Shown here: piece by piece, positions 1-64,000 of the stretch | How the letters are laid out: every line of letters begins with the position of its first letter | Position numbering within the stretch: position 1 is the stretch's first letter | DNA from: Tricharina praecox | Lineage: Eukaryota | Reading direction: 5' to 3' | Length of the DNA: 64,000 nucleotides | NCBI RefSeq assembly: GCF_024521635.1 | Contig: NW_026250427.1 | Location: 310,001 to 374,000 of the forward strand | Notes under the pieces: generated by a model | Database searches by the model: none | Told to the model about the DNA's origin: nothing | The model's input: the letters and a program-made list of their open reading frames with translations, nothing else | Translations under genes and position numbers: made by a program

Positions 1-3000
1 GGCATGCTCGACTCTCGAGAGCTCAACCCTAACCACCACCCAACGCAACAGCTAGAGCTGCAGCTGGAGCGTCTCCCTGCCTAACACATCACCACCACCA
101 CCACCCCATTCGAGTGTCGCGCTACATACACCCGCGCTCTCGCGTCCAGAAACACCCCGCACGCCGACCGATAGTGGGGTAGTGAGAGGGGCTGCTAACT
201 AAGCCGACCACGCGGGGGTCCAGGTTCGACCGTTCGAGACCACACCCTACCTGTCAAGCACCTACCTACTACGTCACGGCGAGCGTCCCCACGGAACCTC
301 CACCTCCGTCGGCTATGTATACTTGCGCGGACGAGGAATCGAGCTTCATCCGTGACTCGCACTGCGGAGCTGTTGCTGCGCGGTGGCTCGAGACGGCCGC
401 ATACCGGCCTACATATGAACATCGCGATTCCACGCAACAGCAGCAGCACGGACGTCGGTACTTTAGCGGATACTGGGCTGGGCTGGGTTGGGCTGGGCAC
501 GAGGAATGATTGCGCGGAAGGGAGAGGCGGAGGTGTCGAGGGGGTCTGCTAAGCGAAGGCCGGATGAAGTCACCACTTCATCCCACGCTGGGCCGGTGGC
601 GACGGCGGTGGTGCAAGGTTCGCATTTACGGACCGGTCGGGAGCCGCTTCGAAACGTCGTTTCGATACTCTCTGCCGTAGCGTAGGTAGGAGGTAGGTAT
701 TGGGTTGAGTGTTGTTGAACTTGGGTAACCTGAAATCAGAGATGGAGATGGACGCTTGACTGGCACACTGGTTACTACCTAGTGACTGGAGAGGGAGAGG
801 GGCGCGCCCGGCGCCCTACAGTAGAGTACTATAGAGTAGTTACCAGGTATCTACCTATTCCCGGACGTCCTATCTTCGCATGGGCATTGAACATTGGAAA
901 TCGCCTTTAGGCTTCAATCGAGTTTGAGTGTACCTATTCTACCTAAAGTAGAGTACTTAGAGTCTATAGACCAAGTCGAGACCAGGACAAGCCTCAAGGG
1001 CGCGCACCACGACCACGACCTCCACCACCACTACGCACCCGAGGGGCGAAAAAAACCAGACATCATCCCCTTCCGCCAGAGTAGAGTACGAGTACTCTGG
1101 AATAGAGTAAATGCAGTGAACGGAGGCGATCCGTGGCGTCGTCACGAAATACCTAATGGCGAGGAGTGCCGTATGATAGTCAGTGGTGCCGAAGTGAGGG
1201 GCCGGGATCGGGGACTCGGGGAGCCCCCCAAAGCTAAGGAAAGCTAAGGAAAGCCTAGATGGCGTGCGAGTGCGAGACTGCGAGTGCAGTTCTGCTGGCT
1301 GTCGGGAATAAACCCTCGCGGCTGTAGTCTGTATCATAAGCCTCGTTGAAGCTACTCCGCTCTGGATACTTATCAAACCTAGAGCATGTACTCTACACAT
1401 GTACCCGAGTATGTACCTGTGTCCAACCGCAACGAAACAAGATGACGACGACAACACGGTGGGCGGACGGAGTGGACGAACAGGCGTTGCTCGGCGAAGC
1501 AAGATCCACCCGTCACGCCCCCACGCATCATCCACGGTAATTGGCTGGCTGGCTGGCTGGAGGAGGGGTGCTCTGGGCTTAGAGTACGTTCTTGCTCTAC
1601 TAATATAGATATTTGGAAGGTATAGAGCAGTTGGTTATGCAGGATAGGCACAAGGTAGGTATGATATGTCACGAGTTTCATGATTTCATGATTTCATAGT
1701 TTCATTTTCGTATGTACATACGGTACTGGTATATGGCCTAGGTGGGTAGGTAGTTGCTTTCGCGGATAGTCCCCGCGTGGATGGATGTCGCAGTTGATTC
1801 CAACCACGAAGACTCTGTAAGCGGAAAAAGAGGGATTTGACGGTATGTAGATACATACTGCCCATGCTGCTGCTGTGTGCATCCATCTATCTACGATTCT
1901 ACATACCCAGTACCCACGACGTCCCTAGCGCGAGGCGGTGGATATGATAACGACATTGGCCTGCTGCTGCAGCCTGCAGCCTGCAGCAACAGGCAGAGGA
2001 AACGCCCATCGCCTCGGTCGTAACTTTGCTCGATTCCATGGCGGTGGTTGTCGTCGGTCGAACGTCCGTCTCAACGACAAATCAACCCAACCCAACCCAA
2101 CCTGAAGGCTGATGCTGATGCTGGAAGAGTCGGAACTATGCATCACTACCATGCTCCTAGGTACTCTAGCATCTACATATGTACGGTAGATACCTATCTA
2201 CATACCCATCTCAGCTACCTAGCTAGCTAGCTAGATGCTTGCGGGTTTTTCGGAGCGGGGGGTGAGAGGAACTTCCAGGCTATGTATGCATAGGTACATA
2301 CGGTACTAACTACCTAGTAGTTTGTGGGTTCGTTCGTGCCGGGTACTTAGCATACACAGCCCAGAGCAACCCGGCGATCGTCACGGTCGAGATTGTGAAC
2401 TCTTTGTGAACCCTTTGCGGACGGGACGGTGTGTGGTGTTGTGTTGCGTGTAAGGGTGTGTGTGTGGTGACAAATATACCTAGGGTGGGTAATTGGCATG
2501 TATCCATTCCCGTCTCGTCTGAGGTGAAAGGGGAGGCAGACGTCTGACGAAGACGAAGAAAGAAAGCCACTGAAAGGGAAGTGACCCGAGGCCGGCCGGT
2601 TGGCTCGAATGTCGAATGTCGAATGTCGAAGCTGCACTCCTCTTCCTCGCAGGAACGATAGCCCGTCCGACATATCCATGCGTCGGAAACCCTTCAGGAT
2701 CCGTCGACGAGCAAGCCATTTCAGCGCCGGCGGACGCACAAGAACATACTCACAGAGAGCTCGAGACTCGACTTCGAGACTCGCGAGCGTTGTTTGAATT
2801 TATCCCTGGACCCATCGTTATTCGTTACTCGTTGGTCTCCTATGAAGACTCTGCATAGAGTCTAGAGCCCCCTCCCCCTCGTCCAACGGCGAAGGGGAAA
2901 TGGTCCGCGGCTATGTACTCTACTACATATACCGGTACATACGAGGGGCGAGGCGTCTGGAAACAAGTTGGGGTCGGAGGCCGCAGGCCGCAGAATCCGG

Positions 3001-3383
3001 TGCCAAGGTGCTGGAAAATCTGCACGAAGGTTTCCCCCCCGCTCTCCTTGGTCCTTCGTCCTGAAGAATTCGCGATGAGTGGGGAGGAACTTGGGCCTAG
3101 AATAGAGGATGGAGAAAGGCTGGCTGACTGACTTGCTTGCTTGCGGTATGATATAACATCTACCGACGACATCCAATTACCGTATGTACCGGTACTCTAC
3201 GGTACCTGTACGGCCCTCATCTCTTCCGTTTGTTCTCTCGTTATTGGCTCTTCTCGGAGTCTCTTTTCGTCGTCGTTCCTTCCTTCCTTTCTTCCTTCCT
3301 TGCGAGATTGCTGTCCGGCATATGTAGGGGTATCTAGAGTAACTACCGCCGGCTATGTAACTACAACAGTCATTGAGGGGAGA

Positions 3384-3428
3384 AGACTCAAGACTCAAGA
3401 CTCAAGACTCAAGACTCAAGACTCAAGA
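3384..3428 (+). repeat. (AAGACTC)n microsatellite
   Basis: About six tandem 7-mers. Confidence 0.9.
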
Positions 3429-6400
3429 GACACCGAAGCCTGGAGGTCGCTCGTGGAACGTCAACACGAAGCAACTCAAGTACTGCCTTGCCTTGTACCA
3501 TCTCCGACGGAAGGGACTCTCGCGCCGCTCGTAACTCTTGGTGTTTGGAGGATGCAGCCCCCTTGTCGCAAGACTTCCAGGGCTGTGCCTCGCGCTCGGC
3601 AGGTCAAGTGGACTCTGGAGGTTGTTCACTTGTGGCGATGTGCAAACCCGCAGGAAGGCTGTAACTACCTCTAGGTGCAGTACTATCGAGGTTCGGGGAT
3701 ACCTGCCTTAGCTAGACGAGTACTAGCACTTGTGTAGAATACCTTCCGGCCTGCCCGAGAGTCGAGTGACCTTCTCGCTCGCTCCGCAAGCAGCACCTTG
3801 AAAAATCTCAACAACTTGCGATCAAACTTTGATGGTTCTGTACGGTAGATATCGGTGGCCATCCACGTTCGTTCGCTTGTTCGTTCGGTCGGTCGGTTTT
3901 TCATGCTCCTCCATGCTCGATGTGCCCATTCATCATGCACGGACAACGCGGACAAAAAAAAAGAGTAAGGAAAGAAAAAAGAAGGACGGGATTAAAGAAG
4001 AAGGAAAAAAGGAAAGAAAAAAATGGATGGCCATAGATCTACTAGTGATAAAGTAACGATCCAGAGTAGCGATCAGTTTCCTGTCCAAATTCTATTCATT
4101 CAATATCCTCCTCCAATAACCAACCGTTGCGCGCGTTGCTTTGGTGGTGCCGCGTGCGTCACCGAGCAAGTCAAGATTTTCTTTGCACTATGAGGGGTGG
4201 GGTGGGGTGCGGGGGGTACATACATCGCTGGACGCGTAAAGTGGTAAAGTGAGGAATCTTCTTCTTCGTCGTCTGACGCCGTGGATGCAGTGGGATACCG
4301 GTCTGTGACTCTGTGGTGGGCCAGCTTGTACTCTACATACATGTCAATCTAGCGGTGGTGGTGCATTCATTCCTTCATTCATCCCGATTCCCGTTACCTG
4401 TGTTTGTTACCTACTTCAAACTTACTCTACATACTTGTTATGTACCCCTTCCGGCCCCTTGAAAGTTGAGGCTTGGTTGGGCCTTTATGTACACATTCCC
4501 GAATCTCTCAGTGTGCCAACCAACTACTCTATCGACGGTGGCTGATATTTGATCATGCTGGTCTGCTTATCTTCGTGGCGTGGGGGGGAATGTCGACCGT
4601 TCCGTTCAGTTGTCGATGAAAGAAGCGACCTCTTTCACTAACCACCATCCGCTTCATCGCCGACGATTCGGCCCAGCTCGCATCGCAGGATCGAACATCG
4701 AACGGACGGAGGGGGAGGGGTTGATCCGACCGGAAATCTCCACCCACTGCCCAACTGCGGCTCCCGTGCACTTAGAAGGTATGTAGGTACGATACTGTCG
4801 AATCTCGATACATGCACCCCCTTCACTTCACTTCACTTCACTTCTACGAGGGGACGAGACGCGAATGGAGAAGGAAGCACAAGTTTTCAACAACCTACCT
4901 TACCGTGGGCGTATCTGTGCGTACAACATCTGCTCGTTTCTGCTGGTGTTATATATCTAACTATGGGGGCTGGAAGTTACATATCATGCCTAGATACCCA
5001 ATGCGGGTAAAGCGAGTGAGACTCATCGTCGCCCGGCCGAGAGTCGAGATATCCATCACTCGTAGTTACTCGTACTCGTAAGTAGACGTGGCCATGGTGC
5101 GTATGTGCATACCGGGCTATGTAGAGTACCTTTCCTCCATTATTCCGTGACGCTCGGGGAGCGAAATTATATTGTGGCGGTATACATAATTTATGTACTA
5201 GTAGAGTACATACCTGGATAACTACTACTCCCCACGCTCACGTTGGGGCGCAACCAGTATTGGCCCTTTCGGAGGATCGCAACATTGCACATAGAGTACT
5301 CTACCAATGCACATACATACGAGACGATCTCGCTGACAATTTCTAATTTGTCGTCGTCTGGTGGGGCCGGAGGTATGTAAAGTACCAGTACTCTACTCTA
5401 CTATGATTGCGAATCACGATTGCCTTGCCTTACACTGACTTCACTTCACTTCACTCGGCGCTCTTTCCAGCTACATACCTCGAACCCCGTCCATATGTAC
5501 CTAGTCCCGCGTCCGCCGTCCGCAGTCCGCAAGATTCCTTGTTATGTTGTGTATTTTAGGCGTTCACCCCCCCATCCCCGTCCCTTGTCTCCCATCCCCG
5601 TCCCCCGTCCCCTCCATCCCCCCCGTCCCCCCGTGACTTGCAAGTTGCACCGCCGCCGTGCCTTATCCGATCTGCTAGTAAGTAGAGTACATAGACTCTA
5701 GAGTACCTAGTGTACCTAGTGTCGATGGGGGAGCAGACTGAGCATCGTAATCAGCATCATCATAACCAGCATTATCACCAGCATCGTCTTCATTATCTGA
5801 GCAAACTTTGCCGGCGTGCATTGATATCGACGAAGCATCCTACATAGGCAAGAAGTAAGAGTGAGTAGAGTACATGACCTGCTGCTGGAGTTGACGGCCG
5901 CGCTCAGGTATCTATTATATCGATCATGGGTTGTGGCTGCCTGTCTGTCTGTCTGTAAGTGTAAAGTGGAGGTATGAGTGTGTCGTGTACCGGTATGTGC
6001 AATAGGTACTCAACTTCTTCGCCTTCTTTGTCTACTTCTTTCTTCTTTCTTCTCCCAAAACTAGAGTTCGGGAGCGGATACTCTATCTACTATTATGGTA
6101 GTTAGGCGCGAGTCACGAGTGCCGTGACAAGTTCTTCAGGGAGGGGAGGAGGGAAGGGGGAGATGTTTATCGTGAATTAATTTTGTTTCGAGATTGGGGG
6201 TGGAGAACGCAGGACCTCGAGCAGGACCTCGAGCTTTGGGCGGAACCACTGATTGGCCAGTGTCCAGTGTCCAGGGGAGGAGTGCAGCGCGGCGCCGGCG
6301 GACCACAGTAACTTACCTAACCATCCCCCCACCAAGAACAAAGAACCAAGAGTGGAACATCACCAGCGGTCCACCACCACCAGCAGCACCACCACCAGCA

Positions 6401-7377
6401 CGATCACGATCCTTCCTCATCAAGGAAAGGAATCAAACACACCCCCCACCCGTGACCCCACCCCAACCCAGCCTACCCGAGTTACCGTGCTCCACTCCAC
6501 TTCAACCCAACACAACACTCATCTCCAGGCTCGCTTTTCCGGTGTTTCCTCCTTGTTTGCGAGACCACCGACCACCGACCGGCATAACTACCTAGGTGAC
6601 GGTGATGATGGTGGTGATGATGGATGGATGGACGCCTCAATAATCAGACACGCACCCACACCCTCGGCACATATTGTTATTATTATTCGACAGCAGCAGC
6701 TCGAGAACTCACTCCCTCACTCACTCACCGCATACCGTAGGTTTCGGAGGAGCTCGTTTTTTTTTGCCGAGTGTATGCGATGCGATGCGCGAGTCTCTAG
6801 GTGGTTTCTCACGTCGAGGAGTAACCACAAGTTCGCTGGTTGGTAAGCCGTTCATCTCGGATTGCAGAACCTCGATGGACGCTACCATCCCGGTCCTGCG
6901 TGTACTCTACTCGGGTGGACCGTGGATGTACTCCAGAGTACATGCATGTACAATACAATACGTATCGTATGTATCGTATCGAAGTCACGTTTCGCAGAAA
7001 TCTTGTCGCACTGCACAGGCGGCAGGAGTCGATGGGACGGGCGTCCGGCGTCGGGCGAGGGCGCGCGACGTGGGAGCAGTGCAACAAGATTGCGACTGCG
7101 ACTGCGACTGCGACGACGGAATACGGGGATATCGGCGGCGAGTAGAGAAGGGTAGAGTGGAGAAGGGTAGAGTGGAGAAGAGTACTATATAGCAGAATAG
7201 AAAAGAGTGGAGCAGAATAGAAAAGAGTTGTCAGAATAGGAAAGCGTACAACCTAATAGCAAAGAGAATAGAAAAGACTAGAGCAGAATAGACAGAATAG
7301 GAAAGAGCATTGCGGAGTAGAACGAGTAGAGTTGAGCATGTACTGGACGCCAGGATCGGTGGCACCTATGAATATAT

Positions 7378-7450
7378 CTCCAACTCTCCAACTCTCCAAC
7401 TCTCCAACTCTCCAACTCTCCAACTCTCCAACTCTCCATCTCTCCAATTC
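7378..7450 (+). repeat. (CTCCAACT)n microsatellite
   Basis: About eight tandem 8-mers. Confidence 0.9.
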
Positions 7451-8269
7451 TCCATCTCACCAGTTCTCTCTATCTCTCTCTCTCCCCCCCTAAACCACCA
7501 CACCGCCACAACACGGCGACACTCCCGTATGTACCAGTACATATGACGCGCGTCGTCGGATCCGTCGCACCTTTCCCGAAGGCCGGAGGTCGTCGGGACG
7601 GCCTCCAGTTGTCCGTCCGTCCGTTGCACGTCAGGATTCCTCAGGAGTCCCTAACTACTCTCGATACATACACACATATGTTCGTGAAGCGCTTGTTATG
7701 TTGTCTCCGAAAAGAAATCTTATGTATGATGTAGCACGTTCCGAGCTGACTCGTGCGCGCTCCCAACCAACTCTCACCTAACTCATGGCAGCAAGGTAAA
7801 GCAAAGCAAAGCCACCGTTCCATCATAGGCATTATTGCATGCCTGGCCTGACCCGACCCTCGCCTGAGTCGCCTCGCAGCATGTCTATCGTTCCTTCCAT
7901 CCATCCAAGTCTCTACTCTACACAACTCACTTTATGTAGTTACCTGCACTTCACTTCCGGATGAACGCTGTGAGCTGTGAGCTCTGAGTGGCTGACCTGA
8001 CCTGGATCAGCTCCCTTCCTTGTCCGGCAAAGAAATAATCTTTTTGCGTGTGCGTGTGTCTCTCTGCCTGTCTCCGTCTACTCTAGCTAGCCCGGTGAGG
8101 CCAGCGAGTCGGATTGATACATGGAGGAGGGGGAAAGGGAAAGGGAAAAAGGAACAAAGGGGGACGGTTGCAGACGGGAAGGGAGCGAAGGGAAGTTCAC
8201 TTGTTCGTTCGTGCGTTCGCTCGTTCAGGACGGGCTGCACGGAAGGAAAAGGAAAGAACGACAGAACGG

Positions 8270-8368
8270 GAGAACGAAAGAAAGAAAGAAGAAAGAAAGA
8301 AGAACGAAAGAAAGAAAGAAGAAGAAGAGAAGAACGAAAGAAAGAAAGAAGAAGAAGAGAAGAAAAAA
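8270..8368 (+). repeat. Polypurine tandem repeat, unit ~27-30 bp (AGAACGAAAGAAAGAAAGAAGAA...)
   Basis: Three near-identical units, almost purely A/G. Confidence 0.85.
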
Positions 8369-11187
8369 CACCACTCCCGTCCAGTCCCGTCGTATCGTGT
8401 CCGTCCAAAGAGTCAGTCAAGACCAAGCATCAGCATCAGCATCAGCACCAGCAGCAGTATCTAAACAAAGCGACCTTTTCTTTTCCTACTTCCTGCTTCC
8501 TGCTCTGCTTCCTCCAAAGTCCATCCACCGCCACGATAGGTAATCTAGAGTATGTAGAGTACCTATTCCAGCCCACGCCCGATATCGAAATTGGGGCGAG
8601 GGAGGGGGGGATGGGGTGTGGTGTGTGGTGTGTGGTGTGTGGTGTGTGGGGTGTGGGGTGTGGTGTGTGGTGTGTGTGGCCAGGACTCAGGAGGGGGCGT
8701 TTGGGTAGGGTAGGTTTGACTTGAATCTTCTCTTGAAGGGGTGGGGAAAGGAAAGGAAAGGAGGTGTATGAATGTAGAGTACTCTACTCTATGTATGATA
8801 TGCATGGACGTGTGTTGCGTGCGTGTGTGGGATGTGTGAACGAACGAACGAGTTCGGGCGGGTGCGACAGTTGCAGTTGCAGAGAAAGGGACTCACTCCC
8901 TCCCGTTAGCATGGTGTCTGTTTGGTGTCTTGTTTCTGTTTGGTGTCTTGTTTCTGTTTGGTTCACCGTTCCGGTCACGACGACGACGACCCTGACGTTC
9001 TATCTCTCTCTCTCGATCGTGACAATTATTGCTTGCGGAATTTGGGGGCGGGCGCGCGAGTGAGTGAGCGGTTGCTTCAGGATATGATCTATGTAATTCC
9101 CCACTCCCGTACAGGTCTGAGGAGTACTCTACCGTACTAGGTATAGTTGCTCCTATTAGAGGGTGGTTTCGGTTGTTCGTGGGATGTTCGCCGTGCACAC
9201 TGGACGGTGCTGGTGCTGGGTTCGACGGCCATAGCCCCGAGCGGTGAGTGCGATGGGCTGTGTTGACTCTTGAGGATACTCTGCTAGTATCTTCATCGAT
9301 ATGTAGAGGGATAGGTGAGTGCTACTACGACTACTACGACTACATACCACAACCCCGCGATGCTGTGCTCTGGAAAGGTACTCTATCGTACTGGGCGGTG
9401 GCTTGCGGATTATGGCGATGCCCCACCGCCCAGAGGCGGCCGCCCACCGCCCACCGCGCATCGGCCAGTGGCCAGCCCATATCACCCACGCTGAGGCGAT
9501 TCTATGTAGCCTCCAGGCTCCAAGTGGTGGTGGTGGTGGTGGTGGCTTTCGCAGCTCAGGATGGATTCGCGTCTTTCGGCCAGGCAGACGGCCTTAGTCC
9601 GTTCCCCCTGTCTCCCGTCACCCTCTCGGGCCTGACCGGGGGTTGACTTGGGTTGAGTTTCCGGCTGACTTCGACTCGAACTTTCTCTTGCCTTTCCTTC
9701 CTACATATGATAGTTATCCTTCTTTCCTTTTTACACTACTCTCGACTCTCGTGCCGGTAATCATACGCTCTGGTTGGTTGGTTGGTCTCCTGGGTATGAT
9801 ACTCCTGCGCACCGACGAGAAACACTCACACTCGCACTCACACTTACACTCACACGATTACCGCCGCCGCCCCGGGTTGGGTTGGGTGATGGCGAGTCGC
9901 GACGAGCGAGGAGAATAGAGCAGAGGATGGCGAGGATGGGCGTACTCTAGAGTAGAGTACAGTAACGAGGCGGCACGCGTCCAGGCGTCCTGACTCCTGA
10001 CTCCTTCGCGATCTGGGCGAGAAAACGCCGACCCGACCGACCGACTGGACCAATCGTGTAGATACCTAGAGTACTCTACGTTACGTGCGTGGAGCGAGGG
10101 GGTTCTCAGACTACCTAGAGTAGAATAGTCGGTGCCGGCATGCGTTGATGCGTTGATTTTTCCGTTTCGATTCGCAGGTAGGCCGCGATATCGTCACGAA
10201 GGGTATGTTGGGTACGGTAGACGGAGTGCGGCATCATCATCACGAGAGAGAGAGAAGTCGAGAGCCCCTCTGCTCGAGAGCGACCAACCACTACTCTACA
10301 TCTACCCTAGCACCTACGCTAGACTCTGCTAGATGACTTCATTAGTATTGGGATAGGCTGAAGACAGGGGCTCAGCCTTGCTGTGCGACCCTCATAACTT
10401 TCTCATTTTTTCTTCAAACCAGCGATTTAATTATCACCACAACCACTGTTCAAGACGTTCTCTTTCCCTCGAGCATCTTTTGACATTATCATCATGATAG
10501 TTGTAGTGGCTGGGACCGTTGGGTGATGAGAGAGAGATCCTCTCACTATCATCAGCCTCATCTTGCAGCGCCAAGATTCAGCCTATCCCAATACTAATGA
10601 AAACAACCGTCCAACTTTCAGCACGGAAATCGCAGCCCCAGAAGCAGCCGACACTGGCCAGCCAGCCAGCAAACAGGAAGTTGAGATGCGGTTTGCACCT
10701 TCCTGTTGGTTGGTTGGTTGGTTGGTTTGTCGGTCGGCACATCCCCCTCTCCCCTCTCCCCTCTCCCCTCTCCCCTCTCCCCTCTCCCCTCCCCTCCCCT
10801 TTCATCAATCGAAGCTCGATCCTTCACGGCCGCGGTGCCAGCCAGCCAGCCAGCCAGCCCGCCCGCCGCCGGCTCCACGATCCCTACTCTACATACATAT
10901 GCATATACATATCCCTATCCCTATCCCTTGTTATCCCTTTGATCTGATCCCCCCCCAACTTGCTCCTCCTCTGATCCTCACACGGACTGGACTGCTCTCT
11001 GCAAGTCTGCAAGTCTCGTGGCCATCCAGTCCGAAGAAAAAATCAGGACAGGCTCACTACAGGTTAGATACAGGTTGCAGGTTACAGCCTCCACGGAGTC
11101 CACACAGTCCACACAGCAGCAGGTGGGGCTGCAGCACTGGCAGTGGGCAGTCGGGAGTGGGCACAGCCAGCGAAAGCCACCAACTCA

Positions 11188-11362
11188 ACACACATATTTG
11201 GTTAATCACACTCACACTCACATTTGGTTAATCACACTCACACTCACACACATATTTGGTTAATCACACTCACACTCACACACATATTTGGTTAATCACA
11301 CACACATATTTGGTTAATCACACACACATATTTGGTTAATCACACTCACACTCACACACACA
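11188..11362 (+). repeat. Minisatellite with six TTTGGTTAATCAC cores separated by CA-rich linkers
   Basis: Cores at 11197, 11223, 11255, 11287, 11309, 11331. Confidence 0.9.
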
Positions 11363-11683
11363 TCGCATCCCGGTGGTGCTGCCCGGAGAGTAGACTCTAG
11401 AGTAGAGTACACACATACGCAGTGCAGAGTAGATGGAGTAACGGAGGACTTGCTTCCTTCATACACTTTCGCTTGGTGTTTGTGTGTTTGTGTGTTCGTC
11501 AAACAGCCCCCAGCCAGGCCATGACTAGAGTATCGTGTCGGCTGCGTTCTGTGCGCGCCGTCTTCTCTCGAGAGTCTCTCTCTCCTGCCTGAGGTCTGCT
11601 CGCTCGTGCTTGCGACGGTATGTACCTGGCCCTAGGCCAGAGATGGAGAGAGACGGAGACGGAGCCAGAGCCAAAACCACAAA

Positions 11684-11714
<31 letters not shown>

Positions 11715-12710
11715 CAGCGCCAAAGACGAATCCCCCCCATGGCCCACCAGTCGTCCTGGAACTAGGTAGAGCACTTACCCTGGAGTACTCTAGATACTTT
11801 GCCTAGCAGGTACACCAGAGTACGGTCCCCAGCCCCAGCAGCGCCGTCCAGCGCGGCCACCACCTCCACCACCACCACCATCGTCCATCGTCCATCCCAC
11901 CACACGCACACACACCCAGTGCCCACCCACCCATGCACCCATGCACCTCCCAAAAAAGAGAGAAGAGAAAAAAGAGAAGAAAAGAAGAAAAGAAAAAAGA
12001 AGAAAAAAGAAGAACATCCGCACTGGGCTAAACTAAGCCAAACTGAGCCAAACCTACCCAGCTAAACCGGGGAGACGCTTATCCTCCTCGAACCTTCAAC
12101 TTCCTCAGTTGCTCACTCTGCTCACTGCTCGGTCACTCACCACTCACCCACCTCGGCCCTCAACCCTTCGCTCCTCGTTCTATTCTGCCGTATTCTACTC
12201 TAGAGTCTATGTGCCGTGGTTACGGCGTAACTACTCTGCCTCCTCACTCATGCTCATGTAACTCCTCACACTCTATTCTACATCTGCTACCTATGCTACA
12301 TCCTCCTCCCCCGTCAACTCCGCCCCGGCACGCGCCGCCGCTTGCTTGCCTGCCTGCCTGCCTGCCTGCTTTGCCTGCGAGGAAAAAGTGGCAAAGCGCG
12401 GCGGCGTCTTCTCGCCCATAACCCATACCCATACCCATACCGATACACACATAGCATCGATCCGGACTGACTGGCCCTAAAACTGTTTACTCATTCAAAT
12501 CCTTCCCAACCCAACCCAAATCAACCCCAACCCAGCCCAACCCCCATCCCGTCCCTCCTCGTCGTCGCCTGCCTGCCTGCCTGCCTGCCTGGCCTGCCTG
12601 GCCTATCGGCGTAGAGAGAGAGTACCAATCCAACCCCCGCGCGCCCCGCCTACCCTTTACGCTCTCCTCTCCTCAACCACCACCACCACCACCACCACCC
12701 CCTTCGTCCA

Positions 12711-12809
12711 ACTAAACTCAACTTAACTCAACTTAACTCAACTTAACTCAACTTAACTCAACTTAACTCAACTTAACTCAACTTAACTCAACTTAACTCA
12801 ACTTAACTC
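12711..12809 (+). repeat. (ACTTAACTCA)n 10-bp tandem repeat
   Basis: About ten units, ~790 bp upstream of the cyclin ATG. Confidence 0.95.
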
Positions 12810-13595
12810 CCCCCCGTTCCGAATCCCAATCCGGTATGATATGACATGACGTTAGTGTTACGGTACCAGACCAGACCGTCGTAGCGCTCTCAAAGTCAAG
12901 TCAGTCAAGTCAGTCAAGTCACCATCGAGCGAGAGCGTGAGAGAGATAGAGAGACAGACCGAGAGAGAGACAGAGAGAGAGAGAGCACAGGCACAAGCAC
13001 AAGCACAAGCAACCCACCAAGAAGAGCCCACACCAGCACGAACACCAAAGAAGTTACTCACTTACTGACTTACCTGGCGCCCTTGTCCACCACCATCCAC
13101 CACCGCCGTCGCCGCCGCTTGTCCCGTTCGGTGGCTGTCGCTTGGCGAATCACGCACCCACGCGGATTGTGATCTTAACTTCATCTTTCCTGCTCCTACA
13201 AAAACTCCCTTCATCCCGATCCCACCCCCCCCCCCCCCCCCCCCCCCCCAATCCCAGGCGCTACATACAACATTCTCTCACACCATACATAGACACCATC
13301 CCCCTCCCCCCTACCCATCCCACCCCCCGGTTCAGCTCCCTCTGCCGAACGAAAGGAACGGACATCCAGTGCCTGACGGGGCCAAAGCGGAACAGGAATT
13401 ACTTTTTTATATCACCGTTACCCATCGCTCCTTGCGGGGTTGCACCGGACGCGTCCTACTGCCTCGTGAACCCGTACTCCTCATATTCTACAGCATTCCC
13501 ACCCGTCTCCACTACCACCACCACCACCACAATCACAACTACCACCACCAACCCCACCCCCCTCCCCCACCCTCCCGGGTCTCTTTTTGTTGATC

Positions 13596-14258
13596 ATGAT
13601 GGAGTTTGCACCGAGACCCTTTGTTCGCCCGCCGTCATCGTCTGCAACCTCGTTTCACCCCCTCCACATCCTACGTCCGTCATCGGCTACATCTACCGCT
13701 CCTCCTCCTCCTCCTCCAGCCCTCCCTATACCTCGTCCGTCAACCTCCTTTGGCCAACTCTCGGACTACAGATTACGCTCGGATATACGGATAGTGGAGG
13801 ATACCTCGAACCGGAAACCTGAGCAGGCGCGGTTCTGGGATAATTCGACCGCCCGACGACCATCGCGCCCCTACAGCATTAGCCCACCGCAACCGCCGTC
13901 CTCTTCCTCCCGACAACAGTCTTCGAATTTTAGATCGCAACCGGAAACCAGGCAACAAGCAGTGAAGGAGGAGGAGGTGCTGGTGGACGTGCTGGAGGAG
14001 GAGAAGAGGTCAACCCGGAAGCAGCAGCTGGACGACTTCTGGAAGAATTCACTCACACGACTACCCAGCCCGCCGACGAGACGCGCTAGCTACAGCAGCG
14101 CTGGTCCACAGCCGGTACCGACAAGACGTCGCAACTCCAGTTGTCGCATGGGTGCAACCATGACTGTTCCTCCGACAATCAACAATACCAAAGGCGCGAT
14201 GGCGGACTTTGCTGCGCAGGTACGAACCACCCCCCGCCCTAAATTCAGCGCCTGCGTT

Positions 14259-14293
<35 letters not shown>

Positions 14294-15826
14294 CCCCCCT
14301 GTTGACGATGTATCTCGTCCGCAGATTACTTGTCTGTTCTGGTTCGAATCGACGGGTGCGATACACAGGATAGCGGAACTGAAAACACCCCTGGACCCTT
14401 CGTCGATTCAGCCCATTGCCCGTCACGCCGTTCCGGAGATTGGTTTCCGCAAATGGGTCGCGACGGTACTATCGACAACCCAGGTGTCGCAGAACGTCAT
14501 CCTACTGGCGCTGCTTTTCGTGTATAGATTGAAGAAACTCAATCCGAGCGTGCAGGGAAAGCCGGGCAGCGAATTCCGGTTGTTCACGGTGGCCTTGATG
14601 TTGGGAAACAAATGTGCGTGCCGGAGGGGAGGAGGAGGGAGAGATATCCCTGGCGGATGTGTGATATCCTGTGGCTGACTCACGGAACAGATCTTGACGA
14701 TAACACCTACACCAACAAGACCTGGGCAGAGGTCTCGGGAATCACTGTCGGGGATATTCACGTCATGGAGGTCGAGTTTCTGAGCAACATGCGCTACGGC
14801 TTGTATGTCGGGGATCAGGAGTGGAAGGATTGGCATACGAATCTGGGGAAGTACTGGGATTACTGGGATAAGGCTTCGAGACTACCGCTGGCGTCCCCAC
14901 CGCAACCCCAACCGATGTCGCCCACCTCCAATGGTGGATCCCCCGCTTTCGCCCACCTCCATGCCCCGCCGCCGCCGCTGCAGCCGACCGCTATTGCTGG
15001 GCACCAGCTCTTCCTCCCCGCCCCAGTCGCGCTGGATCCTCCGCACGTTCCGTCGATCTCGATGCCCATCCCGGACTTTGACTCGTTCTCCAGGAAACGC
15101 TCCATCGACTATGCGAGCGTCATGCAGCCACCGTCGAAGAGGGTGACCAGATCGCAGGTTCCGAAGTTGTCGGTGAACGTGCCGCAGTTTCCCGTCTCGG
15201 TGCCGACCACGATGCCTCCCGGGAGTGCGCCGCCACGGCTACAGCCGTTGGATTACCAACTGCCGCTGCCGTCGAATCGGGGGGCTCCTCCGCGAACGAT
15301 GGACACTCACCCCGTCCAGCTACAGCAACATCCCCTTCAAATACAGCAACAGCAGCAGCACCACTCGATACAGCTACCCCAACAGCAACAACAACAGCAG
15401 CAGCAGCAGCAGCATCCCCAACTCCCATTGCCTTCCGCCCGGCCGATGCCAGTCGTGTCCCACTCGAGCCCATCCGCTTCGGGTCCCCCGGTCCATTTCG
15501 ATTTCTCACCCTACAGCGCTCGACAGACATCGCCTTATTCGGCCCAGCACTCGGTCGCGTCGTCCCCCATCACGCCGAATTTCAGTTCTCAGCGGTCGCC
15601 GACTTGTTGGATCCTTGGGAACCGCCATTCGCCCTACCGGCCAGTGCGCACCGTCAACACTTTGCTCGTTCCTCCACATCTGGAGGCGCCCCAACAGATT
15701 GGCTACGATCAGATGCACTACCAGCCACTGGCCAAAGTGAGATCGGAGTACAAGACGGGTGTTGTTCCTTACATGCAGCCCGAAGTTTCCTGGAACCATT
15801 CTTGGTCCGACAACAACCACTACTGA
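13596..15826 (+). CDS. CLG1: Cyclin-like protein, Clg1/Pcl (Pho85-cyclin)/mug80 family
   Basis: Exons 13596-14219, 14325-14613, 14691-15826; introns GTACGA..GCAG (14220-14324) and GTGCGT..GCTGAC..ACAG (14614-14690). The spliced protein has the cyclin box ADFAAQ|ITCLFWFE..FRKWVATVLSTTQVSQNVILLALLFVYRLKKLNP..GSEFRLFTVALMLGNKY|LDDNTYTNKTWAEVSGI, followed by a Pro/Gln-rich tail. The start is taken as the first in-frame ATG. Confidence 0.88.
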
Positions 15827-17644
15827 GGTCATCACTACCGGAAACGGTCAACTATACTACCCTACGAAGGATGAGATCACTAGACTCCGGGGGAGAGGGG
15901 GGGTTATGTCAAGAAACAGCCGGAGATTGCAATTACTGTTGAAACATCCTTTTTTATTATTCTCGTTCCGAGCTCTACTTTTTTTTTCCTTCTTCGATTA
16001 CAGGGATTATCCGGGGTTTTGTTGGGTGGTATACTCTGAGGGTGTCAGCCTCCCTCCCTCCCCACCTCTCATTCGATTATTCTTGAATGTACTATTAGCT
16101 TTTTTCTTTTCTTCTCTCTTCTCTTTTTTTTCCCTTTCTTTTCTTTTCTTTGTTTTGGGGGCGGGTGGCGGCGGTGGTTATCTTGCTTTGGACTGCTACA
16201 TGAAGGTTTGTGTGCATCGGACTGGCGTTCTGTTTGTTGGGGATTTTTACTGTGTTTGTTACCTTTCTCTTTGTTGTGCGTGTGATAACTGGGAAGGGAT
16301 GGGGTATGGTGGGGGGAAAATGGAGGGGGGATTACCAATGGAGGGGCGGAAGATGGGAGGGAGGGGGGATGAGGGGTGATGGGGGGGGGGGGGGGCGCAC
16401 AAGCATACGTTACCTATTTTACCGCCTGTCAGGAGGCAGTCTTTTTTTCTCTCGAAGGGATGGAATGGAAGATTATCGTCTAGGGAGCGAGGGAGGGACA
16501 CGATGGCATGGCTGGCTTTGATGGGCTGGTCGCAAGATGGCCGGTCGCAAGGTCGCAAGGTCGCAAGTCTGTCTGGCCTGTCCTGCCCTGTCCTAGGTTA
16601 TCGAACCTGCTCTACTCTTCTCTGTGATACTCTTTGCTTCGGTGTGATTTGCCTCTATGCCAATGTGATTTGCCTCTATGCTTTATGTGCTCGTAGGGAG
16701 GTAGGAGGTAGGAAGGTATGCGTACGGTATGCGTGCGGCTGGTTTCGAAGTTGCACTGAGGTCTGAACTCTGGCGACCAGTGACCACTGAGGTCGCGAAT
16801 AATGACTACATACCTGGTACTCTACATGCTTCCGAACGGCGAACGGCGAGCACGCGCAAACGCTAGCAGAGCAGCTGCCAGGTCGAAGCCACGAAGGATG
16901 ATGGATGATGGTATGTAGAGTATGTAGAGTAGGAAGCATGTAGAGTATGTAGAGTATGTAGCCGGCAGCCGAGCCGAGCAGGCGGACGGACGACCGCGAT
17001 GTCACAGTGAGCTCTCGTGATTCGCGACGGCTAAGGACCAGCTATCGAACACGGCGGTACATAGGCGGGCGGAGCGGGAATACTGGTTGAGAACACGTGC
17101 AGACTGAGGAAATGCGCGGAAATGTGCGGAAATGCGAGGAACGTTAGATCATGGGTGGTCATGGGTGGTCACTGGGAGAGCGAGTGATAATTAGGAAGCC
17201 CAAGTACTGCTCACGGTATGTAGAGTAAAGTAGATAGTACGAACTGGAAATTAAAATCCTACTATGTACTCTAGTATGAGGTATGTAGTATCTACCCTCC
17301 GATGACGAGCGGGCTCATCCGCGGGTTCACAGCGCGCAATCGCACAATCAGTCAATTAGGGGATAAGAGGTGGCTGTCCCATCCCATCCCATCCCGCATC
17401 CGCTCCTGAACGGTCATTGAAAGCCGTGGCTGCCACGCGATTGTATGATACTGACTCGCCTTTGCCGCTTGGGCTACTATCACCACTTAGGTATCACTAC
17501 TACATGGTGTGGTACATAGAGTGGTATTTTTCTCTCGAGAGATAGAGAGAGAGAGGGGGGGGGGGGGGGGGGGGGGGGGGGAGAGCGAGGAATGTCCACG
17601 AAGTCGGATGGGTAGTTGGTATGAATACATAACATAACATAGCA

Positions 17645-18010
17645 TTAACTTGAGTCTTGAGTCTTGAGTCTTGAGAACAGCCGTACATAAGTACCTACAA
17701 CATCGCCAGACAGACAGCCAGCCGGCCCTAATCTTGGCCAATCATGTATTTGTCCCACATATATATCTGTAGGCTCTAGCTAAAGCAGAACGAGAGAAGC
17801 AGACAGACCAAGTAGACTGGCCGGACGTATTGCTAAAACCATGCGGCGTATCATACCTATGTTCTGGAGGGAGGGAGGGTAATTAGTGAGTGAGTGAGAA
17901 CGGTGAGAGCCTGTTTTGTTGTTTAATCATCATCGAGAACGGTGAGAGTGAGAGGGAGAATAGCGAGGGAGAATAGCGAAGAAGAACGGGTTCGCTCGGA
18001 ATCAGGATGC
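17645..18010 (+). repeat. Dispersed repeat module, inverted homolog of 40530-40850
   Basis: Shared strings GTCTTGAGAACAGCCGTACA, ATCTTGGCCAATCATGTATTTGT, GTTCTGGAGGGAGGG and GAGAGGGAGAATAGCGAG are found reverse-complemented at ~40650-40835. Confidence 0.8.
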
Positions 18011-18886
18011 AGAGCTCGAATGAGTACCTACCAACTGAATACCGGGCACCGCCTTACCGGCCAGTAATAAGTATCTCCAAAGGACGAAGAACCGCCCTTC
18101 CCAATGCCCGCCGCAATGCCCGCTGCGGCAGCGCGGCAGTGCGGCAGGCTGGTGCCGCTGCAAAGTAATAAACCCCAGACCCGGGCATGCAGTCGCACCA
18201 TTTCAAAACCTGCCTCGAAATGCGAATGGAAAAACCAGCCAGCAGGAAACACTGCGAGCAGTGGGCAGTGGGCACAGGTCGGGAAGCAGACAAGGAGTGC
18301 CCAGGGGGTAAGGATCGATTCGAGATCCGCGAGCGCTTCGCAGACGAGCGGTGCAGCGAGGGGTGCAGTCAGCCTTCGAGACATCCGAGCCGAGACTTCT
18401 TTTCGTCTACTAGGTGCTGCGGTGGGCACTGGGTAGGCGGATCCCTAGGGCCTAGAGGCTGGTGGGGAAGATGCAGCAAGTGAGGTGAGGTGTCGGAGTG
18501 GGAACTGGGGAAGCTGGGGGAGCTGGGGGAGCTGGGGGAGCTGGGGGGAGCTGGGGGAGCGGGGGGAGCGGGGGGAGAGGAAGGTGCTGCGAGCGTTCGG
18601 CGGCCCGAGAAGGAGGGTGAGGAGGAGGAGGAGATTTCCGAGGGAGGCGACAGCGTGGATTAGGGACTCGCGGAGGGGGGAGGGGGCGGACGACTCACGA
18701 GCCCGGGGAGCGGACGGGGGGTTTCCCCCAGTGTTATTTCTTTGGTGCGCTCCATCTGAATTTCGAGTCGGGCAGTGGCGTGAAAACGGGGGGGGGGGGG
18801 GGGTGTATGGGTTGATATTGCCATGCTCTACATATGTGGGTCACATGCAATTAATGAACAAACCAGAAACAAAACAGGCGGCAGGA

Positions 18887-19365
18887 CGCTTCAGTGGGGG
18901 GAGAGGGTTGAGCGGAGAGCAATAGGGAACCGGTATCGAGCTCATTGCTTCCGAGAGTTCTGGAGATGCAGCTACTCGAAAGGAGCCATCCAAGCACCAG
19001 GCTTTCTTCGCCCTCTCGCATAGCAGCCAGAGAAGCAATGAAAAAAAAGGGGGATCCAGTCAGAACATCTGCAGCTGAGCGCCCAGACCCCAATTCCAAA
19101 AAAGTAAGCAAACAATACCTGACCAACACACAGGGATATTCTCATCCCCAATCGACCCGCTGCGAATCAGTGAATCGCAGAGGAATCGAAATGAGCGATG
19201 ACCTGATATGTGTGTTGACCTGGTATATTCGCCGATGATGATGAGGAAGAGAAAGGAGAGAGGGGGGGAGGGGAGGGAGGGTTTTATAGGTTCTTGAAAT
19301 CGAGATTTCGCCGCTGCATGGTCGGTCACTCGGCATGTTAGCCTAAGAACTCGCGTCACAGGCGG
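18887..19365 (-). ncRNA. Structured cassette copy 1 (candidate ncRNA or non-autonomous element)
   Basis: TATAAAA 19288-19282, long hairpin 19232-19108, ACTTTTTTGGA 19105-19095, second hairpin 19091-19049, T8 tract. Homologous to the copies at 20.1, 39.7 and 40.1 kb. Transcription is unproven. Confidence 0.4.
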
Positions 19366-19780
19366 CAACACGCGCCAGTGGTTGTTGTGCGGGTAGGGCT
19401 GGGAATATATCTGGAGGATGGTGCTGAGGTCGGGCCCGCTCCCGCTGTTCCTTCCTACACCTTCTTTCGTGGCATCTCCTGTGGAAGAGGCAGGAGGCGA
19501 GGCGGCCAAGGAGCGGAATGTTCTTTCCTGGCTTTGTTTCTTTGGTGTGCTCATATATCGTCGGGATAAGCTACGGCGCGGGTAGGGAAGCCGCACCGGG
19601 CCGCTCGGTGAAAGTCTGGTTCGAAAGTGGCGTGGAAACGGGGGGGCGTACGGGTAGACATTGCTCTTATCTAGACAGTTTGCACGCAATCAATGATTGA
19701 ACAAAAAACAGCCGCTGAGAGAGAGAGAGAGAGATCTTCAGATTATTTCGCGTGCAGCCTATCTAGACTATGGCGAACCG
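19366..19780 (+). repeat. Repeat modules shared with 40190-40480 (direct), 18705-18880 (direct) and 40578-40650 (inverted)
   Basis: CCTTCTTTCGTGGCATCTCCTGT..GAAGAGGCAGGAGGCGAGGCGG..TTTCTTTGGTGYGCTCATATATCGTCGGGATA occurs at both loci. GAGAGATCTTCAG..TGCAGCCTATC..TAGACTATGGC is inverted at 40.6 kb. Confidence 0.8.
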
Positions 19781-20049
19781 TCGCCCTCCTTTCCTGCTCA
19801 CTCTGGCCGGCCGGGGGTCGATACCCTGCTACCAGCCAGCACGATGTGGTGCTGCTGCCCGCCAAACAAATAACATAGAAAATCGCACCAAGAACATATC
19901 ACTGGTGACTGCATATCCCCATTTCTTGCTTCCTCGCACCGGCCGCAGACACAGTACCCTGCTAGACACTCTTATTCTGCCCTTGATGCGATGCTTGCCT
20001 CCTCTTCATCATCCTCCTCCTGTTAGCTAGTGCGAAGTTAGGGCTAGCT

Positions 20050-20524
20050 TCACACTTAGATCTAGCGGTATCGAGTGACATATTACGCGTCAGCAAAATT
20101 TTGATTGCAAGAACCCCACCAACACCTATAAAAGCCTCCCTCCCCTCCCCCACTCTCTCCTTTCTCCCCATCATCATCGGTGAACATATCAGGTCAACGC
20201 ACACATCAGGTCATCGCTCATTTCGATTCCTCTGCGATTCACTGATTCGCAGCGGGTCGATTGGGGATGAGAGTATCTCTGTGTTGGTCTGGTACTGTTT
20301 ACTTACTTTTTGGAACTGGGGTCTGGCGCTCAGCTGCAGATGTTCTGACTGGATCCCCTTTTTTGCATTGCTTTTCTGGCTGCTATGCGAGAGGGCGAAG
20401 AATGCCTGGTGCTTTGATGGCTACTTTCGAGCACCTAGCTGTATCTCTACAACTCGCGGAAGAAATGAGCTCTATACCGGTTCCCTATTGCTCTCCGCTC
20501 AACCCTCTCCTCCCACTGAAGCGT
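20050..20524 (+). ncRNA. Structured cassette copy 2 (inverted relative to copy 1)
   Basis: TATAAAA 20127-20133, TCATCATC 20171-20178, hairpin 20180-20302, ACTTTTTGGA 20305-20314, hairpin 20318-20358, T6 20359-20364. Confidence 0.4.
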
Positions 20525-23500
20525 GTTTCCAGGTCGATTATGAACGAGAATAAGGAGCGCGAACAAAACGCCCAACGTGTGAGACGTGAGCTACCCCGCA
20601 GCGGCGGCGGCAGAACAAGCATGAAAGCAAGCCATTGATGAACACACACGGCAGCTTCCGTAGCTTCTACCTGTAGCTGCGTGGGAGCCTTTGGTAGAAT
20701 ACCTAGTATTGGTCGCTACTATATAGAGGGCGGCGGATCCGGTGCTCGAATGCGTTTGCCCGCTGCGAACCCGCCCATGAGCTGGATACCGTACCTAAGT
20801 CGACGATCTTGGAAGTTCACCAACCAGAAGGCAACTTTCATATGATATATCCAACAAGCTGTAGCGGCGACGGTATGCGGGATTCAGTATGCCCAGATGA
20901 GTACCTACACTTACCTTTCATAGCGCGCTTCCCTACTATTCTGCTGTGCTATTCTTCTAGGAAGGTCCCCCGTTATGCTTGCCAGACATTACTTCCTTTC
21001 CTGCTGAAGAACTCTTGATATACTACCTAGATAAAGCCCTCGTCTTTTCGGAACTGACTCACAGCTCGCCGCAACGAGATTCCCAACACTAGGAATGTGA
21101 GGATGTTTTGGTTCACGTATGTAGTCCAAAATCTCAATACAGCAGTCTCTGTTCGCCTTTACGCACCGCCGAGCCGCCGAACCGCAATCAACAGAACTAT
21201 CAGAACTAGCCGCGAGATTTGTCGAGTGAGCGAACATGATGAATCGGGGGTGCGGGCGACGTGCTCAACCGAAAGTGCTGGGACAGTTTATAGAGGCAAC
21301 ATCATCTTGACGGATTACCTCCGAGTCCCGATTTTCACCGATTTTCCGTTTTTTCGCATTATGTAGGTAGTCATTCCGGGACCGGAGGGTTCCATGAGCG
21401 GGTTCCATGAGCGAATACGTAGATTATCTATATCTCCCGAGCAAACATCCAGGCGCTTGCTCACCGCACTACACTGCACTGCACGTACATAGGCTTGCCG
21501 CGCCGATGCGTACAGCGCGGGTATGTACCCCCATAGCTACCATATGATATATCTCTACGAAAATCATCATCTCGACCTCACCCGCCCGTCGCCTTCTGTT
21601 TTAACTCTCCCCTCATGTGGTTCTAACTTCTCACCGAGACGAGACGAGACGAGACCGAGCAGCCGCGCCGACCGACATCACGCATCGCACCGTCCATCGC
21701 ATAGTCCATCGCGATCACCGCGCAGAGTACCTAGGTAGGTACCGGTACATAATGTATAGGGTACCTACTAACATAAGTACCTACCCTGTAGCCCCTTCGG
21801 AAGTTGGTTGATCCATCCCCGACCCTGGGGGGTTGACGATGTCAGGGCAGGGCAGGGCAGGGCAGGGCAGGGCAGGGGGTCAACTACATACTTACTTAAT
21901 TAGAAGTTAGGCGTCGCATATCGGCGAGCGGGAGATGAGCGTACTATCCGTGGCCATGCTATGCTATGCTATGCTATCCGTAGCTATGCGGTACGGACGG
22001 TACGGACGGAGCGGCGGCGGCGGCGTTCAGGCTTCAGGCGGATCCCGTCATCCCCATGTGAGTCGTGACTGGCGACTGCCTGCCTGTCTGCCTGGCTGGT
22101 ATATACCTAGGCGACCGACGGCTTCCAGAAGCTCGGGTGCGGCAGATAGATACCTACCTAGAGAGTGGGTGGGCTCGAGGCGGTGGGTGGGTGTGTACAG
22201 TGTGGGATGTGGGATGTGTGATTTAGGATGACGACGCCGGGATCTCCGGGTGGATATGAGGGATGTATGGAGGGATGAAGGATGGAGGGATGGCTGTATG
22301 GAGGGATGGAGGAGTGTAGGGTGGAGGTTCTCGGGTTCGCTTTCGCCAAAGTCAGAGTCAGAGCATGGGTCCCTCCCCGTCCTCATCCTCCTCCCAGCGC
22401 CGACGCCGATGCCTGCATCGAGTATAGTATACGGTACCTAGTACAGAGGCTCGACAGTGGACAGTGGACGTTCGTCAAACCGTGGTGCCGCAACGCCCGG
22501 TAACTCCCCCTTCCTCTCCTCCCCCCGCGCGCCAGCGTTACATAAGTACCGGTACCTAGGAGGAAGAAGGGAAAGATGCACTTCACGAAGCGCCAGAAGT
22601 GCCAAGTGGGCCCCGTCCCCGTACTAACTATCGCTAGGTATATCTACAGCTAACTGTAGGCTGTAACCACCCTTCGCATTATATACCAAGTAATAATCAT
22701 TAAATCACAGCCCGACTGTCCAACACTCGGACTGTCCGACAATCCGACGCATTGGATCCGCTCAAAACCTCAAACCGCTGTATAACGCCCAGCCAATACT
22801 CCCCTAGAGTAGTTGACCACGTCATCCCGATTCGCACATGTCACGGGGTGCTCGGCGGGCACTGTAACAGTCTATGTATGTAGAGTACGAGCAACTTTCC
22901 CTCAGCCAGCACCTCCACCACCACCGCCGCCTCCACCTCCACCTCCACCTCCACCAGCGCCGCCATCGCCGCCGTGAACTCGCCGGCGCCCTGTGGAGAT
23001 TATATATGCGAAATGTATGCAGCGATGCAGCGGTGCAGCGAGTGACACGCCATGCCATGCCATGCCCATCCGCGTGCGCCATGCGCCGTGCGACGTGCAA
23101 CGTGCGTGCGTGCGTGTGAAGCCTGATTCACTTCGCAGTCGCGGACTCGCGGAGTCGCGGAGTCGCGGCGTGCATGATTGGTTGGCGCCACCACCACAGT
23201 ACCACCGCCGCCGCCGCCCAGCGCCGTGTCACGAGTGCAGATCTGAAAATAAACTGCCACTGGTGAGCGGCGTGCATGGCGCATGCGCATCATGGGCCAT
23301 GGCATGGCATGTCGTGACTTTACTTCACTTCGGTGCTGAGTGCTGAGTGCTGAGTGAACTGTGGCTTCACCCCTTCGCTCCTTCGCTCCCCCACCCCTTC
23401 ATTCGTTGCAGTAGAGCACATTGTACCTACATGGGCGAACTCGAACCTTACCGTCCGAGTATGTAGCCCAGCCCAGCCTGCTCAGCCCAGCCCGTACGTT

Positions 23501-25254
23501 TGGCTACCATACATAGGAGTACCGTAGGAGTGCGAAAAGGGGAGAAGGGGAGAAAGCGAGAAGGGGAGAAAGGGAGAAGGGGCGCCTCGTCAAATGTCAT
23601 CGAAAAGGAGAAGAAGCATCAGCATCAGCAATGTTCATCTTCAGGAGTAGTTAGAACCCGTTTTCTGCCCTATCAAGTGATGAAGGTGACACGAATGTGT
23701 AGGAGCTGCCCTACACATCACGAGCTCCTCACCCTTCGCTCCTTCTCTTCACTCGTCGCCCCCTTTACTCTAACTAGAGTAGAGTAGCCTGAGCGAGCCT
23801 GGGCGAGCTCGACTCTCGACCCTCGACTCTCGAGAATGTGGCTTGGTCGTCTGCCGTCTGTATGTAGATAGTTCTGCAGTAGGTACCTACTCTACTGCAG
23901 TCCCGCTGCTGCCCACGCACATTTTGCGCGCGCTTGGTTGTATTTATGTACCAAAGTATCCCATCGAATACGCATACGCACGACGCATCGTGATCGTGAA
24001 TGTTCCGTTATTATCAGGAGGGGTACATAGCAGTAGTAGCAGCAATAGCAGTAGCAGTAACAGTAACAGTATCATAGCAGTAATAGTAGTAGTAGCGGTA
24101 GTAGTATTTCATTCATCCAGCCATTGTTCGATACGACACCCAGTTACACACCTACACACAGAGAGACACCTCCACACTTCCACTCATCCACACACACAGA
24201 CACAGAGACACAAAAACCAAAAAACACAATGAAAAAAACACAAGGAAATGTAACGGAAGAAGAAGTAAAAGAAAAAATGGAAAAAAAAAAGAAAAACCCA
24301 AACAGATATCAAGGTACAAACGGATCACTACGAATGACACGAAAACAAAACAAACAAACAGAGAAGAAAAAACCCGAAAAAAGGAACCCATTCACCCGTT
24401 TCCACTCCCCCTATACGCTATGCAAGGGAAAAGAAAAACAGACCGGAAAAGCAGACAATGATAGAACGCACAAATACAGACACAGATACAACACGATACG
24501 ATACAGATGACAGGAACTGTGAAAAAAGAAAAAAATGAAGAAAACAGGAGCTAATAGTACAACAATGCGAGAACTGGGCATACGCGGCTATAGGAAAGCA
24601 ACAGCGCAAGGGGCGAATGAGATAGCGAAGGAAGGAGTTGACGGAAAACAGCTGTGCCATGTATGTAGCCAACCGCATCGTAAACCAAAAAAAGGACGAA
24701 AACAAACAAAAAAGGATTAAAGCGAGTATTCTTTTGAGTAAATCCCACCCAGACAACACAAACCACAAACGAAAAGCAGTAAAAAAAAGATATCCCATCC
24801 GCAAAAAAGTTCCGACCCCGATAAACGCCTCTCCCCCCCCAGTCCCAATGTGTGCCTTAAAGAAAGTCTCCCGGTTATCAGCGTTGCCCACCGGGCTAAC
24901 ACCCCGCCAACCGCCCCCACAACCACACCTATTATTCACCGCCAGTCAATTAAGCCGGCAACGAAGGAGCGGTGGTGGCGACTGTGGTGGCGGGCTTCGA
25001 CGCGAGAAGCAGGTTGCTTCGAGAGTCTGCAGAAGGAGTACCAGCCATTCCACGTCGAAAAAAACCCCAACCCCGAGAGCAACGAAAACACAAAACCCTC
25101 CCAAAATAAGATCGTTGACAAAATCCGAAATCCCAAAGCAAGGCGAGACACAAAGAAATCCGTCGAATTTGATTGCAGTATTAGGGGTCATGACAAACAG
25201 AATCCGTTGTTTTGAAGACAGCTGAAAAATAATGAAATCTCAGTGGTGTAGCGT

Positions 25255-27132
25255 TTACATGCCATTGGGATCCGGCGATAAGCCGTGTGTCATTGGAAAC
25301 TGCATCAGATGCTGCATGTCGACGGAGTCCTGGTCGTCCATATGCGGTGGTGAATCATGCATCTGCATCAACGATTGCTTCGAGTACAGCTCGCTCAGAT
25401 CCTCCTGCATGGATCCGGTGTGATCGTATGCGTTGGAGAACATGTCGGCACTGGACGAGCGGTCGAGGTGGGTCAAGGGAGGCGATCCGCTGGCGATGAT
25501 CGGGTCGGCACCCATCGAGATGGGCGAGATGGACTGCGACACACCGTTGGACGGGCCGTGGAGCGGCGACAGGAACGGCAAGCTGTACGGAGTGCCGTAT
25601 CCACCGCCGTTCACATCGGTGTGAGGAGCAGAATGGAGCATGTTGGGACTCGCGTAGTCGGACGGAGAAGCAGTGGTAGTGGCCGAGAGGGGGTAGCCGG
25701 TTGAACCGGGTCGGTAGTCGAGGAAGCCCGACGACGTGTCGATCCGAAGCGGCGTGCCGGAGAGAGCGGAGCCCACGAGGGCATGTGGGTGCATGGGTGC
25801 AGGCGCGTACAGGTGGTCGTTGTGGTCGTTGTGGTCCTGGAACGAGAACGATGGCATGTTCTGCTGCATCTGAGAGAAGTCAATAGCGATCGGCACGGAC
25901 CGACTACGAGTGCGACGGTGCTTCTGGTGGAATTGATGGCCAGGAGCGACCTCCAGCTGATGGTGTTGAGGCCAGGTCGGGATGTCGTTGGACGAAGCCG
26001 GGCGGATGATGTGTGGCGACACAGGCGCCGAGACCGACATGGACTGCTCGTACATCGAATAATGCATCGCGTGAGCGTGTCGGTTGGCGAATGCCTCCAG
26101 CGTCACCAACTTCGCCAACTGGCCCGCCAGGATCTTGGGGTGTCCGCCGAGGTAGTGGGTGAGCACCTGGGAAGCCTGTTGATCCTCGGTGAAATCGCCG
26201 CACTGGTAGAAACCCCCGGACCCGGACGAATCCATGAAAAAGTTTGGCGGCCGAGTCAGGTTGATGACCAATTGTCCTTGCTTCTGCTGTCCGGTGGTCG
26301 AGTTGCTCGCCGCCACATCGTGTGTCTCCAACTCGATGCTCTTGATGTACTGGAACGGGTACTCGATCTTGTAACCTGCAGAATCGTTGTTGATGTAGTA
26401 GGTCAGACAAGCCTTTTCGGGCGAGTAAAACACGATCAAGTCCATCGTGTTCTGTCCCACGCGACGCCAGGTACCGATGTTAAGCGACCGACAGTTGAAG
26501 TGGTGGATGACTGTTGGCAGCATGCGTCAGTACCGCAAAGGGGAGACCAAAAAAAAACTTTTTTTCCAGCGCCAATCGGAACTCACCAATCTTTCCCTGT
26601 GGTTGCGTCTCCTGAGGCATCAACATGGTTCCGTTGCCATAGGCAGACATCCGGTAGCGATCGCCCATGTAGAAGCCCTTTCCTGACTCCATCGCCTGCA
26701 AAGCGAGGTACTGGCGCATGGACTCGGGAATCGCATCACAATCCTCGCCTGTCTCGATACTCTTCTTCGCCAAGGTCTTGATTTTGGCACGTCTGGAAAG
26801 AAAGAAAATACGAATGTCAGTAAAAGCGGGGCGGACGGAAACAATTCCCACGGAACATCGACGCACCGGTTCTGGAACCAGATTTGCACGGATCGCTCGG
26901 TCATGTTGATCTCCAATGCGATGCGCTCACGGACAAGGGCTGTGGGTGTCGGGTTCTTGTTGAATTCGGCCTCCAGTGTGATGAGCTGCTCCTGGGTCGC
27001 GCGCTGACGTTTCTGATTCTTCTGCTGTTGTGTGAGGGTGCTCTTCCTCGGCGGCCGCCGGGAGGCTGTGCCGGACGACTGGTGATGAGGAGGGGAGGGG
27101 GAGGGAGACATCGACATGTTGTTTTCGGACAT
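25255..27132 (-). CDS. Homeobox transcription factor (PAH1/RfeB/Hoy1/Pho2-like)
   Basis: Exons 27132-26867, 26792-26587, 26510-25255; introns 26866-26793 (GTGCGT..CAG) and 26586-26511 (GTGAGT..CAG). Homeodomain [55 protein letters not shown], then the fungal domain [31 protein letters not shown]. The subfamily name is from recall. Confidence 0.92.
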
Positions 27133-27161
27133 ATTGTTTTCGGGGATATGTATTTCGGTTT

Positions 27162-27231
27162 CTGGCGCGAATAAAGTCAGTGTCTCGCGCCTTTTTTATT
27201 TTTATTCCTCGGAAGAATTATGCGTACATAC
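27162..27231 (-). other. Putative 5'-UTR intron of the homeobox gene
   Basis: Minus strand GAG|GTATGT donor at 27231, CTGAC branch near 27180 and CAG acceptor at 27162, 29 nt upstream of the ATG. Confidence 0.7.
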
Positions 27232-30200
27232 CTCCGTAGCAGGAATTAAACGTTCCGAGTGATCTAGGTCGACAGTATTAGGAGACCGAATGGAGACTTT
27301 TCCCGTACGGCTGAGAGCTGGCAATCGCTTACGATTCTGATGGAGATTGCGACAGTTAACCTGAACGTGCCGAATCGATATGGGAGCTGTTGAGGTGGTA
27401 GTATTGGTGAGTTCGAGACAGTTGAATCCTCGTACTATGCGTAGGGGGGGTGGTTGTGGATGTGATTAACGCCGGTCGGAGACGCTGAATCCCAAGTGCT
27501 GCTTGCCGGTTGATTGTATATGGAGACTGGTGGTAAGAGAAAGATGAAAAATGGTTGCGATAACCGTCGAGAGAGTGTGAGTGTTCGGGGGGATGAATAT
27601 GCCGTCTACGGTATTATCTATCGCTCAGGGGAAAGAAGGCTGAAGGGTGAGTTTCCGGATGAGTGATTGTGGAGGAGTGAGTTTATGACGATAGTTCACG
27701 AAGCCGTAGAACAACAGGTATTGACGAGCCGGAAATAGTCCCAAAAGAGAACAAGAGAAAGAATGGATATGGAATAACTAGAAGGTCAAATGGGGGGGGT
27801 ACAATATGCCAAAAAGGAGCGTCTAGGACTGCCAAAAGAGTGAGGCGAGTATCCTGAAGAAGGCGAGCAGAAAAGGCGTAGCACGAGGGAAGCTGTGAAA
27901 TGAAGATGGAGATCAACTGTGAGAGGGAATGGTTCGAAGTTCAAAGGGAAGAGAGAGGAGGAGAGAAGGGGGGTGGATAGAAAGAAAAACCCACCTTAAG
28001 CGTGCCTGCCGCCCTGCGCAGCTCCTCCACCACCAGCAGCAGCAGCACAGGAGCAGCGTCCATGGGTCTGGCCACCCAGTTGAGCGACCACACACACTCT
28101 CGCTCCCCGCTGAGCCCACCCACTCGCCCACTCGCCCACCCACACCCCACCGTCTCCCGTGCCCGAGAGAGAGAGAGAGAGCCCCTCGCCGTCCGCGCCC
28201 TCGTCGCACTCCGCGCCCTCCTGCCCTCCTCGCCATCCTTCCCCTCCTCCCCCTCCTCCTCCCTCACGCCCTTGTGCATCCCATACTGACTAACTAACCC
28301 ACCCACATACCATGCCAGCCTTGACCGACCACTCACACACCACGTTCGCGAACGGCGGCAGCCACCTCATCGCAGACGATCTCACGCTCTCACCCACTTC
28401 GCCCCACACTCGCCAACAGCATGCTTCCGGTTCCTGCGTCTCATCGCCCTTGCGCCCAGTAGAGTGCTTCCTGCTCCGGACTTCCAGAGTATGTACGAGC
28501 ACGAGCATACACTCGAGCACATCCGCCGCGCCCGACAGCGACAACGACAAGGCCAGTCGGCATCCGGCCACTCGCGACCGCCTTCCATGGTTTGTTTGTA
28601 TGAAGCGGTACTCCAAGTAGGCGTGCTGCTGCTGCTCCAATGCCCGTCGCTGATGCCCAGAAGAATCCGGCGGCAGCTCACGGCAGGGAAGGGAGGGGAG
28701 CGAGGGGTGAGGGAGGAAAAAGCAAACCACTCTTTTGAGCCCACCCACCCACCCACACAACTCCTTCGCCCAGTCTCGCTCCTCTCACCTCGCACCTCCC
28801 ACCCACGCAGGAAACTCCACAGCCGTTCTTGTCTTTTAGACTTGGAGTAGAGTGCCGACCCCTGCACAGGTGCAAACCCCCTTGTCCGCCTGTGTTTGGT
28901 ACTCTAGCCCAGGAACAGGCACCACCACACAAGCCAGTGCAGTAACGAGCGAAACCCCCCCTCTGGCTGGCAGGTGTGTGCGCGCGTGAGGGTTCCGGTT
29001 CCTAAGTGTGTGTTGTGTTCGAGAGAGAGAGAGAGAGAGGCGAGGATCGGGAAGAAGGGAGAGTTATAGAGTAGCATCCTTCCCATACTTTTTACTCACT
29101 CTACCTATGCCATCGTCAGGCATCTCTTCGTATGAATTTAAAGAAGAATGAGAAGAAAAATAAGAGAAAAATAAGAACAAAAACAGAGAACAAAAACAAG
29201 AAGAAACAAAAAAAACCGGATGCCTTTACGCAAACTCCCCAAGTACTTGTTTCCGTACTTGTTTGTTTGTTCGTGTACTCCCCCACCCCGGCCAGGTCTT
29301 CCAGGTCTTCCAGGTCTTCCAAGTTCCCCAAGAGTCAAGAGTCAAGACAGCCATTCGATTCGATTTCGATCATTGCCTTGTGGCACGCACGTACTCTACT
29401 CCCTCCATATGTCTGATATGATGGAAGGCGTCGCCGTCCTTTGGGCGCCACCACACCGTCCGTGAAACGTCCTATAAACTCGCGTCCTATTTGTCCCCGC
29501 GGACACCCGCCGAAACGTTCTCGGAGAATAGCGTCTCGTCTGCGTGGTCTGAAAGGACGGCTGGAGGTGCCCATAGGCTGCGGGGGCGTCGTCATCAATT
29601 AACTATCCTTTTCGACTGGATTGGATGGATTGGACTGGATGGGTATGTAGAGAATGTATTGCACATGGAGGCTCCTTATCGAAGCTGGCTTGCTCTTACA
29701 TACTCTACATACTCGTCCTGTGTAGAGCAGTGAACCAGGTGCCTAGGGGGAGGCTGACCATGACCGTGATGCCGAACGACGAGCGACGAACGGCGGTAGG
29801 ACACTCTGGCGAGGGACACAGAGAGAGCGAGCGAGGCAACGAATCGAATCGGGGGCATGCTTTCGGCACTAATGGCACTAGATACTACCTAGCTCGGAAA
29901 AGGGGTGTCATACTTGAGTACCGGTATGTGGTGGCTGTTGCTGGGCAGGTACCGTACTCTACTGACCTGGGCATAGAGTTACCGGTACCGTACCACTTAC
30001 CGTACATACTCTACAGACCGAAACCTTGAGGTTTTTGAGACGTTGATGGAAACCTGCTGAGAGAGACTTGAGAGAGACTCGAGAGCTACACTGCCCACAA
30101 TTTGCAGTCCATAGTCCGCAGACTTCCGAACCGCAGAACCGCAGACTTCCGAACCGCAGAACCGCAGAACCGCAGAACCGCCAAAACCTCGGGCAGCGGG

Positions 30201-30915
30201 CAGCGGGCTTTGCCGTCTTGCCGTCCTTACATATCTACGGTGCATAGGCAGGTATGATTCTGCTGCTGGAGCGGGAGCTACCGTACTCCTATGTACCAAG
30301 CTGCCGAATGAGCCCGCTATTACTAGTAACTACAGTAGTACCGGTAGTACCCTCCAAACCGCCCACGTGCTCGGACCATCGTCGACATCGACATCGACGT
30401 CGACGCCGACGACTGGATAGGTATCGGGTGACGGGACGGACGCTGGACGGAATAAAGGCCCATGGAAGGCACGTCAGATTCTGACTCTGACTCTCTTGCA
30501 GTGCGGATTCTACCTTTGGACTCTGGAGCGGGGCGGGCGGGTGAGGGTGAGGGTGAGGGTGGTCTGTGGTAGGTATATGTACCTGGACGCATGCAGGATA
30601 TTAGGATATCAGGGTATCAGTATTCAGAGTCGGAGTCGGAATCGGAGTCGGACTTGAGGAGGGGGCATGAGGATCTAAATCTACGCACTGCACTGTAAGT
30701 AAAGTGCTGTACTGCACCCCACGCACATCTGTTCTCTGGATCCCCCACCGGAAGATTGTTATTTTAGAAAAGGAGGAGGGAAAAAGGGGTCCCTCATCAC
30801 AAGCCCACTGTTGACTAAGCCGGCCGGCGACGTCCGCGTCTATCTTGTTTACATACGCGGATCGAGAGGTGCACGTTCGACGAAGAAGGTCGACTTCCTC
30901 ATGGACGTTTCCGCG

Positions 30916-31219
30916 CTGCTGGGTCGGCTTCCAGTCGGACTGATTGAGTGTACTCTACGTTAAGTGGGTGGGTATTGGTACCCGCCTTTCCGTCCATCCC
31001 CCTCCCCACTGTGGATGGAAACTTGGTCTTTTTGCCCCCTCATCCCAAGAACATCATTGGATTTCTTGCTTCTTGGTCGGCTTCTTGGTCGGCTTCCAGA
31101 CGGACCGATTGTGCATCAAGTGGGCGGGTATTGGTACCGGCCCTTCCATCCATCCCCCAACACTGTTGTCAGAAACCTGGTCCTTTTGCCTCTCCCCGAG
31201 ATCATCACTGGATTCCTTC
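30916..31219 (+). repeat. Diverged tandem duplication, period ~165 bp
   Basis: GGTCGGCTTCCAG..AAGTGGGYGGGTATTGGTACC..TCCATCCCC..GAAACYTGGTCYTTTTGCC..ATCAYTGGATT occurs twice. Confidence 0.85.
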
Positions 31220-32406
31220 AAGAGCCGTCAGTACATACTCTATAGGATCTCCTTGTCGTGCGAGTCTTCTAGTCGGATTATAGCTCCATCTGACCTCCAC
31301 CACCTCCAATCACCAAATCCAAGTTCACGAAGATGCGGAACTCCGAAGCTCAGCTTTGCCTCCCCGCGTTTTCCTGCCTGCCTACACTGCCTTCTCAAGC
31401 TACCAAGGTGGCTAGGATTCCATCGATAATGATATCGCCAAAGTTAGCGAGACATTTGTCCGGACAGAACCGTTTTTTCTGTTGCCACTTGCGCCGCCTT
31501 GGTGCGTTCCAATGGAATGCTGACGCCGAGCAGCGGTTCATGCGCCAAACCTGTTCCTTCACGGCGGTAAAACGGCGAAACTCGTGACTCGACGGGGAAA
31601 AGCGCCGTCAAAGACGGGGGGATGGGGAGAGGTGGATAAATGGTGGATTGAGTTGCGGGCAGGGCTCTACACACTACCGTATACATACGGCGATGCGCTC
31701 CCTCCATGTATGGTACTATACTCCACGGTACCTGTGGAGAACTATTTACTAGGTAACTACATAACTTTTATTTATCTCCCGAGTCGCTACTCTATATACA
31801 TCCTATATACCTACACACCGATCAGGATCAGGATCAGGATCCACAACTAACGTAGGAACGTAGCCTAAATTGATGAGCGCGGGAATTTTCCACACACATA
31901 CCTACACACATAAAGCTCTGCCAGACACAGGCACAGGCACAGGCACAGGCACGGCGCCAGTCAATCAATCAGTCAAGGATTCAAGGATGCCGAATACATA
32001 CCGCCGGTACTGCCGTTCAAATTTCCGCGCTGCAGCATACATAGTCGAGTTGCCTAGGCAGGTACTTTTGTAGGTACTTTTGTACGTAGGTGCTTAGGTG
32101 CTTGGTTAATACCCCGCCCATCAATTGCCCCGCCCCGCCCCGGCGCCCCCAGTGCCCTATGACTTATCTACTACTTACTGACTTATCCGTATCTACGCGC
32201 TTCTTTCTGGTCCTGTCTGGTCTGGGCGCGCGGGGGCGGCGGGGAGAGGGAGGGGGGAGGAAGGAAAACGTCATGAGCATCGCCGTGCGCAGCATGAGAC
32301 ATCCGTACCGGTTGTATCCATAAGAGGCGTCGGCGTTGGGGCGTCGGCACGGGGCTTCGGTGCAGCGGATAGGCAGAGTGAACCACTGAACCATGTGCCA
32401 GTTTAC

Positions 32407-32453
<47 letters not shown>

Positions 32454-35400
32454 ATGGGGGGCAATAATCGCGATTCCAACATCAATGTCAACATCAATGC
32501 CGTCTTCCGAAAATCCGAAGTCTGAAGTCCGATGTCCGATGTCCGCGGGAGTACCTGTCTATGTATGTACTTTACGGTAGACACGTACAGTGCAGTGCAG
32601 GACAGTACCTGTATCGGTACCGGTATATAATAATGTAAGAAAGAGCACACCAACACCAGCTGAGTGTCTGGGTGTCATATATATATATAGCGAGGGCTTG
32701 CATTCGCTAGATAAATAGCCACGGCAAGGGACACGGCAACGGCAGCGGACACCGGCAAAGCCAGACCGGACCGGACGGAGCCCTGGGAGATCGAAGCTCT
32801 ACTCCTATGTAAAGCATATTTATGTCTGTATGTACTCACCTCTGTATGTAATACGGTATGTACTCTACTCTATGTCCACTCACAATGGTATTAGTTGTGC
32901 TGAGACCCCACTCACCCACTGTCCAGTATCATACATAATCAAGGTGGTATGATACGATTATTGCAGCACATCGTTGCATTATTTCTCTCCCGAGATCCCC
33001 AAGGCTGACCCCGCCCCCCCTCGCCCTCGCCCCTCGCCCCTCGCCCCCATGTTTTTCTTCTGTTTTTTGTTTTTTTGTGGACGCATCGTCATCGGATAGT
33101 ACTCGCGGATCCGGAAGGGGTGGGGATAGGGGGCAGTGGGTTTCAGAAATTGACGGCGCCGGCCAATCATGCGGGCCCCATGGCCCTTGCAGTTGCACTG
33201 TTGATCCATAATCCGTTGCCCCATAGTTAACATTTGTCCAGCAGCAGCAGAAGAAGAGAAGTAGATGGATGCTAGTAGGGCATGGTGCAGCCCCGAATAT
33301 ATCATATGTACCAGCTGCAACTGCGGAAAAGGACAAAAGGGAATGGAAAGGAAAGGAAAGGAAAAGGATTTCTCGCTGGTGATCAGAGTATGTGGAGTGC
33401 CCACCTGGGTGTGAGGCATGAGGTATGCTACAGGCGTCCATGTATCCATCTACACAGGTACTCAAAGATACCCATCTACATATCGTATCCACGTACATAC
33501 GGTACTTCCTACATACATCCATACAGTACCGGGCCGCTACCGCAACGTGTGCCGACCCCGTGTCTCGTCTCAACCGCGCCACGAGTGGCCGCTGGTCAAC
33601 GACGCCAGCTTTCGTCTCAACTCTCGATCCGTTGCTTCACGCTTCGTTGCTTCACGCCTCGTGCTTCACACTTCACCGGGGAGGGGGGGTGAGCAACGCG
33701 TTGTTTTGAAACCTCACGGTAAGCAGCTGCGATGCGACGCGGGGGGCCTGCTTCGACGCGCGGGGAGGGGGGTGGTGGTCAATCGGTCGGTCAGGGACGG
33801 AGACTCGAGAGAGAGCAGGCAGGCAATACGGTATACTACTATATCTACTGTATATACTGTATATACTAGTAAATAGAGTACTATCTGTCTGGGTGTGTAT
33901 AGTAGAAGTAGAGTAGAGTACGGTAGAGTATGGTACCTGAATTCGACGAGCAACTAATTCAACGAGTAACCAAGTACCTAGGCTACCTACCAGGCGGTTT
34001 GCGTACCCGTACCGTACCGTATGTCACGGGCAGTACAGACAGACAGTAGTTACATACGTGTGACACGCTATCACAAGCGACCGTCGTCTCCTCCCCCTCG
34101 TTTCATCGTCTCATGACGCCTCCGGAACTGTGCCACTCGCCGCCGGGCGCCCAGACGTCTCTCTCCGGTCGCTGGTTGGTTGGCGGTCGCCAGAGAGTGA
34201 GTGAGTGGGACATGTCCGAGCCACATTCCGTCTTGCGGGAGAGCGCACATGCCCGAGCGCCGGTGTGTGTGTTCACTGTTCAGCATGCACCGGCCGGAGG
34301 GATCGAGACGAGAGAGAACTAAAACGATGCTCCGTGCCTGCTTGCTTACTTGCCTGCCTGCTTGCTGGGGAAACGGGATTCCTTGCATTCACAACTACCC
34401 GGTCGGTACAGGGCACGGCCGGAGCGCTACTACAGGGCCACACATAGGTAATCATCACGAAAACCACCACCGCCGCCGCCTTCTTCCATGCCATGCCTGC
34501 CCTGGGAACCCTCCATATGCAATACTATATATATTGCTGCCGCTGCCGGAGAGTCGAGTCGACAAGACAAGACAAGACAAGACATATCCGGTGCCGACAT
34601 GTTTTTCCAGTTGGTCGGTTTTTTCTCTCTCATTCTTTCCCCCCGACCCCGGCTGTACATCGGTAGCCATGGTAGAGTAGAGTAGAGTGGGTAGAGTAGA
34701 GTGATCAAAGTCGCCCGGGTTTGCCTGTCCACACCGTACACCGCACCGCACGTTCACGGTTCCACTGGACCCAGTCCCTCACCCCTCCCCCCCTTTCCGA
34801 CAATCCGCGCCATCAACAGGCATCAGCTGGAATGCTCGGCTCCAGAGTGTCGGCGGGTCGCAAGTATGTACTGTAGAGTACAGCTCACACTCCCCGTCTC
34901 TCCCCCCTTCCGCCGTACCGTATGGGAAGGCGCAGTCGACGTACTCTACGTCGGGGGAAGAGTCCTTTGCTCTAGCATCTGCCATCTGGTCCGGGTAGTT
35001 TTGATTCGACTCAGGAGGAGGAGGGCCGGGGGGAGGCGGCGCATTGGAGTTCCCGATTGACGTTTTGCCGATGCGATGAGTTGATTCGGCGCGCTCGAAG
35101 ATTCCCGAGTTTCGTGTTGCCTGACGGATGGAATGTCCGGCCAATCCAGTCGACGGTCCTGTCTTGGGAGGGAGGGGGCACATCGATGCGCGGCGAAGGT
35201 GGGCAGCTGAGAATCGGATCGGATCGATCTTGTGCAGCCGTAGAATAGTACTGGATAACTTCCATAGTACATAGTACCTGTGAACTGCGGCGGTCTGGTG
35301 CCTGAAAGTCAACATGTACCGGTTCAGAGGCCTTCGGAGGCCTTCTGTCGTACGAAATGTCATCAGGAACGTAAGAACATAGGAATGAGACAATATTGAG

Positions 35401-35640
35401 TGAGACATGGAATTCCTTCCATATCTTACTCTCCTTTCAGGTGAGATTCCAACCGCTGAGTAGAAGCTCCGCGTACCTGGTTGCATCCATTCCAGAGCAT
35501 GACAACCGATTAGTTATCGATGGATAGGTCCTCGCCAACTCGTCGAACGGCGCCGTAAGCGCAATCTGCCAAAGAACTAAGCACTGCAGCTGAACACTCT
35601 CTGCGAGCAATCCGTTCCGGTCTGCTCGGGTCGGGTCCTG

Positions 35641-35864
35641 GACTTGTTCTGCGGAGCCGAGGAAATATATTGTGGAGCGGAAGGCGGTGTCTGTCTCGGT
35701 TTCGAGAGGTCGGGTTTCGCTTGATTGTTGCGAGCTGCAGTTCACTCCACTCACGACTTCGAATTAGACTTGTTCTGCCGAGTCGATGAAATATATTGTG
35801 AATGGCGGTCTCGGTCTCAAGAGGTCGGGTTTCGCTTGGTTGTTGCAAGCTGCAGTTGAATCCA
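35641..35864 (+). repeat. Diverged tandem duplication, period ~127 bp
   Basis: GACTTGTTCTGC..GAAATATATTGTG..GAGGTCGGGTTTCGCTTGRTTGTTGCRAGCTGCAGTT at 35641 and 35768. Confidence 0.85.
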
Positions 35865-36352
35865 AGTGACCGCGTCCGAAGAAGGTTCGAGCTTTCTTCC
35901 ACCACCACTACCCGGAAGCCGGATATCGTGCCAATGTTTCTTGAAGTTTCGATGAATGAAGGATGCCGTGCCATGATCCAAATAGTGTTGACGTTGTGAG
36001 GGGCCTCGATTTGGTGATTTCGGCTACCAAGGCTCATCTGTCTTGGTGTTGACGATTGCGAATTGACAAGACAAAGCTGCGTAGGCGTTCCAAGGTGGGG
36101 TTGTGCACGGTGATGTCGTATTTATGGCTGGGCATCGACGTGCTCTGGAGTCTGAAGCTGTATTGCGTGCGATGTCGAGGTGAGAAGGACGCACGAGACG
36201 GATGGATAAGATAAGCAAGGCTAGGCCAGGCAAGGCAAAATAGCTCGTCAACAGAGCCTCTCAAATCACGACATCACCCTGACCCAATCGCACGCCAGGG
36301 ATAGGAAAGCCCCGCCATCAAAAAACGCAAAATGTCCCCGCCATCGCTGCAT

Positions 36353-36504
36353 CTGATGAAGATGCCATACCTTGGGAGCCAGGCACAAGAGCACTACCCC
36401 CCGCAAACCTCCGGAGAACCGCGCCTGCGGCTGATGAGGACATCTTGGGAGCTAGGCACGAGAGCACTACCCCTCCCCGCGAACCTCCGGAGAACCGCGC
36501 CTGC
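36353..36504 (+). repeat. ~75-bp tandem duplication in the MET3 upstream region
   Basis: CTTGGGAGCYAGGCACRAGAGCACTACCCC..AACCTCCGGAGAACCGCGCCTGC at 36371 and 36444. Confidence 0.85.
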
Positions 36505-36806
36505 ATGTAGAGTCCGCCCGTGATGGCGAATCCACCCATCTAAAGCACGTCATTCCACATGGACGGAGCGTGAAGCAAAAGCCTCGCTTCCAAAATAGTT
36601 TGCAGGGCGCAAAAAAAAAGTGTCCTGCCGGAACTTTGCCCCACCATAGAATACCGTTGCGCTAGAGATTCAGTTTTCCTTCCGCGTCTCCCCCTCCTCT
36701 TCATACCTTCCGCTGCGGATCTTGGCTCTGGGTTGTTTTATACCACTAGGCTTGCTCGTCTGCTTCACCGTTTCTGACCCTCCTCACCATCCTTTGTTCG
36801 TTGTGA

Positions 36807-38683
<1,877 letters not shown>

Positions 38684-39459
38684 AAATCGGTTGTTTAGAC
38701 GGCGGCGCTGAGGGATTCATACTGTTATGAGGAGTTTTGGGTACATGTATTGGCTTTTTGCTGAGAGGACCCCCCACCGACTTGTAGGGGTTGAACATGT
38801 TGTTGCTTTGTAAGATTCGGTAGATGTACGTACGTATTGCGGGGAAACATTTGACGTTTGGGCGTTCTGGAACACATTTCCCACCTACGAGCGAGTGATT
38901 ATGTGTGAATCAACACGATCGGTAGCCACTATATGTATAGTACTACGGTAAATACTGGTACAGGGCTGGGCCCTTTCCTTCTTGCGGGACAACTAGGTGT
39001 GGAGACTCGCAGCATAGGAAGAAGGATTACATTCGAAACTCGATTCGGTCATGTTTTTGAGTCTCGAGTCGAGACCATCCACGCCGAAACCCAACGGCAC
39101 AGCTCAGCCGGACGACATCGACATCGACATGCATCCATAATACCGGTATCGTCGCGAGCAGCAGCGGCAGTGGCAGCACGTTGGAACATAGACAGATAAA
39201 CACCAGACAAGGCGCACGCATATATAGTAGTGCGTGACGCTGTCACCGCCGCCGCGGCGAGCCCCCCCCCCCTCCCCAGTAATCAGAGAACAATTGAACA
39301 TCTGGGATGCCCGGTGCCGAACGGCTTTATCGGGGCCGGGGCGATGTGAGTTTGCAGCTGCGCGCGGCTACAGCTTTGGTACCAACCTTCAAGTCGTCAG
39401 AAACCCCCCAGGTTTGAAAATACAGCTCCATAGCACCCGAACAGGCCCTCAGTTACGGA

Positions 39460-40527
39460 TGCAATCTGTTATGACGCCCGACGCTCGACGACTCGCTTTT
39501 GTTCTTTTTTATTTGATTCATTGATTGCATGCGACCTACATCTTATCTAGATCCTGGCAATATCTACCTGTATTAACCCTCCGCTTCCCCGCCACTATTC
39601 AACCCAAATCCGCCTGTGACGCTAGTGCTTAGGGTTAACAAGCCGAGTGACCGTCCATACAGCGAAATCTCGATTTCAAGAACCCCCACCTATGAAAGCC
39701 TCCCTCCCCTCCCCCCCTCTCTCCTTTATCCTCCTCATCATCATCGGCGAACATACTAGGTGAACACACTGATCAGGTCATCGCTCGTTTCGATTCCTCT
39801 GCGATTCAGTGATTCGCAGCGGGTCGATTGGGGATGAGAGTATCTCTATGTGTTGGTCTGGTACTGTTTGCTTACTTTTTGGAACTGGGGTCTGGGCGCT
39901 CAGCTGCAGATGTTCTGACTGGATCCCCCTCTTTTTTCATTGCTTCTCTGGCTACTATGCGAGAGGGCGAGGAAAATTGCTTGGGTGGCTCCTATCGAAT
40001 AGCTGTCTCTCTAGAACTCATGGATGCAATGGCGAATCAGTGAGCCGCAGAAGAATCGAAACGAGCGATGAGAAAGGAGAGAGTGGGGGAGGGGGGGTGG
40101 CTTTTATAGGTGTTGATGGGGTTCTTGATTTCGCAGAATCATAGCCGGTCACTCGACACCGCTAGCCCTAAGCAGTAGCTTCACAGGCGGCGACACACGC
40201 CAGTGGGTGTTGAGCGGGTAGGGCTGGGCGGAGAGGGGGGAGGGTGCTGAGGTTGAGAAGCCGAGATCACTCCCCCTATTCCTCCCCACGCCTTCTTTCG
40301 TGGCATCTCCTGTTGAAGAGGCAGGAGGCGAGGCGGGGTGAGGAGCGGATTGTTCTTTCCTGGCTTTATTTCTTTGGTGCGCTCATATATCGTCGGGATA
40401 GGCCACGGCGCGGAGTGCACGGGTAGAAGATATTGTCATGGTCTAGATAGGTCGCATGCAATCAATGAATGAACAAGAAAAAGAACAAAAGCGAGTCGTC
40501 GGGAATCGGGCATCATAACAGATTGCA
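39460..40527. mobile_element. ~1.07 kb foldback/MITE-like element containing cassette copy 3 (+, 39610-40030) and truncated copy 4 (-, 40032-40192)
   Basis: Imperfect terminal inverted repeats of ~110 bp: TGCAATCTGTTATGACGCCCG..GACTCGCTTTTGTTCTTTT..CATTGATTGCATGCGACCTA at 39460, and its reverse complement ending 40527. Internal arms are also inverted. No transposase ORF and no clear target-site duplication. Confidence 0.55.
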
Positions 40528-42800
40528 ATTGGCATCCTCGCTGAGTCGCTCACCGTTCTCGCTCGCCATTCTCCCTACTGGTTTGCCATAGTCTAGAATC
40601 TTGATAGGCTGCATACGAAATAAACTGAAGATCTCTCTGACTCTCTCTCACTCGCTATTCTCCCTCTCGCTCTGATCGTTCTCATTCACTGCCCTCCCTC
40701 CAGAACAGAGGTACGCCACATGATTTTTGTGATAGGTACGAATGGAAAGTCTGCTCACTTGTCTCGCTTGAGCACAAATACATGATTGGCCAAGATTATG
40801 GCTGTCTGGCGACGTTGTACGGCTGTTCTCAAGACTTGAGTTGATGTTACGTACTAGGTACGTTTCGTGGACATTACTCGCTCTCGGGAAAGACCTGCAT
40901 CCATAGGTCTGCTGCATACTACTATAAACGTGAGGACCGAATCCTGCACCGATTGTCAATCGAAAGTGGTGATACCTATGCCGAGGCGGCGTGTTGTGTT
41001 TATATACTGTAGTATAAACCCTCCTCCCCGAGCTCGTACATAGATGATAGTTAGATCTTTCTAATGACTGCTCAGATTCCGCCACCCGCAACCGCTCTTG
41101 CTCACAGATGCAGATGCTATGCGGCTTTCCCACCCCAGCTCTGGCGTTTTACTTGAAGTTGAATACAACGGGTGTTCTGGGTATCCTGTTCTTCGGGTGC
41201 TCATGGATGATGCGTAAGGTTCGGGAGGTTTTCAGTATCCTCTGCTCCTTCCAGGCTCTACTTCTCCGAACCATAAATTCTTCAGAGCCAAGTACGCATC
41301 CCACCTCCCACCTCGCACCCATCCCTCACCTGTCACCATTCAACTTTCAAGTTCCCACCCCTTCCCTCTCATCACCACTACTCCAATCTCCAATCCCCAA
41401 TCTCCAGCAGCCCCACCAACCACCAACCAGCAACAACCACCACCAACCACCAACAATCCCACGACCTCTCGTCTCGAGTCTCAAGTCTCGCATCCTAATT
41501 CCTTTTCCGTGCCCCACTGCATCTTCACCGGTTACGACTATCTGTCACATATATTCCAGGATCAGGTAAGTCCCTGCACACCGAGCCGTTCCGGAACGCA
41601 CCGAGATGTTCCGGAACGCACCGACTGCGACTGCGACTGCGACTACGTCTACGTACGGCCCTTTTAGGGTGCGTGGCTTGCGCACATTGTCGTCGTCGAT
41701 GGATCAACCCGCGGAGAGTTGGGCGACGGTGAACGGGGACCGGACTGTGTACAGTACCTACGGTATGGGACGGTACATAATAGCTTTTGGTTCCAACTTT
41801 CAACTTCATAACACTACCTACATTAGGTAGATAGGTATGACGTCCAAGCCGCAAGCGTTTGCAGCACGTGGACGGTGGTTTAGGTTTTGTTGGTACTATT
41901 TCATTCACATCCAATTCGAACCCACGAGTGACATCCCCACGACATCCCCATAGCTCCCATCGCCTCTTCCTCGTCTCTCCATCCCGCACCGGCAAGTATT
42001 CATATGATCTCAATCTATCATTCGATTCATCCTCATCTATTGGCGCCAAGTCGTCACAGTACAGCAGTACAAACATTAGTTCCCCCTTCCCCCCTCATCA
42101 CGGCCGCTGCAACACCACAAACCACAACTGAAATCTACAACTACATCCCCTCCCCTCCTCGGTCTCCATGAAAACACGGAAACACGGAAACACGGAAACA
42201 CGGAAACCAGTCCCTCAAGAAGGAAAGCAAGAAAAGAACGACAAGCAAGAAAAGAAAAAAGAATATTATCCCTCTCCCCTCCCGTCCCCATATCCCTAAT
42301 GGTATAGAAATGAAAGAAAGAAAGAAAAGAACGGCACAAAGAAACCCCCCATCCCCGGAGCAGAAAACTCGCGTTTGTACATGATTCCCATCATTCCAAC
42401 ATTAACCCCCACCTATCTTCCTCTCTCTCTGCCGCTATCAATTACTTCTATACGTACGAAAACGAACGAATGGAGGAACGAAAAAAAAACTGAAGAACAA
42501 AAAAAACAGTGGAATAATATTAACGCCCAGTCCATCCCCTATTTCCACATCATCCCATCCATCTCACACACACAGATGACAGGCAAGCAAGCAACCGCAC
42601 ACACACACATCGCACATCATCACACACACGCACACTGCAACCTGAACACCAATCCAACAGATTTGTAACGGGGTTTGGTCAAAAAAGACTGAAGAAAACG
42701 AAAACAAAAAACAAAAAACACCCCATCCCCAAAAAAAGACAGACGGAAAAAAGATCTCGTTTCCCCCAAAGTTTTGCCATGTACTCGTTCGCACTCAGCT

Positions 42801-44919
42801 CTACCGCAGGGTCAGATGAGCGTCGTTAACTCCGCGCTTGAGGACTTCTTCAAGGGGCCATCGGGGTGGCACGATCTTGAGGGTTCCTGCTTCGCGCATC
42901 TTGGCCTCCATATCCGGGGCGACATTAGGTGGGAGAGGGTATGCTCCGCCAGCGACACCACTCGAGAACTTCAGTTGCAGGACGTCGCCGACCTCGTCAC
43001 AGGCGGCGAGTAACCGGTCGAGATCTTCCTTGTTATGGGCGGCCGAAACACAGAACCTGGCTCGCGACGTGACCAATGGTGTAGCAGGGTATCCGACAAC
43101 GACGACAGCGATCTTGCGCCTCAACATCTCGTGGGAGAAGGCGGGCACCTTCGCGGGGTTGTACAGCATGATAGGGATGATAGGAGAATCGTCGTGGCCG
43201 TAAACGATGAAACCGAGTCTCTTCAAACCCAGGCGGAGATAACGAGAGTTGAAAGCGAGACGTTGGAGCCGTTCCTCACCCTGGCCGGGTACCAACTCAC
43301 CGGCGATGATGCGGAGGGAAGAAGAAATTTGGGTCAGGACGGGTGGCGGAGGCGCTTCACCGTAGATACTAGCAGAGTGCGAGACGCGAAGCTTGTCGAT
43401 GATGGCCTTTTCCGCAGCGATGTAACCACCGTTGGCTCCGAAAGACTTGGTCAGGGTTCCCATGAGGATGTCGACTTCCGCAGGATCGCAGCCAAAGTAA
43501 TCGCAGACTCCGCGTCCGTTAGGTCCCAGAGCACCAACCGAATGGGCCTCGTCGACGAAAAGATGGAACTTGTACTTGCGCTTGAGCTCTAGGATACCGG
43601 GCAGATTGCACATGGTTCCTTCCATAGAGTAGAGACCTTCGACGACAACCATAATCTTCTTCCACGGGCGGTGGCTTCTCGGCTGACCGAGCGCAATCTG
43701 CTCGCGTAACAGGGATTCCAAGCTTTTCATGTCGTTGTGCTTGAACGTTTGGATCACAGCACCCGAGAGTCGTACACCGAAACGGATGGATGCATGGTTG
43801 AGTTCGTCGGAAATTACCAAGCATCCCTTCCCAACAAATGCAGCGAAAGCGGTGGCATTGGTGGCATATCCCATCGAGAAGATCATCGCTGAGGGTTTAC
43901 CCATGAAGTTCGCGATCAGCTTTTCGACGTCCGTGGTGAGATCGAGAGTGCCCGCATCGAGTCTGCCGCTTGCGGACGACATTCCGTATTTCCTGATGGT
44001 ATCCTCGACGGCGTCGGCACAAGGTCCTTGCGATTGGGCGAATCCTAAGTAGTTGTACGAGCTCATGTTGAGGGTCTCAGTGTTGGTTCCGGTGAGCTTG
44101 AACGACACATTGTAGTCGTCGGACACACGGTCGAGCAGACTGATGAACCGTCCCGGGACACCAGTGAAGGGGCGTGCAAAGCAATCGTTGATACGAACTT
44201 TGAGGCGACGCACATAAAAGCTGTCGAAATCGTCGTTCAGAGGTGCATATCCCTATCATCAAAGAAAAAATGTCAGATTCGGTACCTCATCACGTGATAT
44301 CGAAGGGGGAATGACGACTAAGACAAGCTGATGCGTGTCATGCAGGAGATCGACAAACATTTTGCGTTTTCAGATGACTGTATTTCTTCTCCTTGAACCG
44401 CTTCCCGAACCAGTCCCGTACATGTCCGAAGATGATGAGAATTAAATAAGAAATGTAGGTGGTGACGAAATAGTATTGCGGCGGCTCATCCTCTATGGGA
44501 TTCACGACCGGCTGCCCCTTGGGATGGCGAGAGACATATTTGTGGCTGGGGTGCGTCAAAGGGCCGAACTGGGCGTGTTGCCGAGCAAGCTTGCGCGACT
44601 GCTCGGGAGACGGAGGGGAGAAGAGCATTGTGGTCGTCGCAGGAGCGGTGTCGAGCGACGTATCCGCAGTCGCCGTCGAAAGGGAGATGGTAGGGAGTGA
44701 CGGAGACGCCGATATCAAACGGGATTGCTCCTGAGCCGCGAGGAGGGCTTTGGAGGCCGTCAGGGCGGATTTCGGCGACGACGAGAAGAATTGAGCAATC
44801 TTCTTGGTTGCTGCAGTGCGCGAGGCCGAGGATGACGAGCGGGTTCGACCACCGCCGCTGGGGATGGGAATAGGGGTTGTCGAAGGTAGAGATGAGCTCG
44901 ATAGCGGATGAGGAGACAT
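42801..44919 (-). CDS. LCB2: Serine palmitoyltransferase subunit 2 (PLP-binding)
   Basis: Exons 44919-44359 and 44252-42801; intron GTTTGT..CTGAC..TAG. Motifs GYAPLNDDFDSFYVRRLK, LNMSSYNYLGFAQ, SDELNHASI, DEAHSVGA and the PLP lysine motif GTLTKSFG. Confidence 0.96.
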
Positions 44920-47583
44920 GCCGTGACGGGTTCTGGATCTGATGGATTTCTTTCTGTTCGATCGTTCAGAATTTCCGAGGGTTGTGCGAATCTCTGTCTC
45001 TGCACGCGAGAGTGCCGATGCTTTTTTCGAAGTTGAGCGGTCGGTTGTAGTGGAGAGCGGAACTCTATGGTTGAAGAGAGAGTTTTGAGGTTCTGTTGTG
45101 TCGATACGAGGCCGACGTATACGAGTGTGGCTGTGCGATCCAATTGATTATGGATGTTGTTATGTACTGCCGTAACTCTCTCTCTTGTTCTCTCACTCGT
45201 CTCTTCTCTTCTCTTCGCCGCACTCTATCCTTGGACCATCAATGATCACTCTTCCGAGCAGGTGAGAAGGAAGCTGCTATCGGAGGACCCACAGTCGAAA
45301 TCGGAGAGGGACGTCGACAGGAGAGAGGGAAGAATGCAGGTTCGCGCTGGCGATAGAGCACAATCACGGAAGGAAGGACGGACGGACGGGGTGGATAGAA
45401 GAGGGGAGTGGAGGGGAGTGGAGGGGAGTGGGAAGTAAAAAGAGAGCGAGCGAGACGCGCCACTTGTTTGGGTCGAGGAGGTGGAGGAAAGGGAATGAGC
45501 TCTATGGGGGTGGGATAGGGGGAGGAAAACGGCAGCGGTGTTGTGCTGTGTGTGTAATCAGTCCGTTCGGGGTTAAAGCGGGCCGGGCATCTTCCTGGCT
45601 TGTGCCTACGCCTACCTAATCAACACGACGAGCCAAGCCGCTCGCCCGTCACTCCCAACAGCCAGTGTTCGCCCAACAACTCCGCCCTTCAACGGCTAGA
45701 GGGAGCTGGGTGTTGGTGTATTTCACATGGAGACTGGTCGAGATAGCGCTGGCTAATGGCGACAGCGATCAGGGCGAAACCTTGTGCGAAGGTGGGAGAC
45801 AGGGAGAGACGACGGACCCGTGGCTGAACACGGCGACAGCGTGGATTCTGGAACGCGCCGTGGCGGAAGAAGCCTAGCGTGGAGATGTGCGCCAAGTCAT
45901 CCGATGCCGTTCGGATGAACGTTTTTACCGGCCCCGCGCAGCCGCGCTGGTGGGCTCGGAAGTGTTTCCAGTCAAGTCCATCATAGTTACCGTATGCGGC
46001 CCCTCCCCACGAGATATATTCGCCTTCATTTACAGCAGCCCTGTACTGCGACACAGCCGAAACGTTGCTTGGAGGAAGAGGGGCACCCAGCACCTTCCTC
46101 GGCACTCGAAGGTTTCACGCCAGATGTTTCTGTCGGACTTGCGGTGTTCCGTTCGGAGTCTGCATTCTCCGTGGTCTCCGTGGTTCCAGCTCCCTTGCAT
46201 CTTCGTCCCAGCACACCACCCCACCTCTTCGCCACTGGCCCGCTAATATTCGCAGCTAAGCGACACACAAAACCTCTTCGTGGTGAGAACTTTCGTTACA
46301 TACACACCTTACCTTGGAGTGTGCTCTTTGCTACCATCAGCTCGCTCGGGTAAGGCTGAACTCGCGACCAATCACCAAACTTTTGAGGTTGAGCTGCCAG
46401 CCACATGGCTGATGGCACACAACACATCATCGCCCCTTGTCTGACTCTGCGAGCGGGTTTCCTGCGCCCCTGCGTCTCTTCTTCTCGGCCAACAGCGATG
46501 TGCCTGTAGAGTATTGCGGATCGATATTGTGAATCGCATCCTCCACTGGCCACGGAAAAATCTTGGTTTGTTGAGCCAACTGCGTCTGCTGACCAGGCTG
46601 GTCACTGGTGTGGTGGGGTTCTCCGGTAAATTGCATCCAATAAATCGGTGTCTCCAGCTCTCGCTCAAACAAAAAGAAAACACTGCCATGTACAGCGGTT
46701 GCCGCCCCGAACCAGATACCAGTACCACCCCCACGGTGGGATGCAGAGGATGCAACGGCAACTTTTGCCTTGCATGATTCAGCCATATTTGCACGTGGGC
46801 GACTGGTAGGTATCCCGCTGAAGCTCTGTTGGCGATCGAGATCAAGATGGTCCACGCATAGGACTTATGGAGAGAGAGAAGATGGAGAGGAGGAGAGAAG
46901 GAGCGAGAAGGGAAGGTGAGAGATGAGAGGAGAGAGAAGGGGAGACAACCTCACTTGGAGTCTGAGCTCGAGGGTTTTCGAAGTGTGTCTGATGGGCATG
47001 CTGCATGCAGTCGAAGCAAGGTGAAGGGAGAGAAGGGCGAAGGCATGAAGTCGATAATACGATGACGTCTGTGCAAGCTATGTCTACATGGGAGGAAGAC
47101 GAAGGAACGGATTCCGTCCATGAGGCTTATCCTCGAGTGAGGCCTCTTATAGGTAGGTCCTCAAGGTTCATTTCTCCAGCGGAAGTTGGCTATAGATACC
47201 GTATTACAATGAGGTATCTACCAAAAGGCCTGTTAATATAATTCCGCTATTTCGCTGTTTGCGGTCCTTCGAACTGGATGGACCACAGCTGTGCCGGAGT
47301 CTTGGAAGGCTGACTACACGGCGCATCAGATCGCCACAAACGCCGCCTAACTAGCCCCGGGAACAGGGCTTGGGAAGTTGCCCATAATTTAGGCGAAGAA
47401 CGAGGGGCGGGTCGTTGTGTATCTTCTGCCTGCTGTGAGCTCTGTAAGAATTGACGGACAAGTTTCTGGCCGCCGTAGGAATTCGTATGTACAAAGTTTA
47501 ATCGGGTTGCGACGAAGACTACCAGTGACCCGACAGGTGTGCGTTTTCTTGGCTGTGCAACCTTTGAGAGCACTCACAAGCGA

Positions 47584-47643
47584 ACGCGTTCTCCCGTACA
47601 TATCCGTGTGTCCATCTAATTCGAAATTCAAATCTTTCGCGAA
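47584..47643. promoter_or_regulatory. MCB (ACGCGT) and SCB-like (TTTCGCG) elements upstream of TEL1
   Basis: ACGCGT 47584-47589 and TTTCGCGAA 47635-47643, 230-290 bp before the ATG. Confidence 0.4.
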
Positions 47644-47872
47644 CCCCACTACCTCACCTCATCTCACCTTACCATCTGGCCTCTGCTCGCCAGCGACCCC
47701 AAACTCGTGCGAACCCTCAGTCGGTCAAATCACATACAATCACTTGGTCAAAACCCATCTTTGTCCCGAGAGATCAGAACCGCGCAAGACCGTCGCACTG
47801 CGTTCACACATGTTGAACTGAGTGCTCGAGCTTCACGAACCTAAAACTCCGACGGAGAGCTCTACTGCCAGC

Positions 47873-50800
47873 ATGGTCTCTGAATATAAGCTCCTTGAGA
47901 TATGTGGTTCGCGCCCTCGGTCTTGATCCTCGAAGGCGGCTCTGCTGACCACTTTGGCAGACAAGATACAGGCGAACAAGATCAACGAGCGATTAGGCGG
48001 CCTCAATGGTAACCGCTGCTTTCCGCATGGGCTGGCGAGGGATGAGCGGATCTAACACTGTGTGCGTGTCCAGAGCTCAAGCAACTCTTCTCACGGGAGC
48101 AGACTCCCAAAAACCTCAACGACAAAGCATTCCACCGACTACTGGAGGCCATCTTCCGTGCCACGATCATCGAGCGGACCCTCTACATCAAGCAGTCCAA
48201 GACAGCTCGAGGAGCGTCGGGAACTCGTCTGACGCTATGCGGGTCCGTCCTGCGGTCGACGGTCGAACTGGGCCGCGAGCAGTTCAAGGTCAAAACTGTG
48301 CGCGCGGTCTATCGGCATATCATGGATACTCTGCCGGCGAATGAGGAACTCTGCGAGCCGATTAGCATAGACTACACCAAGTCTCTGCGGATGATACTTC
48401 AGTATGCGCCGCATACGGAGCATCTGATGGCTGAAGCATGGGAGGCTCTGGCTAAATATTGCTGTGATCACGTCAATAAACAGCTGGGCATAGTGGAAGA
48501 GGCGGATGGAGAGGAGGAGGAGGAGGAAGACGAAGCACGAGAGTTGGAAGTCCGGAGCTCGCGACGAGGCTCACGAGCTTCCGTGCCACGTGACTCACTG
48601 ACATCATCCTCAGGCAGGAGAAATCCCGCGGCACAAGCGTTTGAGTCCACCGGCCGGCTTCCTATGGCTTTCACAGCCAGACTCACCCACGTGAGCGAGG
48701 AGCTGTTGATGTGTCTTCAATACCTGCTCTCAGCACCCAATGCACCGATACTTCCCAATGTGCAAATGCTCTCCACTACACTGCTTGGGTTTCTGAAGTC
48801 GCAACAGACATCGACCCGCGCACATCAACACGTATTCTCGTCGATAAACCACGTGTTGAACGTTGTCACCGCGAATGATCTGGGGATAACAACCAAGATA
48901 TGCAACGACATCGTCCCTATCATCAGTCGGCTATGGGATACCAAGTCACCGGGTCTGCGGGATGAAATGATCGTTACATTCATGCACTGTCAACCTCATA
49001 TCAGAGTAGAGATCCGCGTCACTCCGAAAGAAAACCCTCTCAGGGTCGCTGTCGAAAATCTCTTCGAGTCCCTCTGCAGCGAGTACATCGCTCGGTCCGA
49101 TCGTGAAATCTTACAGCTTGACTATGTGGTCTTTCCCTCACCGGCCAGCGCATCCCATAGTACCAGCCCGCTCCGTCTGCGGGCTGTCGCACTGACCAAC
49201 ATCGACCATGATCCACGCTTAGAGCAGACCTGGATGGTACCAAGTCTCATCGCCACGATGGTGGAGATGCTTGATATCTCGGGCAGTACGAGTAAAAAGA
49301 CTGCCGACGGAGCCCCAAAGAGGCAAAGGATTTACGACCGCTCCGCGGAGATGATGAGATACGTGCGCTCCATGAATGCACCGCGGAAGTTCTTGGCCTT
49401 GCAGGTGATGTCGTTCCTGGCAGATATCAATGGTATCGACGAGGAGGAGTTTCCGTCAATCATACAGGATCTAAACGGAGCTTGCTCGGACGACAATCCC
49501 CTCATCATCGCTTGGGCTTTGATTGCGATCGGCAGGTAATTGTTCAGTCCGTGCATGTGTGATCCGGGGAACCTACTAACGACGTTCTGCAGTTGTGCCT
49601 TCCTGAGATGCGCACCGGAAGAGGTATACGCGCCGACCTGGCTTCAGGTATGGCGGCTATGTGCTCGCCATGCGACAAACCAATCCACCTGTCGAGTTGC
49701 ATGCCATATCATGCGGATCTTGATCAGCCGGGAGTTGATTGCATATCCCAGCATCTTGAAGGACGTGGACAACACGCTGCAAGCGATAGATATTAGTGGG
49801 CCGGCGATTCTTTGCGATTCGGCGTTGGCCCTGTGGTCGTTGATCCTCGAGAAGCGGAACTCAACTGTGCACACTGCCCAGTACCATGCAGGGGAGCGGC
49901 TGTTCCAGTGGTTCTGCTCGAAGTGGCGACCAGCTCAGGAAGGCCTGGACAAGAGTGGTGCTATTGTATATTCTCAGAATACCGCGGCAGTGAATGTCAT
50001 CAACTTTTTGTTGGTTTGCTGTGGCCTCGATCCTCTGAAAATCGATCCATACCCAATCCAAATCTGTGGTCCTATCGGCCAAGCTTGCATCCGGATCGCT
50101 CGATATCGCGGGCTCCACAATATGCTCCTGCATGTCGAAGAGAGCACCGACGATGCACAATTGGAAGGCTCCAGTTTCGGCCCCGGCAGCGCCGGCAAGC
50201 CGCATACCGACCTGCAAAAGCAGATGATCGCATTTCTGCTCCGGCAGATGGAGACGGTCGGCGACAAATGGGCCGAGATCTGCAGTCAAAAGCAGGGCGT
50301 CAACAGTGTCGTCATGCAGAACTTCGTTGGTACCATCCTTACGGCTAGTATTCTTTGCGCGAAGCTCTCGTACTCCAGCAGTGTTCTGGAAGAGAAATTG
50401 CGCGAATCAGTGTATGTCAGTTTAGGCGACTATCTGGTCAGCGACGAGTGCTCGCTGAAGCAGATTGATGGATTGCTCTTCGAGATTCAAGCCTTGCTCC
50501 CAAAAGCTTCGCGGATGGTCGGGTCGCCTGGTAGATTCGAGCACAATCTCGAGGGCGTCACGGCAAGCCTAATTGTTCAGATTTCCGACGTACTCGAAGG
50601 CAAGGAGAAAGCAGCAATTTCGTTTCGAGATTCGGGCGAGAAGGATGCAATGGACATCGATCATGACGACTTCGGCTTCCCTAGTGGTCGGATGGAGGAA
50701 GAGAAGAAGATTGGATTGCTTCGGGAAGACGTGGAGGCAGCATGCTCGGAGGAATCGTTCAGGTCCACAACGTCGGCGCAACTTGCACTTTGCTCGATGT

Positions 50801-53800
50801 TGCTCAAGAATCCGGAACAGCCGGAAGAAGTGTGTGGCCAGTTCGCTTCCTACCTCAAGGAGATCCCGACACACAAACTGGTCATGATACGCTCCTTCGT
50901 CAGAGATTTCGTGTTTGCGGCGAGTGACGTGCTACGCGACAACGACGCGGCTAATATCTGCGAACATATCGCGCACGAGCTTCTCGCACCGTACCTTCTG
51001 GAGAGGTGTGAGATCAGTTCACTACTCACAATGGACATCATAACTGCGCTGGCAAATAAGTGGAGCGTCGGCAGTGGACCGGCGGATATCACCGAGACTT
51101 GCGAACAAGTCTACGATCATGTCATCAAGACAGGGCTGGACAAGAAGGTCACTTCGCATGCGATACGAATCGGCATCGCGGATCTTCTGGAGCGGATTCT
51201 GCATGTTAATCCGAACTTTGGGAAAGATGATCCACAGCCTCCTTTGGAGTTGTTTATCGGCCTTCTCAAGGATTCGGACAGTCGCGTCATCTACTTTGTG
51301 TCGCAGAAGCTACATACCCTGTTTAAGATCTTTGGCGAGTCCGCTCATTTGAAGCTTACCGAAGATATCGAGGCGGCACTCCCTTCAGCCAAGGACTGGG
51401 TCGAAGGCTTGGCTATTCGAGTATATGCTCTGGGGCTTGTGGGGCTGGTCAGCTTGTCAAACATATCGCGGATCGTTTACAGGATCTTCGAGACCGGACA
51501 ACTGCCGCAAGCCTCGCTTTATGCAGCAAATTCATTGCTGACCATTGCCAAAGCTTTCGGATTTGAATCCCAACGCCAACTGTTCAAACTGTTTAGCGTT
51601 CAATTGCTTTATACCTGGACGGAGCACTACGAACTCGATAATTTTCCATCCGAGGTCTTTGGGTATGGATCTCTAACAGAGATGTGCGAGGATGTTCCCG
51701 ATGAACTCATCGCTCAGTTGTTGGTGAGGGACCGCGATGAACAGGCCGAGGCAGTGGCGCAGCGAAATGGGAAGTCGCTGAGTGAGTTGTTGGTCCCGTC
51801 TTTTGCCAAAGTCGTTGCGTACTGCATGGCGTGGGCTGTACGTTATCCGCCTCAAGCACCAGCGGAGGGAGAAGCACCAAGGCCGCCTCTGATCGCTCGG
51901 ATACGGGCTATACTGGGTGATGGACAGTACCGTACGCTTTTCATCACCCAGTTTCCACTTATCATCTCAAACCTATACGAGCTGATGCAGGAGGATGGAA
52001 CCTCGGAGAAACTCTTGTCCAGGGATGTAAAACTGGCCAATGTTGCCGCGGCCATGAAGGACCTCATTGCTGAGGGCTATTCGGAAAGGAAGTTGGCCCA
52101 TCAGCTTCCACCACGATTTAGTACTCGCGTCATCCTCAATACCATTCCTCATGCCTGCGATATCTGTGGTATCAACGACAGTAACGAGCTCTGGCACGCC
52201 TCTATGGTAACCTATATAGCGCGGAGGCTTTTCGATACATTGCATCCAGCCCGCGGGCCTGTGCATGCCTGTGGCGTCCTTCGGAACATCAGATTGTTGG
52301 TCTGCCTAGCGGGAAATACGGCTCACGAAGGATACCAGCTTCAGATGCTGATTCATGGACTGAAAACTTACATCGTGGATATCGCCTGCGCAGAGGATGT
52401 TGTTGGTATCATCCGGTATCTTTTGATCAAAGGTAACGGCTATCTGTCGAAGAAGCCTTCTTTCGTTATCGCCACCTTCCTTTCCATAATGGCAGACATC
52501 AAGGAGTTCATGCAGAAGAACTTCGACACGCTGGAAGAGCAGACTCGTACTACTCTCTCCGTCGTACGGAAGTTCCGGACATGGTTCGCAGATCACCTCT
52601 CAACGCTGGTGTTTACCAACCTTGACATGGAGCAAAATAGAGCATTCCAGGCGATGGTCCACTCGGCAGTGCAGTTCCGCCGCATCGGAAACGCAGAAAA
52701 GGACACCAAGGAGAGCGAGCTCATCCGGCTACTCCTTGACGACGACATGGCTGGTGATGCAAAGCTGATGGACGATGCCTCTCGAGAGTTGGCATTTTCG
52801 CTCTTCTGTGGCAACTTCCAGCGGCCCGGAGACTTCAGGGACGACATATTCGGCTCCGATCAGGTTTCGTTCGATCGGTCGAAATCTATGCTGGAAATTT
52901 GCAGACATTCGTCCGTCGGCGACGGGTTCCTGCTGTGGTCGGCGAGAGTCCTGGGACGTGCTTATGCTGCCACAGGACAGCTGCATAATGAATGGACGCA
53001 TGAGATGACGTTTGAGGATCCGAACAAAAACGTTTTGCCGAGGGCTAATGCCGTCATCAAAGATTATGATCTGACGGCAAGAATTGGAATTTTGCGGAGA
53101 CTCAGGGACTTGCTTTTCTCGAATGATAAAGTGGTTGCTGGAGTGGCGGAACGTGCCCTCTCACAGATAGTTCGGGAAGAGAGCCACCGTGGAGAATCCG
53201 ATACTTACTTGCACGTCTTGGAGAATCATGAATATAAAGCTCTCCAGATCTATGTGCCCGTTTCGGAAAACTTGACGCCCCAATCTCTAGCACCGTTCAG
53301 GAAGATCGAGACACCCGTCCCGGTGTGGCTCAAGGATTTGACAGTGGCCATGTGCACCAACATGCGCGAATCGCCGGTCATCAACGGCCTAATCCGAGTT
53401 CTCCGGGAAGTGAAAGGAGTAGCGGCAGAGCTGTTTCCCTGCATCACGCAGGTCCTGCTTGCTCGCGACCATCTGGCAAAGAAGGGATTGCGAGAAGATT
53501 TATCCAGCGTTTTCCGCGAGTGCTTCAAGAACCATACCGAAAAAACCGTTGCGCACAACACCGTTCTGATCAAAACCATTCTCTACCTCAGGTCGCGGCC
53601 GAGGGATGGAGAAACTACGGCTTCCGATAGAGACTTCTGGTTAGAAGTCGATTTCCTCGAGGCGGCGAAGGCGGCGTGCGCCTGCAAGATGTTTAAGACC
53701 GCTTTGCTGTTCACGGAGATTCATAATTTTCACACTAAGATGGACATTCCTCCGGAGTTGCTACTCGAGATCTTTCAGAATGTCGACGATCCCGATTCTT

Positions 53801-56800
53801 TCTATGGCGTTAACCAGGAATATAACCTGAGGACGGTGCTGCATAACTTTGAGTATGAGGGCAACGGTTGGAAGAGTTTGTCGCTTCGAGCCGCCAATCT
53901 TGAGAGCGGCATTCGTCAGGGCCAGATAGCGGAGCCAGAAACCCTGGGAGTAGTCGATGCCTTTAACACCCTGGGCATGAATGGACTCTCGCACTCGTTC
54001 CTCCAGGAAGGAGCCCGCGCAACCACATCCGCCAGAGCGGTAGATAACATCTACCGTTCGGCCTGGAAATTAGAGCAATGGGACTTACCATGTCCTACCG
54101 GCTGCAACACCAGATCCACGCCCATCTTCCGAGCTCTGCAGTCTCTCAACAACACTGTGGATGCAAGGCCGACTGCGGAACACACGGATCCGCACTTCCT
54201 GGGAGTCATGAAGCAAATGATCTCCGCTACCCAAACAAACCACACGCTCGGCGAGAATATGAGAACACTGGCCATGTTGACGGAGATGGAGGAGGTGCTT
54301 GCGTCCGCGGACCGGAAGCAACTGACCGAAGCCTGGGATAGGCAGCAGGGTAGGAGTGCATGGATGGATACTGGAAGGTACGGAATTTGGTTTTTTTGAC
54401 TCTCTGAGTGCTCGTGTGCTAATCATTGATGACCAGGTATGCGGAAGTCGAAGAGATGATGGCAATGCGACAAGCAACCTTCGGTTCGCTGGCCAAGCGG
54501 ATGCACCTACGGATGCGCTCCGGCACGGACGTCATAGGCGAGAAGAACGCCAGGAAAATGGAGGCGAAAACACTGATTAGTTGCTGCAAGATGGCACGCA
54601 AGCATGAAATCCTTCAGCACGCCATCTCTGCTGCCACGCAACTGGAAAACCTCGTGCAGCCGTGTAAGGATGCGGGCTTGGACATCAGTGGGGTAGCTGC
54701 TCTCCAGGCGGCCAACGTTCTGTGGCTGGATGGGCATGCCGTGGCATCAATTCATATGCTTTCTGCACTGGAACAAGATACGAACGCAACTTCGCAGAGT
54801 ATTGAGGTCGGTAGGGCCAAACTATTGGCGATACTGGTAAGACAACCCGTGTATGTGATGCGTGTTGAATATCGCTGATTTTTCTCTCAGGGTAGTCGGA
54901 TCTCCGAAGCACGGCTCGAGAAGCCTGACAAAATCATGAGTCGGTACCTCGAGAATGCAATCATCGAGCTCAACCACAAGGAGACTGGATCCGAAGCTGG
55001 TCGCGTATTTCACTTGTTTGCAACTTTCTGCGACCAGCAGCTGCAAAACCCAAACAACATCGAGGACTACGAACGTGCACTCAAGTTGAAACGAGACAAG
55101 GAGGGTGAAGTCAACCAGCTGGCCCAGATGATGCACTCATCTGCTAACAAGAACGCGGTCATCCGCGAGAACGTCAAGGCTAAATCGTGGTTGGCACTGG
55201 ACGAGGAGGAGTACTCTCACCTTCGGAACAACCGCGATGCGTTCCTGGAGAAGAGTGTGGCCAATTACTTGAAGTGCTTGATTGCGTGTGACGACTTCGA
55301 CCACGATGCCGTCCGATTCTCAGCACTGTGGCTGGCACACTGGGACGAGGATAGGGTCAACAGGGTGGCTACGGATGTCGAAAACGTTCCTACAAGGAAG
55401 CTGGTACCGCTGATCAACCAGCTTTCGTCCCGACTGCAGTCGGAGAAGGGCGCTCATTCGATTCATCCGTTCCAGAGCCTCCTGCTGAGACTCATCATTC
55501 GGATGTGCCAACAGCACCCGTACCATGGAATCTATCAAATTCTTGCGATCTCAAAGACTCGCACCAAGGATGAAGCTTCTATCTCCAGACAGCGAGCTGC
55601 ACTGCAGGTTACTAAGTACCTTAAGAGCGGCAACACGAAGAATGCCATGTATGCCCTGGAAACTACAACGAAGGTGTACGACAAGCTCGCGCATGCCACG
55701 GGGCCTCAGAAGTTGGCCAAGGGAAGGTCGATTACGCTCAAGGATCTGATTCCAGATTGCCGGAAGGTGTTTGAGAGGGATATCGGAACATACAATATTC
55801 CACCACCAACCATGCACATCGCGATCAGGGCGGATTGCGATTACTCTTCGCTGCCAATTATTACGAGATTCAATCCCCTGGTGGTTCTAGCTTCGGGTGT
55901 AAGCATGCCCAAGATCATCAAGTGCGAGGCTTCAGATGGAAATGTCTTCAAGCAACTGGTAAGTGCCTGCACAGTCTCTCGCTGCTTACGAGTTAACTAA
56001 CAGTATGTAGGTCAAAGGTGGTCAGGACGATTTACGACAAGACGCCATCATGGAACAGGTGTTCGAACAAGTCAGTATTTTGCTACGGAAGTGGCGCATG
56101 ACTCGACAGCGCGACCTCAAAATCCGCTCCTACATGGTGATCCCACTCACCGCCACAAGTGGCATCATCGAGTTCGTCGCCAACACAATCCCGCTTCTCG
56201 AATACCTCTTCCCAGCACATACAAAATACTTCCCCAATGCCTGGGCCCCGTCCAAAGCCCGCAAAGTCATCTCGGACGCCCAGAACCGTTCCAGGACCGA
56301 GCGCGTACGGGCATACCGGCTCGCTGCGGAAAACTTCCCCCCAGTCCTGCACTTCTTCTTTATGCACGAGTTCGAAGGGCCCGATCTCTGGTTCGCCTCG
56401 CGCCTTGCATACACGCGCAGCACAGCGGCGATCTCGATTCTCGGCCACATTCTCGGCCTCGGCGATCGCCACGGCCACAACATCCTCCTTGACAGGAAGA
56501 CCGGCGAGGTTATCCATATCGATCTCGGTGTGGCATTCGAGCAGGGCCGTGTTTTGCCCGTTCCCGAGGTGGTCCCGTTCCGCCTTACAAGAGACATTGT
56601 CAGCGGCTTTGGGATCACGGGCACGGAGGGAGTATTCCGCCGGTGTTGCGAGTACACGCTCGAGGTCCTGCGCAACGAGTCGTACAGCATTACCACCGTG
56701 CTCGACGTGTTGAAGTACGATCCGCTATACAGCTGGTCGCTCTCTCCCCTGCGGATGAAACGGATCCAGGACCACTCGCTCGAACAGAAGGAGCAGGAAC

Positions 56801-57051
56801 GCCTCGAGGAGGAGGAACACGCCGCAAAAGAGAAGGCGCGCGTAAGGCGCCAGGATTCGGACGGGAAAGAGGCCGACGAGAAGAAGAAGAAGCTCCAGGC
56901 TGAGGCTGAGGCTGAGAGGGCCCTCACGGTCGTCTCGAAGAAACTCTCCAAGACCCTGAGTGTTTCGGCCACGGTTAACGAGTTGATCCAGCAGGCCGCC
57001 GATGCGAAAAATCTTGCTGTGCTCTATTCCGGTTGGGGCGCTTACGCGTGA
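47873..57051 (+). CDS. TEL1: Tel1/ATM PIKK serine/threonine kinase
   Basis: Exons 47873-47906, 47961-48008, 48074-49535, 49593-54377, 54437-54836, 54891-55958, 56011-57051, all GT-AG. The first small exons restore a TAN-like N-terminus ([27 protein letters not shown]). Kinase motifs [49 protein letters not shown] end LYSGWGAYA. Confidence 0.95.
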
Positions 57052-57959
57052 TCCACGAGGGAGACCTCCCTGAGGGGGTGGGAGTGGATGAGCTGGAGTA
57101 GGGCGTTGGGAGTTTTCTTTGGCTTGGACTTTGTATTTTTGCGTTTGGGGATGAAAATGCGGGAACTGGGGGTGGCGGGCGTTTGTATCTAAAGTAGGTA
57201 GAGGATTTATGGGAAACGAAAGGAAAATGCGGTGATCATGTTCTGCGAGGTCTACACATAGTTAAGGTGAATAGGAATTCAGTGTTCTCAGAATGAATGA
57301 GCGCGAGTGATATCGTGGGGGCTTTGGAGGTTGTGAATTCTCATTCTATCAGCCTGCTTTCGCCGTCCGTCATAACTACAGCTAGCTTGATTATAGTAGT
57401 TCCAAGTGGAGGGAAGGACTAGCCTGAATAGTGGCGGGGGCGTAACTGATGGGTCTCTGGGAAGGGCCATTTCAACAAGGCTGCGCATGCTACATAATCC
57501 TCAGGATCCGAAGTCAAACCGACGAGCAGCTAGAGCTCTATTACGAGCGACCCATTCACTAGTGAGAACACCTCAGCAAAGGCTCAGTGTGCAGCTCCGC
57601 CAGTTCACCACTTCACTTCACCACTTCATCACTTCACCAGGAAATGCACAAGCAATTCCAGATATCGATATCGCGAAAGGACCAAACACAAGGACAACAC
57701 AGCATAGCAAACATATAACATGGAGCAATTACCAAAAGCAAGCAAGCGCGCATAAAACTTCTACCACTGTCCCGTTCATCACACAAAAAGAACTAAGATA
57801 CACTGTTATGAAAAAACCCGTGTCCCTTACTTATGGTATACTTTCTTCCCCACCCCCCATTACGATGCCGTTCGATTTCCGCTGTTGATCCGCCCTGTCT
57901 GCTCTTGAGCACCAAGTGCTGAGATCTTGTCGACAGTAGAGACGGGCGTTTCGAGGCGT

Positions 57960-58934
57960 TTAGCAGATGGCATCGGTGGTGGCCTTGGCGTTCATGAGAA
58001 GTGCGACGATAAGACCGTAAAGACCCAGGACTTCGGCGAAAATGAGGATCAAGATCATGCCGACGAAGAGTCTAGGCTGCTGAGCGGTTCCACGGACACC
58101 GGCGTCACCGACGATTCCGATGGCAAAACCTGGATTTTTTGTTAGTAAACAAACGGTACGCGTGTGGCGCAAAACATACCAGCAGCCAAACCGGCCAGAC
58201 CGACGGACAGACCAGCACCCAACTGAATGAAACCGGTGTAGAGGGGAAGCTGCTGCTTCAGGCCCGAGGAGACGAGCACCGACACGACCAGACCGTAAAT
58301 AGCAATAATACCAGCCATAATGACGGGAATAATGTCTGTGGTGATTCGTCAGCATGTTTGCTTCTTTTCGTCCACAGAAAAGCAAGGCGCCATACTCTTG
58401 ACGATCAGATCAGGTCGGAGGACACCCATAGAGCAGATACCGACACCGGACTTGGCGGTTCCGTACGAAGCGCCGAAGCAGGTGAAGACGATAGCTGCAG
58501 TGCAGCCCATTGCGCCGAAAAAGGGCTGGTAAAATAAAACACACCCGTCAGCCACCTGAAATCGAATACCGAAACGTGAATAGCATTTGAACGATCGAGT
58601 AGGTTCGGTCGTTCGTGCGAACGATAGCTTGGTGTTGTCGTTACGTAGCCCGGAATGCTTCGCGTCCTTTTCCGTTTGTTGCTTGGCGGCAACTCTCGAT
58701 GACGACGGGTTCGCTGGAAGGACGGAAGGAAGGAAAACGCGGAGCAGAATTTTAACATACCGCATAGACGGGACTGAAGGAAAAAAAGCACACGAGTCAG
58801 CACGTAAATTCTTCTTTAAACGACACATCGTCCTCATCGCTTTCCGCAGGTGCTAGGGGCGAGGGAAGATGGGCGAATGACGCGGTCGCAGTGGAATGAC
58901 GAGCGAGAGCTGCTTACCAGAGTTCAGAAGACAT
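57960..58934 (-). CDS. VMA3: V-type ATPase 16 kDa proteolipid subunit c
   Basis: Exons 58934-58918, 58773-58761 (13 nt), 58525-58396, 58335-58180, 58129-57960. Spliced protein [86 protein letters not shown]. Confidence 0.96.
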
Positions 58935-59452
58935 TGTGAATGTAGATGAGAGGAAGCGAAGTGAGGCTGTTAAAGGTCGGCTGGTGAAGCGGCGGCTTTG
59001 GAGATGTACGAGTGAGCTGAAGCTGAAGTGGTGAGTGTTGCTTGATTGTCTGGGTGTGTTGGAGATGCACTCGGTAGGAGGTTGGATTCCTTGGCTGCGG
59101 CGGGTTTAGGCACTTGCGAGTGGCTTGGTGTAATTACCCGGCCATCATCTGTCATCAGGAGAACACTCATCCAATCCCAAAACACGAGGTATCGACGATC
59201 TACAACAACCCCCACGCATCCCAGCCAAACACACCTCTGCCATCTTTGGTAGGAGAATGTTGCCGAGAGGATGGATATAGAGGTACTGTACATCATTGAA
59301 TATTCTTTGAATAGATATGCAAAAAAGCAAGGCGGCTCGATTCTTTTTGAAACCCCATGGTACACCCATCATCTATTCTGCCTTCCCCACTTCCCACTGG
59401 TTGACCCTGTAATTCTTCACCCCGCTCACCTCTCTCATAACTACCAATACGC

Positions 59453-61224
59453 TTAGAAGTTTCGGCTAGTGTCGTTGCGGATACGGTTGTAGTCGAGCAG
59501 CTATTAAACATGTTAGTCGTGCTCGAAATGATCTGCGATGCAGTACTTACACCCTCGATGCTTCCCACAGCACTGATGGCAACATCCTGATCCCAAATCC
59601 TTCGCTGGGCAAACGCCATAACGTCCTTTTCGGTGATGGCACCGACCACACGCTCGATTTCAGCCGGGCTCATTCTTCGGCCGGTAGTGACGATCTGTCG
59701 TCCGATGTCCTCAGCAATGGCAGTGGTTCCGTCAAGGCTCAACAACAGCGAAGCCTTGAGCTGGGCCTTAGCACGCTCAACCTCAGCTTCGGTGACGATC
59801 TGCGCCATGCGGTTCCATTCACGGAGAGTAAAGTGGACCAGGTCGTCAATGTTGGTGAGGTTGTCGGTGACCATGTAGGCTCCCCACAGACCAACGTCAG
59901 AGTACGAGGTGCTGAAGCTCATGAACGAGTTGGCAAGCTGGTGCTGGTGGAGCACAGACGAGAGCTTGCTGCCGAGGTGGGGGGCGTTACCCATGGCGCG
60001 GTCGAAGTTACCGATGATAGCCTGAGCGACCAGAGCGGTGAAGTAGTCGGGGTCCTTCCAGCTGACACCCTCAACAGCGATGGCAATGTGGGCGGTGGGG
60101 ATGGTATCGTCACGCATGCGGACCTCGGAACCGATGAACTCAGGCTTAGGTCCACGCGATGTTCCGAGGGTCAGGGGGCTGTCGGATGACTTCAGGTTGC
60201 CGAAGTTCTTCTCGGCGAGCTCAACGAGTTGCTCGTGGGGGATTCCTCCAGCACCGACAAGGACCATGCGGTCGGCCTTGTAGTTGGTGGAGATGTAGTT
60301 CTGGAGGTCGGCCTTCTTGATCGACAGGATGTTCTCCTTGGGGCCGAGGATGGTGCGGCCGAGAGACTGTCCCTGAAAGGCAGTGGCATGCAAGTGGTCG
60401 AAGACGACCTCCTCCAGCTGCTTATCAACCTCCTCCTGCTCCCGGAGGATAACATCACGCTCGCGCTCAATGGCGGACTCCTCGAGCTTCGAGTTCTGCA
60501 GGATGTCGGCCAGGATTTCAACCGACTTTCCAACATCATCCTTGAAGGACTTTGCGTAGTAAACAGTGTTCTCTCGCTAGAATAGTCGTTAATCCCGAGG
60601 ATAAAACGTCGTGTGTGTAGCTGGGCCAATTACCGATGTGTAGGCGTTCAAATGTCCACCCATGTTCTCGATCTCGAGTTCCAACTGCTGCTGCGAGCGC
60701 TTGTTGGTGCCCTACGAGTGAATCTCGTGTTAATGCAGATTCTCTGACCCCCACCAACCCCACACCACCATCACCACAACCACCGGCGCCACGATCATCG
60801 TAATAACCTCCGCCGGCGCAACCGTGTCCATCCATCTGTCCGGAGTTGTCTCACCTTGAAAGCCAAGTGCTCCAAAAAGTGTGCGGTTCCGTTGGAGGCA
60901 TCGGTCTCGGCCCGGCTTCCGGCGTCAATGAACACACCGACGGTGGCGGTCTGCGCATATGGCGAGTGCTCGGTAGCGATCTGAACCCCGGGAGTCTCCC
61001 GTCAGTACCCGATGCAATCAATTCTTTACCCCGCATAGCTGGGTATCGTTCTTAGCCATCCATACCGTCAGTCCATTCTTAAGGGTGGTCGACTGGGTGG
61101 TGTGGACGTTGGCCGCCGTGGGTGTCGCCAGAGACCTCGTCAACGTGGTGGGGAATTTTCTGTTGAATGCATTTCGTCGCAGGGTGGCAGAAAGAGTGTT
61201 CCGGGCGACACGAGCGGCTGCCAT
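59453..61224 (-). CDS. MAS1: Mitochondrial-processing peptidase beta subunit (M16 family)
   Basis: Exons 61224-61066, 60980-60855, 60711-60634, 60576-59551, 59500-59453. Arg-rich presequence, [13 protein letters not shown], zinc motif [44 protein letters not shown]. Confidence 0.95.
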
Positions 61225-61554
61225 TGTTGTTTCGACAACGAGTGGGGGAGGGGAGAGCGAGGGAGCGGGTGGGTTTCTGGTGGGAAAAGGTGTTTGGCGG
61301 ATTGCGATAGTACGGGAAAATGAGGAACAAGAACCGGCGATGCTTCGACGGTTCACTCGGCGTTTCTGCTGAGTGGTGGTGGTGCTCACGAGTTACGCAG
61401 TGGGGGTAGATTTCAGCACATGAGTAATTCCCTCGCTTGTACTCTTATTGGACGAGAGGCTGAGGTGTGGCGTGATGCGTGTGGCGCTCATCGGAAGCCG
61501 CTAGTTATGTGGCGGTACGGTGGGGCTCAAGCTTGAGGCTCGGCCGCCATGCTT

Positions 61555-61560
61555 GGAGCT
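61555..61560 (+). promoter_or_regulatory. GGAGCT, candidate proteasome-gene (Rpn4-type) element
   Basis: Hexamer ~165 bp upstream of the RPN5 ATG. I recall this motif from proteasome promoters of filamentous ascomycetes; it is short enough to occur by chance. Confidence 0.3.
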
Positions 61561-61723
61561 ATCACTCAACTCAACCCAAGTTACTGCTCGACACCATCAC
61601 GACAACACCGTCTATCCATCAAGCCATCAACATCATCACCATCCCGCCCGTCGGTATACATACCACACTACGCACCCTCTACCACCACCCTCTACACCCT
61701 CTTCACACACACCCACCTTCACA

Positions 61724-63476
61724 ATGGCTGAGGGAAGCGCAGAGAGAGAGGTTCTCAAGGCGGAGAAGGATTGTATGTTCCCCACCACCGCGGGGTATCT
61801 CAAGCGAACTTGGGACGGAAAAACGCGCACCATGAGAGAGGGAATACTAACCCAGTGCAATGCAGTTTCGCCGCAGCTGGACAAGGAGCTCCCAGATATC
61901 GTTGCTCTTGCTAAGGCACCGCCCGCCCATTCTCCAGTTCTTACGGACGACAGCTAACGGCCGGCGGTGCGGTGCAGTCAGGTGGCGGTTTAAACCTTCC
62001 CCAAGCCATCGAGAAACTCATGATGCTCGAGAAACAAACCCGCCAGGTCCGCCCACTGATAACTTTACGCGATCGTTCTCCGGCGCGCGGACGCTAATAT
62101 GCGCACTACCTAGGCTTCCGATTTACCATCCACCACCCGAATACTCGAGACGATCGTTACATTGTGCAAGGAGTCGGGTGACTGGAATCTCATGAATGAG
62201 AATGTCCAAATTCTGTCGAAGAAGCATGGACAGCTCAAGATTGCGATTACGAAGATGGTGCAGCTCGTGATGACATTCTTGCCCGAGACCCCCAACATCG
62301 AAACCAAGCTGGCGGTTATCGATACTCTACGGGTGGTGACGGAAGGAAAGGTCGGTGGTGTCATCAGAATGAGCGATATTGGGTGGACGGGTGGGTGTTA
62401 ACTGTGGGCAGATATTTGTTGAAGTCGAGAGAGCTCGCATCACGCGAGAACTGTCCAACATCAAGAAGTCGCAAGGCAATCTCGGCGAAGCAAAGAACGT
62501 TCTTTGTGAGCTGCAGGTGGAAACTTTCGGTTCGATGGACAGAAAAGAGAAGACGGACTTTATTCTTCTACAGGTCGGCCTTTGCATCGAACACGGTGAT
62601 TACGGTCAGGCCTTGATCCTGTCTCGCAAGATCTCGACCAAGTGGTTCACTACCGAACCCAGCAAAAAGGACCAGGAGATCATGGAGTTGAAGCTGCGCT
62701 TCTACGAGCAACAGATTCAACTCTCCAAGCAGGACAGCAAGTATCTAGATGCGTGCAAGAACTACAGGGCCATCCTCGACACTCCCAGCATCATGGCGGA
62801 CGATGAGAAGCTCAAAGTTATACTGGAGAGGATCATCTACTATGTCATCCTTGCCCCATATGACAACGAGCAATCCGACCTACTGCACCGCATCCACGCA
62901 GACCCCAACCTCCTCCGCCTCGTCCCGCAGCAAGACGAACTCCTCAAGAGCTTCACCATTATCGAGCTAATGCCGTGGTCACGCGTGGCGCAACGGTTCG
63001 AGACGATGCTGCGCGCTACCGAGGTCTTCGGCGTCGACGACCCCAAGGGCCCCAAACGCTGGGAAGATCTCCGCAAGCGTGTGATCGAGCACAACGTTCG
63101 TGTGGTTGGCAAGTACTACACCCGGATCACCATGGACCGATTGAAGTCACTGCTGGATCTGGACGAGGATGAGACCGAGACATATCTGTCGAAGCTGGTG
63201 TGTGAGAAGACCGTCAACGCGAAGATCGACCGGCCGGCGAGAATCATCACTTTCGGACAAGCCAGAGATGCGGACGACGTGTTGAACGAGTGGAGTGGGA
63301 ACATGAAGAGTCTTCTAGGTCTGCTCGAGAGAGTTGACCATCTCATCACAAAGGTACGTCTCCCGCGCGCTGCACTACGGATCTAGAGGAGTGCTGACTA
63401 ACGGGCTGTACAGGAGGAGATGATGGCCAACATCGCGCCGAAGATCAAGAGTAAGGGCAAAGGAGTAGGAAAATAA
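61724..63476 (+). CDS. RPN5: 26S proteasome lid subunit Rpn5 (PCI domain)
   Basis: Exons 61724-61772, 61866-61915, 61978-62046, 62114-62350, 62412-63353, 63414-63476; intron 2 appears to have a GC donor. Motifs LEKQTRQ|ASD, LSKKHGQLK, RVVTEGK|IFVEVERAR, ELQVETFGSM, RVIEHNVRVVGKYYTRI, AKIDRP, HLITK|EEMM. Confidence 0.95.
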
Positions 63477-64000
63477 TCTAGATGCTGCAACTCTTTAGCG
63501 AATGAAAGTGACCACTTTGTAAAATAATTGGGAGCATGGTCGAGGTTTTTCCTTCTTCGGGCTGGTTCAATCAATTGAGACGTTGATTTGGACTGTTGTG
63601 TCCTGGTCACTGTCCGCCTGCTAAGGCCCTGTTCGTCTCACGATTATGTCGTTATTTGCGGACCTATCATGGAACGGCCGGTTCCCCTGTCCACATACTA
63701 CTATCCATCACCTCAGCGAAGTATCCACAATCCTCAGCGGCAACTCAGCGGAAAGTTCTCCCTACCGGCAACCCAGCGAACAATTATCCCTACCGGCAAT
63801 CCTCAGCGGCAACTCCACAGTCGGCCGACATGGACTCCTCTTTAAGTTCACTCTCCGTCACGGTATGGAGGAAAAAAGCCTGCTTGTATGCCATAGCCCG
63901 CGTCGACTAGATAGTAGCAACCGGGTGGATGTGTTCAGAGATCAGCTGCCAATGCCAAATGTCGAAAGTGGCATTTGGAGAACTTCGAAAACACGCGAGA

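Follow-up and report, generated by a model that had tools for sequence, protein, structure and literature searches.

Four copies of a repeat unit, three whole and one truncated, were found in the window (the whole 64,000-nucleotide stretch of DNA that was analysed), and comparison of their sequences indicates that they are probably a small, lineage-specific group of candidate non-coding transcription units in a Pezizales fungus. A copy is laid out as a TATA box, a CT block, a leader, an imperfect hairpin of 125-130 nt, a U-rich single-stranded linker, a stem-loop of 41-42 nt and a T run, and the conserved core from hairpin to T run measures ∼195-200 nt. Judging from the differences between copies, pairing within the hairpin is maintained on the sense strand only. 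The explanation that we tentatively favor is a hairpin RNA made by RNA polymerase II and specific to this lineage, which would probably act as a precursor of small RNAs.

Organization of the copies and their repeat units

An earlier sequence-only reading of this DNA had placed three near-complete copies at 19288->18940 (minus strand), 20127->20475 (plus) and 39691->40030 (plus), and all three were borne out by alignment (Table 1). Copy 2 (20124-20524) aligns with copy 1 (19291-18886) at 90.7% identity over 410 nt (E = 6e-154), and its segment 20091-20455 aligns with copy 3 (39660-40019) at 86.6% identity over 373 nt (E = 4e-111); on these alignments, homology among the copies is well above chance level. 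The TATAAAA motif (TATGAAA in copy 3), the CT tract and the leader CATCATCATCGG are present in each copy as had been described. The TATA box of copy 3 is mutated, yet its core is retained. An additional fourth copy (40127->40032, minus strand) is incomplete: TATAAAA and the CT tract are there, but the 5' arm of the hairpin is deleted and the sequence ends just past the apex, leaving a 40-nt apex fragment. The four copies occupy two intergenic regions with 20 kb between them, both gene-poor and rich in simple repeats, and are arranged as one divergent pair (copies 1 and 2, locus 1) and one convergent pair (copies 3 and 4, locus 2), the latter abutting tail to tail at 40031/40032.

Table 1. Positions of the repeat units and their parts in the window
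Feature	Position	Strand	Remark
Copy 1	18886..19291	-	alignment, motif reading, folding
Copy 1 TATAAAA	19288-19282	-	
Copy 1 CT tract	19281-19243	-	
Copy 1 leader CATCATCATCGG	to 19232	-	final GG is the hairpin opening
Copy 1 hairpin	19233-19104	-	
Copy 1 U-rich linker	19105-19092	-	T6 at 19103-19098
Copy 1 second stem-loop	19091-19050	-	
Copy 1 T8	19048-19041	-	
Copy 1 domain 3	19040-18940	-	tail continues to 18886
Copy 1 domain-3 end TCATTGCTTC	19041-19032	-	
Copy 1 domain-3 end GAAGCAATGA	18951-18942	-	
Copy 1 unit, upstream part	19292..19712	-	boundary motif 19645-19712
Partial second unit, head to tail with copy 1	18700..18875	-	direct reading
Spacer between copies 1 and 2	19568..20015	.	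inverted boundary motif 19735-19775, (GA)n run, high-copy stretch
Copy 2 (copy described in the sequence-only reading)	20001..20524	+	proximal upstream ∼20001-20126
Copy 2 TATAAAA	20127-20133	+	
Copy 2 CT tract	20134-20167	+	
Copy 2 leader CATCATCATCGG	20169-20180	+	final GG is the hairpin opening
Copy 2 hairpin	20179-20303	+	
Copy 2 upper-stem arms	about 20211-20240 and 20243-20270	+	
Copy 2 linker motif ACTTTTTGGA	20305-20314	+	
Copy 2 second stem-loop	20318-20358	+	
Copy 2 T6	20359-20364	+	
Copy 2 domain 3	20365-20475	+	tail continues to 20524
Copy 3	39565..40031	+	proximal upstream from ∼39565
Copy 3 boundary motif	39500-39570		counterpart of that of copy 4, in opposite orientation
Copy 3 TATGAAA	39691-39697	+	
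Copy 3 hairpin	39746-39873	+	
Copy 3 linker	39874-39886	+	
Copy 3 second stem-loop	39887-39928	+	
Copy 3 TCTTTTTT, in the place of the T run	39930-39937	+	
Copy 3 domain 3	ends abruptly at 40031	+	
Copy 4, truncated	40032..40127	-	TATAAAA 40108-40102 and CT tract intact
Copy 4 unit, upstream part	40128..40490	-	boundary motif 40420-40490

Each copy sits within a repeat unit of 0.55-0.85 kb, which exceeds the earlier description by about 100-350 bp 5' of the TATA box and by a 54-nt tail (to 18886 or 20524) and whose limits are marked by a ∼70-bp boundary motif. Four proximal upstream blocks, CTTAG, CGAGTGAC, GCRAAAT and CAAGAAC, are common to all four copies and persist in copy 2 although the rest of its upstream sequence is only 67% identical; a long upstream part of copy 1 is shared with copy 4 (19243-19581 versus 40063-40413, 80.5% identity). 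The unit is also repeated head to tail. The partial second unit that adjoins copy 1 consists of the boundary motif (18805-18875) and the beginning of the upstream region, four joints in contigs of run X1 lead from 19640-19645 back to 18800-18839, and one more was found in X2. Because duplication has taken in the promoter and upstream DNA along with the rest of the unit, and because units stand head to tail, the copies appear to have arisen by duplication at the DNA level and not by copying from a transcript. This pattern makes the RNA of a retroelement the least likely of the three readings offered previously, although an LTR-type element would likewise copy its promoter. The unit ends in ...GAAGCGT, without a TGG-type primer site after it. 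On direct reading the hairpin base has no target-site duplication, and the hairpin is internal to the unit, which argues against a MITE.

The sequence is non-coding, because indels of 1, 2 and 4 nt between the copies break every reading frame; the ATG frame of domain 3 meets a stop after 10 codons in copy 2 and after 15 in copy 3. A protein-coding reading was ruled out by these breaks together with the Pfam results: no family reached its cut-off in 80 open frames of at least 70 codons (12 at locus 1 and 68 elsewhere, covering both intergenic regions), and no transposon family was among the three weak matches. In a protein search with the open frame across copy 2, none of 392 candidates, restricted to lengths of 103-329 aa, scored. 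The Rfam search recommended in the sequence-only reading matched no known family at gathering score in the whole 64 kb. At E values up to 10, the segment 18700-20700 yielded no snRNA, SmY or SL RNA and four chance-level matches, topped by IRES_VEGF_A on the CT tract with 24 bits against a gathering score of 160. A tRNA or SINE origin was rejected, since ARAGORN predicted 0 genes in the window and the B-box-like motif present occurs at chance level (see below). H/ACA and C/D box snoRNA motifs were not found by eye. Probes of 22 nt from the apex and the tail gave 0 matches in metagenome contigs, and a 22-mer from the second stem-loop gave 0 matches in genome contigs and 0 in viral contigs.

Strand-specific pairing and uneven conservation

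The long rod-like hairpin that had been read from the sequence was confirmed by folding. Folded alone, the sense strand reaches -54 to -55 kcal/mol with z-scores of -6.4, -6.3 and -5.0, and 0 of 200 shuffles were as good in every whole copy; the antisense strand reaches -35 to -40 kcal/mol (z -3.5 to -4.1). The apical loop is of the CAC/CUG type and spans 3-7 nt. Over the 47 pairs of the hairpin, 98.6% of cells are paired, compared with 32-47% when the partners are slid. Intron-like signals (GTAYTG ... CAG, ∼44 nt) were also observed.

Several differences between the copies had been described as forming G.U pairs specific to the strand downstream of the TATA box, and the counts agree. Eleven distinct hairpin positions are G.U (six shared and five copy-specific) and none is A.C (two-sided binomial p = 0.001), a result obtained both from the RNA fold and from a fold-free alignment of one arm with the reverse complement of the other. 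Mutational strand bias was ruled out as the source of the G.U excess, as minority-state transitions outside the hairpin are unbiased (20 C>T plus A>G, 22 G>A plus T>C). Inside the hairpin of the intact copies, each G>A or T>C change lies at an unpaired position or is a compensating partner. The single covarying pair reported earlier, C-G to U-A in copy 2 (columns 3/125), is real and is the sole such pair; covariation above background was not found, as 168 of 500 shuffles do at least as well as this one pair (n = 3 informative sequences, all from one window). Seven uncompensated substitutions affect paired positions. Five of these stay paired as G.U (p ∼0.04 for at least five of seven pairs kept under neutral change), and two are true pair-breaking transversions, A.A in copy 1 and G.G in copy 3, consistent with the mismatches already noted.

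Conservation among the three whole copies is uneven along the unit. Variable columns number 3 of 65 in the apex, 1 of 15 in the linker and 0 of 41 in the second stem-loop, compared with 12 of 59 in the basal stem (4 of 29 in its 3' arm), 21 of 96 in domain 3 and 25 of 67 in the proximal upstream region. Apex, linker and second stem-loop together thus differ sharply from the flanks (4/121 versus 46/163, Fisher p = 9e-9), as does the core as a whole (p = 8e-7), and at the flank rate an unvarying second stem-loop has a probability of 1e-6. Conservation falls off at the TATA box on one side and at the T run on the other. Over the 40 positions of the apex fragment, truncated copy 4 carries 4 differences, whereas copies 1-3 differ mutually by 0 to 2. 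The conserved islands could also arise by gene conversion between copies.

Downstream of the hairpin, the unpaired linker, second hairpin and T tract of the sequence-only reading are all present as sequences. The linker ACTTTTT(T)GGA, whose T run is T6 in copy 1 and T5 in the other two whole copies, is unpaired in centroid structures. It is followed by the second stem-loop, GGGGTCTGG...CTGGATCCCC, after which copy 1 has T8, copy 2 has T6 and copy 3 has TCTTTTTT. The stem-loop (41-42 nt) has zero substitutions among the copies and one 1-nt indel in copy 2; its stability was not beyond that of shuffles (z -0.9, 34 of 200 as good), and it yields no pairing evidence because it never varies. The third domain fared less well: its closing sequences occur in copy 1 as read, but the pairing is unsupported, as 7 of 13 variable paired columns break it (of the rest, 4 keep it, 1 is mixed and 1 gapped). 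These breaks include the A.C type, in contrast to the hairpin. Taken together, the G.U/A.C asymmetry and the low variability of the upper stem, linker and second stem-loop point to constraint on a sense RNA, and we consider it likely that RNA structure is under selection.

Proposed transcription and competing explanations

If the favored hairpin RNA is made, RNA polymerase II would start in or just past the CT block, near the CATCATC leader (∼20168-20176 in copy 2, 19243-19234 in copy 1 and 39735-39745 in copy 3), and the transcript would fold into the long hairpin. Small RNAs would then be cut by a Dicer-type enzyme from the upper stem, 24 bp long and nearly invariant, in the manner of milRNA-like or hairpin-RNA loci, and the lower stem would serve as a structural platform that drifts by way of G.U and compensated changes. 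In filamentous fungi, strongly expressed genes usually have a core promoter made up of a TATA box and a CT block; here the two lie ∼50 nt 5' of the structured part. A stable stem-loop, as expected of a milRNA precursor, was found on the putative transcribed strand (0 of 200 shuffles as good). No small-RNA target-like matches to the core of at least 13 nt were found elsewhere in the window. A Dicer-substrate model does not predict that the linker and second stem-loop would be invariant.

That invariance would be better explained by a protein platform, as in a stable snRNA-like ribonucleoprotein RNA of ∼200-250 nt that extends from the CATCATC leader to the T run, carries an Sm/LSm-type ring on the U-rich site, binds a specific protein through its invariant 3' stem-loop and is encoded by multicopy genes in tandem or inverted units with conserved promoter-proximal blocks, an arrangement known from many snRNA and SL RNA genes. 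The order of parts, with a long stem-loop at the 5' end, a single-stranded U-rich site and another stem-loop at the 3' end, suits such an RNA, as do the position of the best-conserved parts (linker, 1/15; second stem-loop, 0/41), the end of conservation at the T run, the retention of the four upstream blocks in all four copies and the occurrence of units head to tail. We nevertheless regard it as improbable, given the lack of any snRNA, SmY or SL match in Rfam even at E values up to 10, the missing U5 loop 1, a C in place of the A that precedes the U run in the usual Sm consensus, the unexceptional stability of the second stem-loop (z -0.9), one truncated copy and one with a mutated TATA box, and the very low prior for a new lineage-specific Sm-class RNA. 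That the unit represents a new snRNA-like small nuclear or cytoplasmic RNA of one Pezizales lineage, forming a class beside spliceosomal snRNAs, SmY and SL RNAs, is quite improbable, and donation of the leader by trans-splicing from G|GUA in the 3' arm seems barely conceivable. Very unlikely, too, is a U6-type RNA polymerase III unit, in which TATA would direct a start in the CT tract and transcription would end at one of the two T runs: a stop at the T5-6 behind the long hairpin would yield a natural short-hairpin RNA, and the other candidate terminator is the T6-8 that follows the second stem-loop. Type-3 (U6-like) genes of polymerase III have an upstream TATA box and a T-run terminator, and those of fungi as a rule carry A and B boxes too, located internally or downstream. 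Here the two T runs are placed exactly past the two stem-loops, the conserved block spans TATA to the second T run, and each of the three whole copies has a B-box-like TTCGATTCC on its 5' arm, but that motif is at chance level (4 in the window versus 2.75 expected, the three in the copies being one motif by descent) and no A box of the usual consensus was seen on direct reading. The ∼40 nt past TATA moreover offer no purine as a start site in copies 1 and 3, and a single A in copy 2; a CT block of this kind marks polymerase II promoters in filamentous fungi, and ARAGORN detected nothing tRNA-like in the window.

Much of the genomic setting would suit repeat DNA without host function, satellite-like or transposon-derived, that multiplied through tandem, inverted and segmental duplications. 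In that case the hairpin would be an old inverted repeat, the promoter signals leftovers or the element's own, and the islands a product of gene conversion or master-copy descent. The unit carries its upstream DNA and boundary motifs with it, head to tail (18700-18875; the X1 and X2 joints), and is found among a patchwork of other repeats in which rearranged and truncated members occur, such as copy 4 and the junction 40031/40032, a setting typical of repeat DNA that is selfish or decaying. The intergenic DNA at both loci has few genes and many simple repeats, and covariation is non-significant. The DNA stretch was found in five sequencing runs, all of them sets of DNA contigs labelled as soil or air metagenomes and stemming from two studies, and in no RNA run. 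Neighboring pieces are high-copy in the runs: summed contig depth in the spacer rises to 1751 versus ∼7.5 on the unique flank, and of 347 run X1 contigs placed on a 1.9-kb stretch, 150 are <90% alike. Over the hairpin itself the summed depth in run X1 is ∼15-49, roughly that expected from the window's own copies, and no extra hairpin copies were demonstrated among the contig pieces of X1, X2, X3 and X5 listed over it, whose character states are those of copies 1 to 3. Against this explanation stands the 11:0 ratio of G.U to A.C with unbiased transitions elsewhere, which is unexpected for an inverted repeat evolving at the DNA level, and the more variable 3' basal arm (4/29) splits the islands, unlike a single conversion tract. 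Furthermore, the 80 frames gave no Pfam match at cut-off and three weak non-transposon matches, the hairpin base shows no target-site duplication, and an AT-rich RIP signature is absent (GC 0.49-0.62; transitions/transversions between copies 1 and 2 only ∼1.7). In Ascobolus, repeats are silenced (MIP). On balance, functionless repeat DNA is less likely than not, though nearly as probable as the favored small-RNA precursor.

Non-coding RNAs have hardly been explored in Pezizomycetes (truffles, morels and related soil fungi), and at this locus the sequence by itself bears the marks of selection on an RNA fold: strand-specific G.U pairs, unbiased mutation elsewhere, and islands bounded by a promoter and a T run. 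If the RNA is real, the family is an example of a repeat unit with its own promoter that holds a structured RNA gene, and a test case for separating host non-coding RNA genes from selfish repeats. If no RNA is made, it warns that long inverted repeats in repeat families can mimic non-coding RNA genes.

Comparison with known systems

The resemblance to U5 and SmY RNAs drawn in the sequence-only reading holds for the layout and goes no further. Like U5 and other Sm-class snRNAs, the unit has a long 5' stem-loop with internal loops, a U-rich single-stranded site, a 3' stem-loop, a TATA-type promoter and multiple copies. The Sm site consensus is R-A-U(3-6)-G-R, single-stranded between two stem-loops; the site here, A-C-U5/6-G-G-A, is likewise unpaired between stem-loops but has C where the consensus has A, and no Rfam model for these RNAs was matched. 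The invariant loop 1 of U5 (GCCUUUUAC), already reported absent, has 0 matches on either strand of the whole window, and the apical loop here is only 3-7 nt. SL and SmY RNA genes share with the unit an Sm-type site between stem-loops, an own promoter and multicopy, often tandem, units of ∼0.3-1.4 kb, and the first stem here also has, on its 3' arm, a G|GUA at the place of the SL RNA donor site. Unlike known leaders of 16-52 nt, however, the would-be leader exon is ∼115-120 nt and strongly folded, and neither SL nor SmY models in Rfam matched the units; none of the titles among the literature matches listed concerned a fungus. The unit is not a U5, SmY or SL RNA.

Hairpins derived from transposons, MITEs or others, can give rise to small RNAs. 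The family resembles MITE-derived hairpins as an inverted-repeat hairpin within a dispersed multicopy repeat, and differs from them in lacking a target-site duplication, in being internal to a larger unit, in its strand-specific imperfection and in an apparently low copy number. The milR loci of Neurospora are fungal microRNA-like loci. According to PMC9757828, fewer than half of published fungal hairpin-RNA loci meet basic standards, and well-supported milRNA hairpins are short and keep the arms of the duplex minimally apart. The whole hairpin here (125-130 nt) is longer than is typical of the well-supported loci (PMC9757828), but its upper stem with a loop of 3-7 nt fits that form. Unlike fungal milRNA loci, the unit includes a TATA and CT promoter of its own, has a second stem-loop that does not vary downstream of the hairpin and is organized as a tandem or inverted repeat, and it is known from DNA alone. 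With fungal milRNA and hairpin small-RNA loci it shares an intergenic imperfect hairpin with G.U pairs and bulges, a strongly conserved duplex, a small terminal loop and paralogous copies.

Repeat copies and their genomic setting

The motifs located by the sequence-only reading were all found in place, and a profile search of the window recovered exactly the three near-complete copies plus a fourth, truncated copy. Identity is 90.7% over 410 nt between copies 1 and 2, 86.6% over 373 nt between copies 2 and 3, and 88.1% over 430 nt between copies 1 and 3. Copies 1 and 2 form a divergent pair (locus 1); 20 kb away, copies 3 and 4 form a convergent pair and abut tail to tail. The intact TATAAAA and CT tract of copy 4 aim into copy 3; if this promoter were active, antisense RNA would be made across copy 3, and hence double-stranded RNA against the whole family.

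The ~100 nt before the TATA box are homologous in all four copies. Identity between copies 2 and 1 is as low as 67% there, yet the blocks CTTAG, CGAGTGAC, GCRAAAT and CAAGAAC are invariant. Copies 1 and 4 have another ~290 nt of upstream sequence in common (80.5% identity), and a 54-nt tail is common to copies 1 and 2 (96% identity). Because the boundary motif, with the first part of the upstream region, recurs to the left of copy 1, copy 1 and a partial second unit stand head to tail. Contigs from X1 and X2, two public DNA sets labelled soil or air metagenome, agree with this arrangement: among those on 18800-20700, four joints in X1 and one more in X2 lead back from 19640-19645 to 18800-18839. 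Since promoter and upstream DNA are duplicated along with the rest, and since units are arranged head to tail, the retroelement origin that had been offered as one option is unlikely.

X1 contributed 347 contigs on a 1.9-kb stretch (39 at least 99% alike, 40 at 95-99%, 118 at 90-95% and 150 below 90%). Summed contig depth, a rough measure in runs labelled metagenomes, was about 7.5 on the unique right flank, rose to 15-49 where the two hairpins lie and to 77-124 across copy 1's tail and most of its domain 3, and peaked at 1751 in the spacer between copies 1 and 2. Because depth differs so widely along the stretch, the neighbourhood is a patchwork of repeats whose copy numbers vary greatly, in which the hairpin part is low-copy, roughly matching the window's own copies. 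The spacer is a repeat with a much higher copy number in these runs, and many contigs carry identical variant letters.

The window comes from the nuclear genome of a filamentous ascomycete and has genes for a Tel1/ATM-type kinase, an ATP sulfurylase, a serine palmitoyltransferase-like enzyme and a homeobox protein. Top identity of the ATP sulfurylase frame to any protein in the collection is 92-94%. Its closest named proteins are from Pezizomycetes (Ascodesmis 92%, Wilcoxina 91%, then Choiromyces, Morchella, Tuber, Geopyxis and Pyronema), and for this reason the source organism is treated as a Pezizales fungus. Both copy pairs sit in gene-poor intergenic DNA with abundant simple repeats, and homopolymer runs, a minisatellite and local tandem duplications were also recorded. 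The outer flanks of the two loci share two short inverted pieces, so the two intergenic regions have more in common than the unit alone.

Coordinates of repeat copies and neighbouring features in the window
Feature	Position	Strand	Remarks
Copy 1, as aligned with copy 2	19291-18886	minus	
Copy 2, as aligned with copy 1	20124-20524	plus	
Copy 3, as aligned with copy 2	39660-40019	plus	
Copy 4	40127-40032	minus	TATAAAA and CT tract kept; hairpin 5' arm gone; stops after apex
Convergent pair, copies 3 and 4	39565-40530		junction 40031/40032
Boundary motif, ~70 bp	18805-18875; 19645-19712; 39500-39570; 40420-40490		39500-39570 in reverse orientation
Boundary motif, inverted version	19735-19775		
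Partial second unit	18700-18875		left of copy 1
Joints in X1 and X2 contigs	19640-19645 to 18800-18839		"go back"
Tail and most of copy 1 domain 3	18864-19055		
Spacer between copies 1 and 2	19568-20015		depth maximum at 19760-19823
ATP sulfurylase frame	37475-38683		
Homopolymer G or C runs	17555-17582; 18784-18805; 14258-14299; 32420-32454		up to about 28-35 nt; intergenic
Minisatellite, GGGGGAGCT type	18490-18580		adjoins partial unit
Inverted pieces in outer flanks	17717-17972; 40646-40810		37-38 nt; 89-92% identity
Tandem duplications	35641-35864; 30915-31218		period about 115-165 bp; 76-87% identity; intergenic

Hairpin strand asymmetry and uneven conservation

Folded alone, the hairpins of copies 1-3 reach -55.3, -54.4 and -54.2 kcal/mol (z -6.4, -6.3 and -5.0; 0/200 shuffles as good), whereas their reverse complements are less stable, at -35 to -40 kcal/mol (z -3.5 to -4.1). 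In the consensus, 47 pairs make up two helices: the lower stem has 23, the upper stem 24, and an internal loop measuring about 9 by 11 nt lies between them. Of the cells, 98.6% pair, as against 32-47% with partners slid. The sequence-only reading had noted that several differences among copies become G.U pairs on the strand downstream of the TATA box. The three copies together carry 11 distinct G.U positions, 6 of them shared and 5 copy-specific, and no A.C position. When the 5' arm was aligned with the reverse complement of the 3' arm, with no folding involved, the outcome was likewise 5-8 G.T or T.G mismatches per copy and no A.C or C.A. The 11:0 ratio has a two-sided p of 0.001 if transitions strike both strands equally; as a check on this assumption, minority-state transitions outside the hairpin comprised 20 C>T plus A>G and 22 G>A plus T>C. 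The G>A and T>C changes seen in the hairpins of intact copies are confined to unpaired positions, apart from one that compensates its partner in a double change. That double change, the only one, turns C-G into U-A in copy 2 and is a real compensatory pair, but with only three sequences covariation is not significant, 168 of 500 shuffles being as good, and it does not rise above phylogenetic background, the yardstick set by the sequence-only reading. Two transversions break pairs (A.A in copy 1, G.G in copy 3). The strand asymmetry is stronger evidence than covariation: the hairpin is real, with one strand favoured.

Variable columns among the three whole copies number 25/67 in the proximal upstream region (inflated by the divergent upstream of copy 2), 5/54 in TATA, CT tract and leader, 8/30 in the lower 5' arm, 3/65 in the apex, 4/29 in the lower 3' arm, 1/15 in the linker, 0/41 in the second stem-loop, 1/6 in the T run and 21/96 in domain 3. 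The core is less variable than the flanks (Fisher p 8e-7), and apex, linker and second stem-loop are less variable than the flanks (p 9e-9) and than the lower stem (p 4e-4), where sequence drifts and pairs are kept. Between copies 1 and 3 alone, 118/122 positions are identical in apex, linker and second stem-loop and 252/286 elsewhere. The apex of copy 4 differs at 4 of 40 positions, at which copies 1-3 differ mutually at 0-2. The conserved block is bounded by the TATA box and the T run. A transcribed structural RNA would be expected to show this overall profile. Gene conversion between copies could also have produced conserved islands; however, the more variable 3' basal arm interrupts them.

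The second stem-loop is clearly constrained in sequence, but its stability does not exceed that of shuffles (z -0.9), and its pairing is unproven because the copies are invariant there. The proposed third domain found no support: among 13 variable paired columns, four keep pairing, seven break it (two as A.C), one is mixed and one is a gap. The suggested Sm site, A-C-U5/6-G-G-A, is unpaired in centroid folds, but C replaces the A that adjoins the U run in the Sm consensus.

Coding capacity, known RNAs and relatives

A protein-coding reading was rejected, as the copies differ by indels of 1, 2 and 4 nt that throw every frame out of register; the sole ATG frame in domain 3 has 57 codons in copy 1, whereas copies 2 and 3 reach a stop after 10 and 15 codons. 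Pfam gave nothing above cut-offs for 12 frames of at least 60 codons at locus 1, or for 68 of 80 frames of at least 70 codons in both intergenic regions, and no transposon domain appeared; the other 12 overlap the locus 1 repeat and were covered by its scan. The Rfam comparison proposed earlier returned no match at gathering scores across the window (Rfam 15), and at E up to 10 the interval 18700-20700 gave four chance-level matches and no snRNA, SmY, SL RNA, ribozyme or convincing miRNA. As the sequence-only reading had it, U5 loop 1 is absent. The unit does not belong to U5, SmY or SL RNA, or to another Rfam family. ARAGORN found no tRNA-like gene in the window.

Searches with 22-mers found no relatives in metagenome_contigs (apex and tail), genome_contigs or viral_contigs (second stem-loop), and the open frame across copy 2 found none among 392 candidate proteins of 103-329 aa. 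Because these searches came back empty, the family is known only from the window and near-identical contigs in five runs of two studies.

Interpretation and comparison with known systems

The analysis shows the anatomy of the repeat, the strand-specific maintenance of its hairpin, its conserved islands and its absence of coding capacity. In filamentous fungi, strongly expressed polymerase II genes usually have a core promoter in which a TATA box precedes a CT block of ~35-40 nt. Because the repeat has this layout, transcription is predicted to begin within the CT block or right behind it, close to the CATCATC leader, and the transcript would open almost directly with the hairpin. A Dicer-type enzyme could then release small RNAs from the nearly invariant 24-bp upper stem, which bears a small loop, in the manner of milRNA-like or hairpin-RNA loci. 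We prefer this reading tentatively; it leaves the invariance of linker and second stem-loop unexplained. PMC9757828 describes well-supported fungal hairpins as short, with minimal distance between duplex arms, and regards overlap with repeats as ground for caution. Membership of the milRNA class is, from sequence, a candidate assignment only.

That the unit is a selfish or inert repeat agrees with its genomic context, and it may possibly belong to a described repeat family, but the G.U asymmetry does not fit and we consider this reading somewhat unlikely. A stable snRNA-like particle would explain the invariant linker and second stem-loop better than Dicer processing does; its low prior and the failed membership tests for every known Sm-class family make it improbable. 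Transcription by polymerase III as a U6-type unit ending at one of the two T runs, which at the first run would yield a natural short-hairpin RNA, seems very improbable: the CT tract offers no purine start site in copies 1 and 3, no A box was seen and the B-box-like motif is at chance level.

The features originally described are confirmed and somewhat strengthened. Their interpretation is supported in part. A lineage-specific structured ncRNA inside a repeat unit is credible but unproven. In mode of working, the closest system would be either a fungal hairpin small-RNA locus or a multicopy unit that carries the gene for a small Sm-class RNA.
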